Of a stretch of 64,000 nt of DNA, positions 1 through 64,000 are shown piece by piece. This DNA comes from Ignavibacteriota bacterium. GTDB lineage: Bacteria; Bacteroidota; Ignavibacteria; UBA10030. The stretch is taken from assembly GCA_963769605.1 (NCBI GenBank), contig CAVYML010000003.1, positions 158,305 to 222,304 of the forward strand. Reading direction: 5' to 3'. The notes beneath the pieces were generated by a model. It ran no database searches, was not told the DNA's origin, and was given only the letters and a program-made list of their open reading frames with translations. The position numbers and the translations under genes are program-made. Positions within the stretch are counted from its first letter, which is position 1; the number at the start of each line of letters is the position of its first letter.

Positions 1-24
1 TGAACCAAGGAAAGCGATCTGATC

Positions 25-594
25 ATGAAACAATCACATGAAATTATCATTGCGGGATTCGGCGGACAGGGTGTCCTTTCAATGGGACAGATCATTGCAT
101 ATGCGGCAATGAAAGAAAACAAAGAAGTAAGCTGGATGCCTTCCTACGGACCGGAAATGCGCGGGGGGACGGCAAATTGCGTCGTGATCGTTTCGGAAAA
201 ACGCATCAGTTCTCCTATCGTGACAATGTTCGATACGGCGATAATTTTAAATCAGCCATCGCTTGACAAATTTGAAAATACGGTGTACACCGGCGGTTTA
301 CTCATCTATGAAAAATCAACAATTATTAACCCGCCTAAAAGAAACGATATCGAAATCATCGCCCTGCCCGGACTTGAGATTGCACAGCAATTGACGAGCA
401 AACAAGTAGCCAATATGGTTTTGCTTGGAGCCTTTTTGGAACGCAGACCGATTGTAAAGCCGGAAAATGTCGTAAATGCTTTGAAGAGTGTTTTGCCTGC
501 ACACCGTCAGTACTTGATTCCGATCAATGAACAGGCCTTAAAAAGGGGAAAAGAACTTGTGATGGAGAAAGCCGCCGAATCGGTCGTGAAATAA
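25..594 (+). CDS. 2-oxoacid:ferredoxin oxidoreductase, gamma subunit (KorC/PorG family)
   Basis: 189 aa with a GFGGQGV motif and the length typical of the pyruvate/2-oxoglutarate ferredoxin oxidoreductase gamma subunit. A TGA at positions 1-3 may be the stop of an upstream alpha or beta subunit gene. Confidence 0.75.
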   Translation: MKQSHEIIIAGFGGQGVLSMGQIIAYAAMKENKEVSWMPSYGPEMRGGTANCVVIVSEKRISSPIVTMFDTAIILNQPSLDKFENTVYTGGLLIYEKSTIINPPKRNDIEIIALPGLEIAQQLTSKQVANMVLLGAFLERRPIVKPENVVNALKSVLPAHRQYLIPINEQALKRGKELVMEKAAESVVK

Positions 595-625
595 ATTATT
601 CGCAGATATTTGGGATAAAGAAATC

Positions 626-892
626 ATGGAAAATAAAAATTTCGAATGCATTCATGCCTGCCGTACCACATGCAGTATGCTGGATGAAGCGATGCGGGAT
701 GAGACTGCGATGATTAGATTCTATGAACGGATGATGAATGAATGCACGTATCCAGATGTTCATGCATTTATTCGTGAAATCCTAGAAGAACGCAGCAGTG
801 CTATACTTCGCATTGTACAAAAGCTCAATGAATTAAAAGTTCGCGGACAAACAGTAGAGGATATTCGTTCGAGTTTTGACCCCGCTCCTTAA
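626..892 (+). CDS. hypothetical small cytoplasmic protein
   Basis: 88 aa ORF with good coding appearance and no recognisable domain. It is Cys-rich (CIHACRTTC). Confidence 0.35.
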   Translation: MENKNFECIHACRTTCSMLDEAMRDETAMIRFYERMMNECTYPDVHAFIREILEERSSAILRIVQKLNELKVRGQTVEDIRSSFDPAP

Positions 893-1323
893 GTGTTCAA
901 GTCGGCCTTTTTTTAAGAATCTTTCTTCAAATTTATTTTTTGATACTACCCGGATAAGATGCACACTCAAACGTGCAATTCTTTTTGCAGGTTTAGCTTC
1001 GTTGGGGGAAAAACACTTTTTTTCTCTCTTGGCAATGTTTCATTTTGCAGAACTATCCCTATCGGGTTTCATAAAACCGTTTGGATTGATATCAAAAAAC
1101 GGTGGTTTTAGGACGAAATTCAGGTTTTTTATAATCCTCATTCATGACGGCAAGGGTTTCCACTCGTTGCGGGATTTTGTTTTAAATTGGAGATCAAGAG
1201 GCTTGCAGATGAAAATCTATTATAGTTTCTCTATATTTGCTTTTTGCGGGATTATTTCACAACATCTCGCCATATAATATCTCCGATGAGTTGCACGAAA
1301 ATTTTAAACGAAGAGGAACGTCT

Positions 1324-2457
1324 ATGAATATCGGTGTTATGAAAGAACGATTTCTGCAAGAGCGGCGTGTCTCACTTACTCCGGGCGGAGTTAAGACGCT
1401 TGCCGGTTTCGGTGCGACTGTATACGTCGAACGAAATGCCGGCGCACAAAGCTACTTTACAGATCAGGAATATCAGGAAGCAGGTGCTGTAATTGTTTAC
1501 AGCGCGGAAGAGCTCATTATGCGTTCGGATGTTGTCTCGAAAATTGCTCCTCCGACATTGGATGAACTTTCCATGCTTCGGGAAGGTCAGACACTTTTTG
1601 CAGCGTACCATCTCGCAATCTCAAAAAAACAGATTATCGAAAAACTTTTAGAAAAAAGAGTGATCGCAATTGCGCATGAACTGATCGAAAATGCACATGG
1701 AGAATTGCCGATTGTACAGACGATGGCGGAAATTGCGGGACAGCTTTCCATTCAAGTTGCTGCACATTTTCTCCAGACACGGCACGGCGGCCGCGGTGTT
1801 CTGCTCGGCAGCATACCCGGTGTTCCTGCTGCTCATGTCGTTATTCTCGGCGCCGGAACAGTGGGAAAAACCGCAGCCCGTGTAGCGCTGGGCCTCGGCG
1901 CACGGGTGTCAGTGATCGATAGAAATATTGTTCGTTTGCGTGAACTGGAAAATCTTTTTCAATGGAGAATTTCCACGGCGCTGGGAGACGCTTATTCGAT
2001 CGAACAGGCAGTGCGTGATGCGGATGTCGTGATCGGCGCCGTTTTACTGAAAGGAGAAAAAACGCCGCACCTGGTAACGGAAGAAATGGTTAAACAGATG
2101 AATCATGGCTCTGTGATCGTCGATGTTTCTATTGATAACGGCGGATGCGTAGAAACCAGCCGTCCGACGACATTACTTGACCCGACATTTATCGTACACC
2201 ATGTCGTGCATTATTGCGTGCCCAATATGGCCGCATCAGTGCCGCGTACCGCAACAGTCGGCTGGTCGAATGTACTGCTGCCGCTTCTGCATGAAGCATC
2301 GGATCTCGGTATGGATGAAATGCTGCGCACAGATGCCGGGCTTGCAAAAGGCGTGTGCACATATAAGGGTTCGTGCACGAACAAAACAGCGGCTAAAATA
2401 TTTGAGATACCGTTCGTGGATCTCAATACGCTTTTGACAAGAACACTGCGGGATTGA
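1324..2457 (+). CDS. ald: alanine dehydrogenase
   Basis: The N-terminus MNIGVMKE..RVSLTPGGV, an NAD-binding VVILGAGTVG motif and a C-terminal CVPNMAASVPRTAT region are typical of the Ald/PntA-N family. The start is placed at the internal Met of the longer ORF. Confidence 0.85.
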   Translation: MNIGVMKERFLQERRVSLTPGGVKTLAGFGATVYVERNAGAQSYFTDQEYQEAGAVIVYSAEELIMRSDVVSKIAPPTLDELSMLREGQTLFAAYHLAISKKQIIEKLLEKRVIAIAHELIENAHGELPIVQTMAEIAGQLSIQVAAHFLQTRHGGRGVLLGSIPGVPAAHVVILGAGTVGKTAARVALGLGARVSVIDRNIVRLRELENLFQWRISTALGDAYSIEQAVRDADVVIGAVLLKGEKTPHLVTEEMVKQMNHGSVIVDVSIDNGGCVETSRPTTLLDPTFIVHHVVHYCVPNMAASVPRTATVGWSNVLLPLLHEASDLGMDEMLRTDAGLAKGVCTYKGSCTNKTAAKIFEIPFVDLNTLLTRTLRD

Positions 2458-2465
2458 GAGGACCT

Positions 2466-3764
2466 ATGAGCTGGATCGATCTCTATAAATCGAAAATTGT
2501 TTCGCTGGAAGATGCTGTTAGTGTTGTGAAATCCGGAGACCGCATCTTTTCAAGCGCCAATGCAGCAACACCGCTCATAACAATGAACGCACTGGCAAAA
2601 CGAGCGAGCGAATTGACGAATGTCGAAATCAACCATCTTCTCCTGATGGGAGAAGATCCGCTGACTAAACCGGGAATGGAAAATCATTTCCATCATAATT
2701 CGCTTTTCGTGGGCCCGGGAGACCGACCGTCGATTGCAGAAGGAGTTTCGGATTACGTTCCTGTTCATCTTTCGGACGTGCCGGGATTGTTCAGGGCCGG
2801 TTACATTTCTTTGGATGTCGCGCTAATCCATGTTTCTCCTCCGGATGCGCACGGCTTTGTGAGCCTGGGAGTTGAATGTGCTGCGACAAAAGCAGCGGCC
2901 GAAACGGCAAAAATTGTAGTCGCTCAGGTCAACGAGCGCATGCCTCGTACTTTGGGAGATGTATTTGTTCCTGTTTCACGGGTTCATAAAATCGTCGAGT
3001 GTTCAGAGCCTCTTTTGGAACTCAAACCGGGGGTTGCAACTGAAGTCGAGGAGAGGATTGCAGATTTTATTGCTCCTTTGATTGAAGACGGCTCAACGCT
3101 GCAATTGGGCATCGGCGGAATTCCCGACGCGGTTCTGAGCCGCATCGACGGTAAGCAGCATCTCGGTATTCATACGGAGATGATTTCCGACGGGGTTATG
3201 AAGGCTGTCGAAAGCGGTATTATTACGAGTTTGAATAAAACACTGCATCCGGGCAAAGTCGTTACGACTTTTGTTATGGGATCACAAAACCTGTACGACT
3301 ACGTTCACAACAATCCGCTCTTTGAGGTGCATCCCTGCGATTATACTAACAATCCGTTCATCATAGCGCAGAATGAAAAGATGGTCGCTATCAATTCTTC
3401 GATCGAAGTCGATATCAGCGGCCAGGTATGTTCCGATTCAATCGGTACAAAAATTTACAGCGGCTTCGGCGGTCAGGTCGATTTTATTCGCGGAGCGGCA
3501 TATTCGAAAGGCGGAAAACCGATTATTGCACTTCCATCAACGACAAAGAACGGTGAATTTTCGAAGATTGTACCGCGTCTGCGAACCGGCGCAGGTGTCG
3601 TTACGACACGCGCAGATGTGCATTATGTCGTTACCGAATATGGAGTCGCATCGCTTCATGGAAAAAATATACATCAAAGGGCCGAGGCTCTTATCGCAAT
3701 AGCACATCCTAAGTTCCGTACGGAACTGGAAAATTACCTTCGAACTATATATAGAGCTGTTTGA
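2466..3764 (+). CDS. acetyl-CoA hydrolase/transferase family protein (4-hydroxybutyrate/succinyl-CoA:acetate CoA-transferase-like)
   Basis: The LQLGIGGIPDAVL motif and overall length match the Cat1/AbfT family. An RBS-like GAGGA precedes the ATG at 2466. Confidence 0.8.
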   Translation: MSWIDLYKSKIVSLEDAVSVVKSGDRIFSSANAATPLITMNALAKRASELTNVEINHLLLMGEDPLTKPGMENHFHHNSLFVGPGDRPSIAEGVSDYVPVHLSDVPGLFRAGYISLDVALIHVSPPDAHGFVSLGVECAATKAAAETAKIVVAQVNERMPRTLGDVFVPVSRVHKIVECSEPLLELKPGVATEVEERIADFIAPLIEDGSTLQLGIGGIPDAVLSRIDGKQHLGIHTEMISDGVMKAVESGIITSLNKTLHPGKVVTTFVMGSQNLYDYVHNNPLFEVHPCDYTNNPFIIAQNEKMVAINSSIEVDISGQVCSDSIGTKIYSGFGGQVDFIRGAAYSKGGKPIIALPSTTKNGEFSKIVPRLRTGAGVVTTRADVHYVVTEYGVASLHGKNIHQRAEALIAIAHPKFRTELENYLRTIYRAV

Positions 3765-4091
3765 AAACGTGGACGATAACTCATCAATCGAAAAAGAAAA
3801 TCACGAATCCGTCTCAAAATAAGACACGAATTTTCTCGATACCAACTTTTCGTGGGCGTCAATAGTTCAAATATTAGATAAATGGCTGAGAGGATAATAA
3901 TCTTGAAAATGGAAAAAATTCTAAAGTTTAAGAGTTATTATTGTGTTATTCAACGCTAACTCATATATTTGATCAATAATTCAACGTTTTATTGATTTTT
4001 ACTTGGCACAGAGCTTGCGCTAACATAATGCCTAATAACAAAATGCGTGTTTATCGAACGGAGTAAGCATTTTTTTTCTACAGAATTCAAA

Positions 4092-6311
4092 ATGAAAAAT
4101 CAAATTCTAACAGTTTTTTTTATAATCGTGTCAGCAGCATCGCATGCAGCAATTGGGCAGACAATAGACGATTGCTTGATGTGCCATGCGGATACATCGC
4201 TGACCATGGATCGTAATGGAAAAAATGTATCCATTTATGCGGATCGGTCCGTTTTACATCGATCTGTGCATGCGAAATTTGTATGCGTTGCCTGTCATAC
4301 CGGCTTCGATCCCCAGAATGTTCCGCATAAAGAAAAGATCACTCCTGTGAATTGTCTGCAATGTCACAGCGATGCTCCGGCAAAACATCCGTTTCATGCC
4401 TCAGAGATGAAAAGTGCGGCGAATCAGTCTTCGCTCCTTGTTCAGTGCAAACAATGCCACGGAACGCATGCTGTTGCGGCAATAAAAAATACGAATGCAA
4501 GTCTTCAAAGCAGGAATATTATCGAAACATGCGGAAAATGTCACGCAGCAGAAAAAGAGCGTTACTCAACTTCCGTTCATGGAAAAGCAGCGGTCGGGGG
4601 AGTCGTTGCTGCTCCCGATTGTGTCTCTTGCCATCAAAATAAAATTACAGGTTTGGCAGGAAGCAGGGATTCGGTCGCAATAAAAATTGCTCAGGAAAAA
4701 ACGTGTTTGTCCTGCCACCTTGATAATCCCGATGTACGCTCGCATATCGGTCTGTCGGCAGTATTTATCGCTGCATACGAAAAAAGCGTCCACGGTTCAG
4801 CTTTATTGAAAGGAAACGCATCTGCCGCCAATTGCGTCGATTGTCACGGCAGCCATTCGATTCAGCGAAGCGATGCTACGGCATCATCGATCAATCGGAA
4901 CAATATTCCCGCAACATGTGCGAAATGTCATGCCGGCATAAAACATGAATACGACGAAAGTATTCATGCAAAAGCCGTCGCAGGCGGGAATATGCAGGCG
5001 CCGGTTTGTACGAATTGTCACGGTGAACATAATATTCTTGCACCAGCAAATCCGGAGTCGCGTGTGGCCGCACAAAATGTTTCCCAGCAAGTCTGCTCCC
5101 CTTGTCATAGTTCGGTTCTTCTTTCAGAAAAATACGGTATTGCCAGCGATAGGTTTAAAACCTATTCTTCAAGCTTTCACGGCTTGGCTGTTCGCGCCGG
5201 TAATGTTGCCGTAGCGAATTGTGCGAGTTGTCATGGCGCCCATAACATAAAACCATCATCCGACTCCACATCATCGGTCAACAAGGCGAATCTTGTTAAG
5301 ACGTGCGGCAAATGTCATCCCGGAGCCAATGAGCGTTTTACGATCGGATCTATCCATGTTACGGCAGCACAAAAAGAAGAACCGCTGATCTATTGGTTTT
5401 CATTATTTTATGTGCTCATGATCGCATCTGTTATCGGCGGGATGTTTCTCCATAATCTTTTGGATTTTTACCGAAAATCGAAACGACAATTACTTATCCG
5501 CCGAGGATTTGAAACAGAAGAGCATTTCGGACACGCATTATATGTGCGAATGACACTCAATGAAAGGATTCAGCATGCAGCATTGATGGTCAGTTTCTTT
5601 ACGCTTGTTTTTACGGGATTTATGCTCCGATATCCCGACGCGTTCTGGGTTGTCTCCATTCGCAGCTTAAGCGAAAGTGTTTTCATGCTGCGCGGTTTGA
5701 TTCACCGTTGTGCAGCGGTTGTTATGGTCTCGGCTTCGCTGTATCATTGTTATTATGTTATCTTCACTAAACGCGGCAAGCAGCTCATCAGGGACCTTTT
5801 TCCCGTCTTGCAAGATTTTACCGATGCAGGAGATGTTTTGAAATATAACCTAGGCTTTTCAAAAACGAAGCCGAAACTCGGGCGGTTCAGCTATATAGAG
5901 AAAAGCGAATATTGGGCGCTCGTATGGGGTGTTGTAGTGATGGGGATAACAGGAATAATTTTATGGTTCGATAATACATTTATGGGATTGTTGACAAAAC
6001 TCGGCTGGGATATTGCCCGCATTATTCACTTTTATGAAGCATGGCTCGCTTTTCTTGCCATTCTTATATGGCACGTTTATTATGTCATTTTCAATCCCGA
6101 TGTTTATCCGATGAATCTTGCCTGGTTGAAAGGCACAATTACAGAAACGGAAATGGGAGAAGAACATTTGCGGGAATTGGAACAGTTGAAACGGCAGAAA
6201 CTTCTCGATGAAGCAACAGTTGTTCCTGTTGATGATGTCGAAAAGGAAAATCAAAAAGATATAAAACAGGTGCCCAAGAAATCACAGAAACACCCGAAGC
6301 TGAGATCATGA
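4092..6311 (+). CDS. fused multiheme cytochrome c (13 CXXCH) and integral-membrane cytochrome b (HydC/FdnI-like), CbcL-like quinol oxidoreductase
   Basis: A signal peptide (MKNQILTVFFIIVSAASHA) is followed by 13 CXXCH motifs in about 430 aa. The C-terminal ~300 aa form a polytopic membrane domain with conserved His residues on the helices, as in the Ni/Fe-hydrogenase/formate dehydrogenase b-type cytochrome subunit. Geobacter CbcL has the same architecture. Confidence 0.8.
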   Translation: MKNQILTVFFIIVSAASHAAIGQTIDDCLMCHADTSLTMDRNGKNVSIYADRSVLHRSVHAKFVCVACHTGFDPQNVPHKEKITPVNCLQCHSDAPAKHPFHASEMKSAANQSSLLVQCKQCHGTHAVAAIKNTNASLQSRNIIETCGKCHAAEKERYSTSVHGKAAVGGVVAAPDCVSCHQNKITGLAGSRDSVAIKIAQEKTCLSCHLDNPDVRSHIGLSAVFIAAYEKSVHGSALLKGNASAANCVDCHGSHSIQRSDATASSINRNNIPATCAKCHAGIKHEYDESIHAKAVAGGNMQAPVCTNCHGEHNILAPANPESRVAAQNVSQQVCSPCHSSVLLSEKYGIASDRFKTYSSSFHGLAVRAGNVAVANCASCHGAHNIKPSSDSTSSVNKANLVKTCGKCHPGANERFTIGSIHVTAAQKEEPLIYWFSLFYVLMIASVIGGMFLHNLLDFYRKSKRQLLIRRGFETEEHFGHALYVRMTLNERIQHAALMVSFFTLVFTGFMLRYPDAFWVVSIRSLSESVFMLRGLIHRCAAVVMVSASLYHCYYVIFTKRGKQLIRDLFPVLQDFTDAGDVLKYNLGFSKTKPKLGRFSYIEKSEYWALVWGVVVMGITGIILWFDNTFMGLLTKLGWDIARIIHFYEAWLAFLAILIWHVYYVIFNPDVYPMNLAWLKGTITETEMGEEHLRELEQLKRQKLLDEATVVPVDDVEKENQKDIKQVPKKSQKHPKLRS

Positions 6312-7801
6312 AAAGATTATTTCCTAAAACATTTTATAATATAACAAGCCTTTACGGCTTTGTTCTTGTGTCGATCAGTTTCGGATTATTCATATTCCTA
6401 TCGATTCTCGATTTCTTTGCCACGGATCAAAAACCGTATATGGGCATCATTACGTTCATAATTCTGCCGGCATTTTTGATAATCGGTTTGGCAATCGGTT
6501 TTTGGGGCGTATGGCGTGAGCATAAACGCAGGAAGCTCGGTTTGCCAATCCATGAACAATTGCCGCGGATCGATCTGAACGACCCAAAGCAGCAGCGGGT
6601 TGTTTTATACACAGGCATCGGAACACTTGTGTTTTTATTCCTTACTGTCTTCGGAAGCTATAAGGCGTATGAATATACGGACTCGGATGCGTTCTGCGGA
6701 ACCACGTGTCACAAGGTAATGAACCCGGAATATACGGCATATCAAAATTCGCCGCATGCCCGTGTCGACTGTGTTAAATGCCACATTGGCCCTGGCGCCG
6801 GATGGTATGTGCGTTCGAAACTCTCAGGCGCATATCAGGTGTATGCGACGTTATTCAACAAATATCCTAAACCCATACCTACGCCGATCGAAAATCTTCG
6901 TCCGGCTCAGGAAACATGCGAACAATGCCATTGGCCTAAACAGTTTTTCAGTGAAAAGCTAAAAAAAAATACATATTTTCTGTCGGATGAAAAGAATACC
7001 CGTTGGACGCTGGATCTTCTTCTTAAAATAGGAGGAGGAAATATTGAAGCAGGCCCGACATCTGGAATTCACTGGCATATGAATATTGCGAATGAATTGA
7101 CGTATATTGCAGACGATACGCAGCGCCAGGTTATTCCATGGATAAAATCAAAACGGGCAGACGGAAGTGTGGTGGTTTATCGCACCGCGGAGAATGCGAT
7201 TTCTGATTCGGCGGTTCAAACAATAAATAAGCGGCGCATGGATTGCATAGATTGCCATAACCGTCCTACTCACATTTACAATCCGCCGGCACAATCGGTG
7301 AACCATATTATGGCACTTGGCTGGATTGATCCGGCGCTTCCGGGCGTGAAAAGCATAGCAATAAAAGCATTGGAAACATCGTATGACACAAAGGAAGCGG
7401 GATGGAATGGTATTAAAAGAACTATCGAAGAATATTATCAAACAAATTATCCTCAGATTGCTGAAAGCCGGAAGGATACAATTGCGCGCGCCATTAAGGA
7501 AATTCAGCGTATCTTCAGCCATAATTATTTTCCCGAGATGCAGGTGAGCTGGAAAAAATTTCCCGACAATCTGGGCCACCTGTATTCACCAGGTTGTTTC
7601 CGGTGTCACGACGGCAAGCATGTGACGGATGACGGAAAAGTATTGTCCCGGGATTGCAATGTCTGCCACACCATTCTTGCACAGCAGTTTGAAAAAGAAG
7701 GATTACGATTGTCGCTCGACGGCATTGAATATCATCACCCTGTGGATATCGGCACTGCATGGAAAGAAATGAATTGCAGCGATTGCCACAACGCTCAATA
7801 G
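6308..7801 (+). CDS. heptaheme membrane-anchored cytochrome c, NapC/NirT family (ImcH-like)
   Basis: Three N-terminal transmembrane helices are followed by seven heme sites. The first site is CGTTCH (CX3CH); the others are CVKCH, CEQCH, CIDCH, CFRCH, CNVCH and CSDCH. Size and topology match ImcH-type inner-membrane quinol dehydrogenases. The gene is translationally coupled to the previous one through an ATGA overlap. Confidence 0.7.
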   Translation: MKRLFPKTFYNITSLYGFVLVSISFGLFIFLSILDFFATDQKPYMGIITFIILPAFLIIGLAIGFWGVWREHKRRKLGLPIHEQLPRIDLNDPKQQRVVLYTGIGTLVFLFLTVFGSYKAYEYTDSDAFCGTTCHKVMNPEYTAYQNSPHARVDCVKCHIGPGAGWYVRSKLSGAYQVYATLFNKYPKPIPTPIENLRPAQETCEQCHWPKQFFSEKLKKNTYFLSDEKNTRWTLDLLLKIGGGNIEAGPTSGIHWHMNIANELTYIADDTQRQVIPWIKSKRADGSVVVYRTAENAISDSAVQTINKRRMDCIDCHNRPTHIYNPPAQSVNHIMALGWIDPALPGVKSIAIKALETSYDTKEAGWNGIKRTIEEYYQTNYPQIAESRKDTIARAIKEIQRIFSHNYFPEMQVSWKKFPDNLGHLYSPGCFRCHDGKHVTDDGKVLSRDCNVCHTILAQQFEKEGLRLSLDGIEYHHPVDIGTAWKEMNCSDCHNAQ

Positions 7802-7822
7802 AATAAAGAAAAAAAGGGATCT

Positions 7823-8278
7823 ATGAATCAAACACCAGAAACTCCTGTCGATCAAAGTAAAAGAGACTTTTTACAGGTGGTCTTAGGCGGAGCGAGTGCG
7901 GCTTTTCTTGCTGCGATTTTATATCCGATCTTCGAATACCTCAAACCGCCGAAGCAGGCAGAAGTGGAAGTCTCGAGCGTGAAAGCCGGAAAGTTGAACG
8001 AGATTGAAAAAGACAGCGGGAAAATCATCAAGTTTGGCAGCAAGCCCGTTATTCTTATCCGTACCGCCAACGATGAGCTGCGGGCATTCTCGGCAACGTG
8101 CACGCATCTGGATTGCACCGTTCAGTACCGTAAAGATTACGGTACAATTTGGTGCGCATGCCATAATGGAAAGTATGATTTAAACGGCCGCAATATTTCC
8201 GGTCCGCCGCCGCGGCCGCTGGATGAATACAGGGTCGTTCTTCAAGGAGACGAAATTCTTATTTCGAAAAAAATATGA
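7823..8278 (+). CDS. Rieske [2Fe-2S] iron-sulfur protein of a cytochrome b/Rieske complex
   Basis: A KRDFL Tat-like motif followed by a transmembrane anchor is present. Rieske boxes CTHLDC and CACHNGKYD are both present. Confidence 0.85.
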
Positions 8279-9348
8279 AGACAATTCTTAAAAGAATGTA
8301 CGACTGGGTTGATGAACGTGTTGAACTCAATGGCCTGGTGGAATATATGGGAAAAAAATATGTTCCTGTGCACCGGCATTCAGTGTGGTACTATTTCGGC
8401 GGTGTCTCGCTCTTTCTGTTCATCATTCAGGTCGTAACAGGAATACTCCTGCTGCTCTATTATAAAAGCGGGGAGGAACTTGCAATCGAAAGCATTCATT
8501 TTATTATGTCGAAAGTGCAATTCGGCTGGCTGATCCGTTCGATCCACAGCTGGACTGCAAATCTGTTTATCCTCTCGGCAATGATTCATATGTTTAGCGT
8601 CTACTTTGAAAAAGCGTACCGCAAGCCGAGGGAAATAACATGGATAACGGGAATGCTTATGTTCTTTGTCCTGCTGGGATTCGGGTTCAGCGGATATTTA
8701 CTGCCATGGAATGAACTCGCATTCTTTGCAACAAAAGTCGGAACAGATATCGCAGGTGTGGTGCCTGTTATCGGCAAACCTTTAATGATCTTCCTGCGCG
8801 GCGGTGATGATGTTACAGGAGCAACTCTTTCCCGGTTTTTTGGGTTCCATGCGGCCGTCCTGCCGGGTATTTTTACGGTTTTTCTGGGAATTCACCTTCT
8901 TCTCGTTCAACGGCAGGGGATGAGCGAGCCGTTTCATTGGAAAAACGACACCGAGCAAAAAACGATGCCGTTTTTTCCGAACTTCCTGCTTCGTGATCTT
9001 TCATTATGGCTGCTGGTCTTGAATCTTCTTGCGATCCTGGCGGTTTTCTTCCCATGGGAATTAGGCAAAAAAGCCGATGCTTTTGCTCCTGCACCTGCAG
9101 GCATTAAGCCGGAATGGTATTTTCTTTATATGTTCCAGACGCTGAAATTTATACCCGGGAAATTATGGGTCCTTGATGGAGAGGTTCTAGGCATCGGATT
9201 ATTTGGCGCCGCAGGAGCGCTTTGGACGCTCGTACCGTTTTGGGACCGGAAAAGTCCCCGCGGTGAACAAAACCGATTCGTCAATTATCTCGGTCTCTTT
9301 GCAGTCATCTATATTATCATTCTCACAATTATAGGGTGGCTGGCATGA
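8275..9348 (+). CDS. cytochrome b (b6/subunit IV fused type)
   Basis: The N-terminal [24 protein letters not shown] motif is typical of cytochrome b. Heme-ligating His residues sit on helices and a PEW-like region is present. The 357 aa length suggests a fused b6 + subunit IV. Confidence 0.85.
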
Positions 9349-10808
9349 AAAAATTCTTTCTCTCATTTATTTCCGCCGCTCTACTTGTTCTCCCATTAAA
9401 AGCACAAAGACAAGATCAATGTTTTGAATGCCATAAAAATGCCGAAGATAATCCATCGAAACTTTTTAACCTTGACATTCATCACCAAAAAGGAATTACA
9501 TGCGCAGGATGCCATGGCGGTAATTCTAAAACGGACGACATGGAACTGGCGATGAGCAAGAAAGCCGGATTCATCGGCAGGCCAAAGGGCGACGACATCT
9601 CCCGCGTTTGCGCTGCATGCCACGGCGACCAAGAGAAGATGAAGTCTTTCGGTTCTTCCCTGCCGACGAATCAGTGGGAAAACCTGCAGTCGAGCGTTCA
9701 TGCCAAACCGGCCCTCAAAGGGAAAGAACATATCGTACAGTGCACGACGTGTCACAATGCACACGGAATTGTTTCTGTAAAAAATGCATGGTCTCCGGTC
9801 TATCCGCTCAACGTTGTAAAGACATGCACTCGATGCCATGCCGATGTTGCCTTTATGCGCTCCTATAATCCGTCACTGCCGGTGGATCAATTGGAAAAAT
9901 ACCGCACGAGCGTTCACGGTGTGCGCAACGGAAAAGGCGATCCGAAAACAGCGCAATGCGCAAGCTGCCATGGCAGTCACGATATACGAGCTGTGAAGGA
10001 CGTGAAATCGAATGTCTATTTTTCAAATTTGCCGGCAACATGCGCCAAGTGTCATTCCAACTCAGTGTACATGAAAGAATATAAAATTCCAGCCGATCAA
10101 TACGAAAAATATGCAAAGAGTGTCCACGGAATTGCAGTGCTGCAAAAACATGACCCCGGTGCGCCTGCCTGTAACAATTGCCACGGAAATCATGGTGCAA
10201 TGCCTCCGGGTATCGAATCGATCTCGCAAGTCTGCGGGACGTGCCATGCACTCAATGCAGAACTGTTTGCATCCAGCCCGCACAAGAAAGCGTTTGAAGA
10301 ACGAAAACTGCCTGAGTGTGAAACCTGCCACAGCAACCATGAAATTGTTGCCGCAACCGATAAACTCCTCGGCACAGATCCGGGCGCAGTGTGCAGCAGA
10401 TGTCACTCTTCGACGCAGAATTCCAACGGATATAATGCGGCAAAAGCTATGCGCGGATTGATCGACACTTTGGAAAGCCGAGAGGGACATGCCAAAACCT
10501 TGGTGAATGATGCAGAACAGAAAGGGATGGAGATAAGCGAAGCAAAATTTAAACTTAGGGATGTCCGGCAAGCTCGGCTGCAATCCAGAACTATGGTTCA
10601 TGCTTTCAATGAAGTGAAGTTCAAAGAAGTGGTCGACATCGGATTGAAAACGGCCGATATGGTCGTATCTGAATCTCAATCTTCAATCGATGAATATTAT
10701 TTTAGAAGAATCGGATTAGCTATTGCAACAATTATCATTACAATTTTAGCCGTATCGCTGTATGCTTTCGTGCGCCGACTTGAGCGGAGGGAAAACCCAA
10801 TAAAATAA
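9345..10808 (+). CDS. undecaheme c-type cytochrome with C-terminal membrane anchor (candidate c subunit of the Rieske/cytochrome b complex)
   Basis: A signal peptide is followed by 11 CXXCH motifs and a C-terminal hydrophobic helix ([21 protein letters not shown]). The ATG overlaps the cytochrome b stop codon (ATGA). Confidence 0.8.
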
Positions 10809-11106
10809 AATTAGAAGTGTTGAATTTATATGCGATGCTAATATTTGGAATTTTTTCCCAAAATTGTGAAAAAATCAAATAAAGGGAAGATTTTAAATGG
10901 ATTGGAATTCAAATATCTTAAATTATCGGCGATTTTATATTAAAACAGAATATCGTGCCTGTTGTAAAAATTGATGTATAATTATTCTACATGTAAAAAA
11001 TTGGCAGGATTTTTGATGCATTTTCTAAATTAAGCTTCACTTATAAAAATACAGAGTATCACATTAAAGGCAAGGAATCTCTCATAAATATTATTAGGAG
11101 GGCCAT

Positions 11107-11622
11107 ATGCGACTTTTCAAATTTCTCGTTGTTGTTTTTGTAATATTCTCAGGGGCAATAAGCGCACAGCATAAATACGTCGGCGTAAAAATATGCAAGA
11201 TGTGCCATCAAACTGAAAAAATGGGAAAACAATTCGATGTTTGGCAAAAAAGTCCCCACGCGCAAGCATTCGATACTTTAAAATCGGCAGCGGCAGAAAA
11301 AATTGCTAAGGAAAAAGGATTAACAAAAGCTGCTTCTGAATCGCCGGAATGTCTCGAATGTCATGCGATTACAGCGGATCCAAAATTGATTGCGGACGGT
11401 GTGCAATGCGAATCGTGCCACGGTGCGGGATCGGATTACAAGAATATGGCAGTAATGAAAGATCATGCTAAAGCCGTCGCGGCAGGTTTGTCGGATTTCA
11501 AAGACAAAGCTGCTATGGAAAAAACATGCAAACAATGCCACAATGAAAAAAGCCCGACAAAAAAAGAATTTAATTTCGATGAGATGTGGGCAAAGATTAA
11601 GCATCCGATTCCCAAAGGTTAA
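11107..11622 (+). CDS. periplasmic tetraheme c-type cytochrome
   Basis: 171 aa with a signal peptide and four CXXCH motifs. A strong AGGAGG RBS lies before the ATG. Confidence 0.8.
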   Translation: MRLFKFLVVVFVIFSGAISAQHKYVGVKICKMCHQTEKMGKQFDVWQKSPHAQAFDTLKSAAAEKIAKEKGLTKAASESPECLECHAITADPKLIADGVQCESCHGAGSDYKNMAVMKDHAKAVAAGLSDFKDKAAMEKTCKQCHNEKSPTKKEFNFDEMWAKIKHPIPKG

Positions 11623-11732
11623 GACGGTTTTCGTTGTGTGTGAATGCCGGTATGTCCGTGCCGGCTTTTGGCGTCACGGTAAGTTATGAGTAAATGATTG
11701 GTGTGTGTCATCAATCGAAAGAAGAGAACGTT

Positions 11733-13049
11733 ATGAAAATCACAACGAGGCTCAATGCCAAATTTTTAGCGTTTGCAGCGGCTGCTGCTTGTTGCTTGTG
11801 CGGATCTGAGGCATTCGGTCAGATGTTCCAAATGCGTTTGGTATCATCTGCCTACGCCTGGCAGCAGCAAGATTCGGCCGGTCAATCGTCGCACCATCTT
11901 TTCGGATATCAAACCGCCCAGATTTCGATTTCGGGAGAGCAGCTTTCCTTTCATACCTATCTTCAGGGCTTTAACGATTTTGCAGGGCCGCTGCAGGATG
12001 AAGGCGAAATGCGTGCGTACAATTTTTATTTAAAATATGCCGGACTTTTTGACGCAGCAGATGTTTCGGTCGGACGCGTTCCGGTTTTTGCCGGTGTGGG
12101 TGTCGGGACGTTGGACGGCGGGATTGCATCGCTTCGCTTGTTCGATACGCAATTGAAATTGACGGGGTACGGAGGATTGCTTCCGCAGGAAGATGATAAA
12201 TTTGAGCTGATCGGAGATAAGCGGCACAATACTATGTTCGGCGGCCAGATCAGCGCAGCTCCTTTCGAGTGGGGCGCTTTCTCCGTCAGTTATATGCGCA
12301 AGAACGAATTGCCGGAATCATATTGGGCCGAACGGGCGCAAGATTCGACCTATGCAATTCAAAACGTAGAAATCACTTCGTCCCCGGCAGCGGAAGAATA
12401 TATCAGCGGAGATGCCAATATCGATTATGACTGGTTCTCAGCTTCTCTGCGCTACGATTATGATATTTTACAGGATCAGATGTCGCGCGAGCAGATTTTT
12501 ACGCGTTTCAGAATTTGCGCTCCTTTCTCGCTCACCGCGGAGTACATCCAGCGAGAACCGCTCCTCGAATATAATTCGATCTTCTGGGTCTTTGCATACA
12601 ACACGCTGATTGAATATGATGCGGGAGTCGAATATACGCTCGACAAGAACATTCAAGTCTACGGACGGTACGGATCCGTTTCATACGGGGACGGAGAAAC
12701 TTCGGATCGAGTGACAATCGGCGGCAATACTAAATACGTGTCTGCCAACATTGCCTGGAATACGGGTTATGGCGGGCAATTAGCTGCAGTTTCAGCTAAT
12801 GCCGGATACCCGCTTCTGAACAATATGCTGACACCTACACTCCTTCTGAGTTATGCACATTATCGCTTGGAGAGCACAGATGCACTGACCGATGCACTCA
12901 GCATCGGGGCGGGAGTCGTGTACCGGCCGATGCCGATGCTTTCTATCGATACGCAAGTGCAATGGCTGACGAATTCCATTTATAGCAACGATCTGCGCCT
13001 GTTTGTCCGGGCCAGCTATTTCTTCAGTCATCAACTAAACATTTTCTAA
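11733..13049 (+). CDS. outer-membrane beta-barrel protein (candidate porin of a porin-cytochrome conduit)
   Basis: The signal peptide is MKITTRLNAKFLAFAAAAACCLCGSEAFGQ. The body has alternating hydrophobic/polar beta-strand periodicity and is rich in G, Y and aromatic residues. The C-terminus ends in Phe (…QLNIF), an OMP beta-barrel signature. No heme motifs are present. Confidence 0.65.
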   Translation: MKITTRLNAKFLAFAAAAACCLCGSEAFGQMFQMRLVSSAYAWQQQDSAGQSSHHLFGYQTAQISISGEQLSFHTYLQGFNDFAGPLQDEGEMRAYNFYLKYAGLFDAADVSVGRVPVFAGVGVGTLDGGIASLRLFDTQLKLTGYGGLLPQEDDKFELIGDKRHNTMFGGQISAAPFEWGAFSVSYMRKNELPESYWAERAQDSTYAIQNVEITSSPAAEEYISGDANIDYDWFSASLRYDYDILQDQMSREQIFTRFRICAPFSLTAEYIQREPLLEYNSIFWVFAYNTLIEYDAGVEYTLDKNIQVYGRYGSVSYGDGETSDRVTIGGNTKYVSANIAWNTGYGGQLAAVSANAGYPLLNNMLTPTLLLSYAHYRLESTDALTDALSIGAGVVYRPMPMLSIDTQVQWLTNSIYSNDLRLFVRASYFFSHQLNIF

Positions 13050-13058
13050 AAGAGTGCC

Positions 13059-14294
13059 ATGATGACCAATACGTACTATACCACAAGGAAACTGAACAGA
13101 CGTTCTGTCGTGTTCGTTGGAGTATTGCTTCTTGCCGCTATCGGGACAGCAAGCACATCGGCATTCTCCGCCGGGGATGGACCTTCGGTTCAGAATAAAA
13201 TTAAATTTAATCATAAGAAGCATATCGATGAAGTGGGAGCGCAATGCATCGACTGTCACACGAATGCCTTGACAAGCACTGCAGCATCTGATAATCTTTT
13301 TGCTCAAATGTCGGCCTGCCGGCCTTGCCACGAAGATGCGCTCCAAACGAATTGTGCATTCTGCCACACAAGCACCGATTCAACGACGTATGCAATTTCG
13401 AATCCTGTACGCGAATTAACCTTTAATCATCAATTGCATGCGGATGGACAAAAAATCGACTGCCAAAAATGTCATACAAATTTAGACAACGACAAGGTTT
13501 CCATAACCGAAAATGTACCGGCAATGAAAACATGTTCTTCATGCCACGATGGTGTAAAGGTAAAAGACGATTGTGCGGTATGTCATACAAATCTTTCTGC
13601 GCTGCGTCCTGCGGGGCATAACCGTACGGATTTTATACGCGAGCATAAATTTGCGGCGCGTGTCAATACTGCGACCTGCGGCGCCTGCCATTCGCAGGAA
13701 ACATGCACAGACTGCCACAATGGATCCGATCTCGTTCAAGTTACGGTCCCGGGAAAAGATATGATTTCTGCTCATTCTCCGCGTATTTCTTCAAACGACC
13801 GCGGCCAAACTATGGTGATCGAGAAAGTGCATGATTTGAATTACCGGTTTACGCATGGCGTCGATGCTCATGCAAAAACTATAGAATGTAAGACATGTCA
13901 CAGTACCGAACAGTTCTGTACGCCGTGCCATCAGGCGGGAGGAAATGTTAATCAGGAAGTCTTTAAACCCGCATCACATTCCATTGCCGGCTTTACGACA
14001 ATCGGTGTCGGATCGGGAGGCGGAGAACATGCGCGGCTTGCGAAGCGCGATATCGAATCGTGTGCGGCTTGCCACAGCGCCGATGGAGCGGATCCGGTCT
14101 GTGTTACATGTCATATGGATCCGGACGGTATAAAAGGAACAAATCCTAAAACCCATGCAATCGGGTTTATGGCAAATCAACACGGACGCTGGCATTCCGA
14201 TCCGGGCGCAAATTGCTACGTGTGTCATACCGACCCGAATGCAAGGCCAATGGGAATTAAAGGGCAGCGGTTTTGCGGGTATTGCCATAATTGA
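13059..14294 (+). CDS. multiheme c-type cytochrome (14 CXXCH in 411 aa)
   Basis: A signal peptide and 14 canonical CXXCH motifs give roughly one heme per 29 aa. Confidence 0.85.
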   Translation: MMTNTYYTTRKLNRRSVVFVGVLLLAAIGTASTSAFSAGDGPSVQNKIKFNHKKHIDEVGAQCIDCHTNALTSTAASDNLFAQMSACRPCHEDALQTNCAFCHTSTDSTTYAISNPVRELTFNHQLHADGQKIDCQKCHTNLDNDKVSITENVPAMKTCSSCHDGVKVKDDCAVCHTNLSALRPAGHNRTDFIREHKFAARVNTATCGACHSQETCTDCHNGSDLVQVTVPGKDMISAHSPRISSNDRGQTMVIEKVHDLNYRFTHGVDAHAKTIECKTCHSTEQFCTPCHQAGGNVNQEVFKPASHSIAGFTTIGVGSGGGEHARLAKRDIESCAACHSADGADPVCVTCHMDPDGIKGTNPKTHAIGFMANQHGRWHSDPGANCYVCHTDPNARPMGIKGQRFCGYCHN

Positions 14295-14309
14295 GAGGAT
14301 GGAACGAGT

Positions 14310-15176
14310 ATGAGAACAAAATATTTTTATTCGATTTTTATACCGACGATCTTGTCACTCTCATGCAGCGATTTGAAGAAGGATTTGCCGACCGCAACTC
14401 CGAGCGGTATTACAGTTCATGAACAAGGATGGACGGACACGTCGTCCGCCAATTTCCACGGAAAATATATCGCAGGTAATAATTACGATATGCGCGGCTG
14501 CCAGCAATGTCACGGCCTTCAATATGACGGCGGCATCTCAGGTGTTTCCTGTATGACCTGCCATACAAATCCGGATGGTCCTGAAAACTGCGCAACCTGT
14601 CACGGCGTGCCGCCGCCGCCCGATCGTTATGGTAATACTTCCAATGGAGCAATCGGAGTCGGCGCACATGTCATTCATTTCACGGGCAACGGCAATTACA
14701 CGACGCACAGCATGACGTGCTCAATGTGTCATTATATGCCGACAAGCATCTATGATCCCAACCATATAAATGCGACGGGACGCGCTTATGTGGTTTTCAA
14801 TGATCCGTTGGCAACGGTGAAAAGCAACGGAGTCACACCGGCGCCGGCCTATAATCTGAATGCCGTCACATGTGCAAATACATTTTGCCATGGAGCATGG
14901 CAGCTGTCTAAAGCGGTAGCGCCGGACACGACTGTGTATACGGCTGCCGTAATGAGCGGCACGTATGATGCACCGGTATGGACAGGAGGCTCAACGCAAA
15001 CAACTTGCGGCACAAATTGCCACACTAATCCGCCGGCGGGACATAAGGCTTCAGCCTTAACAAACTGTTATACCTGTCATGGCGATGTCATAGATGCAAC
15101 GGGAAAAATAAAGAATAAGACGAAACATATGAACGGAATGATCGATCTTGTGAGCGGAGCAGCGCCATTTCGATAG
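14310..15176 (+). CDS. lipoprotein multiheme c-type cytochrome (7 hemes, paired-CXXCH type with atypical CX3CH and CX4CH sites)
   Basis: A signal peptide ending in LSLSC suggests a lipobox. Five sites are canonical CXXCH (CQQCH, CMTCH, CATCH, CSMCH, CYTCH). Two are atypical, CANTFCH (CX4CH) and CGTNCH (CX3CH). Confidence 0.75.
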   Translation: MRTKYFYSIFIPTILSLSCSDLKKDLPTATPSGITVHEQGWTDTSSANFHGKYIAGNNYDMRGCQQCHGLQYDGGISGVSCMTCHTNPDGPENCATCHGVPPPPDRYGNTSNGAIGVGAHVIHFTGNGNYTTHSMTCSMCHYMPTSIYDPNHINATGRAYVVFNDPLATVKSNGVTPAPAYNLNAVTCANTFCHGAWQLSKAVAPDTTVYTAAVMSGTYDAPVWTGGSTQTTCGTNCHTNPPAGHKASALTNCYTCHGDVIDATGKIKNKTKHMNGMIDLVSGAAPFR

Positions 15177-15234
15177 ACAATGAAAATAATTTAAATCCAA
15201 TTATATCCTAAATAATAATAGATGAGGTAAGTCT

Positions 15235-16515
15235 ATGCTGGAAAGAAAAAAAATTACTTTTTTGCTTTGTATTATCACTCTTGCAGTGATTACAGGGTTA
15301 TGGGGAGGCTGCCGCGGTCCAATGGGCCCAACCGGTCCGAGCGGACAAAATGCAAATGCATCGGATCTTGAAGGTTTTGCCCCCGGTATTATATGTGCAA
15401 ACTGTCATAACCAGGATTTTAATCCTACATATGATATTCTTGCAAAAGTCATTGAATACGATGCTTCCATTCATTTTGCGGGAGGCGAAGATATTCAAAA
15501 TACAACTACATGCGCAGGCTGCCATACCAATGAAGGTTTTGTGGATCGCTATAATCATGGTTTTGCCAACGAGTCGTTTAATTTACACGCCCCATCCGGC
15601 CCCTTGGCAAGCCAAGCCTATCCGCAGGCTTCTCCTCCGGGATGCTTTACATGCCACATGCCGCATTCACGAGGCAATTTCACGGTTCGTGATTCCGGTA
15701 AAGTAAACATTTACACGCTTCTTGCCAACCAGTCGACGAAGGTTTGGAACAGCACTTCTGCTTCAAACTTATGCGTCAAGTGTCACCAACCTCGTATGAC
15801 ATCGACCCCCTTTACATCGACCCCGTATTCCTGGCAGCCGGATCCTTCACAAACAAGTGCAACCGACACCGCACGGATTTATACATCAAGATGGAATAAT
15901 CACGTCTCCGGCGAAATGACACAGACGCTGCTTGGTTTTGGCGGTTTCGAGTTTACCGGATATTCAGGTTATACAAATTCACAACATTCGACCTATATGA
16001 ATGGCAATCCTATTGGCTGCGAACAGTGTCACATGGCCACAGTCAACAGCGTCGATCTGGACGGCGGACATACGTTTACAGTAAAAGATACAAGCGCCTA
16101 TTCAATGTCTCCCTCGTATAACGTCAACGGATGCAATGTAAGCGGCTGTCATTCAGGCCTTGCTGCCACCGCAGCGGATGCCCATTGGAGCAAGCGCACG
16201 GTAATTATCACAGAGCTAAATCAGCTTGGAAAACTGATGATGGATACGAACATCACAAGGAAGTGGATGCCTGCCGGTAAAGCTGCTCCATGGGCTTCAT
16301 ACACAGTGACCGGCATCGATACTGTTTGGTCGCAGGTAAGCAAGGTTTACGGCAGCTCGATAGGCGCATCTAATCCTCTCGTTATCGTTCCGGCAGCAAA
16401 AGCGGGTGCACTATGGAATCTTCAACAAATCTATAACGATAAGAGCCACGGCATACACAATTACGAATATTTTAAGGCCTTGTTGGATAATTCAATCGCT
16501 GAGCTTAATAAGTAA
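15235..16515 (+). CDS. multiheme c-type cytochrome, probable lipoprotein (6 hemes including one CX4CH)
   Basis: A signal peptide with a possible lipobox (LWGGC) is followed by a Gly-Pro-rich linker (GPMGPTGPSGQ). Five heme sites are canonical (CANCH, CAGCH, CFTCH, CVKCH, CEQCH). One is atypical, CNVSGCH (CX4CH). Confidence 0.75.
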   Translation: MLERKKITFLLCIITLAVITGLWGGCRGPMGPTGPSGQNANASDLEGFAPGIICANCHNQDFNPTYDILAKVIEYDASIHFAGGEDIQNTTTCAGCHTNEGFVDRYNHGFANESFNLHAPSGPLASQAYPQASPPGCFTCHMPHSRGNFTVRDSGKVNIYTLLANQSTKVWNSTSASNLCVKCHQPRMTSTPFTSTPYSWQPDPSQTSATDTARIYTSRWNNHVSGEMTQTLLGFGGFEFTGYSGYTNSQHSTYMNGNPIGCEQCHMATVNSVDLDGGHTFTVKDTSAYSMSPSYNVNGCNVSGCHSGLAATAADAHWSKRTVIITELNQLGKLMMDTNITRKWMPAGKAAPWASYTVTGIDTVWSQVSKVYGSSIGASNPLVIVPAAKAGALWNLQQIYNDKSHGIHNYEYFKALLDNSIAELNK

Positions 16516-16557
16516 AAAAAATTAAAACGTACCTAAGCCTTTTAGATGCTTTCTCTT

Positions 16558-16596
16558 CGTGTGCGGAAGGCCCATCTTCCGCACACGTGTTTTATC
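16558..16596 (+). terminator. rho-independent terminator ending the cytochrome operon
   Basis: A 12 bp perfect stem (cgtgtgcggaag / cttccgcacacg) with a 6 nt loop is followed by tgttttat, 43 bp after the stop codon at 16515. Confidence 0.7.
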
Positions 16597-16684
16597 AAAT
16601 ACGCTTCATCTCTTTGAAACCTTCGGAAAATTCCCGATGTTCTATATCAAAGATCATTTATTCATGTCATAAAAGGAAGATAGC

Positions 16685-18934
16685 ATGATTGGCTCAATTG
16701 TTGTCTGGATCGCATTTGTATCGGCAGTTGCTTCGGGATGTCTCTATTATGTTTCAATAAAAAACAACAGTCTTCGCTTCATGGCGCAGAGCGCATATTT
16801 TACGGCAGCAATAGGTACATTATTAGCATCGGCTTTGCTGATGCTGTTCATTATTCAGCATCGATTCGAGTTCAACTATATAACGAATTACAGTTCGCGA
16901 GACCTTCCTTTTTCGCTGCTTATCACGACATTTTGGGCCGGGCAGGAAGGCAGTTTTATGTTATGGGCATTGTTTGCATCGCTCATCGGTTTGGTCCTTC
17001 AGCGGTACAGCATCCGGAAAAATATCGAAGCGGAGGTGATGACAACATACAGCATAGTTCTCGGTTTTCTTCTTCTGCTTATTTCGATCAAATCTCCCTT
17101 TGAATATATCTGGCAGGCTCAGGCAGGTGTAGAAAAAGGATTTGTGCCGCCGGATGGTCACGGCCTGAACCCGCTGCTTCAAAATTTTTGGATGATTATT
17201 CATCCTCCTATATTGTTTCTCGGATTTTCTTCTCTGGCTGTTCCGTTTGTGCTCGCCGTTGCCGCTTTAGGACAAAGAAATTATAAGAATTGGATGAACT
17301 CGGCTGTTCCGTGGGTGCTTTTCAGCGCTCTTGCCCTTGGTGCCGGGCTGATGCTCGGCGGATATTGGGCTTATGGTGTTCTTGGCTGGGGCGGCTGGTG
17401 GGGCTGGGATCCGGTGGAAAATTCTTCTCTCGTTCCATGGATAGTCACAGTCATACTCGTTCATACGATGCTTATTCAAATAATTACGGGAAAATTGGTA
17501 CGCACAAATTTTGTTCTGGCCATTCTGGCATATCTTCTTGTCGTTTACAGCACATTCCTTACGCGGAGCGGAATTCTTGCCAATTCTTCAGTGCATTCAT
17601 TTGTGGATCCCGGCTCTTTTGCATACGGCCTGCTCGTTCTTTGGCTCGCCGTTGTCGTCGTTGGAGGATTCGGTATGCTCTGGCGTCGGCGGAATGAACT
17701 GCATGCAGACCAGCCGCCGATGGGATTATTTACGCGTGAGTCGATTCTCTCGTTCGCTCTTCTCGTTCTCGGAGCTTGTGCAGGCATCATTCTATTCGGT
17801 ACGAGCATGCCGCTCTTTTCAAAGTCCGCACTTGAGCCTGCCTTTTACGATAAAACTACATTACCCCTTGCAGTGCTCCTGACGATTCTCCTGGGAGGCA
17901 GTCTTATCATTCAATGGAATCTGGAAGACAGGCGCTCTCTTTTAAAAAATCTTTTGATACCACTTTGTATTGCAGCTGCCGGAACGGCTGTGTGTATCGC
18001 AATTGGGCTGCGCGATTTTGGTGCAGGGGCGCTTGTCTTTTCTTCTTTCTTTGCCCTTTGCATAACTCTGAAACACGGGTATCGCATTCTTCGTCAACAG
18101 CCGAAATTTATCGGCGGCTCACTTTCGCATATAGGACTTGCGATTTTACTCCTGGGAATCATAGGTTCAGGTCGATATGGCGTCAAACAATCGGTTTCAC
18201 TTTCACAAAACCAGCCGCTGAATGTCATGGGATATGCGTTGACATATTTGGGAGACAGCCTTTCTCAAGAAGGAAAGACGCTCTTGAATGTTCGTGCCGA
18301 AAAGAACGGTTCTTTTAGCATCTTAAGACCGGTAATGTATGAAAGTTCATTTAATAACAGTATGATGCGCAACCCGGATTATCTCAGCTCTTTCACGAAT
18401 AATCTTTATATCGAGCCGGTTTCTTTGGAACGGCCAGATGATGAAGGCACCCGGAGCAATATGATAGAACTCATAAAGGGTGTTCCATGGAACTTTGGCC
18501 CGATGACTGTAACATTTGTGCGTTTTCAATTAGAAGAGCAGAACATGGAAAACATGCGGCTGGGACATAGTGCTACAATCGGTGCTGTGCTGGAGGTTAA
18601 AATCGATTCAACCGTTGAGGAACTTGTTCCTTTGACGACGTTTAAAGCTCCTCCGGGTGAGCCTGAAATGAAAGCAGCCTATACTAAAAGCGGTCATCTC
18701 GGTTTCCAATTAGTTAAATTAAATGTTTCGGGTGCATCCGAAAAAACGAAAATAATCGTTCAACTGGTTGGCCCGATGATGGCAGGTACAAGCAGGGCTC
18801 AATCGGATATTCTGGTAGCAGAAGTCAGCATCAAACCGTTCATGGGCTTTATCTGGGCAGGCGCCTTCTTTATTTTGTGCGGGATTATTGCTGCTTTTAT
18901 CAGGCGTATGCAAAAGCCTCTTAAGCTTTCATAA
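16685..18934 (+). CDS. ccmF: cytochrome c-type biogenesis heme lyase, CcmF/NrfE/CycK family
   Basis: A WWD-domain signature GWGGWWGWDPVENSS is present. The N-terminal FWAGQEGSFMLW block and the DGHGLNPLLQNFWMIIHPPILFLGF block align with the E. coli CcmF motifs. About 15 transmembrane segments are predicted. Length is 749 aa. Confidence 0.85.
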   Translation: MIGSIVVWIAFVSAVASGCLYYVSIKNNSLRFMAQSAYFTAAIGTLLASALLMLFIIQHRFEFNYITNYSSRDLPFSLLITTFWAGQEGSFMLWALFASLIGLVLQRYSIRKNIEAEVMTTYSIVLGFLLLLISIKSPFEYIWQAQAGVEKGFVPPDGHGLNPLLQNFWMIIHPPILFLGFSSLAVPFVLAVAALGQRNYKNWMNSAVPWVLFSALALGAGLMLGGYWAYGVLGWGGWWGWDPVENSSLVPWIVTVILVHTMLIQIITGKLVRTNFVLAILAYLLVVYSTFLTRSGILANSSVHSFVDPGSFAYGLLVLWLAVVVVGGFGMLWRRRNELHADQPPMGLFTRESILSFALLVLGACAGIILFGTSMPLFSKSALEPAFYDKTTLPLAVLLTILLGGSLIIQWNLEDRRSLLKNLLIPLCIAAAGTAVCIAIGLRDFGAGALVFSSFFALCITLKHGYRILRQQPKFIGGSLSHIGLAILLLGIIGSGRYGVKQSVSLSQNQPLNVMGYALTYLGDSLSQEGKTLLNVRAEKNGSFSILRPVMYESSFNNSMMRNPDYLSSFTNNLYIEPVSLERPDDEGTRSNMIELIKGVPWNFGPMTVTFVRFQLEEQNMENMRLGHSATIGAVLEVKIDSTVEELVPLTTFKAPPGEPEMKAAYTKSGHLGFQLVKLNVSGASEKTKIIVQLVGPMMAGTSRAQSDILVAEVSIKPFMGFIWAGAFFILCGIIAAFIRRMQKPLKLS

Positions 18935-19212
18935 CATCCGGCTATCCTCTTTGATCATGAGGCATCACGGTTGGCCTGCCCCAATTCTGCATGCCCTGTA
19001 TTTATATTTAGACTTCGTAAATACACGCGTAATATTGAAAGATTCGCAAAATCCCGTGTAAAACAGGAAAAATCCGTATCATGCATTCACATGATTCATT
19101 TTTATGTTTCCAACTCCCTTTTGTTTAAAAGGCGGATTGATAACTGAGACAAAATCAATTGTGATAATTTACGCAGAGCAATTGCGATTTTTTAAATTAA
19201 AGGCAAATATAT

Positions 19213-20286
19213 ATGAACGTTCTTCATGTCCTCTCTCAGTTTGAGACAAACGGTGCGGAAACTCACGCCGCCGTTCTCGCCGACGAACATATTGACAGGG
19301 GACATAATGTAACGATCGTGTCCGATTCTTTTCGCACGCCGACAAAAGCAATAATTGTTCAATATCCAATCGGTAAACGTGATTATCTGCAGAGGTTTAA
19401 AAATATACGGTTTCTGACGCACTTGATTAAAGAGCGCGATATCGATATTGTCAACGCACATTCGCGGGCTGCAAGCTGGGTTTCATATTTTGCGACCCGT
19501 TATACCGGTACGCCTCTTGTCTCCAGTATTCATATGCGCCAGCATCTCCATTTCTCGACCACAAAAATGCCGATTTATGGAGAAAAACTTGTGGCAGTGT
19601 GTGAGGCAATTTATGAGCACCTTCAAAAAGATTTGAATTATACCGCCGAACATTTGGCGCTGATACGGAACGGAATTAATCTCGATCGATGGAAGTATCA
19701 ACCGCACCGTGAAACAAAAAAGGAGAGGAAGACAATTGCATTTGTCGGAAGGTTTTCCGGCTTTAAAGGGGACACGCTTCTCCTGTTGGTCGAAAAAATA
19801 TTCCCTGAGGTCATACGCTGTTATCCTGAAGTAGAAATTCATATCGTCGGAGGAATGAGTGAACAAGAAAAGATCGTGCATGCAGCGGAAAAATTTAACG
19901 CACAGGCGGGCAAGCGTTTCATTGTAATAGAAGGTTTCAGCAGGAATGTTCAGGAAGCATATCGGCGGGCGGATCTTGTCATAGGTTCGGGGCGCGTGGC
20001 AATGGAAGCGCTCGCTTGTGGTTCTCTCGTTGTTTCGATCGGTGAATCCAATGTGGTCGGACTTATCACGGAAAAAACGAAAACTCGGGCGCTGGTTACA
20101 AATTTCGGAGATCTTGACATTCGGAAGCCTATTAATGTCGAGGAGAGTGTCGCGGAAATTCTTACTGCGCTCCGGAATCCCGGAATTGTTCCTGCCGGAT
20201 GGGGAAGAGCTTTTATTGCAGATTATTTTGATGTAAAAAACATCATTCAGAAGCTGGACTTGATGTATGCTTCTCTTCTTCAATGA
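19213..20286 (+). CDS. glycosyltransferase family 4 (GT4, group 1 glycosyltransferase)
   Basis: The N-terminus MNVLHVLSQFETNGAETH and the C-terminal EGFS..AMEALACGSLVV motif are typical of the GT4 Rossmann-type family. Confidence 0.75.
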   Translation: MNVLHVLSQFETNGAETHAAVLADEHIDRGHNVTIVSDSFRTPTKAIIVQYPIGKRDYLQRFKNIRFLTHLIKERDIDIVNAHSRAASWVSYFATRYTGTPLVSSIHMRQHLHFSTTKMPIYGEKLVAVCEAIYEHLQKDLNYTAEHLALIRNGINLDRWKYQPHRETKKERKTIAFVGRFSGFKGDTLLLLVEKIFPEVIRCYPEVEIHIVGGMSEQEKIVHAAEKFNAQAGKRFIVIEGFSRNVQEAYRRADLVIGSGRVAMEALACGSLVVSIGESNVVGLITEKTKTRALVTNFGDLDIRKPINVEESVAEILTALRNPGIVPAGWGRAFIADYFDVKNIIQKLDLMYASLLQ

Positions 20287-20318
20287 TCTCAGGACTCGGT
20301 ACCATTCAAGTATCGCAT

Positions 20319-22427
20319 TTAAACTTTTTCGTCGAGGATTAATCGTATAGTTTTGAGTACATTGTTCGGCATATAAGGCTTTTGAATAAAACAAGAAAGT
20401 CCGGCTTTTATAAGATGTCCTTTTTCGTCCGGATCCATAAAACCGCTTACTAATATGACCTTTTGATTTACATTAATCTCGCGAATAGTTGAAAAAACGG
20501 TTGATCCGCTCAATTTTGGGAGTCCCATATCGATAAGTGCAAGCGCAATATCCTTCTTTCGCTCCGCATAAAGCTGGATTGCCTCAACTCCATTACGGGC
20601 AAGAATAACGGTATATCCTTTCGATTCCATCAAGCTTTTCATCTCTGTCGACAGACCCTCTTCATCTTCAGCGTAAAGAATGGTTTCCGTGCCGCCTGGG
20701 GCCGATGACGGCTGGTCAAGCTGTCCGGTATATAAAAACGGTGTCTGGGTCGAAAGAGGGAAGTAGAGTTTAAATGTGGTTCCCTGGCCGACCGTACTTT
20801 CCAAATCTATAAAACCGTTGTGATTTTTAACAACACCATAAACAACTGAGAGACCGAGACCGCTCCCGCCTCTTTTTTCTTTCGTTCTAAAGAAAGGTTC
20901 GAAAATCCTTTGCCGGAGAGAGCTCTCTATGCCGCTGCCCGTATCTGCAACATCGATCTGCAGATATTGCGGAGAAGCAGCATCGGGAAATTTGCGCTGA
21001 ATTTCTTTTCCTTGAACGACTCGTGTGTTAATGCTGAGAAGTGAATTGTTTTTGTTTGTTTGCAATTTTGCCGTCATTGCATCGCGCGCATTGACGCAGA
21101 GATTAAGCAGTACCTGATGCAATTGTGACTGATCCATGGTTACGATGGGAACAGACGAATCGAGGTCAAATTTCATCTCAATATTTTTAGGAAATGTTTC
21201 CTGGAGCATTTTTGAAAGACTCTGGACTACTGCGTTAATATTGACCGGTTCCAGGGTCAGCTCGCTTTTACGGGCGAATGTAAGAATCTGCCGGGAGAGG
21301 CTGGCTCCGCGTTCGATGGCTTTGTTGATCCCTTCGAGCGCCCGTGGAATTATTTGCTGCACGTCAGGCCCATGTTCCAGCATGGCGCTGTACGCGAGAA
21401 TGATGCCGAGAATATTGTTGAAGTCATGCGCGATGCCTCCGGCAATTGTTCCGAGGCTTTCCATCTTCTGTAATTGGACGAGCTGTTGTTCCAATAATTT
21501 TCGTTCTGTATTATCGAACATATAGCCGCGGATTTCAATCAACTCGCCTTCATCGTTGAATTTCCCCAGTGCTTTTTCGATGACGTAGACGATATTGCCT
21601 TCTTTGCCGCGCATGCGTGCTTCAAAGTAATCGAGCTTTTTGTATTTATAAAGCTGGTTGAGAAATGTTTGATAATTTTCCGGACTGTGATATAATTCTT
21701 TAACGGTATGTGTCGACGCTTCTTGAACAGAAGCAAATCCGAATATCTGAGCATAGGCAAGATTGCAATCGAGTAATTTTCCATCGGCAGACGAGATATA
21801 ATTCCCGGTCAGGCTTTCTTCAAACATCCGGCGATATTTTTCTTCCGTCGTATGCAGTTCTTGTTCGGACCTTTGCTGCTCGGTTGAATCGTAAATGACG
21901 GCGATAAATCCGGTCAGCGCTCCGGCTTCGTCGCAGGCAGAGGAAATCATAATAACGGATCGAAACTTGCTTTTATTTTTTCGGACACAAATTCCATTTT
22001 CTTCAAATCGGTGTTTTAAAACGGCGGTTTGGAGCGCCCGAAGGATTTTCTTTTTGTGAATTTCATTCTGCTTGAAGAAAATAGAAACGTGTTTGCCGAG
22101 AATTTCGTCTGAAGAATATCCGAATATTTTTTTTGCGCTTTTGTTCCACTCGGCTACATACCCGTCACAATCAAGGAACATGACAGCATGCTGACGGGCA
22201 TTTTCAACCATGAGTCGATAATGTTCATTAGAGAGAGAAAACTTTTTTCCTTTGTCTTCCAACAGTTTCGAACTCCGGGTCTGCTCCTTTGCCATGCCTT
22301 TATTGCATGAAGTGCTTCTTCTGAATCTTTGGCGGCGGTTATAGAGAGTCGTGGTCGACGGATCGGAGGTATTGATATTCTGCAATTCATTCACATTAGG
22401 AGAATCGTTATTCGCTTCACTTGTCAT
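20319..22427 (-). CDS. hybrid sensor histidine kinase (PAS domains, HisKA, HATPase, C-terminal receiver)
   Basis: PAS-like segments are followed by an H-box HDFNNILGII, an ATPase G-box DTGSGIE and a C-terminal REC domain (ILYAEDEEG…IDMGLP). Confidence 0.85.
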   Translation of the reverse strand: MTSEANNDSPNVNELQNINTSDPSTTTLYNRRQRFRRSTSCNKGMAKEQTRSSKLLEDKGKKFSLSNEHYRLMVENARQHAVMFLDCDGYVAEWNKSAKKIFGYSSDEILGKHVSIFFKQNEIHKKKILRALQTAVLKHRFEENGICVRKNKSKFRSVIMISSACDEAGALTGFIAVIYDSTEQQRSEQELHTTEEKYRRMFEESLTGNYISSADGKLLDCNLAYAQIFGFASVQEASTHTVKELYHSPENYQTFLNQLYKYKKLDYFEARMRGKEGNIVYVIEKALGKFNDEGELIEIRGYMFDNTERKLLEQQLVQLQKMESLGTIAGGIAHDFNNILGIILAYSAMLEHGPDVQQIIPRALEGINKAIERGASLSRQILTFARKSELTLEPVNINAVVQSLSKMLQETFPKNIEMKFDLDSSVPIVTMDQSQLHQVLLNLCVNARDAMTAKLQTNKNNSLLSINTRVVQGKEIQRKFPDAASPQYLQIDVADTGSGIESSLRQRIFEPFFRTKEKRGGSGLGLSVVYGVVKNHNGFIDLESTVGQGTTFKLYFPLSTQTPFLYTGQLDQPSSAPGGTETILYAEDEEGLSTEMKSLMESKGYTVILARNGVEAIQLYAERKKDIALALIDMGLPKLSGSTVFSTIREINVNQKVILVSGFMDPDEKGHLIKAGLSCFIQKPYMPNNVLKTIRLILDEKV

Positions 22428-22518
22428 AAGATATTCCTTTACATGATAGAGTAATCCGGAATTTTAAAAAGCACAGATCTTTATCATTGGGGAATATAAG
22501 AAGCGCGCAAGAAAAAAG

Positions 22519-22574
22519 ATGTCGTAAAATCACAAAGAGCGTGTCGTATTTTCAACAAACTCGTGTCGTATTTT
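22519..22574 (-). promoter_or_regulatory. three direct repeats of (G)TGTCGTAwwTT at exactly 22 bp spacing in the promoter region of the hybrid kinase gene
   Basis: atgtcgtaaaat (22519-22530), gtgtcgtatttt (22541-22552) and gtgtcgtatttt (22563-22574) lie 92-147 bp upstream of the start codon at 22427 on the - strand. The same motif recurs at 25691-25746. Confidence 0.45.
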
Positions 22575-22741
22575 TGGGGTTGAGGGGGTTATTTTTCACT
22601 TATTGGGAAGAAACGGCCAAATCCGGTCATTTTCGCACGAAACGGAATTTCGCATTGTTTAAAACATTGGGAGTATTTTTTCGATATGATGTTTTTGAAA
22701 AAACAAAAAAAGTTTAATTATGAAAAGGATTATTCCATTTA

Positions 22742-23371
22742 TTATTGAACAAAACCATTTTTAAAGGCATACCGGATAATATCGAGATTGGATTGAGCAT
22801 GAAGTTTGAACATAATGCGCTTGCGATATGAATTGACCGTATTAATTGATAGCTGAAATTCTTCTGCGATCTCTTTGTTGTTTTTCCCTTGTGCAAGTTC
22901 GCGCAGAATTTCCAGTTCCCGGTCGGTAAGGTCTTCAAAGACTAGTCGTTCGGTGGATTCATCGATGAGCGCCGGCAGTTCCTGTTGAACCTCGGGGCTG
23001 AAGTAATGCTGTCGGCTGATAAGCAGCCGGACGGCCCGTAAGAGTTCTTCTGCGGATTCTTCTTTGGTGAGATAACCGGTTGCCCCGGCTTGGAGCACGC
23101 GGCGTATATACTGCGAAACAGGCACCATGCTTAGAACAAGTATCGGCACTTTTTTATCAGTTAATCTGATATCGGCAATAATCTCGAGTCCGCTCCGGCC
23201 CTTGAGAGTAATATCAACAATGATGAGGTCGAACTTTGCTTCCCGGAATTCTTTCATTGCTGTTTCGTATGAGAATGCCTGGGCAATTTTGGTTACCTCA
23301 AAAGTCTGTGTCAGGATACGGGAGATTCCCTCTCGTGTAAACTCGTGATCGTCGACGATCAATATTTTCAT
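22742..23371 (-). CDS. two-component response regulator, NarL/LuxR family (REC + HTH_LuxR)
   Basis: The N-terminal MKILIVDDHEFTREGI…DLIIVDITL region is a receiver domain. The C-terminal ELEILRELAQGKNNKEIAEEFQLSINTVNSYRKRIMFKL region is a LuxR-type HTH. Confidence 0.9.
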   Translation of the reverse strand: MKILIVDDHEFTREGISRILTQTFEVTKIAQAFSYETAMKEFREAKFDLIIVDITLKGRSGLEIIADIRLTDKKVPILVLSMVPVSQYIRRVLQAGATGYLTKEESAEELLRAVRLLISRQHYFSPEVQQELPALIDESTERLVFEDLTDRELEILRELAQGKNNKEIAEEFQLSINTVNSYRKRIMFKLHAQSNLDIIRYAFKNGFVQ

Positions 23372-24180
23372 AATATGGTTCCTTTTGCATCAAGGTCGAT
23401 ATTTTTTAAAGGCACTTCCAGCGTTACATGTGTTCCCTTTCCCGGTTCTCCTGTAATTGTCGCTTTGCCTCCGATCATTCGCGCTCGTTCCTGAATGCTT
23501 AGAAGGCCTAACGATTCCGGATGATTTAACAAGGAGTTGTCAAATCCTTTTCCGTTGTCGGTTATAAGAACAAAGAGGTTTTGGTTGCGCATATCGATCG
23601 TTATTTCAACCGATGAAGCTTGTGCATGCCGTGCTATGTTTGTCAGCGATTCTTGTATTATTCGATATGCACCGGTTTTAAGAGCTTCGTCGATAGGCGG
23701 CAGCGTTTTGTTGAGATGAAGGTGAACTTCGATATTGGTTCGTTTCTTAAATTCGCCCGCTTGCCATTCGACTGCTGCATTCAAACCGAGGCTGTCCAAA
23801 ACTTTCGGACGCAGCTCGGAAGAAATTCTTTGAACCAATTTTGTTGTCGAACCGATCAGATCCTGCATTGCTTTAAAACGCTGCGTAATTTCATCTTGTG
23901 CAGCTATGGAGTGTTCAATCCAGTGAAGGTCGTATTTCAGGGTTGTGAGGGTTCCTCCCAGCTCGTCGTGCAATTCGCGTGCAATACGCTTTTGCTCTTC
24001 TTCCCGTGCATTTTGAAGTTTATCCGAGAAGAGCTGTACCTGACGTATGCGTTCTTGCTGTGCCGCTTCAATTTTTCTGTGACTCCGTACCATCATAAGT
24101 ACAAAAAAAAGAAAAAGTCCGAGAATAACAATAGTGCCGCTAAAAACAGCGAAGAGAATTAAATTTGCGTCTGCGGACAT
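23368..24180 (-). CDS. sensor histidine kinase, HisKA_3 (NarX/DesK-like)
   Basis: A single N-terminal transmembrane helix is followed by an ELHDELGGTLTTL H-box of the HisKA_3 type and an HATPase_c domain. The stop overlaps the start of the response regulator gene. Confidence 0.85.
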   Translation of the reverse strand: MSADANLILFAVFSGTIVILGLFLFFVLMMVRSHRKIEAAQQERIRQVQLFSDKLQNAREEEQKRIARELHDELGGTLTTLKYDLHWIEHSIAAQDEITQRFKAMQDLIGSTTKLVQRISSELRPKVLDSLGLNAAVEWQAGEFKKRTNIEVHLHLNKTLPPIDEALKTGAYRIIQESLTNIARHAQASSVEITIDMRNQNLFVLITDNGKGFDNSLLNHPESLGLLSIQERARMIGGKATITGEPGKGTHVTLEVPLKNIDLDAKGTIL

Positions 24181-24860
24181 AAGAAACCTATTGTGAAAAG
24201 AATGTTAGAAATAATTGCCAAAAACCAGGTGATAGACCATGCCAAATAGAAAAGTTCTCTTGAATGGCCGAAGAGAAATCCTGCAAAAATAAAAGGCAGT
24301 AATGTACCGGAAGAATTGAAAATGAATGAAAATAAGATCCAAAATTTTTGATTCTTTAAGAGGAACGAACTGCTGTTTTCATAGACTACAAAAAGAGTAA
24401 AAGCGGCTGCCAATGTAAGAATCATCGCCGATACGGAGACAGTTATAGTGGCTGGCATATGAAATGGTTCAAAAGTCAACTTGGCGATAATCCAAAAAAG
24501 GATGAAAGCTACACTAGTGAATCGTATAACCATGCGAACTTCTTTTGAATATTGCCATAAAGAAAAAATATAAAGGACGATTACAAATTCAACTAAAACA
24601 AATAAATGCATAAAAAAAGGAAGAATATCATGTCCCAGGATCGGCCAAAATGAAAAAGAATCAATGAGAAAGCCCAAAAATAAAAAATAAATAACCAGTT
24701 TAGCTCCTTTATCGGCAGTTCTGAATTTAATGATGCCCGCAAAAATCGGAATCAAAGTGGAATAAAAAGTCAAATGTGCAAATACAGAATAAGCCTTCGG
24801 CATAGAATCCAGAATGTTGTTTAAATCCGGTGACGTTCCGGAAGGCCGAAACGTCACCAT
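24159..24860 (-). CDS. polytopic membrane protein of unknown function (possible sensory partner of the downstream kinase)
   Basis: 233 aa with 6-7 hydrophobic helices. It overlaps the kinase start by 22 bp in the same operon. Confidence 0.5.
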   Translation of the reverse strand: MVTFRPSGTSPDLNNILDSMPKAYSVFAHLTFYSTLIPIFAGIIKFRTADKGAKLVIYFLFLGFLIDSFSFWPILGHDILPFFMHLFVLVEFVIVLYIFSLWQYSKEVRMVIRFTSVAFILFWIIAKLTFEPFHMPATITVSVSAMILTLAAAFTLFVVYENSSSFLLKNQKFWILFSFIFNSSGTLLPFIFAGFLFGHSRELFYLAWSITWFLAIISNILFTIGFLCPQTQI

Positions 24861-24869
24861 TTCTCATAA

Positions 24870-25307
24870 TCATTTCAATGTAGCAAATGAATGGTCATGT
24901 TTCAATATATGCGGCCCCGTGCAATCGGGCGGACAATAAATTGTTATTTGTAAAATTGATCCTTTGACCATATCGTCGCCATTATGATCGACACCGACAA
25001 TAACCAGCGTCGGCGAACCGTCTTTGTGTTTTGCATAGTACATACGTAAACCGGCACAACCGGGTTGCGTAAGGGTCTCTTCAAGTGACTTTTTACCGAA
25101 ATAATGTGCAATTACGGCGTCAGACGAAGCGGACACCTGAAACGCTTCGGTCAAATCCATGGCTTCTTGAAGCGATATATTATGATTTTCATTGCCGGTA
25201 TATTTCGATTGTTCGGCGCTTATTGGACGATTGAAAGATGGATAAAGAAGGGCTGCGAGTAAAAATAATACGGCTGCCGCTGAGAGAATAATCTTTTGAA
25301 TAGACAT
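24870..25307 (-). CDS. hypothetical secreted protein
   Basis: 145 aa with an N-terminal signal peptide (ILSAAAVLFLLAALL). It is the first gene of the operon that continues into the membrane protein, kinase and regulator. Confidence 0.5.
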   Translation of the reverse strand: MSIQKIILSAAAVLFLLAALLYPSFNRPISAEQSKYTGNENHNISLQEAMDLTEAFQVSASSDAVIAHYFGKKSLEETLTQPGCAGLRMYYAKHKDGSPTLVIVGVDHNGDDMVKGSILQITIYCPPDCTGPHILKHDHSFATLK

Positions 25308-25690
25308 AATAAATCTCCTTATAAAGGGTTGGGGTCGGTTTTAGTTATCGCACAACGATCATCCATTTAAGGATGGCGAGAGAGACAGGTACCTCTGATT
25401 GGAGGGGAATGATTGCGGCGTTGTAAGGCATTCTTGGACATCAGCCTTCTCCATAAAATAATATGACCCCCTGTTGTTATAATAACAGCATTATCTCATT
25501 TTGTTCCGGTAGTGATTATAGAACTAGAGTCAGTCAATCTTGCTTTGTCAGTGAAGAATTTGGCCTGAAAACCGTATAGTGCATTCTCTCGAGTGAAAAG
25601 TCGTTCCAAAACCTTTGCAAAATAACTCTCCGATACATGCTTTTACGTAGTATTCTTATCAAAATGTTATAAATTTTACACTCGAAAGTC

Positions 25691-25746
25691 TGTCGTAAAT
25701 TCACCAATGGCTTGTAACATTTTTCGCAAAAAGCGTGTCGTAAAAT
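25691..25746 (-). promoter_or_regulatory. two further copies of the TGTCGTAAAwT motif spaced 44 bp apart, upstream of the secreted-protein/kinase/regulator operon
   Basis: tgtcgtaaat (25691-25700) and gtgtcgtaaaat (25735-25746) have the same core as the 22519-22574 array. They end immediately before the IS target duplication. Confidence 0.4.
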
Positions 25747-25749
25747 AAC

Positions 25750-25864
25750 AAATAGACGAGGGAAAAATCTACGTAAAAGGCAGGGGGGGAAAACAAAAGA
25801 CTGGAATTGTAATAAAAAAGGCCATTTTTATGAAGAATGGCCTTTCTATTGCTTGCTTATTGCT
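25750..25864. repeat. 115 bp direct repeat, left copy (target-site duplication of the IS1634-family insertion)
   Basis: Positions 25750-25864 are identical to 27513-27627. This copy includes a hairpin ggccatt..aatggcc flanked by A/T runs. Confidence 0.85.
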
Positions 25865-27512
25865 CCCGACTTGTACACAGACGGATAGTTAAGATAAAAA
25901 CATGCGAAATTAGTTTGAAACGCGTAAATTTAACATATGGTGTCATACTAAGGACTTCGTTAGAACATGTTTCATATCCGTACGACAAAAACTGGTTCCG
26001 GCGGCACAGCAGTGCAAATTATTCGGTATCAAAACCGGAAGATGATCATCATCAAACATCTGGGTAGTACACATGATAAGAAAGATTTAAAAGCCTTAAA
26101 AGAAACAGCTACTCTCTGGATTGAGAAGACGACCAAACAACAATCATTATTCTCCAACGAATCAGTTTCACCTACACTACAACTCAAGCAATGTCAGTAT
26201 GTTGGATTTCGCTATGGTTTGATCTACGAAAGTCTTTATCAACTGTGCAAACTATTTAAATTTCATCGGTTGCGAAACAAGCTCTTGGTAGATTTAGTTA
26301 TTGCACGCATTATTGAGCCAGGTTCAAAGACACAGTCAATAGAATTTCTCAAAGAGTTCATGGGAATAGAACATAAACGTCAGGAACTCTATCGGCAAAT
26401 TCCAAGGTTTCTGGGTGTGAAAGATACAGTAGAATCTAAAGTACTGGCGGTTGCTGAAAAAGAATTTGCTTTTACCTTTTCCCTCATCTTTTATGATGTA
26501 ACTACTTTATACTTTGAGAGTTTTGAATCAGATGATTTACGCCAATGCGGATTCTCCAAAGATAACAAATTCAATCAACCGCAAATAGTCCTTGGACTTT
26601 TAGTGACTATTGATGGTTTTCCAGTAGGGTATCAAATATTTGAAGGCAATAAATTTGAAGGACACACGTTAATTCCTGTTATTGTGGAATTTAAGCACAA
26701 ACACAAGGTTGAAAATTTCACTGTGGTTGCTGACGCTGCTATGATAAGTGATAAAAATATTACCGCACTTGCCTCTGCTCATCTTCAGTACATTGTCGGA
26801 GCCAGAATAGCAAATTTGCCACTCAAGCGTATTGCGGAGATCAGCGCTCAACTTTATCAACGCGATGGCGCAACAATGCGTATGGCAACGGAGCTTGGTG
26901 ATTTGATCTGTGAATTTTCTGCAAAACGATTTGCAAAAGATAAACGAGAGCTGGAAAAACAAATTATTAAAGCTCAGGAGCTTCTCGATAATCCAGGTAG
27001 CATCAAAAAAGTAAAATTCATTACCTCCAAAGATCAAACATATACACTTCATACTGCATTAATAGAGAAGACCAAACTACTACTTGGCATCAAAGGCTAT
27101 TACACAAATCTGCCGAAGTCGGAAGTCAGTGATAACATTGTCATTGAGCATTATCATAATCTCTGGCATGTAGAGCAGGCATTTCGCATTGCAAAAAGTG
27201 ATTTGCAAATGCGTCCCATCTACCACTTTAAACAAAAGACTATTAAAGCTCATATTCTCATTTGCTTCATGGCATTAGCAATTTGTAAATATATGGAGTT
27301 AAAAACGGGAAGATCGACCAAGTCTATTGTAAAATTATTGAAAGGCGTTACAGATGCTATAATGGTTAATACCCTCACAGGCGAAGAATTTACTCTACGC
27401 TCTATACTCATCGATGATGTCAAACAACTCTTGATAAAAATGGCTCTGTTGCTTTGATTTGGCCGTATTATTTCCCCTCACACGCTTGTCATACTAATTT
27501 GGACAAGTCAGG
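25865..27512 (+). mobile_element. IS1634-family insertion sequence (1648 bp)
   Basis: A single transposase ORF is bounded by imperfect terminal inverted repeats (left cccgacttgtac, reverse complement of right cctgacttgtcc). It is flanked by a 115 bp perfect direct duplication, consistent with the unusually long target duplications known for IS1634. Confidence 0.8.
25967..27457 (+). CDS. IS1634-family DDE transposase
   Basis: The N-terminus MFHIRTTKTGSGGTAVQIIRYQNRKMIIIKHLGSTH matches the IS1634 transposase N-terminal signature. Length is 496 aa. Confidence 0.8.
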   Translation: MFHIRTTKTGSGGTAVQIIRYQNRKMIIIKHLGSTHDKKDLKALKETATLWIEKTTKQQSLFSNESVSPTLQLKQCQYVGFRYGLIYESLYQLCKLFKFHRLRNKLLVDLVIARIIEPGSKTQSIEFLKEFMGIEHKRQELYRQIPRFLGVKDTVESKVLAVAEKEFAFTFSLIFYDVTTLYFESFESDDLRQCGFSKDNKFNQPQIVLGLLVTIDGFPVGYQIFEGNKFEGHTLIPVIVEFKHKHKVENFTVVADAAMISDKNITALASAHLQYIVGARIANLPLKRIAEISAQLYQRDGATMRMATELGDLICEFSAKRFAKDKRELEKQIIKAQELLDNPGSIKKVKFITSKDQTYTLHTALIEKTKLLLGIKGYYTNLPKSEVSDNIVIEHYHNLWHVEQAFRIAKSDLQMRPIYHFKQKTIKAHILICFMALAICKYMELKTGRSTKSIVKLLKGVTDAIMVNTLTGEEFTLRSILIDDVKQLLIKMALLL

Positions 27513-27627
27513 AAATAGACGAGGGAAAAATCTACGTAAAAGGCAGGGGGGGAAAACAAAAGACTGGAATTGTAATAAAAAAGGCCATTTTTATGAAGAA
27601 TGGCCTTTCTATTGCTTGCTTATTGCT
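27513..27627. repeat. 115 bp direct repeat, right copy (target-site duplication)
   Basis: Identical to 25750-25864. Its hairpin at 27583-27605, preceded by an A-run, reads on the - strand as an intrinsic terminator for the 27640-28338 gene. Confidence 0.85.
27575..27606 (-). terminator. rho-independent terminator (- strand) of the 27640-28338 gene, duplicated by the IS insertion
   Basis: Read on the - strand, the stem ggccatt/aatggcc with a 9 nt loop is followed by TTTTTTATT. It lies 34 bp after the stop codon at 27640. A second copy at 25812-25843 was created by the target duplication. Confidence 0.6.
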
Positions 27628-27639
27628 GTCTTGCCGGAA

Positions 27640-28338
27640 TTATTGGGTTTCCTGCCATAGGATTTGATCCTTTTGGATATCGATGAGGCAAATATCTTTT
27701 GGTACTATGTGTAAGGAGGTTTGTGTCGTGATATTGCCCTGGCTTATATCGATGACAAAGTGAATTCTAAAATAAATATTCCCTTGATTTTCTTTCGCAA
27801 CTCGCGCAATTTCCCGTGAAACGTGCCAAATAAAACCCGGCTTGAATGTCAAAGCAATTTGAGACTTCCGAAATCCGCGTTCTACGGTATCGTTGAGAGC
27901 GACAAACGCATTGGAGGGAATTTGGCACTGTACCGTCGGAATATCATACGGAGCTTCGATCGTTTGCGAACAATCGACTTCATAGGTTCCTGCATCGGCA
28001 TTGTATGCTTTGAACTCCGCTTTGAACAACACACCGAAAATTCTTTTGTTCAATTTGGTTTCGTTAATGCGCGCCTGAATTTTATTCAGAAGCTCAGTGC
28101 GCAGTTTTGTTTTCCGTTGTTCGAATTCTTTCGTCGTTTCAAATTCATCTTTTACAGCTATTTTCCCGGTATAGGTCTCCATTTCATCGCGCAGAAATGT
28201 CCATTCTTCCTTTAATATCAATGTTAGAGCTGCAGGATCCATGTTCTCATCGGCGTTCATATTTGTATGCTGTGCCGGCACAATTGCAGTGAATGCGGCA
28301 GTGCATAGTACTAAAAAAAAGATATGATGAATTTTCAT
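27640..28338 (-). CDS. hypothetical secreted protein
   Basis: 232 aa with a signal peptide (MKIHHIFFLVLCTAAFTAIVPAQ) and no recognised domain. The start overlaps the hemY stop. Confidence 0.5.
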   Translation of the reverse strand: MKIHHIFFLVLCTAAFTAIVPAQHTNMNADENMDPAALTLILKEEWTFLRDEMETYTGKIAVKDEFETTKEFEQRKTKLRTELLNKIQARINETKLNKRIFGVLFKAEFKAYNADAGTYEVDCSQTIEAPYDIPTVQCQIPSNAFVALNDTVERGFRKSQIALTFKPGFIWHVSREIARVAKENQGNIYFRIHFVIDISQGNITTQTSLHIVPKDICLIDIQKDQILWQETQ

Positions 28339-29762
28339 AGAACGTTCCTTTCGGAAGATTTTGAAGTCAAGATAATTTTAGCGGCCAGTGATTGCGCCAG
28401 CTCATAGGAATTTTTTACACAATCGCCTACGGATATACCCCCGCGATAATTACCCGTCAATACGATGCCGGCAAAATGCTGTTCAAACCGTTCCAGTGCA
28501 TCGATTTTTCTTTGATAGCCGATCGTATACTGCGGAATGGATTTACGCCATCGTGTTAAGTTCCAATATACGGGTTTTCCGGAAATTTGCATAGCGGATG
28601 AAAGCGCTTTTGTCGTTTCTTTGAGAATACCTGCATCGCTCATTTCGTACAATTCCGGCTGCCGTGCCCCGCCCATAAATGCATTGACTGCAGCATGGTC
28701 TTTCGGCGCGCGGCTGGGGAAGAGACTTGAATTCCACAAACATCCGAGAATATTTTTTTTTTCTTTGGACGGGACCAAAAACCCAAAACCATTCAACGGA
28801 TGATAAATGTCTTCCCGCTTGTATCCCAGAAATATAGAGACGATAGGTGAATAATAAATTGAATCGAGCACTTCGGCTGTTTCCGGAGAAAGACGGCGTA
28901 TAATCGGCGCTGCATCGTACGCCGCAGTCGCAAAGACGACATAATCGGTCTCGATCTTGTGATGTTTTCCCTTGAATAAATATTCGATGATATAACGCCG
29001 GGATTGAACTCTCGTTCGCTTCGGCTGTTGTATTCCGGTCACTCGTGCGCCGGCAATAATTTCGCTGCGCATCGATTCGGCAAGTGCGCGAGGAAGCGTC
29101 TGCATTCCGCTGCGGAAGGAAAAAGTTTCGGCTCTGTCTTTGGCTTTCTCTTCCCGTTGCCGCCGCTCCCCAACTCCCCAGATCATACCCTTTATTAATC
29201 CGCCGTAATTCTTTTCCAAAGCATAGAGTTTGGGAAATGCAGAGCGGACGCTTAGCTGTTCTGCTTTTCCGGCAAAAACACCCGCTACAAAAGGATCGAT
29301 CGCATAATCTAAGAATTCATGCCCTAATCTGCGGGATACGAATTCCGCGATGCTTTCTTCATTGTGTGCCCTACCGATCAATGGCTCTTTCAGGAGGCGT
29401 AATTTTCCTTTCGTAGAGAATAAGTCCGTACGTAAGAGCGACAGCGGACCTAACGGCAGAGGAAGAAGCATGTCGTTGCGAAGAATAAACCTGTTTTTCC
29501 CTTCCGGATTGGCGTAGATAAATTCGTCCTCTAAATGCAAACCGGCAACAAGGTCTTTGAAGAGGGGTGTTGTTTCTAAAGCCGTATTTGCGCCGGTCTC
29601 ATAGAGAAACCCGCGGTCTTCGATCGACTTCATCGTTCCGCCTACATCTGAATCTTTTGAAAGGACAAGAACAGCGAGACCCCTTTTTTTCAGCCAATAG
29701 GCCGTGGACAATCCGGTAATGCCTTCGCCGACAACAAGAATATCGATTTTTTTTTGGTTCAT
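28335..29762 (-). CDS. hemY: protoporphyrinogen/coproporphyrinogen oxidase, HemY family (FAD-dependent)
   Basis: The N-terminal FAD-binding motif IDILVVGEGITGLSTAYWL and a 475 aa length match HemY-type oxidases. Confidence 0.85.
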   Translation of the reverse strand: MNQKKIDILVVGEGITGLSTAYWLKKRGLAVLVLSKDSDVGGTMKSIEDRGFLYETGANTALETTPLFKDLVAGLHLEDEFIYANPEGKNRFILRNDMLLPLPLGPLSLLRTDLFSTKGKLRLLKEPLIGRAHNEESIAEFVSRRLGHEFLDYAIDPFVAGVFAGKAEQLSVRSAFPKLYALEKNYGGLIKGMIWGVGERRQREEKAKDRAETFSFRSGMQTLPRALAESMRSEIIAGARVTGIQQPKRTRVQSRRYIIEYLFKGKHHKIETDYVVFATAAYDAAPIIRRLSPETAEVLDSIYYSPIVSIFLGYKREDIYHPLNGFGFLVPSKEKKNILGCLWNSSLFPSRAPKDHAAVNAFMGGARQPELYEMSDAGILKETTKALSSAMQISGKPVYWNLTRWRKSIPQYTIGYQRKIDALERFEQHFAGIVLTGNYRGGISVGDCVKNSYELAQSLAAKIILTSKSSERNVL

Positions 29763-29843
29763 AAATTTGTTATGGTAAAGTAAGGAGGAAAAATGAAAAA
29801 TGGTAGGAGATGCATCGACAAAAAGAAAAAAAGCAATATTGTC

Positions 29844-30239
29844 TTACTGCTTTTGGTGCCCCTTTAAATAGCATGTGCCGGTCATTTCGGCTATCGTTTG
29901 TCCATTTTCATCCGTAATATTCACCCGGTAAACGCTTATTTTGCCGGTTTGCGATACCTGTGCTGCCGTTGCTGTGAGTGTTCCCTTAGTGCATGAATGC
30001 AGATAGGAGATAAATGCGTTCAGTGTAACCGCCGGATTGCCGTAGCTGTTTGCCGCCATGGAAAGTGCCAGATCGGCAAGAGTAAAGAGAGCTCCTCCCA
30101 TAACAATGCCGAGGCCGTTCAGGTGATTTTTAGTCACTTCCATGGTGCATACTGCCGCCCCTTCCCGGACTTCATCGACCCTGATGCCGCACTGCCGGGC
30201 AAAATAATCCTTTTTAAATAATTCTTGGATGTTATTCAT
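29844..30239 (-). CDS. hotdog-fold thioesterase (PaaI/YbgC-like)
   Basis: 131 aa. The motif LNGLGIVMGGALFTLADLA is typical of the PaaI family. Confidence 0.7.
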   Translation of the reverse strand: MNNIQELFKKDYFARQCGIRVDEVREGAAVCTMEVTKNHLNGLGIVMGGALFTLADLALSMAANSYGNPAVTLNAFISYLHSCTKGTLTATAAQVSQTGKISVYRVNITDENGQTIAEMTGTCYLKGHQKQ

Positions 30240-30326
30240 GCTGTGTCTCGATCAGAAATGCCTGAATTCTCTGTGGTCTTTTTTTGCTGAAATATTTAAA
30301 ATTTTCAAAAATGAAATTTAAATTCC

Positions 30327-31295
30327 TCATTTCCACGGACAAATGACGGGTTTTGCCCGTTCAGCTTGCTGCGGCCAGAGACGTGCACAAATCGTTTTGC
30401 ATGCATCCGAAGAAAGAAGTGAAAGAGTCAGGTCTTCCAGGCAATCGATGAACTTTGGGTGATCGTTCAATGCCGGCATCAGTTCAAACTGCCGTATTCC
30501 CGCCTTGAGAGCTCTCTCCCGAACATCGATATTGATTTCGTGCAACGTCTCGATATGATCCGTTACGAAAGCAACCGGCACAATAAGAAGGTGCTTGCGC
30601 CTTTCTCGAGCAAGCCGCTGCACCGTTTCAATCAGCGAAGGTCTGAGCCAATGCATCGGCCCGACCTTGCTTTGATAGCAGAGGGTAGACCGAATATTCC
30701 AATCCCCTGATTCCATAACTGCACGTACTGTCTCTTCCACATGGAGCTGATACGGATCTCCCTTTTTGATGTAGCTTTCCGGTACTCCGTGAGCGCTAAA
30801 AACGATATCGATATCTTTCTCAGCAACGCCCGAAATTTTTTTTATCGTCAATGTAATATTATCCGCAAGCGCTTCGATGAACATGGGATGATTCGGATAG
30901 CAGCAAATAAATTTTGTCGGAATGTCAAGGCCGGCAATCTTTGCCTGCCGATTCCATTCATGCAGACTGGAAAGCGTCGTTGCCTGCGAAAAGTGGGGAT
31001 AGAGAGGAATCAGAAGAATTTGTTCGTAACCGCCCGCTTTCACAAGATGTACTGTTTCTTCCGTGAGGGGATGCCAGTATCGCATAGCGATGAATGTTGT
31101 TGTGTCGAGTTCCTGCACGCGAAGTCTTTTCTGTAATGCCTCGGCTTGTTTTTGTGTGAGATCGAGAATCGGAGATTTTCCGCCGATCATGTCATAGTTC
31201 CGCCGTACTTTCATCGACCGCTTCTTTGAAATGAATCTCGCCAGCGGCTTGCGCGCAAGAAACGCGAGAGGGAAATCAATAATGTCCGGATCCAT
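30327..31295 (-). CDS. hemH: ferrochelatase (HemH); 5' end disrupted or atypical (see findings)
   Basis: Core ferrochelatase motifs are present. The conserved N-terminal block LFQLGGPDSPEAVEPFLYNLF is encoded in frame immediately upstream of the called ATG, between 31296 and 31382, with no in-frame ATG/GTG/TTG start. An ATG at 31384-31386 (MKRPKTGA…) is in the +1 frame. Confidence 0.8.
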   Translation of the reverse strand: MDPDIIDFPLAFLARKPLARFISKKRSMKVRRNYDMIGGKSPILDLTQKQAEALQKRLRVQELDTTTFIAMRYWHPLTEETVHLVKAGGYEQILLIPLYPHFSQATTLSSLHEWNRQAKIAGLDIPTKFICCYPNHPMFIEALADNITLTIKKISGVAEKDIDIVFSAHGVPESYIKKGDPYQLHVEETVRAVMESGDWNIRSTLCYQSKVGPMHWLRPSLIETVQRLARERRKHLLIVPVAFVTDHIETLHEINIDVRERALKAGIRQFELMPALNDHPKFIDCLEDLTLSLLSSDACKTICARLWPQQAERAKPVICPWK

Positions 31296-31408
31296 AAAAA
31301 GATTATATAAAAAAGGTTCAACCGCTTCCGGTGAATCCGGTCCGCCTAATTGAAAGAGTACCTGCTCCAGTCTTGGGTCTTTTCATTTTCGATAGGATAC
31401 TTTTAACA

Positions 31409-32455
31409 TCAATTGTCAATTATTTTTTGACTGAGCTCTTTCACTGCCTTCACAAATGCTTTTACATGTTCCACTGGAGTGTCCGGAAAAATACCGTGTC
31501 CGAGATTAAAAATATGACCGGTTCCGTTTCCGAATTTATTGAGAATAACTTCGACCTCTTCGCGGATTTTTTCCGGCAAGGAATAGAGCACATGAGGATT
31601 CATGTTTCCTTGAAGCGCAACGGAATGACCGATCTTTCTTCGGGCTTCTCCGATGTCGACCGTCCAATCCAGACCCACGACCTCACAGCCGGTTTGAGCA
31701 ATGGCTTCCAGTGAATGGCCGCAGTCCTTGCAAAAAACGATTGCCGGCACGCCGGCATGATGCAGACCGGCGAGTGTTTGTTCAATATATTGAAGCGAAA
31801 ATTCTTTAAAATTCTCAGGCAGCAGCAAGCCGCCCCATGTATCGAAGATTTGAATCGCTTGTGCTCCGGCTTCGATCTGCGCATTGAGATATGCAGCAAC
31901 GGATGCTGTTATTTTTTCTAAGAGAGCGTGAGCGTCGGTCGGACGTTTGACAATAAGCTCTTTTAAAATATCGAAATTTTTCGATCCGAAACCTTCCACC
32001 ATGTACGCAGCAAGAGTCCACGGTGATCCGGCGAATCCGATAAGCGGAACCCTGCCGTTCAGATTTTTACGGGTTAATCGGAGAGCGTCCATGACAAATC
32101 GCAGTTCTTGATTCGGATCGGGGATACGGAGATTATCGATATCCGCGCGGGAACGGATGGGACGCTCGAAACGCGGGCCGCCTTTGCCTTCTTCTACAAA
32201 GAGCTTCATGCCCATGGCTTCCGGTACGACGAGAATATCCGAAAAAATTATACATGCATCGACGTCGAGGATATCCACAGGCTGAATGGAAACTTCGCAG
32301 GCAAGTTCCGGTGTTTTACATAATGTAAGAAAATCGGTCCCTGCACGAAGCGCACGGTACTCCGGCAGGTATCGCCCCGCCTGGCGCATGATCCATACCG
32401 GCGTTCGTTCAACCGGCTTCCGAAAACATGATCTGAGGAATAAATCGTTGATCAT
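31409..32455 (-). CDS. hemE: uroporphyrinogen decarboxylase
   Basis: The N-terminus MINDLFLRSCFRKPVERTPVWIMRQAGRYLPEY matches the UroD signature. Confidence 0.9.
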   Translation of the reverse strand: MINDLFLRSCFRKPVERTPVWIMRQAGRYLPEYRALRAGTDFLTLCKTPELACEVSIQPVDILDVDACIIFSDILVVPEAMGMKLFVEEGKGGPRFERPIRSRADIDNLRIPDPNQELRFVMDALRLTRKNLNGRVPLIGFAGSPWTLAAYMVEGFGSKNFDILKELIVKRPTDAHALLEKITASVAAYLNAQIEAGAQAIQIFDTWGGLLLPENFKEFSLQYIEQTLAGLHHAGVPAIVFCKDCGHSLEAIAQTGCEVVGLDWTVDIGEARRKIGHSVALQGNMNPHVLYSLPEKIREEVEVILNKFGNGTGHIFNLGHGIFPDTPVEHVKAFVKAVKELSQKIIDN

Positions 32456-32515
32456 ACCGAACTATTTGCGATTGAGTGATTTTCGAATGAAGATTTTTTC
32501 ACTCCACAGCTCTGT

Positions 32516-33337
32516 CTATTGAATTTTAATTTCTGAATTTTGAATTTTCCATTTTTCTATTCCGTCCGCCAGACTTTCCGCTGTTGCATGTTCGGCCATA
32601 ATCGTTACAGGAAGTCCCGATTGGACGACGGTTTCGGCAGTTGTGGGCCCGATAACGGCAATTGCCGTCCTTTTCAGGTTGTCGGTGCCGAACAGCTCTA
32701 TAAAATTATGAACGCCGGACGGACTGAAAAAAGTTGCAACGTCAATTGCCCGATTATCACTTTGCATGGACGTCATGGCGGCTGAACCTGCCGGAGGTGC
32801 GATGGTTTTGTAAACAACAATAGTATCAATCGAATAACCATTTTGCGCAAGGCTGCTGGAAAGAATATCGCGGCCGATATCGCTCGTGGGAAATAATATC
32901 TTCGCTTTCGGCACAATCTTTTCAGCGATCCTCCGGGCAAGCTGTTCCGCCGTTGTGTCGTGCGCAACGGTATAAACTGTAAATCCGCATGACCGGAGAG
33001 CGCATGCCGTCTTTTCTCCGACGGCGAATATTTCCTTAGTAGAAAGCGTTTCAAGAGCAAGGGGACGAATCGAACGAACGCGGCCCATAAATTTTGCAAC
33101 GCCATTCTTGCTGGTAAAACAAAGTGCATCATACGAAGCGAGCTTCCAGATTGCCTCATCGCATGCCTGCCATGAATCCGGATCCGCAATTTCGATTGCA
33201 GGGCAGCAGACAACGTGAGCGCCCCGGTTCTCTAAAAGCACACGAAAAGGAGCGCTTTGCTCGGCAGCACGCGTGACAAGAATTGTGCAGCCTTGTAAGC
33301 TGAGTTCATTTGTTCCTGTTTGTTTGTTGTATGTCAT
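32516..33337 (-). CDS. hemD: uroporphyrinogen-III synthase
   Basis: 273 aa with HemD-like ILVTR…LLENRGAHVV and internal duplicated half-domains. Its position between hemC and hemE supports the call. Confidence 0.75.
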   Translation of the reverse strand: MTYNKQTGTNELSLQGCTILVTRAAEQSAPFRVLLENRGAHVVCCPAIEIADPDSWQACDEAIWKLASYDALCFTSKNGVAKFMGRVRSIRPLALETLSTKEIFAVGEKTACALRSCGFTVYTVAHDTTAEQLARRIAEKIVPKAKILFPTSDIGRDILSSSLAQNGYSIDTIVVYKTIAPPAGSAAMTSMQSDNRAIDVATFFSPSGVHNFIELFGTDNLKRTAIAVIGPTTAETVVQSGLPVTIMAEHATAESLADGIEKWKIQNSEIKIQ

Positions 33338-33364
33338 AAAAGCCCTCTTTCAAATATTCGTTGT

Positions 33365-34303
33365 TTACTTAGAATGCCGGATATCTTCAAGAATTTCCCT
33401 TGCTCCCTGTTGCAGCAGTTCTTTTGCAAGCTCGATGCCTATCTGTTCCGCGTCAGCCGGCGCTCCGGTTTTAAATGCGCGAATAATTTTTCTTCCGTCT
33501 AAGCTCCCGACAACGGCATCCAGATGAAGCATTTCTCCAAGAATCGTTGCCAGTGCGCCTATCGGAATTTGACATCCTCCTTCAAGTTCACGCAAGAGCG
33601 CTCGTTCTGCCGTCACCGCGCGTTCCGTCGGCAGATGCTGAAGCGCGCCTATGATGCCGATAACGGGATCGTCGTCGGATCGGGTTTCGACTGCAAGTGC
33701 GCCTTGTCCGACCGCAGGCAGCATGAGATTAAACGGAAGAATGTCGGAAATGCGGGCTGACCATCCAAGCCGCGTGACTCCGGCTTTTGCGAGTATCATT
33801 CCGTTCCATTGTGATTCGTCGAATTTCTTGATGCGCGTATTCAAATTGCCGCGAATGTCAACAATGTTCAAATCCGGCCGGGCGCCGAGCAGTTGGCATT
33901 TACGGCGCAAGCTGCCTGTTGCAACCGTTGCATGGATGGGAAGGGATGCAAACCGGGTTCCGCTGTTCTTTGGATGTGCAAGAAAAACGTCATGAACATC
34001 GTCCCGTTCCAATATTGCGGCAAGCATCAGCCCGGATGGTATGAACGTAGGAACATCTTTAAGGCTGTGGACAGCAAGATCGACACGCCTCTGCAGGAGT
34101 GCGTGTTCAAGCTCCTTGGTAAACAATCCTTTATCGCCGATTTTGGCGAGAGGCGTGTCTAAAATTTTATCTCCGCTTGTTTTAATAATTTCAATATCGG
34201 CGGAAATTTCGGGAAAGGAATGTTTTAAAAGCGCCTTTATATGATTGGCTTGCCAAAGGGCCAGTTCGCTGCCGCGTGTCCCGATACGCAGTTTAGTTAT
34301 CAT
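33365..34303 (-). CDS. hemC: hydroxymethylbilane synthase (porphobilinogen deaminase)
   Basis: The N-terminus LRIGTRGSELALWQANHIKALL is the HemC signature. Confidence 0.9.
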   Translation of the reverse strand: MITKLRIGTRGSELALWQANHIKALLKHSFPEISADIEIIKTSGDKILDTPLAKIGDKGLFTKELEHALLQRRVDLAVHSLKDVPTFIPSGLMLAAILERDDVHDVFLAHPKNSGTRFASLPIHATVATGSLRRKCQLLGARPDLNIVDIRGNLNTRIKKFDESQWNGMILAKAGVTRLGWSARISDILPFNLMLPAVGQGALAVETRSDDDPVIGIIGALQHLPTERAVTAERALLRELEGGCQIPIGALATILGEMLHLDAVVGSLDGRKIIRAFKTGAPADAEQIGIELAKELLQQGAREILEDIRHSK

Positions 34304-35579
34304 TCGGGTCCTCTTGAGAGGGGTGAATCAGTCCGAAAAGTTTTTGAAGCGCATCCATTTTTTGCAGGCGTCCTGAAAGCGATTGTCCGCCGCCGTTTTT
34401 TAAATTCGCTATGGGCGTATGTATGATTTTATTGACAATTCTTTTCGTTACAAGTTCGACCAATTCACGGTCTTTTGGTTCAAAGCGATTGATGTTCTTT
34501 GCCACTTCTTCCTGGCGCACTGTTTCCATGAATTGAGAAAGCGCCGTAATGGTCGGATTTACTTCGAGCGATGAATACCACTGTGTCATTTCGGTCAGAA
34601 CGGTATCGATAATCGATTCGACTTTCGGCACTTCCGCTTTTCTCCGTCCGAGGTTTTCATCGACCATGACATTGAGTGCATCGAGGTCGTAGAGAAAAAC
34701 GTTTTCCATTTCTTTCACAGCCGGGTCGATATTCCGGGGAACGCCGAGGTCGATGACAAACATAGGCCCGTACCGGCGGCTCCGTTTCAATTTTTCGATA
34801 TCTAAAGGTTGAAGAATAAATCGTCCGGCGTCGACAGAAGAAATAACGATATCCGCCTCCGCCAGCGCGTCGCACCATTGATCAAACGGCACAGCCGTTC
34901 CCTGAACTTTTACTGCGAGCCGCTCGGCGCGTTCCAGCGTTCGGTTCGTAATAAGCAGTTTCCCGATTTCTTTTCCGCGCAGATGGGTTGCCGTTAATTC
35001 AGCCGTTTCGCCTGCGCCGATGACGAGTGCAGTTTTTTTCTGCAGGTCCTCGAAAATTTTCTGTGCCAGCTCCACCGCTGCATAGCTGACGGAGACCGCA
35101 CCTTCCCCGATGACGGTTTCTGCACGTGCGCGTTTTCCAACTCGGAATGCAAGCTGAAAGAGACGGTTCATAAAAATTCCGGCTGTGCCTTGTTCCGCAG
35201 CGCTGTTGAATCCGCTTTTGACCTGCATGAGAATTTGCACGTCTCCCAAAACCATCGAATCAATTCCCGATGCGACACGGAACAAATGCCGCGCGGCATC
35301 GCCGGCTTTCAATGAAAACATATCGCCGGTGTGCACAAGATCAGCCGCTTTTTTCTGCACAATAAGGAAATTCTTAAGCGATTCAGGAGGAATGCTTCCG
35401 TCCTCTGCAAGAACGTAGAGTTCCGTCCGGTTGCAGGTCGAGAACAGAACTGCTTCGCTGCATCCGAACTCTTTTGAATGTGCCAAAGCATGGCGCACTT
35501 CGTCGTCCGAAAACCAAAGTTTTTCGCGCACATCTAACGGCGCTGAATTGTGCGATATACCGACACAGAAAAGATTCAT
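34293..35579 (-). CDS. hemA: glutamyl-tRNA reductase
   Basis: The N-terminus MNLFCVGISHNSAPLDVREKL, the active-site motif TCNRTELY and the NADPH-binding motif LVIGAGETAE are all present. Confidence 0.9.
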   Translation of the reverse strand: MNLFCVGISHNSAPLDVREKLWFSDDEVRHALAHSKEFGCSEAVLFSTCNRTELYVLAEDGSIPPESLKNFLIVQKKAADLVHTGDMFSLKAGDAARHLFRVASGIDSMVLGDVQILMQVKSGFNSAAEQGTAGIFMNRLFQLAFRVGKRARAETVIGEGAVSVSYAAVELAQKIFEDLQKKTALVIGAGETAELTATHLRGKEIGKLLITNRTLERAERLAVKVQGTAVPFDQWCDALAEADIVISSVDAGRFILQPLDIEKLKRSRRYGPMFVIDLGVPRNIDPAVKEMENVFLYDLDALNVMVDENLGRRKAEVPKVESIIDTVLTEMTQWYSSLEVNPTITALSQFMETVRQEEVAKNINRFEPKDRELVELVTKRIVNKIIHTPIANLKNGGGQSLSGRLQKMDALQKLFGLIHPSQEDPNDN

Positions 35580-35598
35580 ACGGTTCGCCCCGGGCGAA

Positions 35599-36426
35599 TT
35601 AATAAAACTTATGGAATCCGCTGAAAAAGATGTTAACTACGGTCATCGAGAAAATGGCGACAACAAATCCGAGAATAGCTACGATCATCATTTTCCGTCC
35701 CTTAAAATTTCGTACTGCCGGAGCAACGGCCAAAAAGCCGTAGAGAATCCATATGATGACGGTGCCGATTAATTTCGGATCGTAGGAATATATGTTTGCA
35801 TATACGTGGTGAAGCCAGATAATTCCGAATGTTATTGCGCATCCGAGAATGACGAATGCAAGACGGATAGCGGTGACTGCCATGCGTTCGATGGTTTCCA
35901 GTGTAGGGAGTTTTTTGTAAATAACACCGAAACGCGTTGCCTTCATCTCGTGATACAGCATAAGGTAGAGGAAGCCGTATGAGCCTGCAATTGTGACAGC
36001 CGCATAGCCGAGTAAAGCCGCGGTGACGTGAAGACCGAAGAAAAGACTGCGCAAAATTTCAGGAACCTGCGGGGAGTCTTTGATAAAAAGAGACGATGCG
36101 AGTTGAAAAAAAAACGCGATATTTAAAATAAAATAACCGGTTTCCGCATGCTGCGCGCGCAGTTCGATCACCAGATAGGTTAATGCGACAGAGAAGGCGA
36201 GGACGGAAAAAATCTCAAAGAGATTGGTGACCGGCGGATGTGAAAAGGCAACCGCACGGAGAAGCAGGTATGTTAGATGGAGCGCGATGATAAAGGCGAG
36301 GAGCGGCGTTTTAATTCTTTGTGCCCACTTAATGTCGGAAAAAAACGCTCTCCCGTACGTTCCGACAAGAAGAAAATAAAACACCGGTAAAAGAATCTTC
36401 AGGATATCAATGATAAATGCCGTCAC
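35599..36426 (-). CDS. polytopic membrane protein, HemX/CcsA-family-like (cytochrome c assembly protein family)
   Basis: 275 aa with about 8 transmembrane helices, placed immediately upstream of hemA as hemX is in Bacillus. No WWD motif was seen, so family assignment is tentative. Confidence 0.4.
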   Translation of the reverse strand: MTAFIIDILKILLPVFYFLLVGTYGRAFFSDIKWAQRIKTPLLAFIIALHLTYLLLRAVAFSHPPVTNLFEIFSVLAFSVALTYLVIELRAQHAETGYFILNIAFFFQLASSLFIKDSPQVPEILRSLFFGLHVTAALLGYAAVTIAGSYGFLYLMLYHEMKATRFGVIYKKLPTLETIERMAVTAIRLAFVILGCAITFGIIWLHHVYANIYSYDPKLIGTVIIWILYGFLAVAPAVRNFKGRKMMIVAILGFVVAIFSMTVVNIFFSGFHKFY

Positions 36427-36515
36427 ATCAAAAAAGTAGCGAAAATGGCGGGAAAATACAAGTGGTGAGAAAAGAACAAATACTTAATGAATTTCGAAAA
36501 AACGCAAGAACTTTT

Positions 36516-37529
36516 CTATTCTTCTTTCATCCATTCCCGAACAAAAAGCCCGGTTGGAGTCATGTTTTCCCACCGGCAGTTTGCACAGCTTTCCGGCTGT
36601 AAGCTTGCGGATGTTTCCTTTTTATCGACATAGCTGTAATTGCACCAACTGATCCGCACGGTATCGTTGTAAATGGCGTGCATTCTCAGAGCTTCCATAA
36701 ATTTTTCAGCGGTGGGAAAATTGACTACTCCGTTTCCCGAACTTTCGCACGGACCCCATTCCGTTACGAACACGGGAATCCGATGTATGTGCTCGAAAAA
36801 GATCGGAAAAAGATAGCTGTGTGTTGCTGCATAGAAGTGGAATGTATACATCACATTTTTCCGGTCGACTAATTTGGAAGGATCGACCTGATTGAGGTTC
36901 TGACACCAATTAGGTGTGCCGACCAAAATAACCGCATCCGGTGCATTTTTATGAATAATCGGTATGATGCGGTTCGCATAAAATGCAATAGTGTCCCAGC
37001 CAATGCCGCTGCCGCTCGGCTCGTTGCAAATTTCATACAGGACATGCTTTTTCGATGCATACTTCTTAGACATCTCGTCAAAGAACGGAGCGGCGCCTGA
37101 ATATTCCTTGTCATTGGGATTTCCGATTCGCAAAATGTGCCAATCGATGATGCAGTATATTCCCAGCTTTTCGCTCCAGCAGACTACGCTGTCGATGATC
37201 GCTTTGTTGAACTGTGGATCGAGATTATAGTCCCGTTTGTTGCCGTAATCGGCAACGTACAACGCCGCTCTCACCACTGTGCCTCCCCAAAAATCGCGGA
37301 TTGATTTCAGCGCATCGTATGTAATGCATTGAGGATAGTGCATAATGCCGGATGTGCTGAAACCCTTTAGCTGCACAGGTTTCCCGGATTCGCCGCACAA
37401 TTGTATTCCTTTCACCTGCAATGCCCCGTTCTTTTGAACGAACGATTGGGAGAATGCCGGTATGGCGCAGCAAAGAAATAGATAAGTGATAAGATACTGT
37501 TTCATAAATCTTTTTTGCAAATATTTCAT
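36516..37529 (-). CDS. glycoside hydrolase family 5 endoglucanase (cellulase)
   Basis: A signal peptide and GH5 motifs are present, including the catalytic NEP (ICNEPSG) and a W/H-rich beta/alpha-barrel. The start is placed at the internal Met (MKYLQKRF…) to avoid a 170 bp overlap with the upstream gene. Confidence 0.75.
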   Translation of the reverse strand: MKYLQKRFMKQYLITYLFLCCAIPAFSQSFVQKNGALQVKGIQLCGESGKPVQLKGFSTSGIMHYPQCITYDALKSIRDFWGGTVVRAALYVADYGNKRDYNLDPQFNKAIIDSVVCWSEKLGIYCIIDWHILRIGNPNDKEYSGAAPFFDEMSKKYASKKHVLYEICNEPSGSGIGWDTIAFYANRIIPIIHKNAPDAVILVGTPNWCQNLNQVDPSKLVDRKNVMYTFHFYAATHSYLFPIFFEHIHRIPVFVTEWGPCESSGNGVVNFPTAEKFMEALRMHAIYNDTVRISWCNYSYVDKKETSASLQPESCANCRWENMTPTGLFVREWMKEE

Positions 37530-37560
37530 GGTTTCAAAAGCCGTACCGGACAAGCCGGAA

Positions 37561-38889
37561 TCAATATGGAAAAAGCTCGACCGATTTATAATAAACTTCT
37601 GCGCCTTCCGACTGGAGCAAAATTTTTCCTTTTGTGACGGAAGTTTTCGTGCCGGTGTTGACAAGGTGTCCGTTGACATAATGCTCCGTATGTTCGCCGT
37701 TGCATAGTATCTCCATGGTGTTCCATTCACCTGTCGGATTTTCGAAATTTTCCGTGCGGAAAATACGTTTCATACCCCATTCAATATCGGATTTATTGGG
37801 AGACTCGACCATCGTCCCCACGCACCATGTATCGCCGCAATCGCTTTCCTGAACCTGGCACTCGATCGATTTGGGCCAGAGCGTGTCTTTTTCTCCGTTT
37901 TCGAAGTAATATAAAATGCCGCTGTCGCGTTTGCCTTTTTCCCGCGGTGGGTATTGTTTTTCACCCCATTTGAAAACCACCCTGAGATAAAAATGGTCGA
38001 AAGATTTTTCCGTACAGAGATATCCGAATCGTTTTCCTTCGATGTGAAGAATGCCGTTGCGGAAGGAAAAAATTTTATCCGGATCGTTCCTTGTACCGAG
38101 AGTATCGAGATATGTATACCATCCCTTAAAATTGCTGCCTGCCAAGAGTTCTTCTTTATTGATTTCTCTGATCCAGATATTCCGGAAGGAAACGGGATTG
38201 CCGTGTTCCTGCAGAAGCAAGGGCTGCTGAAAAGCATGGTATGTGTATTTAGGCTGTCCAATATAAACCGTAGCTCCTTTAATTTCTGTATGATTCTGTA
38301 TCAGGACGCCGTTCTGGAGAACGGTCACATACGCCGGAGTTCGCACTGTGCTGTCCGGATTAAAACGCGGCGCTGTGTAGATGATATCGTATCTTTGCCA
38401 TTCGCCCGGTTTCCGCGATGCATTGACGAGTGGAATGCTCTGCTTATAAATGGAGCCGGCCTGACCGTTGGAATAGGTCGGATTGTTGTAGCTGTCCAGG
38501 ACCTGAATTTCATAGCGGCTCTGAAGATATACGCCGCTGTTGCCGCGTCCCTGTCCATCGCCGGTGACGACAGACGGAGAGCGCCACTCGACATGCAATT
38601 GGCAGTCTGAAAATCGTTTAATTGTTTGTATCGATCCGCTTCCGGGTTTAACGGAGAGTATTCCATCGGCTACATCCCAGCCTGCGGGACTTCCGTTCTC
38701 GGCTGTCCATCCGTCGAGATTTTTACCGTTAAAAAGAATGATTGCATCGACCGGCGGCTGAGTACCGTTTCCCGGAGTTACGACTGGCGGAACGGGATCC
38801 CAGACTTCAGTTAATTTGGGATCGTCCTGAGCAAATATATTCCATGAGCCAAGAAGGCAAAGAAAGAGGATGAATTTTTGTGTTTTCAT
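37561..38889 (-). CDS. DUF1080 (3-keto-disaccharide hydrolase-like, LamG-fold) tandem-domain secreted protein
   Basis: A signal peptide is followed by two tandem ~200 aa repeats with DUF1080 hallmarks (GW..…NSG.YL…E.Q.LD…EW…). Confidence 0.65.
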   Translation of the reverse strand: MKTQKFILFLCLLGSWNIFAQDDPKLTEVWDPVPPVVTPGNGTQPPVDAIILFNGKNLDGWTAENGSPAGWDVADGILSVKPGSGSIQTIKRFSDCQLHVEWRSPSVVTGDGQGRGNSGVYLQSRYEIQVLDSYNNPTYSNGQAGSIYKQSIPLVNASRKPGEWQRYDIIYTAPRFNPDSTVRTPAYVTVLQNGVLIQNHTEIKGATVYIGQPKYTYHAFQQPLLLQEHGNPVSFRNIWIREINKEELLAGSNFKGWYTYLDTLGTRNDPDKIFSFRNGILHIEGKRFGYLCTEKSFDHFYLRVVFKWGEKQYPPREKGKRDSGILYYFENGEKDTLWPKSIECQVQESDCGDTWCVGTMVESPNKSDIEWGMKRIFRTENFENPTGEWNTMEILCNGEHTEHYVNGHLVNTGTKTSVTKGKILLQSEGAEVYYKSVELFPY

Positions 38890-39003
38890 AATCGATCCTG
38901 TTATTTTTTTATATCCGGTGAATTCCGGGTTTCAGAGCTGCATCGAGAATTCTGTGAAGGATGTCCGGATACTGTATCTAAAAATTGTCGATGCCGGTAC
39001 GAA

Positions 39004-39372
39004 TTAATTTCTAAAAATAAAATATACGGCAAGAACAAGAAAAAGGAAACCGACGGCATGATTCCAGCGCAAGGTTTCATTTTTAAAAACCAGAATCGTG
39101 AATCCCGTAAAGACGAGCAATGTAATAACCTCCTGAAGAACCTTAAGCTGAACTAAAGAAAACGGTCCTCCGTAATTTTTAAATCCGATTCTGTTTGCCG
39201 GTACCTGAAAACAATATTCGAAAAAGGCGATTCCCCAGCTAATAAAAATGATGGAGACGATGCCCAATTTATTGAACCATTTCATCTCGCCGAACTTCAG
39301 ATGGCCGTACCATGCCAGAGTCATAAATGTGTTGGAAATAGCAAGAAATCCTATGGTTATCATTTCTCTCAT
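39004..39372 (-). CDS. small integral membrane protein (DMT-superfamily-like, DUF486-type)
   Basis: 122 aa with four hydrophobic helices. Confidence 0.45.
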   Translation of the reverse strand: MREMITIGFLAISNTFMTLAWYGHLKFGEMKWFNKLGIVSIIFISWGIAFFEYCFQVPANRIGFKNYGGPFSLVQLKVLQEVITLLVFTGFTILVFKNETLRWNHAVGFLFLVLAVYFIFRN

Positions 39373-39698
39373 ACTGTTTCTACCCTTCGGTTTCGTGTAT
39401 CACCGTACAATGCGCATGGAATACAGGGAATCACTTACATGCCGGAAATGCTGTAATAATTGTACGTATCTTCGCAAGGAAATGCAACCCGCCGTAAGAG
39501 ATCTGCATGGATCAATCTTTTACACATGAAAAAGCGCAGCATTAAGTATTCCATCGGCTCTATACATGCCGATTCATCCTTTGAGGTGATAATGTTATTC
39601 TCCGTACCGATAGAAGTCTTTGTTTTTTCACTATAGAAACAAGCGAATTTTGATTATTATGGAACATTAATTTTGCACGGAGTGTTAGCTTTTCATAA

Positions 39699-39706
39699 GA
39701 AATAGT
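39699..39706. repeat. 8 bp target-site duplication GAAATAGT (left)
   Basis: Identical octamer abuts the right terminal inverted repeat at 43246-43253. Confidence 0.8.
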
Positions 39707-39775
39707 GGTAGTGTCTCAGTTTGAAATTAGGAAAAATAACATTATCATTAAATAAAGATTTATAAGGGTAATGTT

Positions 39776-40111
39776 ATGCCTAACGGGACACCGAAATTAG
39801 TATTTAATTATATCAAAACAGGGAATTATCGATCATATTATGCAAATGGTGTTTTTGGTGGTCTAATGCCAAAAGGCGAATTGCAAATGGATTTTTTTAT
39901 TGAAAGGCGAGTTATACCTCAGACTGTGGCATATGAGATATCAAAAGATGGGCATCTTGCAAAAGAGATTGAGGTCAAAGGTAAGGAAGGACTTGTAAGA
40001 GAAATCGAATGTGGAGTTGTAATGGATATAGAAGCTGCACAAGCGTTTCATCAATGGCTTGGACAAAAAATTGAAGAATTAAAAAAAATTCGAGCAGCAA
40101 TAAAGGCATAA
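39776..40111 (+). CDS. hypothetical protein (transposon cargo)
   Basis: 111 aa, AT-rich codon usage. It is the first gene of a three-gene overlapping operon and has no recognised domain. Confidence 0.45.
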   Translation: MPNGTPKLVFNYIKTGNYRSYYANGVFGGLMPKGELQMDFFIERRVIPQTVAYEISKDGHLAKEIEVKGKEGLVREIECGVVMDIEAAQAFHQWLGQKIEELKKIRAAIKA

Positions 40112-40114
40112 ATT

Positions 40115-40567
40115 ATGGATTGTCTTCTTAACAAATTGAGTGCTACTTCTTCTAAAATAAAATTTGAACATCGAGCAAGTAGTGGCAGTTTTACATTTCC
40201 ATCTGTGTTTATAGCGATATTGAATTCCAGTGAATATCACATATCGTATTTATTGGGAAATGAATATGATGCTTCGGGTTTAAATGAAGAAGTTGTCGAA
40301 ATAAAACATCTTATAAATTTTAATTACTCGTTAAAAAAACCAATAATCGTTAAAATAAAAAGAAACGGTGATGAGTATATAGGTGATATACCAGAGCTGG
40401 AAATTTATAGTTTCGGAAGTGACAAATTCGAGGTGTTAAGGAATATCAACGAAGAAATCACAGAATTGTTTGAAATGTTGATCAAAATTAATGACGATAA
40501 ACTTGGGAAGCATCCCAAAAATTGGAAAAAGACCTTGAATGAGTTTGTAAGTTTTAATGAAAATTAA
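40115..40567 (+). CDS. hypothetical protein with C-terminal HicB-like (UPF0150, RNase H-fold antitoxin) region
   Basis: 150 aa. The segment KIKRNGDEYIGDIPELEIYSFGSDKFEVLRNINEEITELFE resembles the HicB N-domain pattern (…dg.yva.vPel.g…G.t.eEal.n..eai). Confidence 0.4.
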   Translation: MDCLLNKLSATSSKIKFEHRASSGSFTFPSVFIAILNSSEYHISYLLGNEYDASGLNEEVVEIKHLINFNYSLKKPIIVKIKRNGDEYIGDIPELEIYSFGSDKFEVLRNINEEITELFEMLIKINDDKLGKHPKNWKKTLNEFVSFNEN

Positions 40568-40844
40568 AGACTTTAAAGAAAATGAAATTAGGGCAACTAT
40601 TCTCAACAAAGCCAACCTTGGTAAAATAAATAAAAAAACGCCGCATTGGAAGGGATATATTTATTGTGGGGATATTTTAGTGGCAAAAGTAAAAATTCCA
40701 AATGATCACCAAAGAATAATGCATGAGAGTAAATCAAAATATATAGCCAGAGACTTACGTCTTTCTAATGATGAATTTAATGCTTTTAATGAATGTACGT
40801 TTACCTCTAAGAATTTTTCTGATAGAATGCGCACTCTCGTATAA
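40557..40844 (+). CDS. hypothetical protein, possible HicA/YcfA-like mRNA interferase
   Basis: 95 aa. The segment KTPHWKGYIY…VKIPNDHQRIM…IARDLRLSNDEF loosely matches HicA (GSHH…tvPhH…ilkqagls.eeF). It overlaps the upstream gene by 11 bp. Confidence 0.3.
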   Translation: MKIKDFKENEIRATILNKANLGKINKKTPHWKGYIYCGDILVAKVKIPNDHQRIMHESKSKYIARDLRLSNDEFNAFNECTFTSKNFSDRMRTLV

Positions 40845-40851
40845 TATAATT

Positions 40852-41703
40852 TTAACAATCTATTAACCTCGCCAAATCTTCTATCGACCAAAGTTTATTA
40901 GTAATTCCTGCCGCCATTGCTGGAGTGATGCGAAGCGTTTTATGAATTCTCACGAAATTGTAATACATGAAATGCAATGCTATTGCGTGAGCATGATTTT
41001 CAACTTTTTTTGAGAATGCGTTTGTTAAACGTATGAACCTACATAAAGACATTCTCATAGTCAAGTTTTGACGTTCAACGTAACTTGTTGAAACATGCTT
41101 TAGTTTGGGGTCTCCGGTTACGACTGTTTTCTTAGCTCCAGTGCATTCTGCCGGACTGTATCTATGCTCACCTTCAAGGGAATTGCCATATAGCTTCACA
41201 AGCTGAGCATAGTCGATGTCAATTCCAAAGGTCTGATCGACCGCCTCTAAATATGCTTTTAAGCCGTCTGTAGTCATTTGCACGCGGTTCTTTAAACGTG
41301 AAGCAACGTCTTCCATGAATATCTTTGCATACTCCGCATCACGATTTCCGACAAGCCATGAAATCATAAGCTTTGAATCTGCATCGATTGCCGTCCAAGT
41401 CCAGACGCTTCCAAGACCGTATTTTCCTTGAAGTTTTTCAGGAAGGTTTTTATCTTTGGCATAAACGAAACTCCAAATTTCATCGCATTGCACACGTTTA
41501 GAAGCTACATTCCGGACGTGTTCATCGTGATACTTTTGGCAAGCTGTTCCTAAGTCAACGAGAAGCTTTGTAACCGTATTAATGGAAACATTCGCAAGGC
41601 GGGAGATAGAGCGGAGACTATTTCCTTCTACGAGCATTCCGATTATCTGAGTTTGTTTTTCTATTGGAAGTCTGTTCATTGTCTTATCTCTCTCTTTGTT
41701 CAC
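40852..41703 (-). CDS. IS1-family transposase (single-ORF type)
   Basis: 283 aa with an N-terminal HTH. The C-terminal [46 protein letters not shown] matches the IS1 InsB C-terminal signature (ER.NL..R..L.RL.R…FSK..E.H…I…..YN). Confidence 0.7.
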
Positions 41704-41916
41704 TTACAATATATGACATTATACTTGACCTGTCAAGCATAAAATGTAGTTTAATGAAAAATTAATGTTTGGATTTAATTGAGGAAATACCTACTTTAGA
41801 GGCGGAATAGGCCACCTTTCGGTGGCGGGTCTATAGTAGTTTAAGCACGTTACTCATAAGACCTTTCCTTTCGCCTAAATGAATCACCCTGTATGATTCA
41901 TTTGATGTTGAGATTA

Positions 41917-41958
41917 ACCGCAATCTACCTTGATCGGGTACAAGATTGCGGTTTTTTT
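41917..41958 (+). terminator. intrinsic terminator-like hairpin inside the transposon
   Basis: A 10 bp perfect stem (accgcaatct / agattgcggt) with a 17 nt loop is followed by TTTTTTT. No + strand gene lies immediately upstream. Confidence 0.5.
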
Positions 41959-42212
41959 ATGTCTAAATCTGAGTTAAATATAAGGGGAAAGGTCTAAAAA
42001 CGTAAGAAATGTTGTTTTCGGCAAACCGAAAGGTTACTTTCGCTTTACCGAAAGGTTACTTTCGGTCAAGTTTATTGGCTTTATTCCATACACGAAAACG
42101 GACAATATAACTATCAAAAGCATTTGGTTCTATATCACCGGGATATTCTTTGACAAGTCTATCGTACACAAGTACTTGATTTTTTTCTTCACTCCATAGT
42201 TCCCTAAATCTC

Positions 42213-42791
42213 TTATGATGGAAGTCTTGATACTTTAGATTTGGTGCATAGTGCCGGGAAATTTTCTTTCTTTCTTTCAATCTTTTTATGCCATTTTTTA
42301 AATTTACTATTGGATGAATTTTTATGTTTTATACCCCTATTATTATGATTTGCGACTATTTCTTCTATCGAGTTAGCAATCCTGTCTTGAATTATCCGAT
42401 TTAAAATCTCTATGGGAGGATATTTTAAATGTGCTTGTTCCTTTTGTAATTTCTCCCATAGTTCACGTTGACGGCGCAACGAAGAAAGGCTAACAATATC
42501 CAGACGATCTCTATATCGATTTGCCTTGATTTCATTGCAATGTTCGATCAATTGGTTGTCGTCATTTCCGAAAAACCAAGATATAATAGTATCATTAATT
42601 TTCTCTGGTTGGGTTTCTGAAAATCTCTGAAGTTCGTTATGCTCATTTACAAACCATGACGACCAATATCCATCAATTGACCCATCTTCATGATGGCTTA
42701 TTTTATTAAAATATCGGAATGGAACAAAATCACCAACGAATAAACCGTTTTCTTTTGCTCTTTCTATCCAATCTAAATCTGGTTTAACCAT
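42213..42791 (-). CDS. hypothetical protein (transposon cargo)
   Basis: 192 aa with no recognised domain. Confidence 0.4.
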   Translation of the reverse strand: MVKPDLDWIERAKENGLFVGDFVPFRYFNKISHHEDGSIDGYWSSWFVNEHNELQRFSETQPEKINDTIISWFFGNDDNQLIEHCNEIKANRYRDRLDIVSLSSLRRQRELWEKLQKEQAHLKYPPIEILNRIIQDRIANSIEEIVANHNNRGIKHKNSSNSKFKKWHKKIERKKENFPALCTKSKVSRLPS

Positions 42792-42924
42792 TTTTTAATA
42801 TAAAAAATCCCTCTCGTGCCTTAGAACAGACCGAATGTCTGCCCTCGCTGATGTACAGCGAACGAGAAGGATTTTTAAAATTCTTATTTCACACGTCTAA
42901 GGCGGCGTATGACTTGCTGAATAT

Positions 42925-43170
42925 TTAGACTTTTTTAGACTTGTTTTTCCACCTTGCTTTTGCGGCGTTTTGTGCTATCTTTGATCTCTTGGACTTGGAA
43001 AGAGATTTAGCACGGGCGATACCGCCTTTTAGTCCCCCCAGCCGTCCAAGTGCAACGGCGGCGGGGTTTCGTGTATCTTCAATGACGGGTTCAGTGGTTT
43101 GCCCGGTCGCAAGGTCAACAATGGACTTTGCAAGCTGGTTTGGGTCTCTTGGTCTTTTAGGCTTTTCCAT
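42925..43170 (-). CDS. small basic protein (KGG-repeat-like, possible nucleic-acid binding)
   Basis: 81 aa and lysine-rich, with a GRLGGLKGGIARAKSLSKSKRSKIAQNAAKARW motif. Confidence 0.4.
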   Translation of the reverse strand: MEKPKRPRDPNQLAKSIVDLATGQTTEPVIEDTRNPAAVALGRLGGLKGGIARAKSLSKSKRSKIAQNAAKARWKNKSKKV

Positions 43171-43227
43171 GCCTCAAATATACAAAGGCTTTCTTATCCG
43201 GTCAAGCATAATCGGGAAGGTTAAAAA

Positions 43228-43245
43228 TCAAACTGAGACACTACC
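43228..43245. repeat. right 18 bp terminal inverted repeat of the IS1-family transposon, followed by the 8 bp target duplication at 43246-43253
   Basis: tcaaactgagacactacc is the exact reverse complement of 39707-39724. Confidence 0.85.
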
Positions 43246-43334
43246 GAAATAGTTCAAACATTGCGTTTCGATTATGAGATAGGTATATTTTTTATAGGCT
43301 ATTCTTCCGGGCACAATTTTCTGAAAGGTCTGAT

Positions 43335-44720
43335 ATGCAATCCATCCTCGATTTTATCGAAGCAAATCATGAACGATATCTTGCAGAACTCAAAGAACTC
43401 CTGTCGATTCCCAGTGTAAGCTCGCAGACTGAGCGCAAGGCGGAAATGCGGCGCACGGCGGAATGGCTGCAAAATCATTTGCAGGCAATCGGATTGCAGA
43501 ACGTTCAGATTCTGGAAACAGCGGGTCATCCTGCCGTGTATGCGGATTGGCTGAATGCTCCCGGCACACCGACGCTTCTTATATACGGTCATTACGATGT
43601 CCAGCCGGAAGATCCTCTCGACGAATGGAAAACTCCTCCGTTTGAAGCGACCATACGCGACGGCAATCTTTATGCCCGTGGCGCTGCGGACGATAAGGGT
43701 CAGATTTTTATTCACATGAAAGCGATCGAAGCATTTTTGAAAAACGGCGGAACGCTTCCTACAAATATCAAAATCATTTTCGAGGGAGAAGAAGAAATCG
43801 GAAGCGAAAGTCTTCCGGCTTTGATCGAAGCCCGCAAAGAATTGCTCAAATGCGATTTGATCGTCATTTCGGATTCCGATATATTCGAAAGAGGAGTTCC
43901 TTCGGTTACGTACAGTCTTCGCGGCCTTAGTTATGTGGAAGTGGAAGTGATCGGCCCGAATACCGACCTGCATTCCGGATCGTTCGGAGGTTCGGTGCAT
44001 AATCCTATTCAGGCCCTTGCAGAAATGATTGCCTCGCTGCATGAGAAAAACGGCCGCATAACGGTCAAAGGATTTTATGACAACGTGCGTCCCGTGTCCA
44101 AAGCCGAACGTGCCGCATTCAAGAAGCTGCCGTGGAAAGACCGGGCTTATGCCAAGAAACTTGGATTGAAGCAGTTGTACGGCGAAAAAGGATATACAAC
44201 GCTCGAGCGTCTCTGGGTGCGCCCGACGCTCGAATGCAACGGAATCTGGGGAGGATATACCGGAGAGGGAGCCAAGACCGTTCTTCCGGCGCGCGCATTT
44301 GCAAAAATTTCCATGCGGTTAGTGCCGAATCAGGATTCTAAAAAAATCGGAAAATTGTTCGAAAAACATTTTAAAGCCATTGCGCCGAAGACGGTGCAGG
44401 TAAAAGTAAAAGTGCTTCACGGCGGTGAACCGGCTATTACGCCCATCGACAGCCCCGGTGTAAAAACGGCCGTTGCAGCGCTGGAAAAAGGATTCGGCAA
44501 AAAACCGCTGTACCAGGGAGAAGGCGGCTCTATTCCCATCGTTGTCGATTTTAAAAAATTGCTCAAGGCAGATTCGGTTCTGCTCGGATTCGGACTGCCG
44601 GACGAAAATGCCCATGCGCCGAACGAATTCATCAGTCTCGATAATTTCTTCGCCGGTATCCGTACCTGTGTGCACTTTTACAGGGAGCTGCCGGATTACT
44701 GGAAGAAGGGAAAAAAATAA
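43335..44720 (+). CDS. M20-family dipeptidase (PepV/ArgE/DapE-like metallohydrolase)
   Basis: Metal-ligand motifs HYDVQP and RGAADDKGQ are present with a dimerisation domain. Length is 461 aa. Confidence 0.8.
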   Translation: MQSILDFIEANHERYLAELKELLSIPSVSSQTERKAEMRRTAEWLQNHLQAIGLQNVQILETAGHPAVYADWLNAPGTPTLLIYGHYDVQPEDPLDEWKTPPFEATIRDGNLYARGAADDKGQIFIHMKAIEAFLKNGGTLPTNIKIIFEGEEEIGSESLPALIEARKELLKCDLIVISDSDIFERGVPSVTYSLRGLSYVEVEVIGPNTDLHSGSFGGSVHNPIQALAEMIASLHEKNGRITVKGFYDNVRPVSKAERAAFKKLPWKDRAYAKKLGLKQLYGEKGYTTLERLWVRPTLECNGIWGGYTGEGAKTVLPARAFAKISMRLVPNQDSKKIGKLFEKHFKAIAPKTVQVKVKVLHGGEPAITPIDSPGVKTAVAALEKGFGKKPLYQGEGGSIPIVVDFKKLLKADSVLLGFGLPDENAHAPNEFISLDNFFAGIRTCVHFYRELPDYWKKGKK

Positions 44721-44726
44721 AAAAGT

Positions 44727-45626
44727 ATGATTCAGAAAGAGACGTTATTAAAGATTTCAATTTTTCAGTCGTTATCCGAGGGCGATCTGGAATTATTGTC
44801 CAAATTATGGACGGTACGGTTGTTAAAAAAATCCGAAGTGCTCTTTCGGAAAGGAGACAGCGCATCGTCGATGTTCGTTATCGACGAAGGCGAAATTGAA
44901 ATCTTAGTGCCCGATCACAGCGGTCATAAAGAAATTCGCGTTTCCCTTTTAAAAGAAGGAGATTTTTTCGGCGAACTTTCGCTCATCGTAGGGTCGCCGC
45001 GGACTGCAACGGCTGCAGTGATGAAAGATTGCCGTCTGCTGGAAATGGACAGGGGCGAATTTGTCAAATTTCTTTCCGAACGCCCGGCTGTAGCAATTTC
45101 AATGATCAGCGAAATCGGCAGACGCCTTCGCGCGACAAACGATCTTGTGACGTCGCTCGCATCCAAGAACGTCAACGTGGAGATGGACGAGCGGCTGAGT
45201 TTTGGCGACCGGCTTGCCGATAAGACGGAAAAATTTGTCGGCAGCTGGACGTTTATGATCTGGTTTATGGGATTTCTCGGATTATGGGTGATCTTCAATG
45301 CCGTGCAATGGCTGTTTTCTCCGTTCGATGCATATCCGTATGTGTTCCTCAATTTGGTACTCGCAGTTGTTTCCTCTTTGCAGGCGCCGTTGATTATGAT
45401 GAGCCAAAATCGCGCGCAGACGAAAGACCGCCTGCGGGCGGAACTGGATTATCAGGTGAACCTTAAATCCGAATTAATGCTTCAGCAATTGCATGAAAAG
45501 ATCGATGAGATTCGATCGGTAGAATTGCAGATCATGCAAAAGGCGCTTCAGGAACATTTGGAACGGATCCGGAAAGATGCCGGGTCGGCAGAATCTTCCA
45601 TTCCATCAGGCGCTAACAAACCTTGA
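44727..45626 (+). CDS. cyclic nucleotide-binding domain protein with C-terminal DUF1003 membrane domain
   Basis: The N-terminal cNMP-binding fold (GDFFGELSLI…RTATAAV) is followed by a DUF1003-like two-helix segment (WTFMIWFMGFLGLWVIFNAV…QAPLIMMSQNRA). Confidence 0.7.
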   Translation: MIQKETLLKISIFQSLSEGDLELLSKLWTVRLLKKSEVLFRKGDSASSMFVIDEGEIEILVPDHSGHKEIRVSLLKEGDFFGELSLIVGSPRTATAAVMKDCRLLEMDRGEFVKFLSERPAVAISMISEIGRRLRATNDLVTSLASKNVNVEMDERLSFGDRLADKTEKFVGSWTFMIWFMGFLGLWVIFNAVQWLFSPFDAYPYVFLNLVLAVVSSLQAPLIMMSQNRAQTKDRLRAELDYQVNLKSELMLQQLHEKIDEIRSVELQIMQKALQEHLERIRKDAGSAESSIPSGANKP

Positions 45627-46168
45627 AGATTTATACGAAGACAGGCGATGAAGGGGAAACTTCCCTCTTCGGAGGCAGGCGGGTACCGAAGTTTTCACTG
45701 CGCATTGAAACGTACGGTACGGCAGACGAATTGAATTCGCAAATCGGCGTTATTCGTTCCTTAAAACCGAAACCGGAAATCGATACACTTCTTGAAAAAC
45801 TTCAGTCCGATCTTTTTATTCTTGGCACGGATCTCGCAACACCGGTTCAGGAACGGGAAGCGGCTCGAGTCCGGCGCATCGAATCAGGGCATATAGCGTT
45901 TCTTGAAGATACAATCGATCGAATAGAGGAGCATTTGCCTGTCTTACATTCTTTTGTGCTGCCCGGAGGTTCAGCGGTTGCTGCACAGATCCACGCGGCG
46001 CGAACGATTTGCCGCAGATGCGAGCGGCTCGCCGTAAGATTGGAAAAAGAGGAACAAATCGGAAAACTTCCTTTGATTTTTCTCAATCGCCTTTCAGATT
46101 TTCTTTTTGTTCTGGCGCGCTATGCCAATCTGCTGGACGGCGTTTCCGAAACAATCTGGAAGCCGTAG
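45623..46168 (+). CDS. ATP:cob(I)alamin adenosyltransferase, PduO/MMAB type
   Basis: The N-terminus MKIYTKTGDEGETSLFGGRRVPK is the PduO-type signature. Confidence 0.85.
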   Translation: MKIYTKTGDEGETSLFGGRRVPKFSLRIETYGTADELNSQIGVIRSLKPKPEIDTLLEKLQSDLFILGTDLATPVQEREAARVRRIESGHIAFLEDTIDRIEEHLPVLHSFVLPGGSAVAAQIHAARTICRRCERLAVRLEKEEQIGKLPLIFLNRLSDFLFVLARYANLLDGVSETIWKP

Positions 46169-46529
46169 GACAGCGCCCCCGGACGGATTTTCATATTTTT
46201 AAATTCTTTCTGCAAATCTGATAAAAAAATGAGCGCTTATAAAGCGTGCTATTGATGCTCAAGTCCATTTACATTGTAGCCGCAACGGGTCGTCGCGGAT
46301 AGCTCCTTGTAAAGGCAAAAGTGAACGTCATTCTGAAAACATGTCAGATGCTTCCCGTATAACAAGAGGAGAATTGAAACACTGAGAAAAAACTGATTTC
46401 TTTACGATATCCTGAACATATACGGGTGTTGTAACAAAGCTAAGGGTTTGGTAGATTATGAATAAGGAACAGCGATTGGGGAACAATCTCTCTTTAGTAA
46501 AAAGCATTACATGACGCTGCCATATTAAA

Positions 46530-49500
46530 ATGTTAAAAGAATTTCTTACAAAAATTGCAAGTACAACTGCGCAAGGAGACGCCCGTGAAGAAAGTTATTA
46601 CGGACACTTCTCCAATTTTCTGGAATCGTACGCGGAGGAAACGGGCAAGAAACATATTCAGATAACTACGCTTCCTAAAAAAACCGAAGCAGGAAATCCG
46701 GACTTTCGTGTTTGGGATGGCAGGCAAAAAGTGGTCGGCTATATCGAGGCGAAAAAACCGGGCGAGAATCTCGATATCATAGAAGATTCCGAACAGCTTA
46801 AGCGCTACCGTTCTACGTTCCCAAATCTCATACTTACGGATTTTTACGAATACCGTTTGTACCGCAATGGAGATCTGCTCGACAAAGTTTTTATCGGCCG
46901 GCAGTTTATAGCAAAGAAATTAAAAACCGTTCCTCCTGTTGAGAATGAAGAAAAATTCCTTACACTGCTGGAAAAGTTCTTTTCCTTCTCGCTGCCGAAG
47001 GTTTTCACGGCGGAAAATCTTGCTGTAGAACTGGCAAAGCGCACCGGTTTTTTGCGCGATGAAGTAGTGGTAAAAGAACTGGAAGAACAGGAACAGGGCA
47101 AGGGAGCTATTTTCGGTTTCTATACTGCGTTCAAGCAATATCTCGTTTCCGATCTTTCGCAAAAAGATTTTGCGGACATCTATTCCCAGACAATTACATA
47201 CGGTCTCTTTGCCGCGCGAACGAAGGCAAACGGCGAATTCAACCGCCGCCTTGCTTACGATCTTATTCCGCATACCATCGGCATTCTGCGGGATGTTTTC
47301 AGTTTTATATCGCTCGGCAAACTTCCGCAGCAGATGGAAGTCATTATCGACGACATTGCGGAAGTTCTTCATGCCGCCGATGTGAACAAGATTTTAGATG
47401 AATATTACAGGAAAGGAAAAGGGGAAGATCCGATTGTTCATTTCTACGAAACTTTTCTGAATATATATGATCCGAACACACGGGAAAAGCGAGGCGTGTA
47501 TTATACGCCGGAACCGGTCGTTAAGTATATCGTCCGGGCTATTCACGATCTGCTCAAAACACATTTCGATTTGCCGGACGGTCTGGCAAGTAAGGAATTG
47601 ACATTGCTCGATCCCGCAGGCGGAACACTCACGTTTCCTGCGGAGGCAATCAAGCTGGCGGTGGAAGAATTTGTCGGAAAATACGGCGATGCGGGGAAAA
47701 CAAAGCTGATCAAAGATCAGATTCTAAAAAACTTTTACGCGTTCGAGCTCATGATGGCTCCCTATGCCATCGGGCATATTAAGATCAGTTTTTTGCTCGA
47801 AGAGCTCGGCTACACCATGCAGGAAGACGACCGCTTTAAGCTTTACCTGACCAACACGCTGGACATGGAAGACTTAAAGCAAACGGAAATTCCGGGGCTC
47901 GAATCTCTGAGCGATGAGAATCATCTTGCCGGTCAGATAAAACAAAAAGAACCGATACTTGTTATACTTGGCAACCCGCCGTACAGTGGCCATTCTGCAA
48001 ACAGCAACGATTGGACTGAGCGATTATTAAAAGAAGATATTGACGGTGCAACAAGTTATTATACCGTCGATGGACAACCGCTCGGTGAGAAAAATCCTAA
48101 GTGGCTGCAAGATGATTATGTTAAATTCCTTCGGTTTGCACAGTGGAAAATTCATAAAGCCGGGCAGGGTATCGTAGGAATGATTACCAACCACAGTTAT
48201 CTGGATAATCCTACATTCCGCGGAATGCGTCAAAGCTTGATGAAGACATATAACGAGATTTACATCATCGATCTGCATGGCAATTCTCTGAAAAAAGAAA
48301 CAACTGTCGACGGCGGTAAGGATGAAAATGTTTTTGACATACAGCAGGGAACGGCGATCGCAATTCTTGTAAAGAATAAAAATGGAAAAGGATGCAAAGC
48401 TTACCATCGAGATATTTATGGTTTGCGGGAAGAAAAATATGATTGGCTGGAGAAAAAAGCATTTAAGAAAAAGGATTACGAGACTTTGGATCCAAGGTCT
48501 CCATGGTACTTTTTGAAGCAAAGCAATACGGAAGCCATAGAACATTACAATGGATGGTTGAAAATAACTGAAATCTTTCCTGTAAATAGTGTTGGAGTCG
48601 TTACAGCGCGGGATGATTTTGCAGTTTCATTTAATAAGGAAGCGCTTGAAGGTAGAATAAGACAATTCCGAAATCTTAAGTTTGACGCGGAATTTCTAAA
48701 ATCCGCTTATAATCTAAAAAGCTCAGGAACATGGGATTTAGATAAAGCGAGGCAAGAATTAGCAAAAGATGAAAACTATGATGAGTATTACAATCGAATA
48801 TTATATCGTCCGTTTGATGCGCGATTTATCTATTATTGCGATACAGTAATTGAGAGAATGCGATTTGATGTTATGCAGCATATGCTCAAACCAAATATTG
48901 GTATAATAACAGTACGTAAAGCACCGCCGAATAGTTTGTGTAACTACTTCTTTGTATCAGAAAATATGATAAGCAATGGAGCTATTCGATCAGATAACCA
49001 AAGCATCGATACTTTTTTTCCACTCTATCTCTACGAAACCGAGCAAAAGAAAAAGCACGGTGCAATTTCCACGATGATGTTGTTCGAGTCGGCTCCGGAA
49101 TACGGCAAGTCAAAATCCCAAAGGGACAGGGGCAAAAAAGCAAATATAGCACAGGCGCTCTTTGAGCAATTGAAAAACGCTTATAGTAAAGTCCCGACGC
49201 CGGAACAAATTCTGAGCTATTGTTATGCCGTCTTATACAGCAACATCTACCGCGAAAAATATGCAGAGTTTTTGAAGATCGATTTCCCGCGCATTCCGTT
49301 CACAAAAAATCACGAACTGTTCCTGCAAATGGCGGAGATGGGATCGGAATTAACGGAGCTGCATCTGCTTAAGCATAAAGCATTGAACAATCCGGTTGTA
49401 AAATATCGCGGCAGGGGAACGGATGATACGATCAGAAAGATAAAGTATGATGAACAGAATAACCGTCTCTATATAAATGAAGAACGTTATTTTGAAGATG

Positions 49501-49706
49501 TTACCAAAGAGCTCTATGAATATCAAATAGGCGGTTATAAGGTCATCGAACATTACCTCAAGGATCGCAAAGACCGGCAGATCGGCGAGGATGTACGGCA
49601 GATTTGTAAAATTTCAACCGCACTTGCCAAAACTATTGAAGTCCAAACGGAAATAGATGCTCTTTTTAAAAAGGTTGAAAAAGGGAAAATCCTTGATAAA
49701 AGCTAA
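46530..49706 (+). CDS. type IIG/IIL restriction-modification enzyme (fused PD-(D/E)xK endonuclease and N6-adenine methyltransferase, MmeI/Eco57I-like)
   Basis: 1058 aa. The N-terminal nuclease motif is PDFRV…VVGYIEAKK (D…EAK). A central gamma-class methyltransferase carries LGNPPYSG (NPPY). The AT-richer C-terminal ~350 aa are consistent with a target recognition domain. No helicase motifs are present. Confidence 0.7.
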   Translation: MLKEFLTKIASTTAQGDAREESYYGHFSNFLESYAEETGKKHIQITTLPKKTEAGNPDFRVWDGRQKVVGYIEAKKPGENLDIIEDSEQLKRYRSTFPNLILTDFYEYRLYRNGDLLDKVFIGRQFIAKKLKTVPPVENEEKFLTLLEKFFSFSLPKVFTAENLAVELAKRTGFLRDEVVVKELEEQEQGKGAIFGFYTAFKQYLVSDLSQKDFADIYSQTITYGLFAARTKANGEFNRRLAYDLIPHTIGILRDVFSFISLGKLPQQMEVIIDDIAEVLHAADVNKILDEYYRKGKGEDPIVHFYETFLNIYDPNTREKRGVYYTPEPVVKYIVRAIHDLLKTHFDLPDGLASKELTLLDPAGGTLTFPAEAIKLAVEEFVGKYGDAGKTKLIKDQILKNFYAFELMMAPYAIGHIKISFLLEELGYTMQEDDRFKLYLTNTLDMEDLKQTEIPGLESLSDENHLAGQIKQKEPILVILGNPPYSGHSANSNDWTERLLKEDIDGATSYYTVDGQPLGEKNPKWLQDDYVKFLRFAQWKIHKAGQGIVGMITNHSYLDNPTFRGMRQSLMKTYNEIYIIDLHGNSLKKETTVDGGKDENVFDIQQGTAIAILVKNKNGKGCKAYHRDIYGLREEKYDWLEKKAFKKKDYETLDPRSPWYFLKQSNTEAIEHYNGWLKITEIFPVNSVGVVTARDDFAVSFNKEALEGRIRQFRNLKFDAEFLKSAYNLKSSGTWDLDKARQELAKDENYDEYYNRILYRPFDARFIYYCDTVIERMRFDVMQHMLKPNIGIITVRKAPPNSLCNYFFVSENMISNGAIRSDNQSIDTFFPLYLYETEQKKKHGAISTMMLFESAPEYGKSKSQRDRGKKANIAQALFEQLKNAYSKVPTPEQILSYCYAVLYSNIYREKYAEFLKIDFPRIPFTKNHELFLQMAEMGSELTELHLLKHKALNNPVVKYRGRGTDDTIRKIKYDEQNNRLYINEERYFEDVTKELYEYQIGGYKVIEHYLKDRKDRQIGEDVRQICKISTALAKTIEVQTEIDALFKKVEKGKILDKS

Positions 49707-50046
49707 TGCTATTTGTTTATCTGATTTTATAAAAAAAAGATATGAGGGACCGGCCGGATAAGTCCGCACTAAAAGAGCATAATAAAATCGCATTATTTTT
49801 GGTATCCCTCGATAATTACAGATTTTTTTGACCGGATTACAAAACACTAAAACACCTCTATCTTTGATAGTGGGCTGCGTTGGATAAACTAACGTCATAA
49901 GGCAATTATTTTATTGAAAATTTCTGTCTTGAGAATCAACTGAGTTGTCCAATGAAAAAAGATAGTTCAATATTCCTAATTTTGATTTGTTGCATTTCTT
50001 CTTCTATCACCATTAAATATTTTGATAAATGAGATTTCAACACAGA

Positions 50047-53000
50047 TTATTTAATGTATTTTTTAATAAATTTTGTAGGATTCATTCCAAAATATTCGGT
50101 AAAGGAAGCAGTAAAATAAGAGAGAGAATTAAATCCAACAGTATATGCTATCTCGGAAATATTCTTATCTTTCGTATGCAATAATTCGGCAGCTTTCTTT
50201 AAGCGTATAATTCGTATGAATTCTTTTACCGATTGGCCCGAGATAGCATGTATTTTTCGGTATAGCTGTGTACGGCTCATTTCAATTTCATATGCAAAAT
50301 CAGTTACTTCAAAGTTTGGATTATTCAGATTCTTCTCTACTATTGCATAAGCTTTTTTAAATAGTTCTTCATCAGTTTTTGATGGAGAAATATCCTTTAT
50401 AGTTGCAAAAGGTTCTTTTGCAAATTTCTTTCTTAATAATATTCTGGATTCAATTAGGTTTTTAATCCTAACCCGAAGAATAGTTGAACTAAAAGGTTTT
50501 GCTACATAATCATCAGCGCCGCTTTCTAAACCTTCAATTGTATGCTGTTCGGAACTTTTAGCAGTAAGCATTACAATTGGAATATGACTTGTTCTTTCGT
50601 CATGTTTAAGTGTTCTGCAGACTTTATAACCATCCATTCCCGGCATCATGACATCACAAATAATTGCTTCGGGCATTTCTTCGAAAGCTTTATCAAGACC
50701 GAGAGTACCATTATGAGCTTCGATAACATTATAGTTTTCTTTGAGTTCATTTTTAATAAACAACCGCATATCGGCATTATCTTCAATAATTAAAATTCGC
50801 GGTAATTTCTCTAAGATTACTATTCGTTTTTCTGATAAATCTGTAAGCTTAGTATTTTCTTCAGTGAAGATATCTTTGCCTTTTTCCTCATAAGGAACTT
50901 TCATTTTTCCCCGGATGGATGATAAGTAGGGTAACTCGTTTTCATCCGACCATAGTGGTAAAATAACTGTAAATTCTGCACCCTGGTTAGGTCCGCTTTC
51001 AATGCTTATAGCGCCTTTATGAAGCTTAACCAATTCGTATGTAAGTGATAGTCCGATTCCGGTGCCTTGTGTAGTTAATACATTTTTAACCTGGTAAAAT
51101 CTATCGAATATTCTAGACTGGGCATCTTTTGGAATTCCAATTCCGGAATCCTTTACGGTAATTTTGAATTTTCTTCCAGAAGTATCTCTTTCCAGATTTT
51201 GCCCCGAGATTATGCTGCCGCCCTCATCAAAATCCAGTGATACCGTGATGCGGCCATTATCGGGAGTGTATTTAAACGCATTTGAAAGCAAATTGTAAAT
51301 TATTTTGTCGAGTTTATCGGCATCAAACCAAATTTCATATGATGAATGAGAGTGTTTTAAAGTAAAATTAATGCTGCGTTGTTTTGCATCCTGATTGAAA
51401 GCGCCGATTATTTCTTTAATAAAATGAACAACATCGTTTTTAGTAAGATCCAATTCCAATTTGTCTTCTTCTATTTTTCTGAAATCCATCAATTGATTGA
51501 TCAATCTAAGCAAACGATTGGCATTTCTGTAGACCATGTTGAGCTGCAATTTCAGCATTTCATCTTTAGTGGTGCGAAGTAATTTTTCTATAGGTCCTAC
51601 AATAAGTGTTAAAGGTGTTCGGAATTCGTGGGACACATTTGAAAAGAACTGCATTTTTAAAGCATCCATTTCCTGTAATTTTTGTATCTCATTTTTTTCA
51701 TACTCTACAGTACGATTGATTTCGGCTTCGTGTAATATCAGTTTCCTAAAGAGATAAAGAAGGAAAATTGCAGACAAAAAATAAAAAGCATATGCCCAGT
51801 TAGTCCGCCAGAGTGGAGGATGAACAATAATTTTAAGAGATGCACCTTCAGTATTCCAGATTCCATCATTATTTGAAGCTATAACTCTGAAGGTGTACTC
51901 ACCCGGATGTAGATTTGTATAAGTTACCTCCCGCTTGTATGCGGGTAATGTCCAGTTTTCCTCAAAACCTTCCAGCTTATATCTATATTGATTTTTTTCA
52001 AGATTGAGATAGTTGAGAGCAACAAACTCCAAATTAATTACATTCTGATTATACTCCAGCGCAATTTCTTTACAAAAATTTATCTGCTGCGGCAGAGAGA
52101 ATTCTGCCGGTCTGTTATCGTTTTTTACAGGAACAGATTGGTTAAATAATTTGAAATCAATTAAGTATACAGCAGGTATGAACTTATTCGTCTTAATACT
52201 ATCCGGATGAAAGCGATTTAATCCATCGCGCCCGCCGAAATACATTTCTCCGGTCGAAATTTTAAAAGAAGCAAATGTGTTGAAATCATCTGTTACAAGT
52301 CCATCTTGTATGGAATAGTTTTTAAAAGTATTATTTTCAGGGGAGAACTTTGATAATCCCTTCGTGGTACTGATCCATAGATTATAATGGTTGTCTTCTA
52401 AGATATCAACAATCAGGTTGCTGGGCAGCCCGTCTTTAGTGAAATATTTTCTGATAGTATTATTATGAGGATCAAGTTTGTTTAATCCGTCTATTGTACC
52501 GAACCATACATAACCTTTTGAATCAAAAAAAATAGTCTTTACAATGTCATTACTAAGATTGTATCCTTCTTTTGAATCAACCCTGTAATGTTTTACAAAT
52601 TTGCTTTTTTCTGAGAGTACTGAAACTCCAGCTATAGTACCTACCCAAATATTATCCTCTTTATCGCACTTGGCAATAAATGTCCAGTCTCTAAAGATTG
52701 TTGTTGACGGACTGCCTGGATCACTCTTGTGGTGAACAAATTTCCCGGTAAGAGGACTAAATTTATCAACTCCTCCGCCATGGATTGCTATCCACAAATT
52801 CCCGCGGCTATCTTCGGAAATGTACCGCACATCATTACCGGCTATAGATTCTTCATCGTTTTCTCTATGTTGAAATGATGAGAACGATTTCGTTAAATCA
52901 TGATACTTTTTTAATCCATCCAGATATTTACCTACCCATATAGTTCCATTTTTAGTCTCATAGATAAACATGACGGCCCCTAGACCAAGTCCGGTTGACT

Positions 53001-54225
53001 GATCACCTTTAATATGTATTTTGGGCTTTACATTTTTTGCATCGAGAATATCTATTCCACCATCCTGGTATCCTACCCATATTCTTCTTTTGGAGTCTTC
53101 AATGACTGTAGTAATTAAATTATTAGTCAGTCCCTGTATTGAATTCGGGTTTTTATGCCAGGTGTAAAAAGGGTTGTCAAGAATAAAATAATTCAAATCT
53201 CCCTGTTTACTTGCAAGCCATAAATTACCCTGTTTGTCCTGAAAGATGTTGGACAGTGAATTTGATGATAAGCTGTAGCGGTCGAAATCATCAAACTGAT
53301 AATGAACTTCGTTTCTACCATCGATCAGTATCAATCCTTTCGATTCAGGACTGTACCATAACCTGTTTTTATTGTCCTTAAAAACAAAATTTATATACCT
53401 GCTTTTTTCTTTCGTATAAGGTTTACACTCACCGGTGGTTTTATCAAAAATCCAGATTCCTTTGCTCCATGTACTTATCCATATTAAATTATTATCCACC
53501 ACTAATGAATTGACCGAAAAATCCGCGGTTTCACGACTTAAAACATCAAAAAGTTTATAATGTTTAAATGACATGTTGGACGTGTTGAGAGCAGTTAATA
53601 TACCGGTATTATATGCTAACCATAAAACTTCATTATCAACTGCAATTCTATTGATGACATTACTTGCTATTGTTGTTGGATCAGGCTGTTTTCCCTGAAC
53701 AATCAAATAATGTGTGAATCCATTTATTTTAGGATTGAAAAGATGAAGCCCATGAGAATTAGTGCCTACCCACAACCGGTGAAACTTATCTTCGGCAATT
53801 GCAGTAATTTCACTACTTAAAAGAGCAGTAGTATCATTCATACTTGTTGTATAGGTATAAAAATTATCTTTTTCTTTATCATAGCGGCTTAAACCGCCTT
53901 GAAATGTTCCAACCCAAAGAATGCCCTTGCTATCTGTGTAAAGACAGTTAATAATATTACTTCTTAAGCTTGAAGTATCGCCCTGAATTTTCCGGTAAAC
54001 CTTAAACGTGCGACCGTCAAAACGGTTCAATCCGTCACCGGTACCAATCCATATAAATCCTTCTTTATCCTGGATAATGCATCGTTGATTATTCGAGGAT
54101 AGCCCCATTTGGGTGGAATACTTTATGAATTTTGAAGGCTGGGAATAAATTGAAAAAGAGGATAGTACAAGAAGCAAATTAAATTTAATGAGGGAAAAGA
54201 GAATAAATCTTATCGACAATTTCAT
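50047..54225 (-). CDS. hybrid two-component system regulator (periplasmic beta-propeller/Y_Y_Y sensor, HisKA, HATPase, REC, AraC-type HTH)
   Basis: 1392 aa. A signal peptide is followed by repeated propeller blades (…G.LW.GT..GL..…). A transmembrane segment (WAYAFYFLSAIFLLYLF), H-box SHEFRTPLTLI and REC domain (ILIIEDNADMR…DVMMPGMDG) follow. The C-terminus is an AraC HTH. Confidence 0.9.
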   Translation of the reverse strand: MKLSIRFILFSLIKFNLLLVLSSFSIYSQPSKFIKYSTQMGLSSNNQRCIIQDKEGFIWIGTGDGLNRFDGRTFKVYRKIQGDTSSLRSNIINCLYTDSKGILWVGTFQGGLSRYDKEKDNFYTYTTSMNDTTALLSSEITAIAEDKFHRLWVGTNSHGLHLFNPKINGFTHYLIVQGKQPDPTTIASNVINRIAVDNEVLWLAYNTGILTALNTSNMSFKHYKLFDVLSRETADFSVNSLVVDNNLIWISTWSKGIWIFDKTTGECKPYTKEKSRYINFVFKDNKNRLWYSPESKGLILIDGRNEVHYQFDDFDRYSLSSNSLSNIFQDKQGNLWLASKQGDLNYFILDNPFYTWHKNPNSIQGLTNNLITTVIEDSKRRIWVGYQDGGIDILDAKNVKPKIHIKGDQSTGLGLGAVMFIYETKNGTIWVGKYLDGLKKYHDLTKSFSSFQHRENDEESIAGNDVRYISEDSRGNLWIAIHGGGVDKFSPLTGKFVHHKSDPGSPSTTIFRDWTFIAKCDKEDNIWVGTIAGVSVLSEKSKFVKHYRVDSKEGYNLSNDIVKTIFFDSKGYVWFGTIDGLNKLDPHNNTIRKYFTKDGLPSNLIVDILEDNHYNLWISTTKGLSKFSPENNTFKNYSIQDGLVTDDFNTFASFKISTGEMYFGGRDGLNRFHPDSIKTNKFIPAVYLIDFKLFNQSVPVKNDNRPAEFSLPQQINFCKEIALEYNQNVINLEFVALNYLNLEKNQYRYKLEGFEENWTLPAYKREVTYTNLHPGEYTFRVIASNNDGIWNTEGASLKIIVHPPLWRTNWAYAFYFLSAIFLLYLFRKLILHEAEINRTVEYEKNEIQKLQEMDALKMQFFSNVSHEFRTPLTLIVGPIEKLLRTTKDEMLKLQLNMVYRNANRLLRLINQLMDFRKIEEDKLELDLTKNDVVHFIKEIIGAFNQDAKQRSINFTLKHSHSSYEIWFDADKLDKIIYNLLSNAFKYTPDNGRITVSLDFDEGGSIISGQNLERDTSGRKFKITVKDSGIGIPKDAQSRIFDRFYQVKNVLTTQGTGIGLSLTYELVKLHKGAISIESGPNQGAEFTVILPLWSDENELPYLSSIRGKMKVPYEEKGKDIFTEENTKLTDLSEKRIVILEKLPRILIIEDNADMRLFIKNELKENYNVIEAHNGTLGLDKAFEEMPEAIICDVMMPGMDGYKVCRTLKHDERTSHIPIVMLTAKSSEQHTIEGLESGADDYVAKPFSSTILRVRIKNLIESRILLRKKFAKEPFATIKDISPSKTDEELFKKAYAIVEKNLNNPNFEVTDFAYEIEMSRTQLYRKIHAISGQSVKEFIRIIRLKKAAELLHTKDKNISEIAYTVGFNSLSYFTASFTEYFGMNPTKFIKKYIK

Positions 54226-54327
54226 CTAAGGTTCACAGACAAAATATTTTTGTGAGTTTTAAGTAAGTCTGTTCAAAATTAGTAAAAATCCTTATAAATC
54301 ACAATTTGTAATGAATAAAGCTGAACA

Positions 54328-54402
54328 TGGGACACTGTTTAAATAATATGGGACACTATTGATATAGTTGGTACGCTATTTAAACAAATTGGAACAATAG
54401 TG
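54328..54402. promoter_or_regulatory. four direct repeats GGnACnCTrTT with 21 bp periodicity between the divergent hybrid regulator gene and the downstream secretion cargo genes
   Basis: The copies are gggacactgttt (54328), gggacactattg (54349), ggtacgctattt (54370) and ggaacaatagtg (54391). They lie 103-177 bp upstream of the hybrid regulator start codon. Confidence 0.4.
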
Positions 54403-54668
54403 TAACGCTCATCTCTATCCGAATGGCTATATTTAGCAGGCGAGGGCTATTATAAATCGCAAATTGTGTGTCAAACGTCGATTTTTACAAAAGGATAGAA
54501 GAAATGAGCATAAGCTTCATAACTGAGCTTATTGGAATAGTTCTCACAAATCTATTTCCAGTTTTTTATACAAAGTTGTTTGCAAGCGGAACGGCATAAA
54601 TTTTTTTGATATTTCCGCAAACGTTTGCAGGAAAAGAGTAGAATAAAAAAAATACCCTAAACGCAAAG

Positions 54669-55110
54669 ATGGACATACCAAAAGAATATCAATCTTTATT
54701 GCCTCAGAATGAAGCATATCCCATTGGAAGCGAGACCAGGGAGATCAGGTTAGCATCACCCGCCCCCCGATCCGTGCAATTTGTTATGGTTGAATCGGGC
54801 AACAACCCTGTAGCAGAAGGAAACGAAAAACGACCTTTTATCGTTGATCGGTTTGATCTGTATCAAAACTATCCTAATCCATTTAATCCACAAACAAGTA
54901 TCTCAATATTCGCTCCTACGAGCGAGCGTTGTTACTTTGAAGGTGTAGACATTTTGGGGTGTGAAGGAGCGTCATGAATAAATAGTGAAAGGGAATAAGT
55001 TGGTATTCATAAAGTTACATTTGATGCAACGAATTTACCGAACGGTGTGTATTTCTGCAGGCTGCAGGCAGAGAAATATGTAGAGACAAAGAGAATGGTG
55101 TTGATCAAGT
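54669..55110 (+). pseudogene. degraded remnant of a type IX secretion C-terminal-domain protein gene
   Basis: The ORF at 54669-54977 ends with the start of a Por_Secre_tail domain (LYQNYPNPFNPQTSISIF). The remainder of the domain ([30 protein letters not shown]) continues at about 55020-55110 in another frame. No catalytic N-domain is present. Confidence 0.6.
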
Positions 55111-55294
55111 AATGTGTTTGAACAAGCGGAAAAATGCGGCGCTCTATATTTTTGAATCCTGAAAATTACGAAGATTGAAAGGAGGTGGATTTGAATATTT
55201 AGTTCAAGGATCTTTCTTAGTTCGGTATAGAAGTAATCGACTGACATAATAATTCATCAGTTGAATGTACAAATCATTAACAAAGGAGAGAACA

Positions 55295-56803
55295 ATGAAA
55301 CGTATGGTATTTTTTATCACGCTAGCATTTTTATTAAGTGTTAGTATTATGCTTTTGCCCGTGCAAGTATATGCACAAAAGACTATCACGGTTGTCAATC
55401 AAGGTTTCGAGCAACCTGACTCAGGTAAGATAGAAGGCTTCGATGGAAAAACTACACATACCGGAACCGGCTTCAAAGTCATTGTAGTCCCGGGCTGGCA
55501 TGTTGATGCTCCAGATTCGTCAGTATTTGATTCGGGTGTAGAACCCGATGTCACAATGAGTGGGAAATATCATGCATATTTGATGGCCGGCGATTCGGGA
55601 ATATATCAGAATATAAACAGGCGTTGTTTTAGTGAGGATATAATCACATTGACGGTTAACGTAAAATATAGCTATGCCCCTCATTCAATTGCAAAGATAA
55701 AGATGGAAGTGTTTTATTTAGATGGTGACTCAGCAACAGCGCCGAGAGTTTCACTTGTCACCGAAACGCAAACGGTGCCTACTACTGCTACTAACTCACC
55801 ATTTTCGGTCTCCTATGTTGGCTTACAGAATCCGCTTGCTACAGGTCATAAACTCGGTATTTTATTTAAATGTGTGAGTCCCGACTCCAACGCGTGGATT
55901 AATATCGACAACGTACGACTAACGAACGGAGATCCAACTATAATAGGAGTGACTAATTACAGCTTTGAAATACCAGACTCAGGTAAAATTAAAGGTTGGG
56001 ATGGACCAGGGTCATGTAACGATAACACTTGGACAGGTAACAAGACAGACATTTCAGGCTGGAGTTCCGATACGTCGGTCCATGATTCGGGTATTGAAGC
56101 CAAAGGCTCGGGCAATCCCCAGGAAGGACAATATTCAGGATATTTAATGGGGAGTGATACTTCTGTATGGAACACGACAAATTATAAAATTCTGGCTGGT
56201 GATATAATCAGGCTTAGGGTAATGGGAAACAACTCATGGCAAGCCTCAATGTTACATTCGGAATTGTATTATGTAGATTCAACTAAGCCAAATCATAGAG
56301 TCACGCTTGCCTTTTCAAATGATACGCTCAATACCGATTATAGTTCGGCTGAATATTCGGTTTGGTTTGCAGCAGACACTGTACCTGCCTGTATCGGCAA
56401 AAAACTCGGCGTTTTGTTTGATAATGTGTCTCCTATAGGTAATTCATGGCTTGATATAGACTTTGTAAGGCTCAATGCTAATCATGCTGTTGATACCACT
56501 AGCATTCCTCCTACATCCGTATCCACTAAAACGAGTCCAAGTGTATTTTCACTTGCGCAAAATTATCCGAATCCATTCAACCCGTCCACCAAAATCTCCT
56601 ACACGCTGGCGAATAATAGTAAGGTTCGCCTCTCCGTGTATGATCTCCTGGGTAGAGAAGTGTCGGTTCTGGCAAATGAAATTCAAACCGCAGGACAGCA
56701 CGAGGTCACATTCTCGGCCAACCGTTTGAGCAGCGGTATTTACTTCTATAAATTGCAAACAGCCAGCGGAGTAATTACGAAAAAGATGCTGCTATTGAAA
56801 TAG
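55295..56803 (+). CDS. secreted protein with internal tandem duplication and type IX secretion C-terminal sorting domain
   Basis: A signal peptide is followed by two ~190 aa homologous repeats (VVNQGFEQPDSGKIEGFDG… / VTNYSFEIPDSGKIKGWDG…). The C-terminus is LAQNYPNPFNPSTKISYTL…SGIYFYKLQ…KKMLLLK. Confidence 0.75.
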   Translation: MKRMVFFITLAFLLSVSIMLLPVQVYAQKTITVVNQGFEQPDSGKIEGFDGKTTHTGTGFKVIVVPGWHVDAPDSSVFDSGVEPDVTMSGKYHAYLMAGDSGIYQNINRRCFSEDIITLTVNVKYSYAPHSIAKIKMEVFYLDGDSATAPRVSLVTETQTVPTTATNSPFSVSYVGLQNPLATGHKLGILFKCVSPDSNAWINIDNVRLTNGDPTIIGVTNYSFEIPDSGKIKGWDGPGSCNDNTWTGNKTDISGWSSDTSVHDSGIEAKGSGNPQEGQYSGYLMGSDTSVWNTTNYKILAGDIIRLRVMGNNSWQASMLHSELYYVDSTKPNHRVTLAFSNDTLNTDYSSAEYSVWFAADTVPACIGKKLGVLFDNVSPIGNSWLDIDFVRLNANHAVDTTSIPPTSVSTKTSPSVFSLAQNYPNPFNPSTKISYTLANNSKVRLSVYDLLGREVSVLANEIQTAGQHEVTFSANRLSSGIYFYKLQTASGVITKKMLLLK

Positions 56804-56850
56804 TATCAATTGATTTTTGTCCATCTTTAAACTTTTCAATGGACAAGCTT

Positions 56851-56900
56851 CCGTATTTGGAGCTGGAGGTATTTACTTTCAGCTCCTATACGGAGGCACC
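56851..56900 (+). terminator. putative intrinsic terminator after the 55295-56803 gene
   Basis: An imperfect stem ccgtatttggagctg / cagctcctatacgg is followed by caccttttag. The tail is weak. Confidence 0.35.
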
Positions 56901-56953
56901 TTTTAGTAGAGAGAAGGATTCTTAAAACTGATCCTGAAAGCCCATAAATCTAA

Positions 56954-58708
56954 ATGAGAACAAGAATAATGATGAGTTTTTTCTTTGTCGCCTTCTTGTT
57001 TCTTGGAGTTATAGAAATGACAGGGCAAATCCAAGACACTCTCAATCGAGGATTCTCTAGTGTTACACCTGAAAGTGTCCATTCTATTAAAAACTCTATG
57101 AATATGACGACCGTTGAACTCGACTCATCGAACTTGCCGATTATAATGATTGACACCCATGGTCAAACTATTCCGGATGGGACAAAGATCACTGCAAGAA
57201 TGAAAATTATTTATAATACCCCCCCAAAAAGAAATTATGTTACTAATTCGGGGAATGTCTACGATGGTTATGTAGGTATTGAAATAAGAGGTTCCTTTTC
57301 TGCGACGCTTCCTCAAAAGCCATACGGTTTCGAAACCAGGGACAGCTTAGGAAACAACCTCAATGTGCCAATAATAAACATGCCTGCGGAAAATGATTGG
57401 GTATTGATAGCCAATTATAATGACAAGGTCTTTATGCGCAACACACTCGCTTTTGACCTTTTCGCGAAAATGGGACATTATCAACCGCACACCCAACTTT
57501 GTGAATTGGATTCAAATGGTGTATATGAGGGGATCTATGTTCTAACAGAAAAAATCAAACGAGATAAGAATCGCGTTGATATTTCAAAGCTGACTATTAC
57601 AGATACTTCAGGAGATAATCTTACCGGAGGGTATATAATAAAAGTGGATAACACCAATGGTTCAGGGACAGATTACTGGTATAGTACAGATCAGGCATTT
57701 GACCGCCCCGGAGCTTATCCATATTTCGTATATACTTATCCTAAACCGGAAGATATTGTAAATCAGCAAAAAATGTACATTCAAGGATTTATCAAAACAA
57801 TTGATAGTGTTCTAAAAAGTCCAAACTGGGCTGATCCTACTGTGGGATATAGAAAATATTTCGATGCCGCATCATTCATCGATTATTTTATTGTAGGCGA
57901 AGTATCGCGAAATGTTGATACATATAAGAAGAGCGCCTTTTTCTATAAAGACAAAGACAGCAAAGACGGGCGGTTACATGATGGCCCTGTTTGGGACTTT
58001 GATTGGGCTTGGAAAAATATAAACGAATGTGAAGTCAATGCAACTGACGGTTCTGGATGGACATATCTCATCAGCAGTGTTTGCCAGTCATATCCAGTGC
58101 CTCCAGGATGGATGAACAAGTTTTTGCAGGACACAACCTTTACGAATGAATTACATACTCGTTATTCTTTTCTGCGTAAAAATATACTCAGTATAACATC
58201 TCTCAATCATTATATTGATTCAATACATACTTTGGTAAACGAAGCGCAGGTACGCCATTATCAACGATGGCCGATATTAGGTATAAACGTAGGCACTCCT
58301 GAAGTGGATGCACAGCCGACAACGTTCGATGGTGAAATTACAAAGTTTAAAAACTGGATTTTGACTCGTTTGACCTGGCTTGATGCAAATATGCCGGGGA
58401 AAGATATTCAACCGACAGGTGTACAGGGCACGGTCCCGGTACCAAAAGACTTCGTGCTATTTCAGAATTATCCGAATCCGTTCAATCCGACGACAGTCAT
58501 TAATTACTATTTGCCGGTTGCCAGTCATGTTGTGGTCAAAGTGTACGATATACTCGGCCGGGAAGTGGCAACATTAGTGAATAAACAGAAGCCGGCGGGA
58601 TCGTACCATGTTGCTTTCGATGCCCACTTGCTGCCAAGCGGAGTGTACTTCTATAGTTTGCAATCGAAAAGTTTCAAAAAGACAAAGGAAATGGTGTTGA
58701 TCAAGTGA
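56954..58708 (+). CDS. CotH-family (atypical kinase fold) protein with type IX secretion C-terminal sorting domain
   Basis: The central region YVGIEIRGSFSATLPQKPYGFETRD…WVLIANYNDKVFMRNTLAFDLFAKMG…YEGIYVLTEKIKRD matches CotH domain signatures. The C-terminus is LFQNYPNPFNPTTVINYYL…SGVYFYSLQ…KEMVLIK. Confidence 0.7.
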   Translation: MRTRIMMSFFFVAFLFLGVIEMTGQIQDTLNRGFSSVTPESVHSIKNSMNMTTVELDSSNLPIIMIDTHGQTIPDGTKITARMKIIYNTPPKRNYVTNSGNVYDGYVGIEIRGSFSATLPQKPYGFETRDSLGNNLNVPIINMPAENDWVLIANYNDKVFMRNTLAFDLFAKMGHYQPHTQLCELDSNGVYEGIYVLTEKIKRDKNRVDISKLTITDTSGDNLTGGYIIKVDNTNGSGTDYWYSTDQAFDRPGAYPYFVYTYPKPEDIVNQQKMYIQGFIKTIDSVLKSPNWADPTVGYRKYFDAASFIDYFIVGEVSRNVDTYKKSAFFYKDKDSKDGRLHDGPVWDFDWAWKNINECEVNATDGSGWTYLISSVCQSYPVPPGWMNKFLQDTTFTNELHTRYSFLRKNILSITSLNHYIDSIHTLVNEAQVRHYQRWPILGINVGTPEVDAQPTTFDGEITKFKNWILTRLTWLDANMPGKDIQPTGVQGTVPVPKDFVLFQNYPNPFNPTTVINYYLPVASHVVVKVYDILGREVATLVNKQKPAGSYHVAFDAHLLPSGVYFYSLQSKSFKKTKEMVLIK

Positions 58709-58768
58709 CGGTTCAATACTTATTTGAACATTTGATCACAACAAAACGCATTCGTCTTTATTAAGGAA

Positions 58769-61700
58769 ATGATCTTGAAAAAATATTTTGCATTATTCTT
58801 TTTCATCGTTGCTGTTTGCAACTCGCTCTTTGCGCAATCACCATTTACCCCGGGGAATATCGTCGTGGTTCGTGCGGGTACTGGTGATTCGCTGACCAAT
58901 GCTTCAACAGCGGTCTTTCTCGATGAATATACAACCGGCGGCTCTTTAGTGCAATCTGTTGCGATACCGGCTTCATCTTCGGGAAGCAATGCGCCCCTGA
59001 CGCTTTCTGGAACAGCGGCGAGTGAAGGATCGATCGTCAATTCTGCTGATGGGCGCTATCTTACTCTTGCCGGATATGGTATTGCACCCGGTACAACATC
59101 TGTGAGCAGTTCAACCTCTGCAACAGTCAATCGTGTCGTCGCAAGAATTGATGCAAGTGCTTCCATAGATATAACAACGAAATTAACAGATGCATCGTAT
59201 TCTGGAAATAATATTCGCGGCGCGGTTACAAACGATGGAACAGCGTTTTGGATATCCGGCGCTGCTGCTTCCAGCGCTAACGGCGGCGTACGTTATGCTG
59301 TGCTTGGAGCGGCAGCTTCCGCACAATTATCAACAACAGTTACCAATACTCGCGTAATAAATATTTTTAACAATCAATTATATGTTACCAGCAATAAAAG
59401 CTCATGTTTCGGAATATCGTCTGTGGGTTCGGGTTTGCCGACCACTTCAGGTCAAACTATTACGTTGTTGAGCGGCTTTCCGACATCTACTGCAAGTCCC
59501 GATGGATTTTCAAAAAATGGCAATACGATTTATGTTGCTGATGACAGAATAGATGGGAATGGCGGAGTACAAAAATGGACATATAGCGGTTCGACTTGGT
59601 CTCTTGCTTATTTATTAGCACCCACTTCAAGTACAGGCGCGATTGGGTTGCTTGTAGATTGGACGAGTTCCAATCCGATCATCTATGCTACAACGACAGA
59701 CAATAAAATCGTCTCCGTTATCGACGCCGGTTCGAGTTCATCCTTTACAACGCTGGTTACAGGTGCCACAAATACTCTTTTACATGGCGTTTCATTTACA
59801 CCGATTCCGCTCATCACATTTACAAATGGAACTTCCTTTATCGCTCCAGCGGGAACTCCCAATACTAACGACAATCCCATAGGAAAATTTAAACTTGCAG
59901 GAAACATCACTGGAGGGAAACTCAATCAAGTTGTCGTAACATTGTCCGGTACATACAGCGGTATCACCAATCTTAAGCTTTATTATTCTCCTGACACAAC
60001 ATTCAGTGTCGGCGCATCCACATTATTGGCAACTGTCGCTTCGCCATCTTCGACTGTCACATTTAATATTTCTTCTACTCCGCAGCTGATTCCGACTTCA
60101 GGCGGATATTTTTATATTGCGGCAGATTTGAACTCAAGCGCTGCGGGTACAGCGATGGCTTCGCTTGATGACCAAACGAAACTCACATTCACCAATGCTT
60201 CACTCAGCGGAACATTTGCCAATGCAAAGCTTTCTTTAGTCTATTCACTCAACGTAAATTCATCGCATGGAACAGTAACCAAAACACCGGATCAACAGAA
60301 TTATCCATCCGGCTCAACTGTCCAACTTACTGCGAATCCAGCGGATATCAGCTACCATTTTGCAGCATGGAGCGGCGATGTTCCAGCGGGTCACGAGACG
60401 GATAACCCCTTAACAGTGACGATGAGCCAAGTCCGGACCATCACGGCGTCCTTTGCGCTCAATACATCTGTGCCGATTTTAATTTTACCTACTGCTACGA
60501 ATATTGCATCAACCACAGCAATCCTTGGTTCAAAAATTATCTCGAATGGCAATGATTCTCTCATCGAACGAGGCATCGTATGGTCAACATCTGCCAATCC
60601 GACAACTGCCGATACTAAAGTGAGCACGTCGGATACAAATAGTGTGTACACTGTTGCTGTCAATAGTTTGCCGGCGGGATCATTCATCCATTTTCGCGGT
60701 TATGCCATTAACGGTATCGGAACAGGATATTCATCTGATGCGACATTTTATACGCTTTCCCTTGAACCGTCTGCCCATGCAGATTCGTTGACGGCGAATG
60801 CAGTTTCCGCTTATCAAATAAATCTTTCATGGAAGGTTGCTGCAGGGGCAACGGGTTTCATAATCCTTCAGCGTGTGGGTTATGATCCAACCGGCTTGCC
60901 GGTGGACGCAGCCAGCTACGCCGTTGGCGATACGATAGGCGATGGAACGGTTGCAGCGCTCCTTATGTCAAACACAGCGACCTCTGCCGGCATTACAGGT
61001 TTAACGGCTTCGACATCATATCACTACTCAATTTTTTCATTTGCATGGGATGGATTGCATCCCGGGACATATAATTATAAAACAAATGGGACAATACCGA
61101 AAGCAAATGCGATAACTCCGGCGGGGCCCCAACTCATAGCTGTCATTCTTCCGCAGTATATTCAGGGAAATACCGACACAAATTCCAACCGTCTTCCATT
61201 TGCCTATCGAGCGAGACTGACGGGTTTGTTACCGAGCAGCATGTATCGTTTCATGAATCAAGTTATTGTCTCAACTGATGCGGCGACTTCAAACGGTTCC
61301 GGGAATTGCATTTTTGCATCTCCAACAGTTGATTTCGTCCGTACAAGCGGTCCGAGTCTCGTTACGGCAGGAAATTACGGCGCTCTTACCACCGACGGGA
61401 CAGGCGCGTATGAAGGGTGGTTTATTACAGAACCAACCGGGAATAAACGTTTTATTCCAGGTAAGTATGTTTTTATGCGTATTACTCTGAATGATGGTGC
61501 AGGAGGAACTACGGCAGCATTGCTGTTGACCACGGCAGATTCTGTACGTGTAGTAAAATTAGATCCGGCTGCAAGCGATAGTACCGGCACAGGCCTCCGC
61601 GGAACAAGTTCCTCAAAACCGAAGAATTTTATCTTTGTGTATGGCGATACATCCGGCACGGGCCGTCCAATATCAGGGTCATTCATCGAGAGCGATGGAA

Positions 61701-62242
61701 CGGATAATTCAACGACAAATAATTATGCGGCATTTTACGGCAACACTGTAAATGGTATGAACGGAGCGTATGGAATGGTACTGCCGAATATGTTGCCCAG
61801 CGGCATACGCCGGATTGAACAACGCTCCCTTATCAATGGAACACTCGTAACTTCAGCGACTGATACTGACGGTGTCTGGCCAAGCGGCGCAAATACTGTC
61901 AATCCATCGGGTGGAACTACGGAAATTGTTCTTACGGGAACGGATACAGGTATTCGCGGCACAGGCACGATACCCAAAGAATTTTCGCTATTGCAAAACT
62001 ATCCGAATCCGTTCAATCCGCAGACAACGATCTCATATTTGCTGCCGCAAACAAGCACTGTTACGCTGAAAGTGTATGATCTTATGGGCCGGGAAATCGT
62101 CACACTCATACAGAATGAAAAAAAAGCGCCCGGTAATTATGAAATATCATTCAATGCGTTGAATTTATCGAGCGGAGTATATTTTTATAAATTACAAACG
62201 CAGAACTATGTGCAGACCAAGCGAATGATCTTACTCAAGTAA
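58769..62242 (+). CDS. large secreted cell-surface protein (FN3 and InlB B-repeat-like domains) with type IX secretion C-terminal sorting domain
   Basis: 1157 aa and Ser/Thr/Gly-rich, with a signal peptide. An InlB B-repeat-like segment (HGTVTKTPDQQNYPSGSTVQLTANPADISYHFAAWSGDV) and FN3-like segments (QINLSWKVAAGATGF) are present. The C-terminus is LLQNYPNPFNPQTTISYLL…SGVYFYKLQ…KRMILLK. Confidence 0.75.
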   Translation: MILKKYFALFFFIVAVCNSLFAQSPFTPGNIVVVRAGTGDSLTNASTAVFLDEYTTGGSLVQSVAIPASSSGSNAPLTLSGTAASEGSIVNSADGRYLTLAGYGIAPGTTSVSSSTSATVNRVVARIDASASIDITTKLTDASYSGNNIRGAVTNDGTAFWISGAAASSANGGVRYAVLGAAASAQLSTTVTNTRVINIFNNQLYVTSNKSSCFGISSVGSGLPTTSGQTITLLSGFPTSTASPDGFSKNGNTIYVADDRIDGNGGVQKWTYSGSTWSLAYLLAPTSSTGAIGLLVDWTSSNPIIYATTTDNKIVSVIDAGSSSSFTTLVTGATNTLLHGVSFTPIPLITFTNGTSFIAPAGTPNTNDNPIGKFKLAGNITGGKLNQVVVTLSGTYSGITNLKLYYSPDTTFSVGASTLLATVASPSSTVTFNISSTPQLIPTSGGYFYIAADLNSSAAGTAMASLDDQTKLTFTNASLSGTFANAKLSLVYSLNVNSSHGTVTKTPDQQNYPSGSTVQLTANPADISYHFAAWSGDVPAGHETDNPLTVTMSQVRTITASFALNTSVPILILPTATNIASTTAILGSKIISNGNDSLIERGIVWSTSANPTTADTKVSTSDTNSVYTVAVNSLPAGSFIHFRGYAINGIGTGYSSDATFYTLSLEPSAHADSLTANAVSAYQINLSWKVAAGATGFIILQRVGYDPTGLPVDAASYAVGDTIGDGTVAALLMSNTATSAGITGLTASTSYHYSIFSFAWDGLHPGTYNYKTNGTIPKANAITPAGPQLIAVILPQYIQGNTDTNSNRLPFAYRARLTGLLPSSMYRFMNQVIVSTDAATSNGSGNCIFASPTVDFVRTSGPSLVTAGNYGALTTDGTGAYEGWFITEPTGNKRFIPGKYVFMRITLNDGAGGTTAALLLTTADSVRVVKLDPAASDSTGTGLRGTSSSKPKNFIFVYGDTSGTGRPISGSFIESDGTDNSTTNNYAAFYGNTVNGMNGAYGMVLPNMLPSGIRRIEQRSLINGTLVTSATDTDGVWPSGANTVNPSGGTTEIVLTGTDTGIRGTGTIPKEFSLLQNYPNPFNPQTTISYLLPQTSTVTLKVYDLMGREIVTLIQNEKKAPGNYEISFNALNLSSGVYFYKLQTQNYVQTKRMILLK

Positions 62243-62472
62243 TCTTGGCCATTCAATTATACATGCAGCTTGTCGAGTGGAATATGTTTTTATCAATTAC
62301 AAGCCGGCAATAATATTGAGAGATAAGGAGCTTGCATTGTTTAAGAGTAAGAAAAATTATTTCCGCAATGCACAAGTTCTTACATGCAATTCTATAGGAT
62401 AATGGAATCTAAATGAAACTTCACAAGGGATTATGGGATGTATTGATTTTTACAAAGGGATATCTCACGTCC

Positions 62473-64000
62473 ATCTTCATGCGATATTTATTCCTTCTTC
62501 TTTTATTTTACGTTTCGTCTGGTGTTACTCAAGTAGAAGCCCAGGGCACATCTATTGTCATCGATAGCACGGGCTCAGGCCGAGTGTATGACGGGATTGG
62601 GGGATTGAGCGGAGGAGGCGGCACGTCGCGCTTACTGTGGGATTATCCTGCCAAGCAGCGGGACGAGATATTGGATTATCTTTTCAAGCCGAACTATGGC
62701 GCCAGTGTACAGATTTTGAAAGTTGAAATTGGCGATGATGCAAATAGTACGAATGGAGCGGAGGCGAGCCACATGCGGTCCCAAACCGATTCGAACTACA
62801 ACCGCGGTTACGAGTGGTGGCTTATGGAGCAAGCAAAACTTCGCAATCCGAATATAAAACTGTACGGTTTGGAATGGGGAGGCGAAGGTTGGTTCACCAG
62901 CCGCAATTTTTGGTCGCAGGATAACATTAATTATATCATCAGCTGGATTAAGCATGCACAGTCCGACCATAATTTGCACATCGATTATATCGGTGGATGG
63001 AACGAATCTGGGTGGGACAAGACTTGGTTTGAAAATTTGAAGAAAGCTCTGCAGAGCAATGGTTTAACGACTCAAGTGGTGGCAGCGGACGGTGGTTGGA
63101 ATATAGCTGGTGATTTGGCGAGTGACGCAGTTTTTAAATCTTCTGTGGATATTATGGGTGTCCACTATCCGTGCGGTTGGATGGCGCCCGAAGAGGTTTG
63201 TTCAGACAATACCTACACCGCTGTTGCAGAAGGATTGAATATTCCAATTTGGGCAAGCGAGAGTGGATCTCAAAACTATGATTCCGGATCTCTGCCACTT
63301 GCTCGCGCGCTCAACCGCGACTACATCGACAGCAGGATGACCGCGTATATCAACTGGAGCTTGATTGCCGCGTGGTATCGTACATTACCCTACTATGGAG
63401 ATGGACTGATGCTTGCGGATCAACCATGGTCAGGTTATTATCATGTTGGCAAGAGCATCTGGGTAATGGCACACACCGCACAATTTGTGCAGGTTGGTTG
63501 GCACTATGTGGATAGCGCCTGTGGATACTTAGGAGGAAGCCGCAGCAACGGCAGTTATGTAACACTTAAATCTCCCGGCAACAGCGATTATAGTGTTATT
63601 GTCGAGACTGTGGATGCAACCATTCCGCAAACGGCGTCGATTACTGTTACCGGCGGTTTATCGACGGATACTGTACATGTGTGGGCTACGAATCTTAATT
63701 CATCAAATTCATCCGATTACTTTATAAAAGAGAATGATATAACGCCAAACGGCGGGACCTATAGTATCACATTTCAACCGGGGTATGTGTACTCAATTAG
63801 TACTACCGCAGGTCAGGGAAAAGGAATAGTAACATCACCGGCGTCGGAAACAATGGGACTGCCGTATACAGAGAATTTCGAAGAAGATTCATTGGGAGTG
63901 ATTCCGAAATTTTTCGATTCGATCCAGGGAGCATTTGAAGTTGATAGTTGTCGAGGTGGACGTAGTGGAAAATGCATGCGTCAGGAAATCAACCTAGCCC
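62473..64000 (+). CDS. glycoside hydrolase family 59 (galactosylceramidase-like), 3'-truncated by the window end
   Basis: A signal peptide (MRYLFLLLLFYVSSGVTQVEAQG) is followed by YDGIGGLSGGGGTSRLLWDYP…ILDYLFKPNYGASVQILKVEIGDD…EASHM, a strong match to the GH59 N-terminal catalytic barrel. The ORF is open to position 64000. An alternative start is the ATG at 62413. Confidence 0.75.
   Translation, partial: MFMRYLFLLLLFYVSSGVTQVEAQGTSIVIDSTGSGRVYDGIGGLSGGGGTSRLLWDYPAKQRDEILDYLFKPNYGASVQILKVEIGDDANSTNGAEASHMRSQTDSNYNRGYEWWLMEQAKLRNPNIKLYGLEWGGEGWFTSRNFWSQDNINYIISWIKHAQSDHNLHIDYIGGWNESGWDKTWFENLKKALQSNGLTTQVVAADGGWNIAGDLASDAVFKSSVDIMGVHYPCGWMAPEEVCSDNTYTAVAEGLNIPIWASESGSQNYDSGSLPLARALNRDYIDSRMTAYINWSLIAAWYRTLPYYGDGLMLADQPWSGYYHVGKSIWVMAHTAQFVQVGWHYVDSACGYLGGSRSNGSYVTLKSPGNSDYSVIVETVDATIPQTASITVTGGLSTDTVHVWATNLNSSNSSDYFIKENDITPNGGTYSITFQPGYVYSISTTAGQGKGIVTSPASETMGLPYTENFEEDSLGVIPKFFDSIQGAFEVDSCRGGRSGKCMRQEINLA

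Follow-up and report, generated by a model that had tools for sequence, protein, structure and literature searches.

IS1 of E. coli (IS1A) is a 768-bp insertion sequence (IS) that carries no passenger genes. A -1 frameshift joins insA to insB in the making of its transposase, and InsA has a zinc finger. Its terminal repeats begin with GGT, a promoter lies at or adjoining the transposase-binding end, and the DDE transposase has an HTH before its catalytic domain. Target duplications of IS1 are 8-9 bp. Transporter IS (tIS) are IS derivatives with passenger genes that occur in several IS families (PMC9330008, PMC7986276). Cargo-carrying insertion sequences are an already known kind, in which one transposase, IS-type repeats and a target duplication accompany transposition-unrelated genes inside the repeats. 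Examples are IS1595 and, within IS1, the ISMhu11 group of ISfinder. Tn3-family and Tn7-like transposons are likewise vehicles of toxin-antitoxin (TA) and anti-phage systems; their passenger regions are modular and change rapidly, and TA passengers of Tn3 are mentioned in PMC9330008. The machinery of these transposons is unrelated and much larger.

Here we describe a 3,539-bp element within a 64-kb window (the whole stretch of DNA that was analysed) of a Bacteroidota genome. It is most probably a unit transposon of the tIS type, with a distant IS1-like transposase, a small core gene (designated c0) and two cargo slots, and it belongs to a very widespread family of IS1-like transposons with a conserved small gene and swappable passengers. 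The element resembles IS1 in its GGT-starting repeats, 8-bp duplication, promoter position, HTH and three catalytic motifs of the transposase. By contrast to the classical IS1 organisation (0.7-1.2 kb), a single 275-aa ORF lies within 3.5 kb together with cargo and an extra, unrelated small core gene, and the transposase has about 45 additional residues separating the second D from the E, plus a C-terminal extension. Compared to Tn3-family and Tn7-like transposons, the family is minimal (2-6.5 kb), with neither a resolvase nor targeting proteins. Family cargo matches RmrA/RmrT of RosmerTA in PADLOC and SocA_Panacea in Pfam, as well as HigB/Gp49 and Fic, similar to the RosmerTA, Panacea, HigBA and HicAB-type systems. 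In the window, the gene for a 150-aa antitoxin-like protein overlaps a small ORF downstream of it, an arrangement also seen in type II TA operons; unlike known TA and defence modules, this module has three genes, and neither its 95-aa putative toxin (compared also with toxin families) nor its 111-aa first protein matches a known family. The literature found contains no account of a tIS family that combines an obligatory small gene at the far end, two defined slots and cargo dominated by TA and defence systems, and both this gene and the two-slot organisation may be undescribed.

Element boundaries and insertion site

The ends of the element and the flanking duplication are as follows.

39699 to 39706, no strand: target-site duplication, left copy, GAAATAGT (sequence, repeat finder and empty-site relatives)
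39707 to 39728, forward strand: terminal inverted repeat on the slot-2 side, with a perfect 18-bp core GGTAGTGTCTCAGTTTGA that the family consensus extends to GGTAGTGnnTCAGTTTGAAATT
43228 to 43245, reverse strand: terminal inverted repeat on the c0 side (sequence, repeat finder and shuffles)
43246 to 43253, no strand: target-site duplication, right copy, GAAATAGT (sequence and empty-site comparison)

By sequence and repeat finder, the 18-mer at 39707-39724 has its exact reverse complement at 43228-43245, with a spacing of 3,503 nt, and the 8-mer abuts both repeat arms on the outer side, exactly as the preliminary description had it (an 8-bp duplication around perfect 18-bp repeats that start with GGT and lie 3.5 kb apart). 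When up to 3 mismatches were allowed, the 18-mer was found in the window at 2 sites only, a number that no shuffle out of 100 attained. The interior, earlier described as AT-richer than its surroundings, has a GC content of 0.362 compared to 0.437 for the remaining window. This composition is heterogeneous within the element: 0.45 for the c0 block, 0.41 for the transposase and 0.31-0.34 for the cargo slots.

A search for empty sites, as had been proposed, revealed that related Bacteroidota contigs (L092-L096) have the same flanking gene order around an uninterrupted 419-bp intergenic region. This region aligns end to end with the two flanks of the window fused via a single copy of the 8-mer; the relatives have one counterpart of the 8-mer, diverged in sequence, and are missing the entire 3,539 bp. 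The uninterrupted region in relatives of the same gene order thus identifies a true insertion. Flanking DNA is 86-89% identical to that of L093, and since the L093 site is empty, the insertion post-dates that split.

The right duplication ends 81 bp before the ATG of the M20 gene (43335), and the start of the DMT_6 (DUF486) membrane gene (39363/39372) is about 335 bp from the element, distances that agree with earlier estimates of about 80 and 335 bp. The accompanying suggestion that both promoters could be perturbed is conjectural. Empty-site genomes have the identical 71 bp immediately before the M20 ATG, and the element lies about 10 bp upstream of this block, so the core M20 promoter is probably intact; a promoter-consensus scan called no outward-facing promoter in the element. 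Further copies of the exact element, which the preliminary description had advised looking for, were not found on record. At least 588 genomic relatives were confirmed. The single recorded copy at one locus leaves current activity unproven.

The transposase and its relationship to IS1

The transposase and the non-coding features on its upstream side are listed below.

40852 to 41679, reverse strand: transposase of 275 aa from the ATG, a single ORF with an N-terminal HTH and an IS1-type DDE domain
41708 to 41742, reverse strand: transposase promoter TTGACA-17-TATATT, overlapping the palindrome CTTGACCTGTCAAG; an 11/12 match, the top promoter-like match in the region
41745 to 41873, no strand: non-coding block upstream of the transposase promoter, with the hairpin GGCCACCTTTCGGTGGC
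41918 to 41960, forward strand: strong hairpin and U7 terminator, on the strand opposite to the transposase, at the inner edge of slot 1

The transposase is full length, aligns with its relatives over residues 1-274 and has an alternative GTG start at 41703. Judged by its sequence, it is a distant single-ORF relative of the IS1 family. The Pfam model PF03400 (DDE_Tnp_IS1) was matched at 28.8 bits compared to a gathering score of 24.1, over residues 204-244 only, while the NCBIfam IS1 model (NF033558) gave 67.6 bits (E 1.4e-18), and it is because this score falls below the curated equivalog cut-off of 100 that we term the relationship distant. The D, D and E motifs align by MAFFT with the authentic E. 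coli IS1A InsB (L104), as CDEIW/MDEQW, TTDG..Y/MTDG..Y and an E-region motif, and no inactivating substitutions were seen at these three positions in the alignment. BLASTP against IS1A aligned the E-motif region only (41% identity, E 2e-6). A CxxC zinc finger was not found in the N-terminus. More than 8,000 homologues of the transposase are on record, which JGI and NCBI name IS1 family; PGAP uses 'IS1 family transposase' for homologues although the window's protein misses the NF033558 cut-off, and a precomputed PF03400 match is present on most of the 120 homologues listed. Both element ends read GGTAGTG, a sequence conserved across the element family. The ISfinder consensus for IS1-family ends is GGnnnTG. 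Single-ORF subgroups of IS1 are recognised by ISfinder, so the unclassical organisation of this element is no bar to membership. The earlier reading of a single-ORF IS1-type transposase stands, with the Pfam threshold passed. The ISMhu11 group proposed at the outset is a candidate placement, on which a full-text literature search found no paper.

An origin in another DDE family (IS6, IS481 or IS1595), with a superficial likeness to IS1, draws on the missed NCBIfam cut-off, on matches to DDE_Tnp_IS240/IS6 (25.0 bits in Pfam, under the gathering score of 27, and 32.4 bits for IS6 in NCBIfam) and on weaker matches to rve/IS481; the C-terminal motif seen in the transposase is, moreover, common to several DDE families. 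By contrast, IS1 is the top IS family in both model libraries, with a lead of more than 30 bits in NCBIfam, and IS1595 models gave no match in NCBIfam or Pfam at E <= 0.1. The alignment of all three catalytic motifs with InsB, the GGT-starting ends with an 8-bp duplication and the naming of homologues in source databases likewise argue against another family, which we regard as decidedly unlikely.

The transposase promoter lies in a region with family-wide features. A box of the form AAACTGA..ATGCTTGAC-n-(T)CAAGCAT is found upstream of the transposase in most relatives. The block at 41745-41873 is conserved with the sister elements L100, L101 and L102 only (about 89% identity). The terminator hairpin at 41918-41960 belongs to a 190-nt stretch that folds well (41770-41962, z -3.9) and had no Rfam match, and each sister element has its own hairpin and T-tail at the same place and on the same strand.

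The small core gene c0 and the element family

The c0 gene and its flanking signals are the following.

42925 to 43170, reverse strand: c0, encoding an 81-aa basic three-helix protein; adjoins the right repeat and reads inward
43177 to 43211, reverse strand: c0 promoter TTGACC-17-TATATT, a 10/12 consensus match
42802 to 42876, reverse strand: terminator-like hairpin with a T-run after c0, read from the sequence

The c0 promoter and the transposase promoter have the motif TTATGCTTGAC in common (direct repeat D5 of the repeat finder), and roughly 15 relatives have it about 36 nt inward of the repeat. At 68 of the 80 genomic loci and 57 of the 80 IMG/VR loci a homologous transposase was found between the same repeats, mostly with 8-bp duplications, which are perfect in 62 of the 68 complete genomic elements. 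These 68 elements range from 2,066 to 6,490 bp and always have at least 909 bp upstream of the transposase. Of 136 element ends in relatives across many phyla, 57 have the exact 18-mer.

By this comparison, c0 was present in all 68 complete genomic elements, which span many phyla, and in 54 of the 57 complete elements of the independent IMG/VR set, in each case adjoining a repeat and directed inward; all the other ORFs are variable. In L020 c0 is at the opposite end of the element, yet still repeat-adjacent and inward-reading. Because of this presence in 68/68 and 54/57 elements, comparative sequence evidence places c0 as a universally conserved core gene of the family and not as cargo. The layout of the family runs from repeat to c0, cargo slot 1, palindromic promoter, transposase, an optional slot 2 and the second repeat, with slot 1 extending from the c0 terminator to the transposase promoter and slot 2 from the transposase stop to the other repeat. 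The sister elements L100-L102 share with the window's element only the c0 block (93.5-96.5% identity), which stops at the c0 terminator hairpin and is the most conserved, and the transposase block (88-89%), and they carry unrelated cargo.

The c0 protein has 7,959 homologues, and its AF2 model (pLDDT 83) has three helices. It matched nothing in the PDB by sequence or fold, has no family in Pfam or NCBIfam, lacks a recognisable transposition domain and is without a detectable homologue of known function. What suggests a putative role in transposition, as a DNA-binding accessory or regulator, is its universal linkage and position.

Three other readings of the element were weighed. If all five non-transposase ORFs, the 81-aa ORF included, were interchangeable passengers around a single core gene, the lack of a family or transposition domain for the 81-aa protein and the label 'histone H1' on a homologue in one record would fit; however, the constant presence, placement and orientation of c0 among otherwise variable ORFs, and the higher conservation of its block among sisters, make this very improbable. 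That the repeats and the 8-mer are part of a family of palindromic intergenic repeats, or match by chance with no transposition, finds nothing in its favour beyond the many short chance repeats in the region, and is scarcely credible against an 18-mer that occurs only twice in the window and in no shuffle as a pair, the transposase between the same repeats at 68/80 and 57/80 loci, and the empty sites. The relatives and the empty site refute it in practice, and with it the scenario, raised at the outset, of repeats unrelated to any transposase.

An immobile relic, a fossil insertion kept for its cargo only, would account for the single copy at a single locus, the 4-12% divergence among same-sample sister elements (none identical), the clearly decayed state of the sister L101 and a possible frameshift in the slot-1 gene. 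The perfect repeats and duplication and the full-length transposase speak against a relic, as does the empty L093 site, with an insertion later than that split, and we consider it unlikely. A tIS-type unit transposon with a two-gene core is the reading we retain.

Cargo and proposed mechanism

With c0 excluded, the element has four or five passengers in two defined slots.

39721 to 39748, forward strand: promoter-like site TTGAAA-16-TATCAT, 10/12, a consensus match only
39776 to 40111, forward strand: slot-2 cargo gene 1, 111 aa, with weak DUF3467-like similarity
40115 to 40567, forward strand: slot-2 cargo gene 2, 150 aa, with a HicB/PHD-like antitoxin fold (C-terminal domain, residues 57-147)
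40557 to 40844, forward strand: slot-2 cargo gene 3, 95 aa, overlapping gene 2 by 11 nt; candidate toxin partner
42056 to 42791, reverse strand: slot-1 cargo, in which a 192-aa ORF (42213-42791) overlaps a 74-aa ORF (42056-42280) in another frame

The preliminary description had counted five cargo ORFs on both sides of the transposase and concluded that this is a cargo-carrying IS and not a plain one. The ORF layout agrees with this description, transposition-unrelated genes are indeed present on both sides and the conclusion is upheld; the count is corrected by the 81-aa ORF, a core gene.

In slot 2, the promoter-like site begins within the terminal repeat and points inward to the three-gene operon. 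Elsewhere, too, the 111-150-95 triad keeps its gene order: homologues of the 111-aa protein come first in the triad of L107 (48% identity) and L106 (52%), and the 95-aa ORF is kept directly downstream of 150-aa homologues in L105-L107 (51-58% identity). The 150-aa protein has 345 homologues, and 10 of 53 matched PF12910 (PHD_like) weakly. Its profile matches to PDB 3k6q (E 0.0014) and 2yzt are weak, as are the top Foldseek hits to 2yzt and 3k6q (E about 0.3) for a domain modelled by AF2 at pLDDT >95. From these features we infer that the operon is a toxin-antitoxin, addiction or abortive-infection-type module. In slot 1, the 192-aa and 74-aa ORFs may be one frameshifted gene; the 192-aa ORF is an orphan, with no family match and no homologue besides itself. 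The window's own cargo proteins had no significant Pfam, NCBIfam or PADLOC match, and PADLOC gave 0 matches at E <= 0.1 for all seven element ORFs.

The cargo of the family is mostly TA or defence, including restriction-modification. A census of 150 cargo ORFs found RmrA/RmrT (RosmerTA), Panacea, HigB/Gp49, Fic, Abi_2 and an AbiEii-like ATPase, as well as SDH protease, NotI with a methylase and GmrSD. PADLOC matches in the cargo of relatives were RmrA, RmrT, PD-Lambda-2_B and SoFic, and a copy on an Acidiphilium plasmid has cargo annotated as RES-Xre.

In the proposed mechanism, the DDE transposase would bind the terminal repeats of about 22 bp, cut at their GG termini and join these ends to a target opened by cuts staggered by 8 bp; repair of the stagger would yield the duplication between DMT_6 and M20. 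The core consists of two genes, the transposase and c0; the latter is transcribed inward, and its promoter is located about 40-70 bp inward of one repeat. The role of c0 may be akin to that of IS1 InsA, although without homology, with action at the palindromic promoter-operator or at the repeats. Slots 1 and 2 would take exchangeable passengers, here an orphan and possibly frameshifted gene in slot 1 and, in slot 2, the three-gene operon with an antitoxin-like fold in its middle protein, a module that could favour retention of the element.

More tentatively, and with considerable doubt, the family could be an undescribed, cross-phylum set of minimal IS1-like 'shuttles' for TA and defence genes, with c0 as a new accessory or regulator. 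If so, c0 would act at the near-invariant repeats or the palindromic operator, two fixed slots would exchange their cargo in the form of cassettes, and control might also involve a divergent small RNA made from the operator. Slot-1 genes of the sister clade start 5-15 nt past the c0 terminator and may be expressed by read-through; for the window's 192-aa ORF the distance is about 10 nt.

The insertion and its flanks

The preliminary description had placed perfect 18-bp inverted repeats, an 8-bp duplication and an AT-richer interior at this locus, and all three were recovered. By sequence reading and use of a repeat finder, 39707-39724 was identified as GGTAGTGTCTCAGTTTGA and 43228-43245 as its exact reverse complement, with GAAATAGT positioned directly outside both repeats (39699-39706 and 43246-43253). 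The element so delimited is 3,539 bp in length, and its ends and duplication are perfect. When up to three mismatches were allowed, the terminal 18-mer was detected at two sites only within the 64-kb window, and two such matches were found in 0 of 100 dinucleotide shuffles. The GC content of the element was 0.362 compared to 0.437 for the remaining window, a low value that is due to the cargo (0.31-0.34), as the conserved blocks have a GC content of 0.41-0.45.

Empty sites, which the preliminary description had proposed to seek in related genomes, were located by use of close homologues of the protein encoded to the right of the element, an M20 dipeptidase of a 90%-identity cluster that included members from other contigs. 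Contigs encoding two proteins of this cluster (L092-L099) were found to share the gene order of the window, with cellulase, 3-keto-disaccharide hydrolase and the small membrane gene DMT_6 on one side and M20, a cNMP-binding protein and cobalamin adenosyltransferase on the other. In these relatives, DMT_6 and M20 are separated by only about 419 bp, a stretch that aligned end to end with the window flanks joined via one 8-mer, the relatives carrying AGAAGTCA at the position of GAAATAGT of the window. By BLAST, synteny with the empty-site relatives covered 36002-39668 and 43261-46167 (86-89% identity), and no match to the element was detected between these syntenic flanks. Thus, the 3,539-bp segment is an insertion. 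The reconstructed empty site had no exact match in a JGI metagenome scan.

The window and the empty-site contigs do not differ in the 71 bp immediately 5' of the M20 ATG, and the element lies about 10 bp upstream of this block; based on this conservation, the core M20 promoter was probably left untouched. In the host genome, which protein names in the M20 cluster mark as a Bacteroidota MAG, the element is an unremarkable insertion, well preserved, and sets four or five strain-specific genes beside the dipeptidase gene.

Two further observations were made at this locus. Synteny with the empty-site relatives stops at 46167, before an ORF of 1,058 aa (46530-49706, plus strand). On a near-identical contig (L001), the product of the corresponding gene had a Pfam match to Type_ISP_C and weak ones to N6_Mtase and Eco57I, which suggests a restriction-modification enzyme of Type ISP. 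Located about 3 kb from the transposon, this ORF appears to mark a second strain-specific insertion, of a defence type. In addition, the short-read Logan contigs L004, L005, L090 and L091 from two runs (ERR11523654, ERR11523656) extend from either flank into the element but break off after about 50 nt at the right end and about 360 nt at the left end, a pattern compatible with assembly having been disturbed by several related elements in these samples.

Transposase and putative control regions

In the orientation of the transposase, the element is ordered as repeat, promoter, c0 (the gene of an 81-aa protein), terminator hairpin, a first cargo slot, conserved non-coding block, promoter overlapping a palindrome, transposase, a second cargo slot and repeat.

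Features of the element, in this order
43205-43177, minus strand: promoter-like site of c0, TTGACC-17-TATATT
42925-43170, minus strand: c0, 81 aa
42876-42802, minus strand: terminator hairpin after c0
42056-42791, minus strand: slot-1 ORFs of 192 aa and 74 aa, overlapping by 68 nt in different frames
41873-41745: conserved non-coding block
41736-41708, minus strand: promoter-like site of the transposase, TTGACA-17-TATATT, overlapping the palindrome CTTGACCTGTCAAG
40852-41679, minus strand: transposase, 275 aa (ORF and HMM matches)
40557-40844: slot-2 gene 3, 95 aa
40115-40567: slot-2 gene 2, 150 aa
39776-40111: slot-2 gene 1, 111 aa

The full-length transposase passed the gathering score of Pfam DDE_Tnp_IS1 (28.8 bits compared to 24.1), and its top NCBIfam family was IS1 at 67.6 bits (E 1.4e-18), a score under the curated cut-off of 100. 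The IS6 and IS481 models scored far lower, and no IS1595 model was among the HMM matches. When the protein and six relatives were aligned with InsB of an authentic IS1A copy, the first D (CDEIW in the window transposase, MDEQW in InsB), the second D (TTDG..Y and MTDG..Y) and the E motif, followed by FSK.VE.H, were all found to correspond; BLASTP against InsB detected the E region alone (41% identity, E 2e-6). The window protein differs from IS1 in that it is encoded by a single ORF, is devoid of the zinc-finger cysteines, has about 45 additional residues between the second D and E, and carries a C-terminal extension. Judged from these alignments, the transposase belongs to the IS1 family as a distant, single-ORF member, and JGI and NCBI names assign its homologues to the same family. 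Exact look-up of the 275-aa protein returned no record, since gene callers had chosen a start further downstream; the 261-aa form is recorded at the window locus only, and current mobility is therefore unproven. The element behaves like a DDE transposon of the IS1 type and can be classed as a transporter IS by the published definition (PMC9330008, PMC7986276), but it is not a classical IS1.

The two minus-strand promoters were the top two promoter-like sites of the region and have the motif TTATGCTTGAC in common (repeat D5). Upstream of the transposase, a putative operator ATGCTTGAC..GTCAAGCAT was detected, and most family elements carry at this position the box AAACTGA..ATGCTTGAC-n-(T)CAAGCAT. 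In the terminal repeat, the inner half (TCAAACTGA) is similar to the AAACTGA part of the box, and the motif ATGCTTGA also occurs about 36 nt inside the repeat, 5' of c0, in roughly 15 elements. It is plausible that the transposase or c0 binds at this box for autoregulation.

Divergent from the transposase, a 190-nt non-coding stretch (41770-41962, plus strand) had an unusually favourable folding energy of -60.3 kcal/mol (z -3.9) and is closed by a strong hairpin and U7 (41918-41960, plus strand). A separate hairpin with a T-tail is present at the corresponding position and strand in each of three sister elements. The stretch may encode a small RNA that is transcribed divergently from the palindromic operator; neither a promoter call nor an Rfam match was obtained for it. 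A family-wide divergent small RNA found no support, with 7 antisense compared to 5 sense terminator matches among 68 elements in a crude, weak scan that also missed the hairpin of the window itself. Rfam searches of 39000-44000 (E <= 1) returned nothing beyond a chance match to a snoRNA, and no tRNA or tmRNA was detected in the element region by ARAGORN.

A multi-phylum family with an obligatory small protein

A family scan, limited to one genome per species, confirmed relatives at a minimum of 588 genomic loci, and at least 8,000 transposase homologues were present in the protein database. Hosts included Bacteroidota, Ignavibacteria, Alpha-, Beta-, Gamma- and Deltaproteobacteria, Acidobacteriota, Nitrospirota, Cyanobacteria, Planctomycetota and others, with transposase identities of 58-86% among the matches listed. 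Both ends could be placed at 68 loci, and these complete elements ranged from 2,066 to 6,490 bp (median 3,258), carried a perfect 8-bp duplication in 62 cases, and had a distance of at least 909 bp from repeat to transposase start in all. The terminal 18-mer was nearly invariant across the family, its exact window form accounting for 57 of 136 element ends. The family is of wider interest than the single insertion, with thousands of members in multiple phyla and near-invariant ends. On contigs classed as viral (IMG/VR), 139 relatives of the transposase were found, and 80 of these loci were fetched (L110-L189).

Clustering of all ORFs of the 68 elements revealed only two universal protein families, the transposase and a homologue of c0 of about 80 aa. 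In all 68 elements c0 adjoins a repeat and is directed inward. It shares the strand of the transposase and occupies the end distant from it in 67 of them; locus L020 has c0 at the opposite end. In the independent IMG/VR set of 80 loci, c0 was present in 54 of 57 complete elements, with its start mostly 57-100 nt from the element end. The preliminary description had counted five cargo ORFs; passengers are indeed present, but since c0 is universal in the family, the five include one core gene. A decayed sister element (L101, 5525-7829) has two tandem c0 copies and a truncated transposase (191 aa).

Although 7,959 homologues of c0 were detected at E <= 0.001, the protein belongs to no Pfam or NCBIfam family. 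Its conserved segments are KRPRDxNQLAKxIVDLATGE and NPAAVALGRLGGLKGGKARAxxLSxxxRSEIAxxAAKARW. AlphaFold2 (36 sequences) predicted helices at residues 10-22, 36-56 and 59-80 (mean pLDDT 83), and neither sequence-profile nor Foldseek searches of PDB gave a significant match. The C-terminus of c0 matched positions 8-40 of phrog_2384, the sole PHROGs match among window ORFs, and its motif (GGxARAxxLTxxxRxEIAxxAAxARW) recurs as the N-terminus of P63C-domain cargo proteins in five elements. P63C-domain proteins with this motif, of 350-400 aa, were noted at L014, L064, L069 and L085. As c0 is basic and helical, fixed beside an end and absolutely linked to the transposase, it is most likely a putative DNA-binding accessory or regulatory factor. 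This obligatory protein is an experimentally tractable unknown of transposition biology.

Literature searches returned no paper describing the family and none for 'ISMhu11', a name used in the preliminary description. The obligatory c0, the two-slot layout and the bias of the cargo toward defence and TA genes are possibly undescribed family features.

Modular cargo

Three sister elements from the same study (L100-L102) matched the window in two blocks, one of repeat, c0 and terminator (about 450 bp, 93.5-96.5%) and one of the transposase (about 1,000 bp, 88-89%), with no similarity in slot 1 or slot 2. By this comparison, the cargo is modular. In all four elements, the slot-1 gene begins 5-15 nt past the T-run of the c0 terminator on the same strand.

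An in-situ cargo swap at the window site was considered for locus L003 (GCA_049288255.1, JBAQHJ010000402.1, 1-2719), where the M20 flank and a window-type end are joined to an L102-type interior with different cargo, and was dropped. The L003 interior is 99.6% identical to L102, a complete element at another locus, and the 5 mismatches to the window and 11 to L102 within the shared c0 block add up to the 16 differences between window and L102, which places the crossover inside this block. L003 is most likely a chimeric MAG contig.

The cargo ORFs of the window had no match in PADLOC, NCBIfam or PHROGs. In slot 1, no homologue of the 192-aa ORF was detected beyond itself, and the same ORF was called in two independent assemblies (L001, L002). 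Its overlap with the 74-aa ORF sits around an A/G-rich run (about 42255-42285), and since the two overlap in different frames, they may represent one frameshifted gene of about 240 aa. Two tandem 22-nt units at the inner end of slot 1 (42025-42070) each contain the hairpin ACCGAAAGGTTACTTTCGGT and overlap with the 74-aa ORF at its stop codon.

Slot 2 is a tight three-gene operon. The 150-aa protein had 345 homologues, and 10 of 53 homologues matched PF12910 (PHD_like antitoxin family). Its profile matched PDB entries 3k6q, annotated as antitoxin of a putative TA system (E 0.0014), and 2yzt, which were again the best Foldseek matches of an AF2 model with pLDDT above 95 at residues 57-147. Elsewhere, homologues of this protein have a homologue of the 95-aa protein downstream (51-58% identity) and, where the contig is long enough, of the 111-aa protein upstream (48-52%). 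Based on this recurrence, the 111-150-95 triad is a conserved module, and it is probably TA-like. PDB profile searches with the 95-aa putative toxin and the 111-aa protein returned noise only; the putative toxin has no known family.

Across the family, the cargo slots of 65 of 67 complete elements contained one or more ORFs of at least 90 aa. Recurrent clusters were represented by HTH plus M78-peptidase proteins, an SDH-type ClpP-like protease, Abi_2, an AbiEii-like ATPase and Panacea antitoxins. In a copy on an Acidiphilium plasmid, slot 2 is occupied by a gene pair annotated as RES-Xre. Among cargo assignable to a family, TA and anti-phage genes dominate. As nearly all elements carry cargo and the assignable part is mostly of this kind, the family would rank among the smallest vehicles for horizontal movement of defence genes, and its variable slots would be a useful hunting ground for new defence and TA systems.

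Assignments in the cargo census of 150 ORFs
HTH_3: 23
Peptidase_M78: 17
PADLOC RmrA (RosmerTA antitoxin): up to 13
RmrT: 4
P63C: 5
SocA_Panacea: 4
SDH protease: 3
Gp49: 3
HigB-like: 2
Abi_2: 3
Fic/SoFic: 2
AAA_21/AAA_15: 2
NotI with methylase: 1
GmrSD: 1
Nested IS genes: occasional
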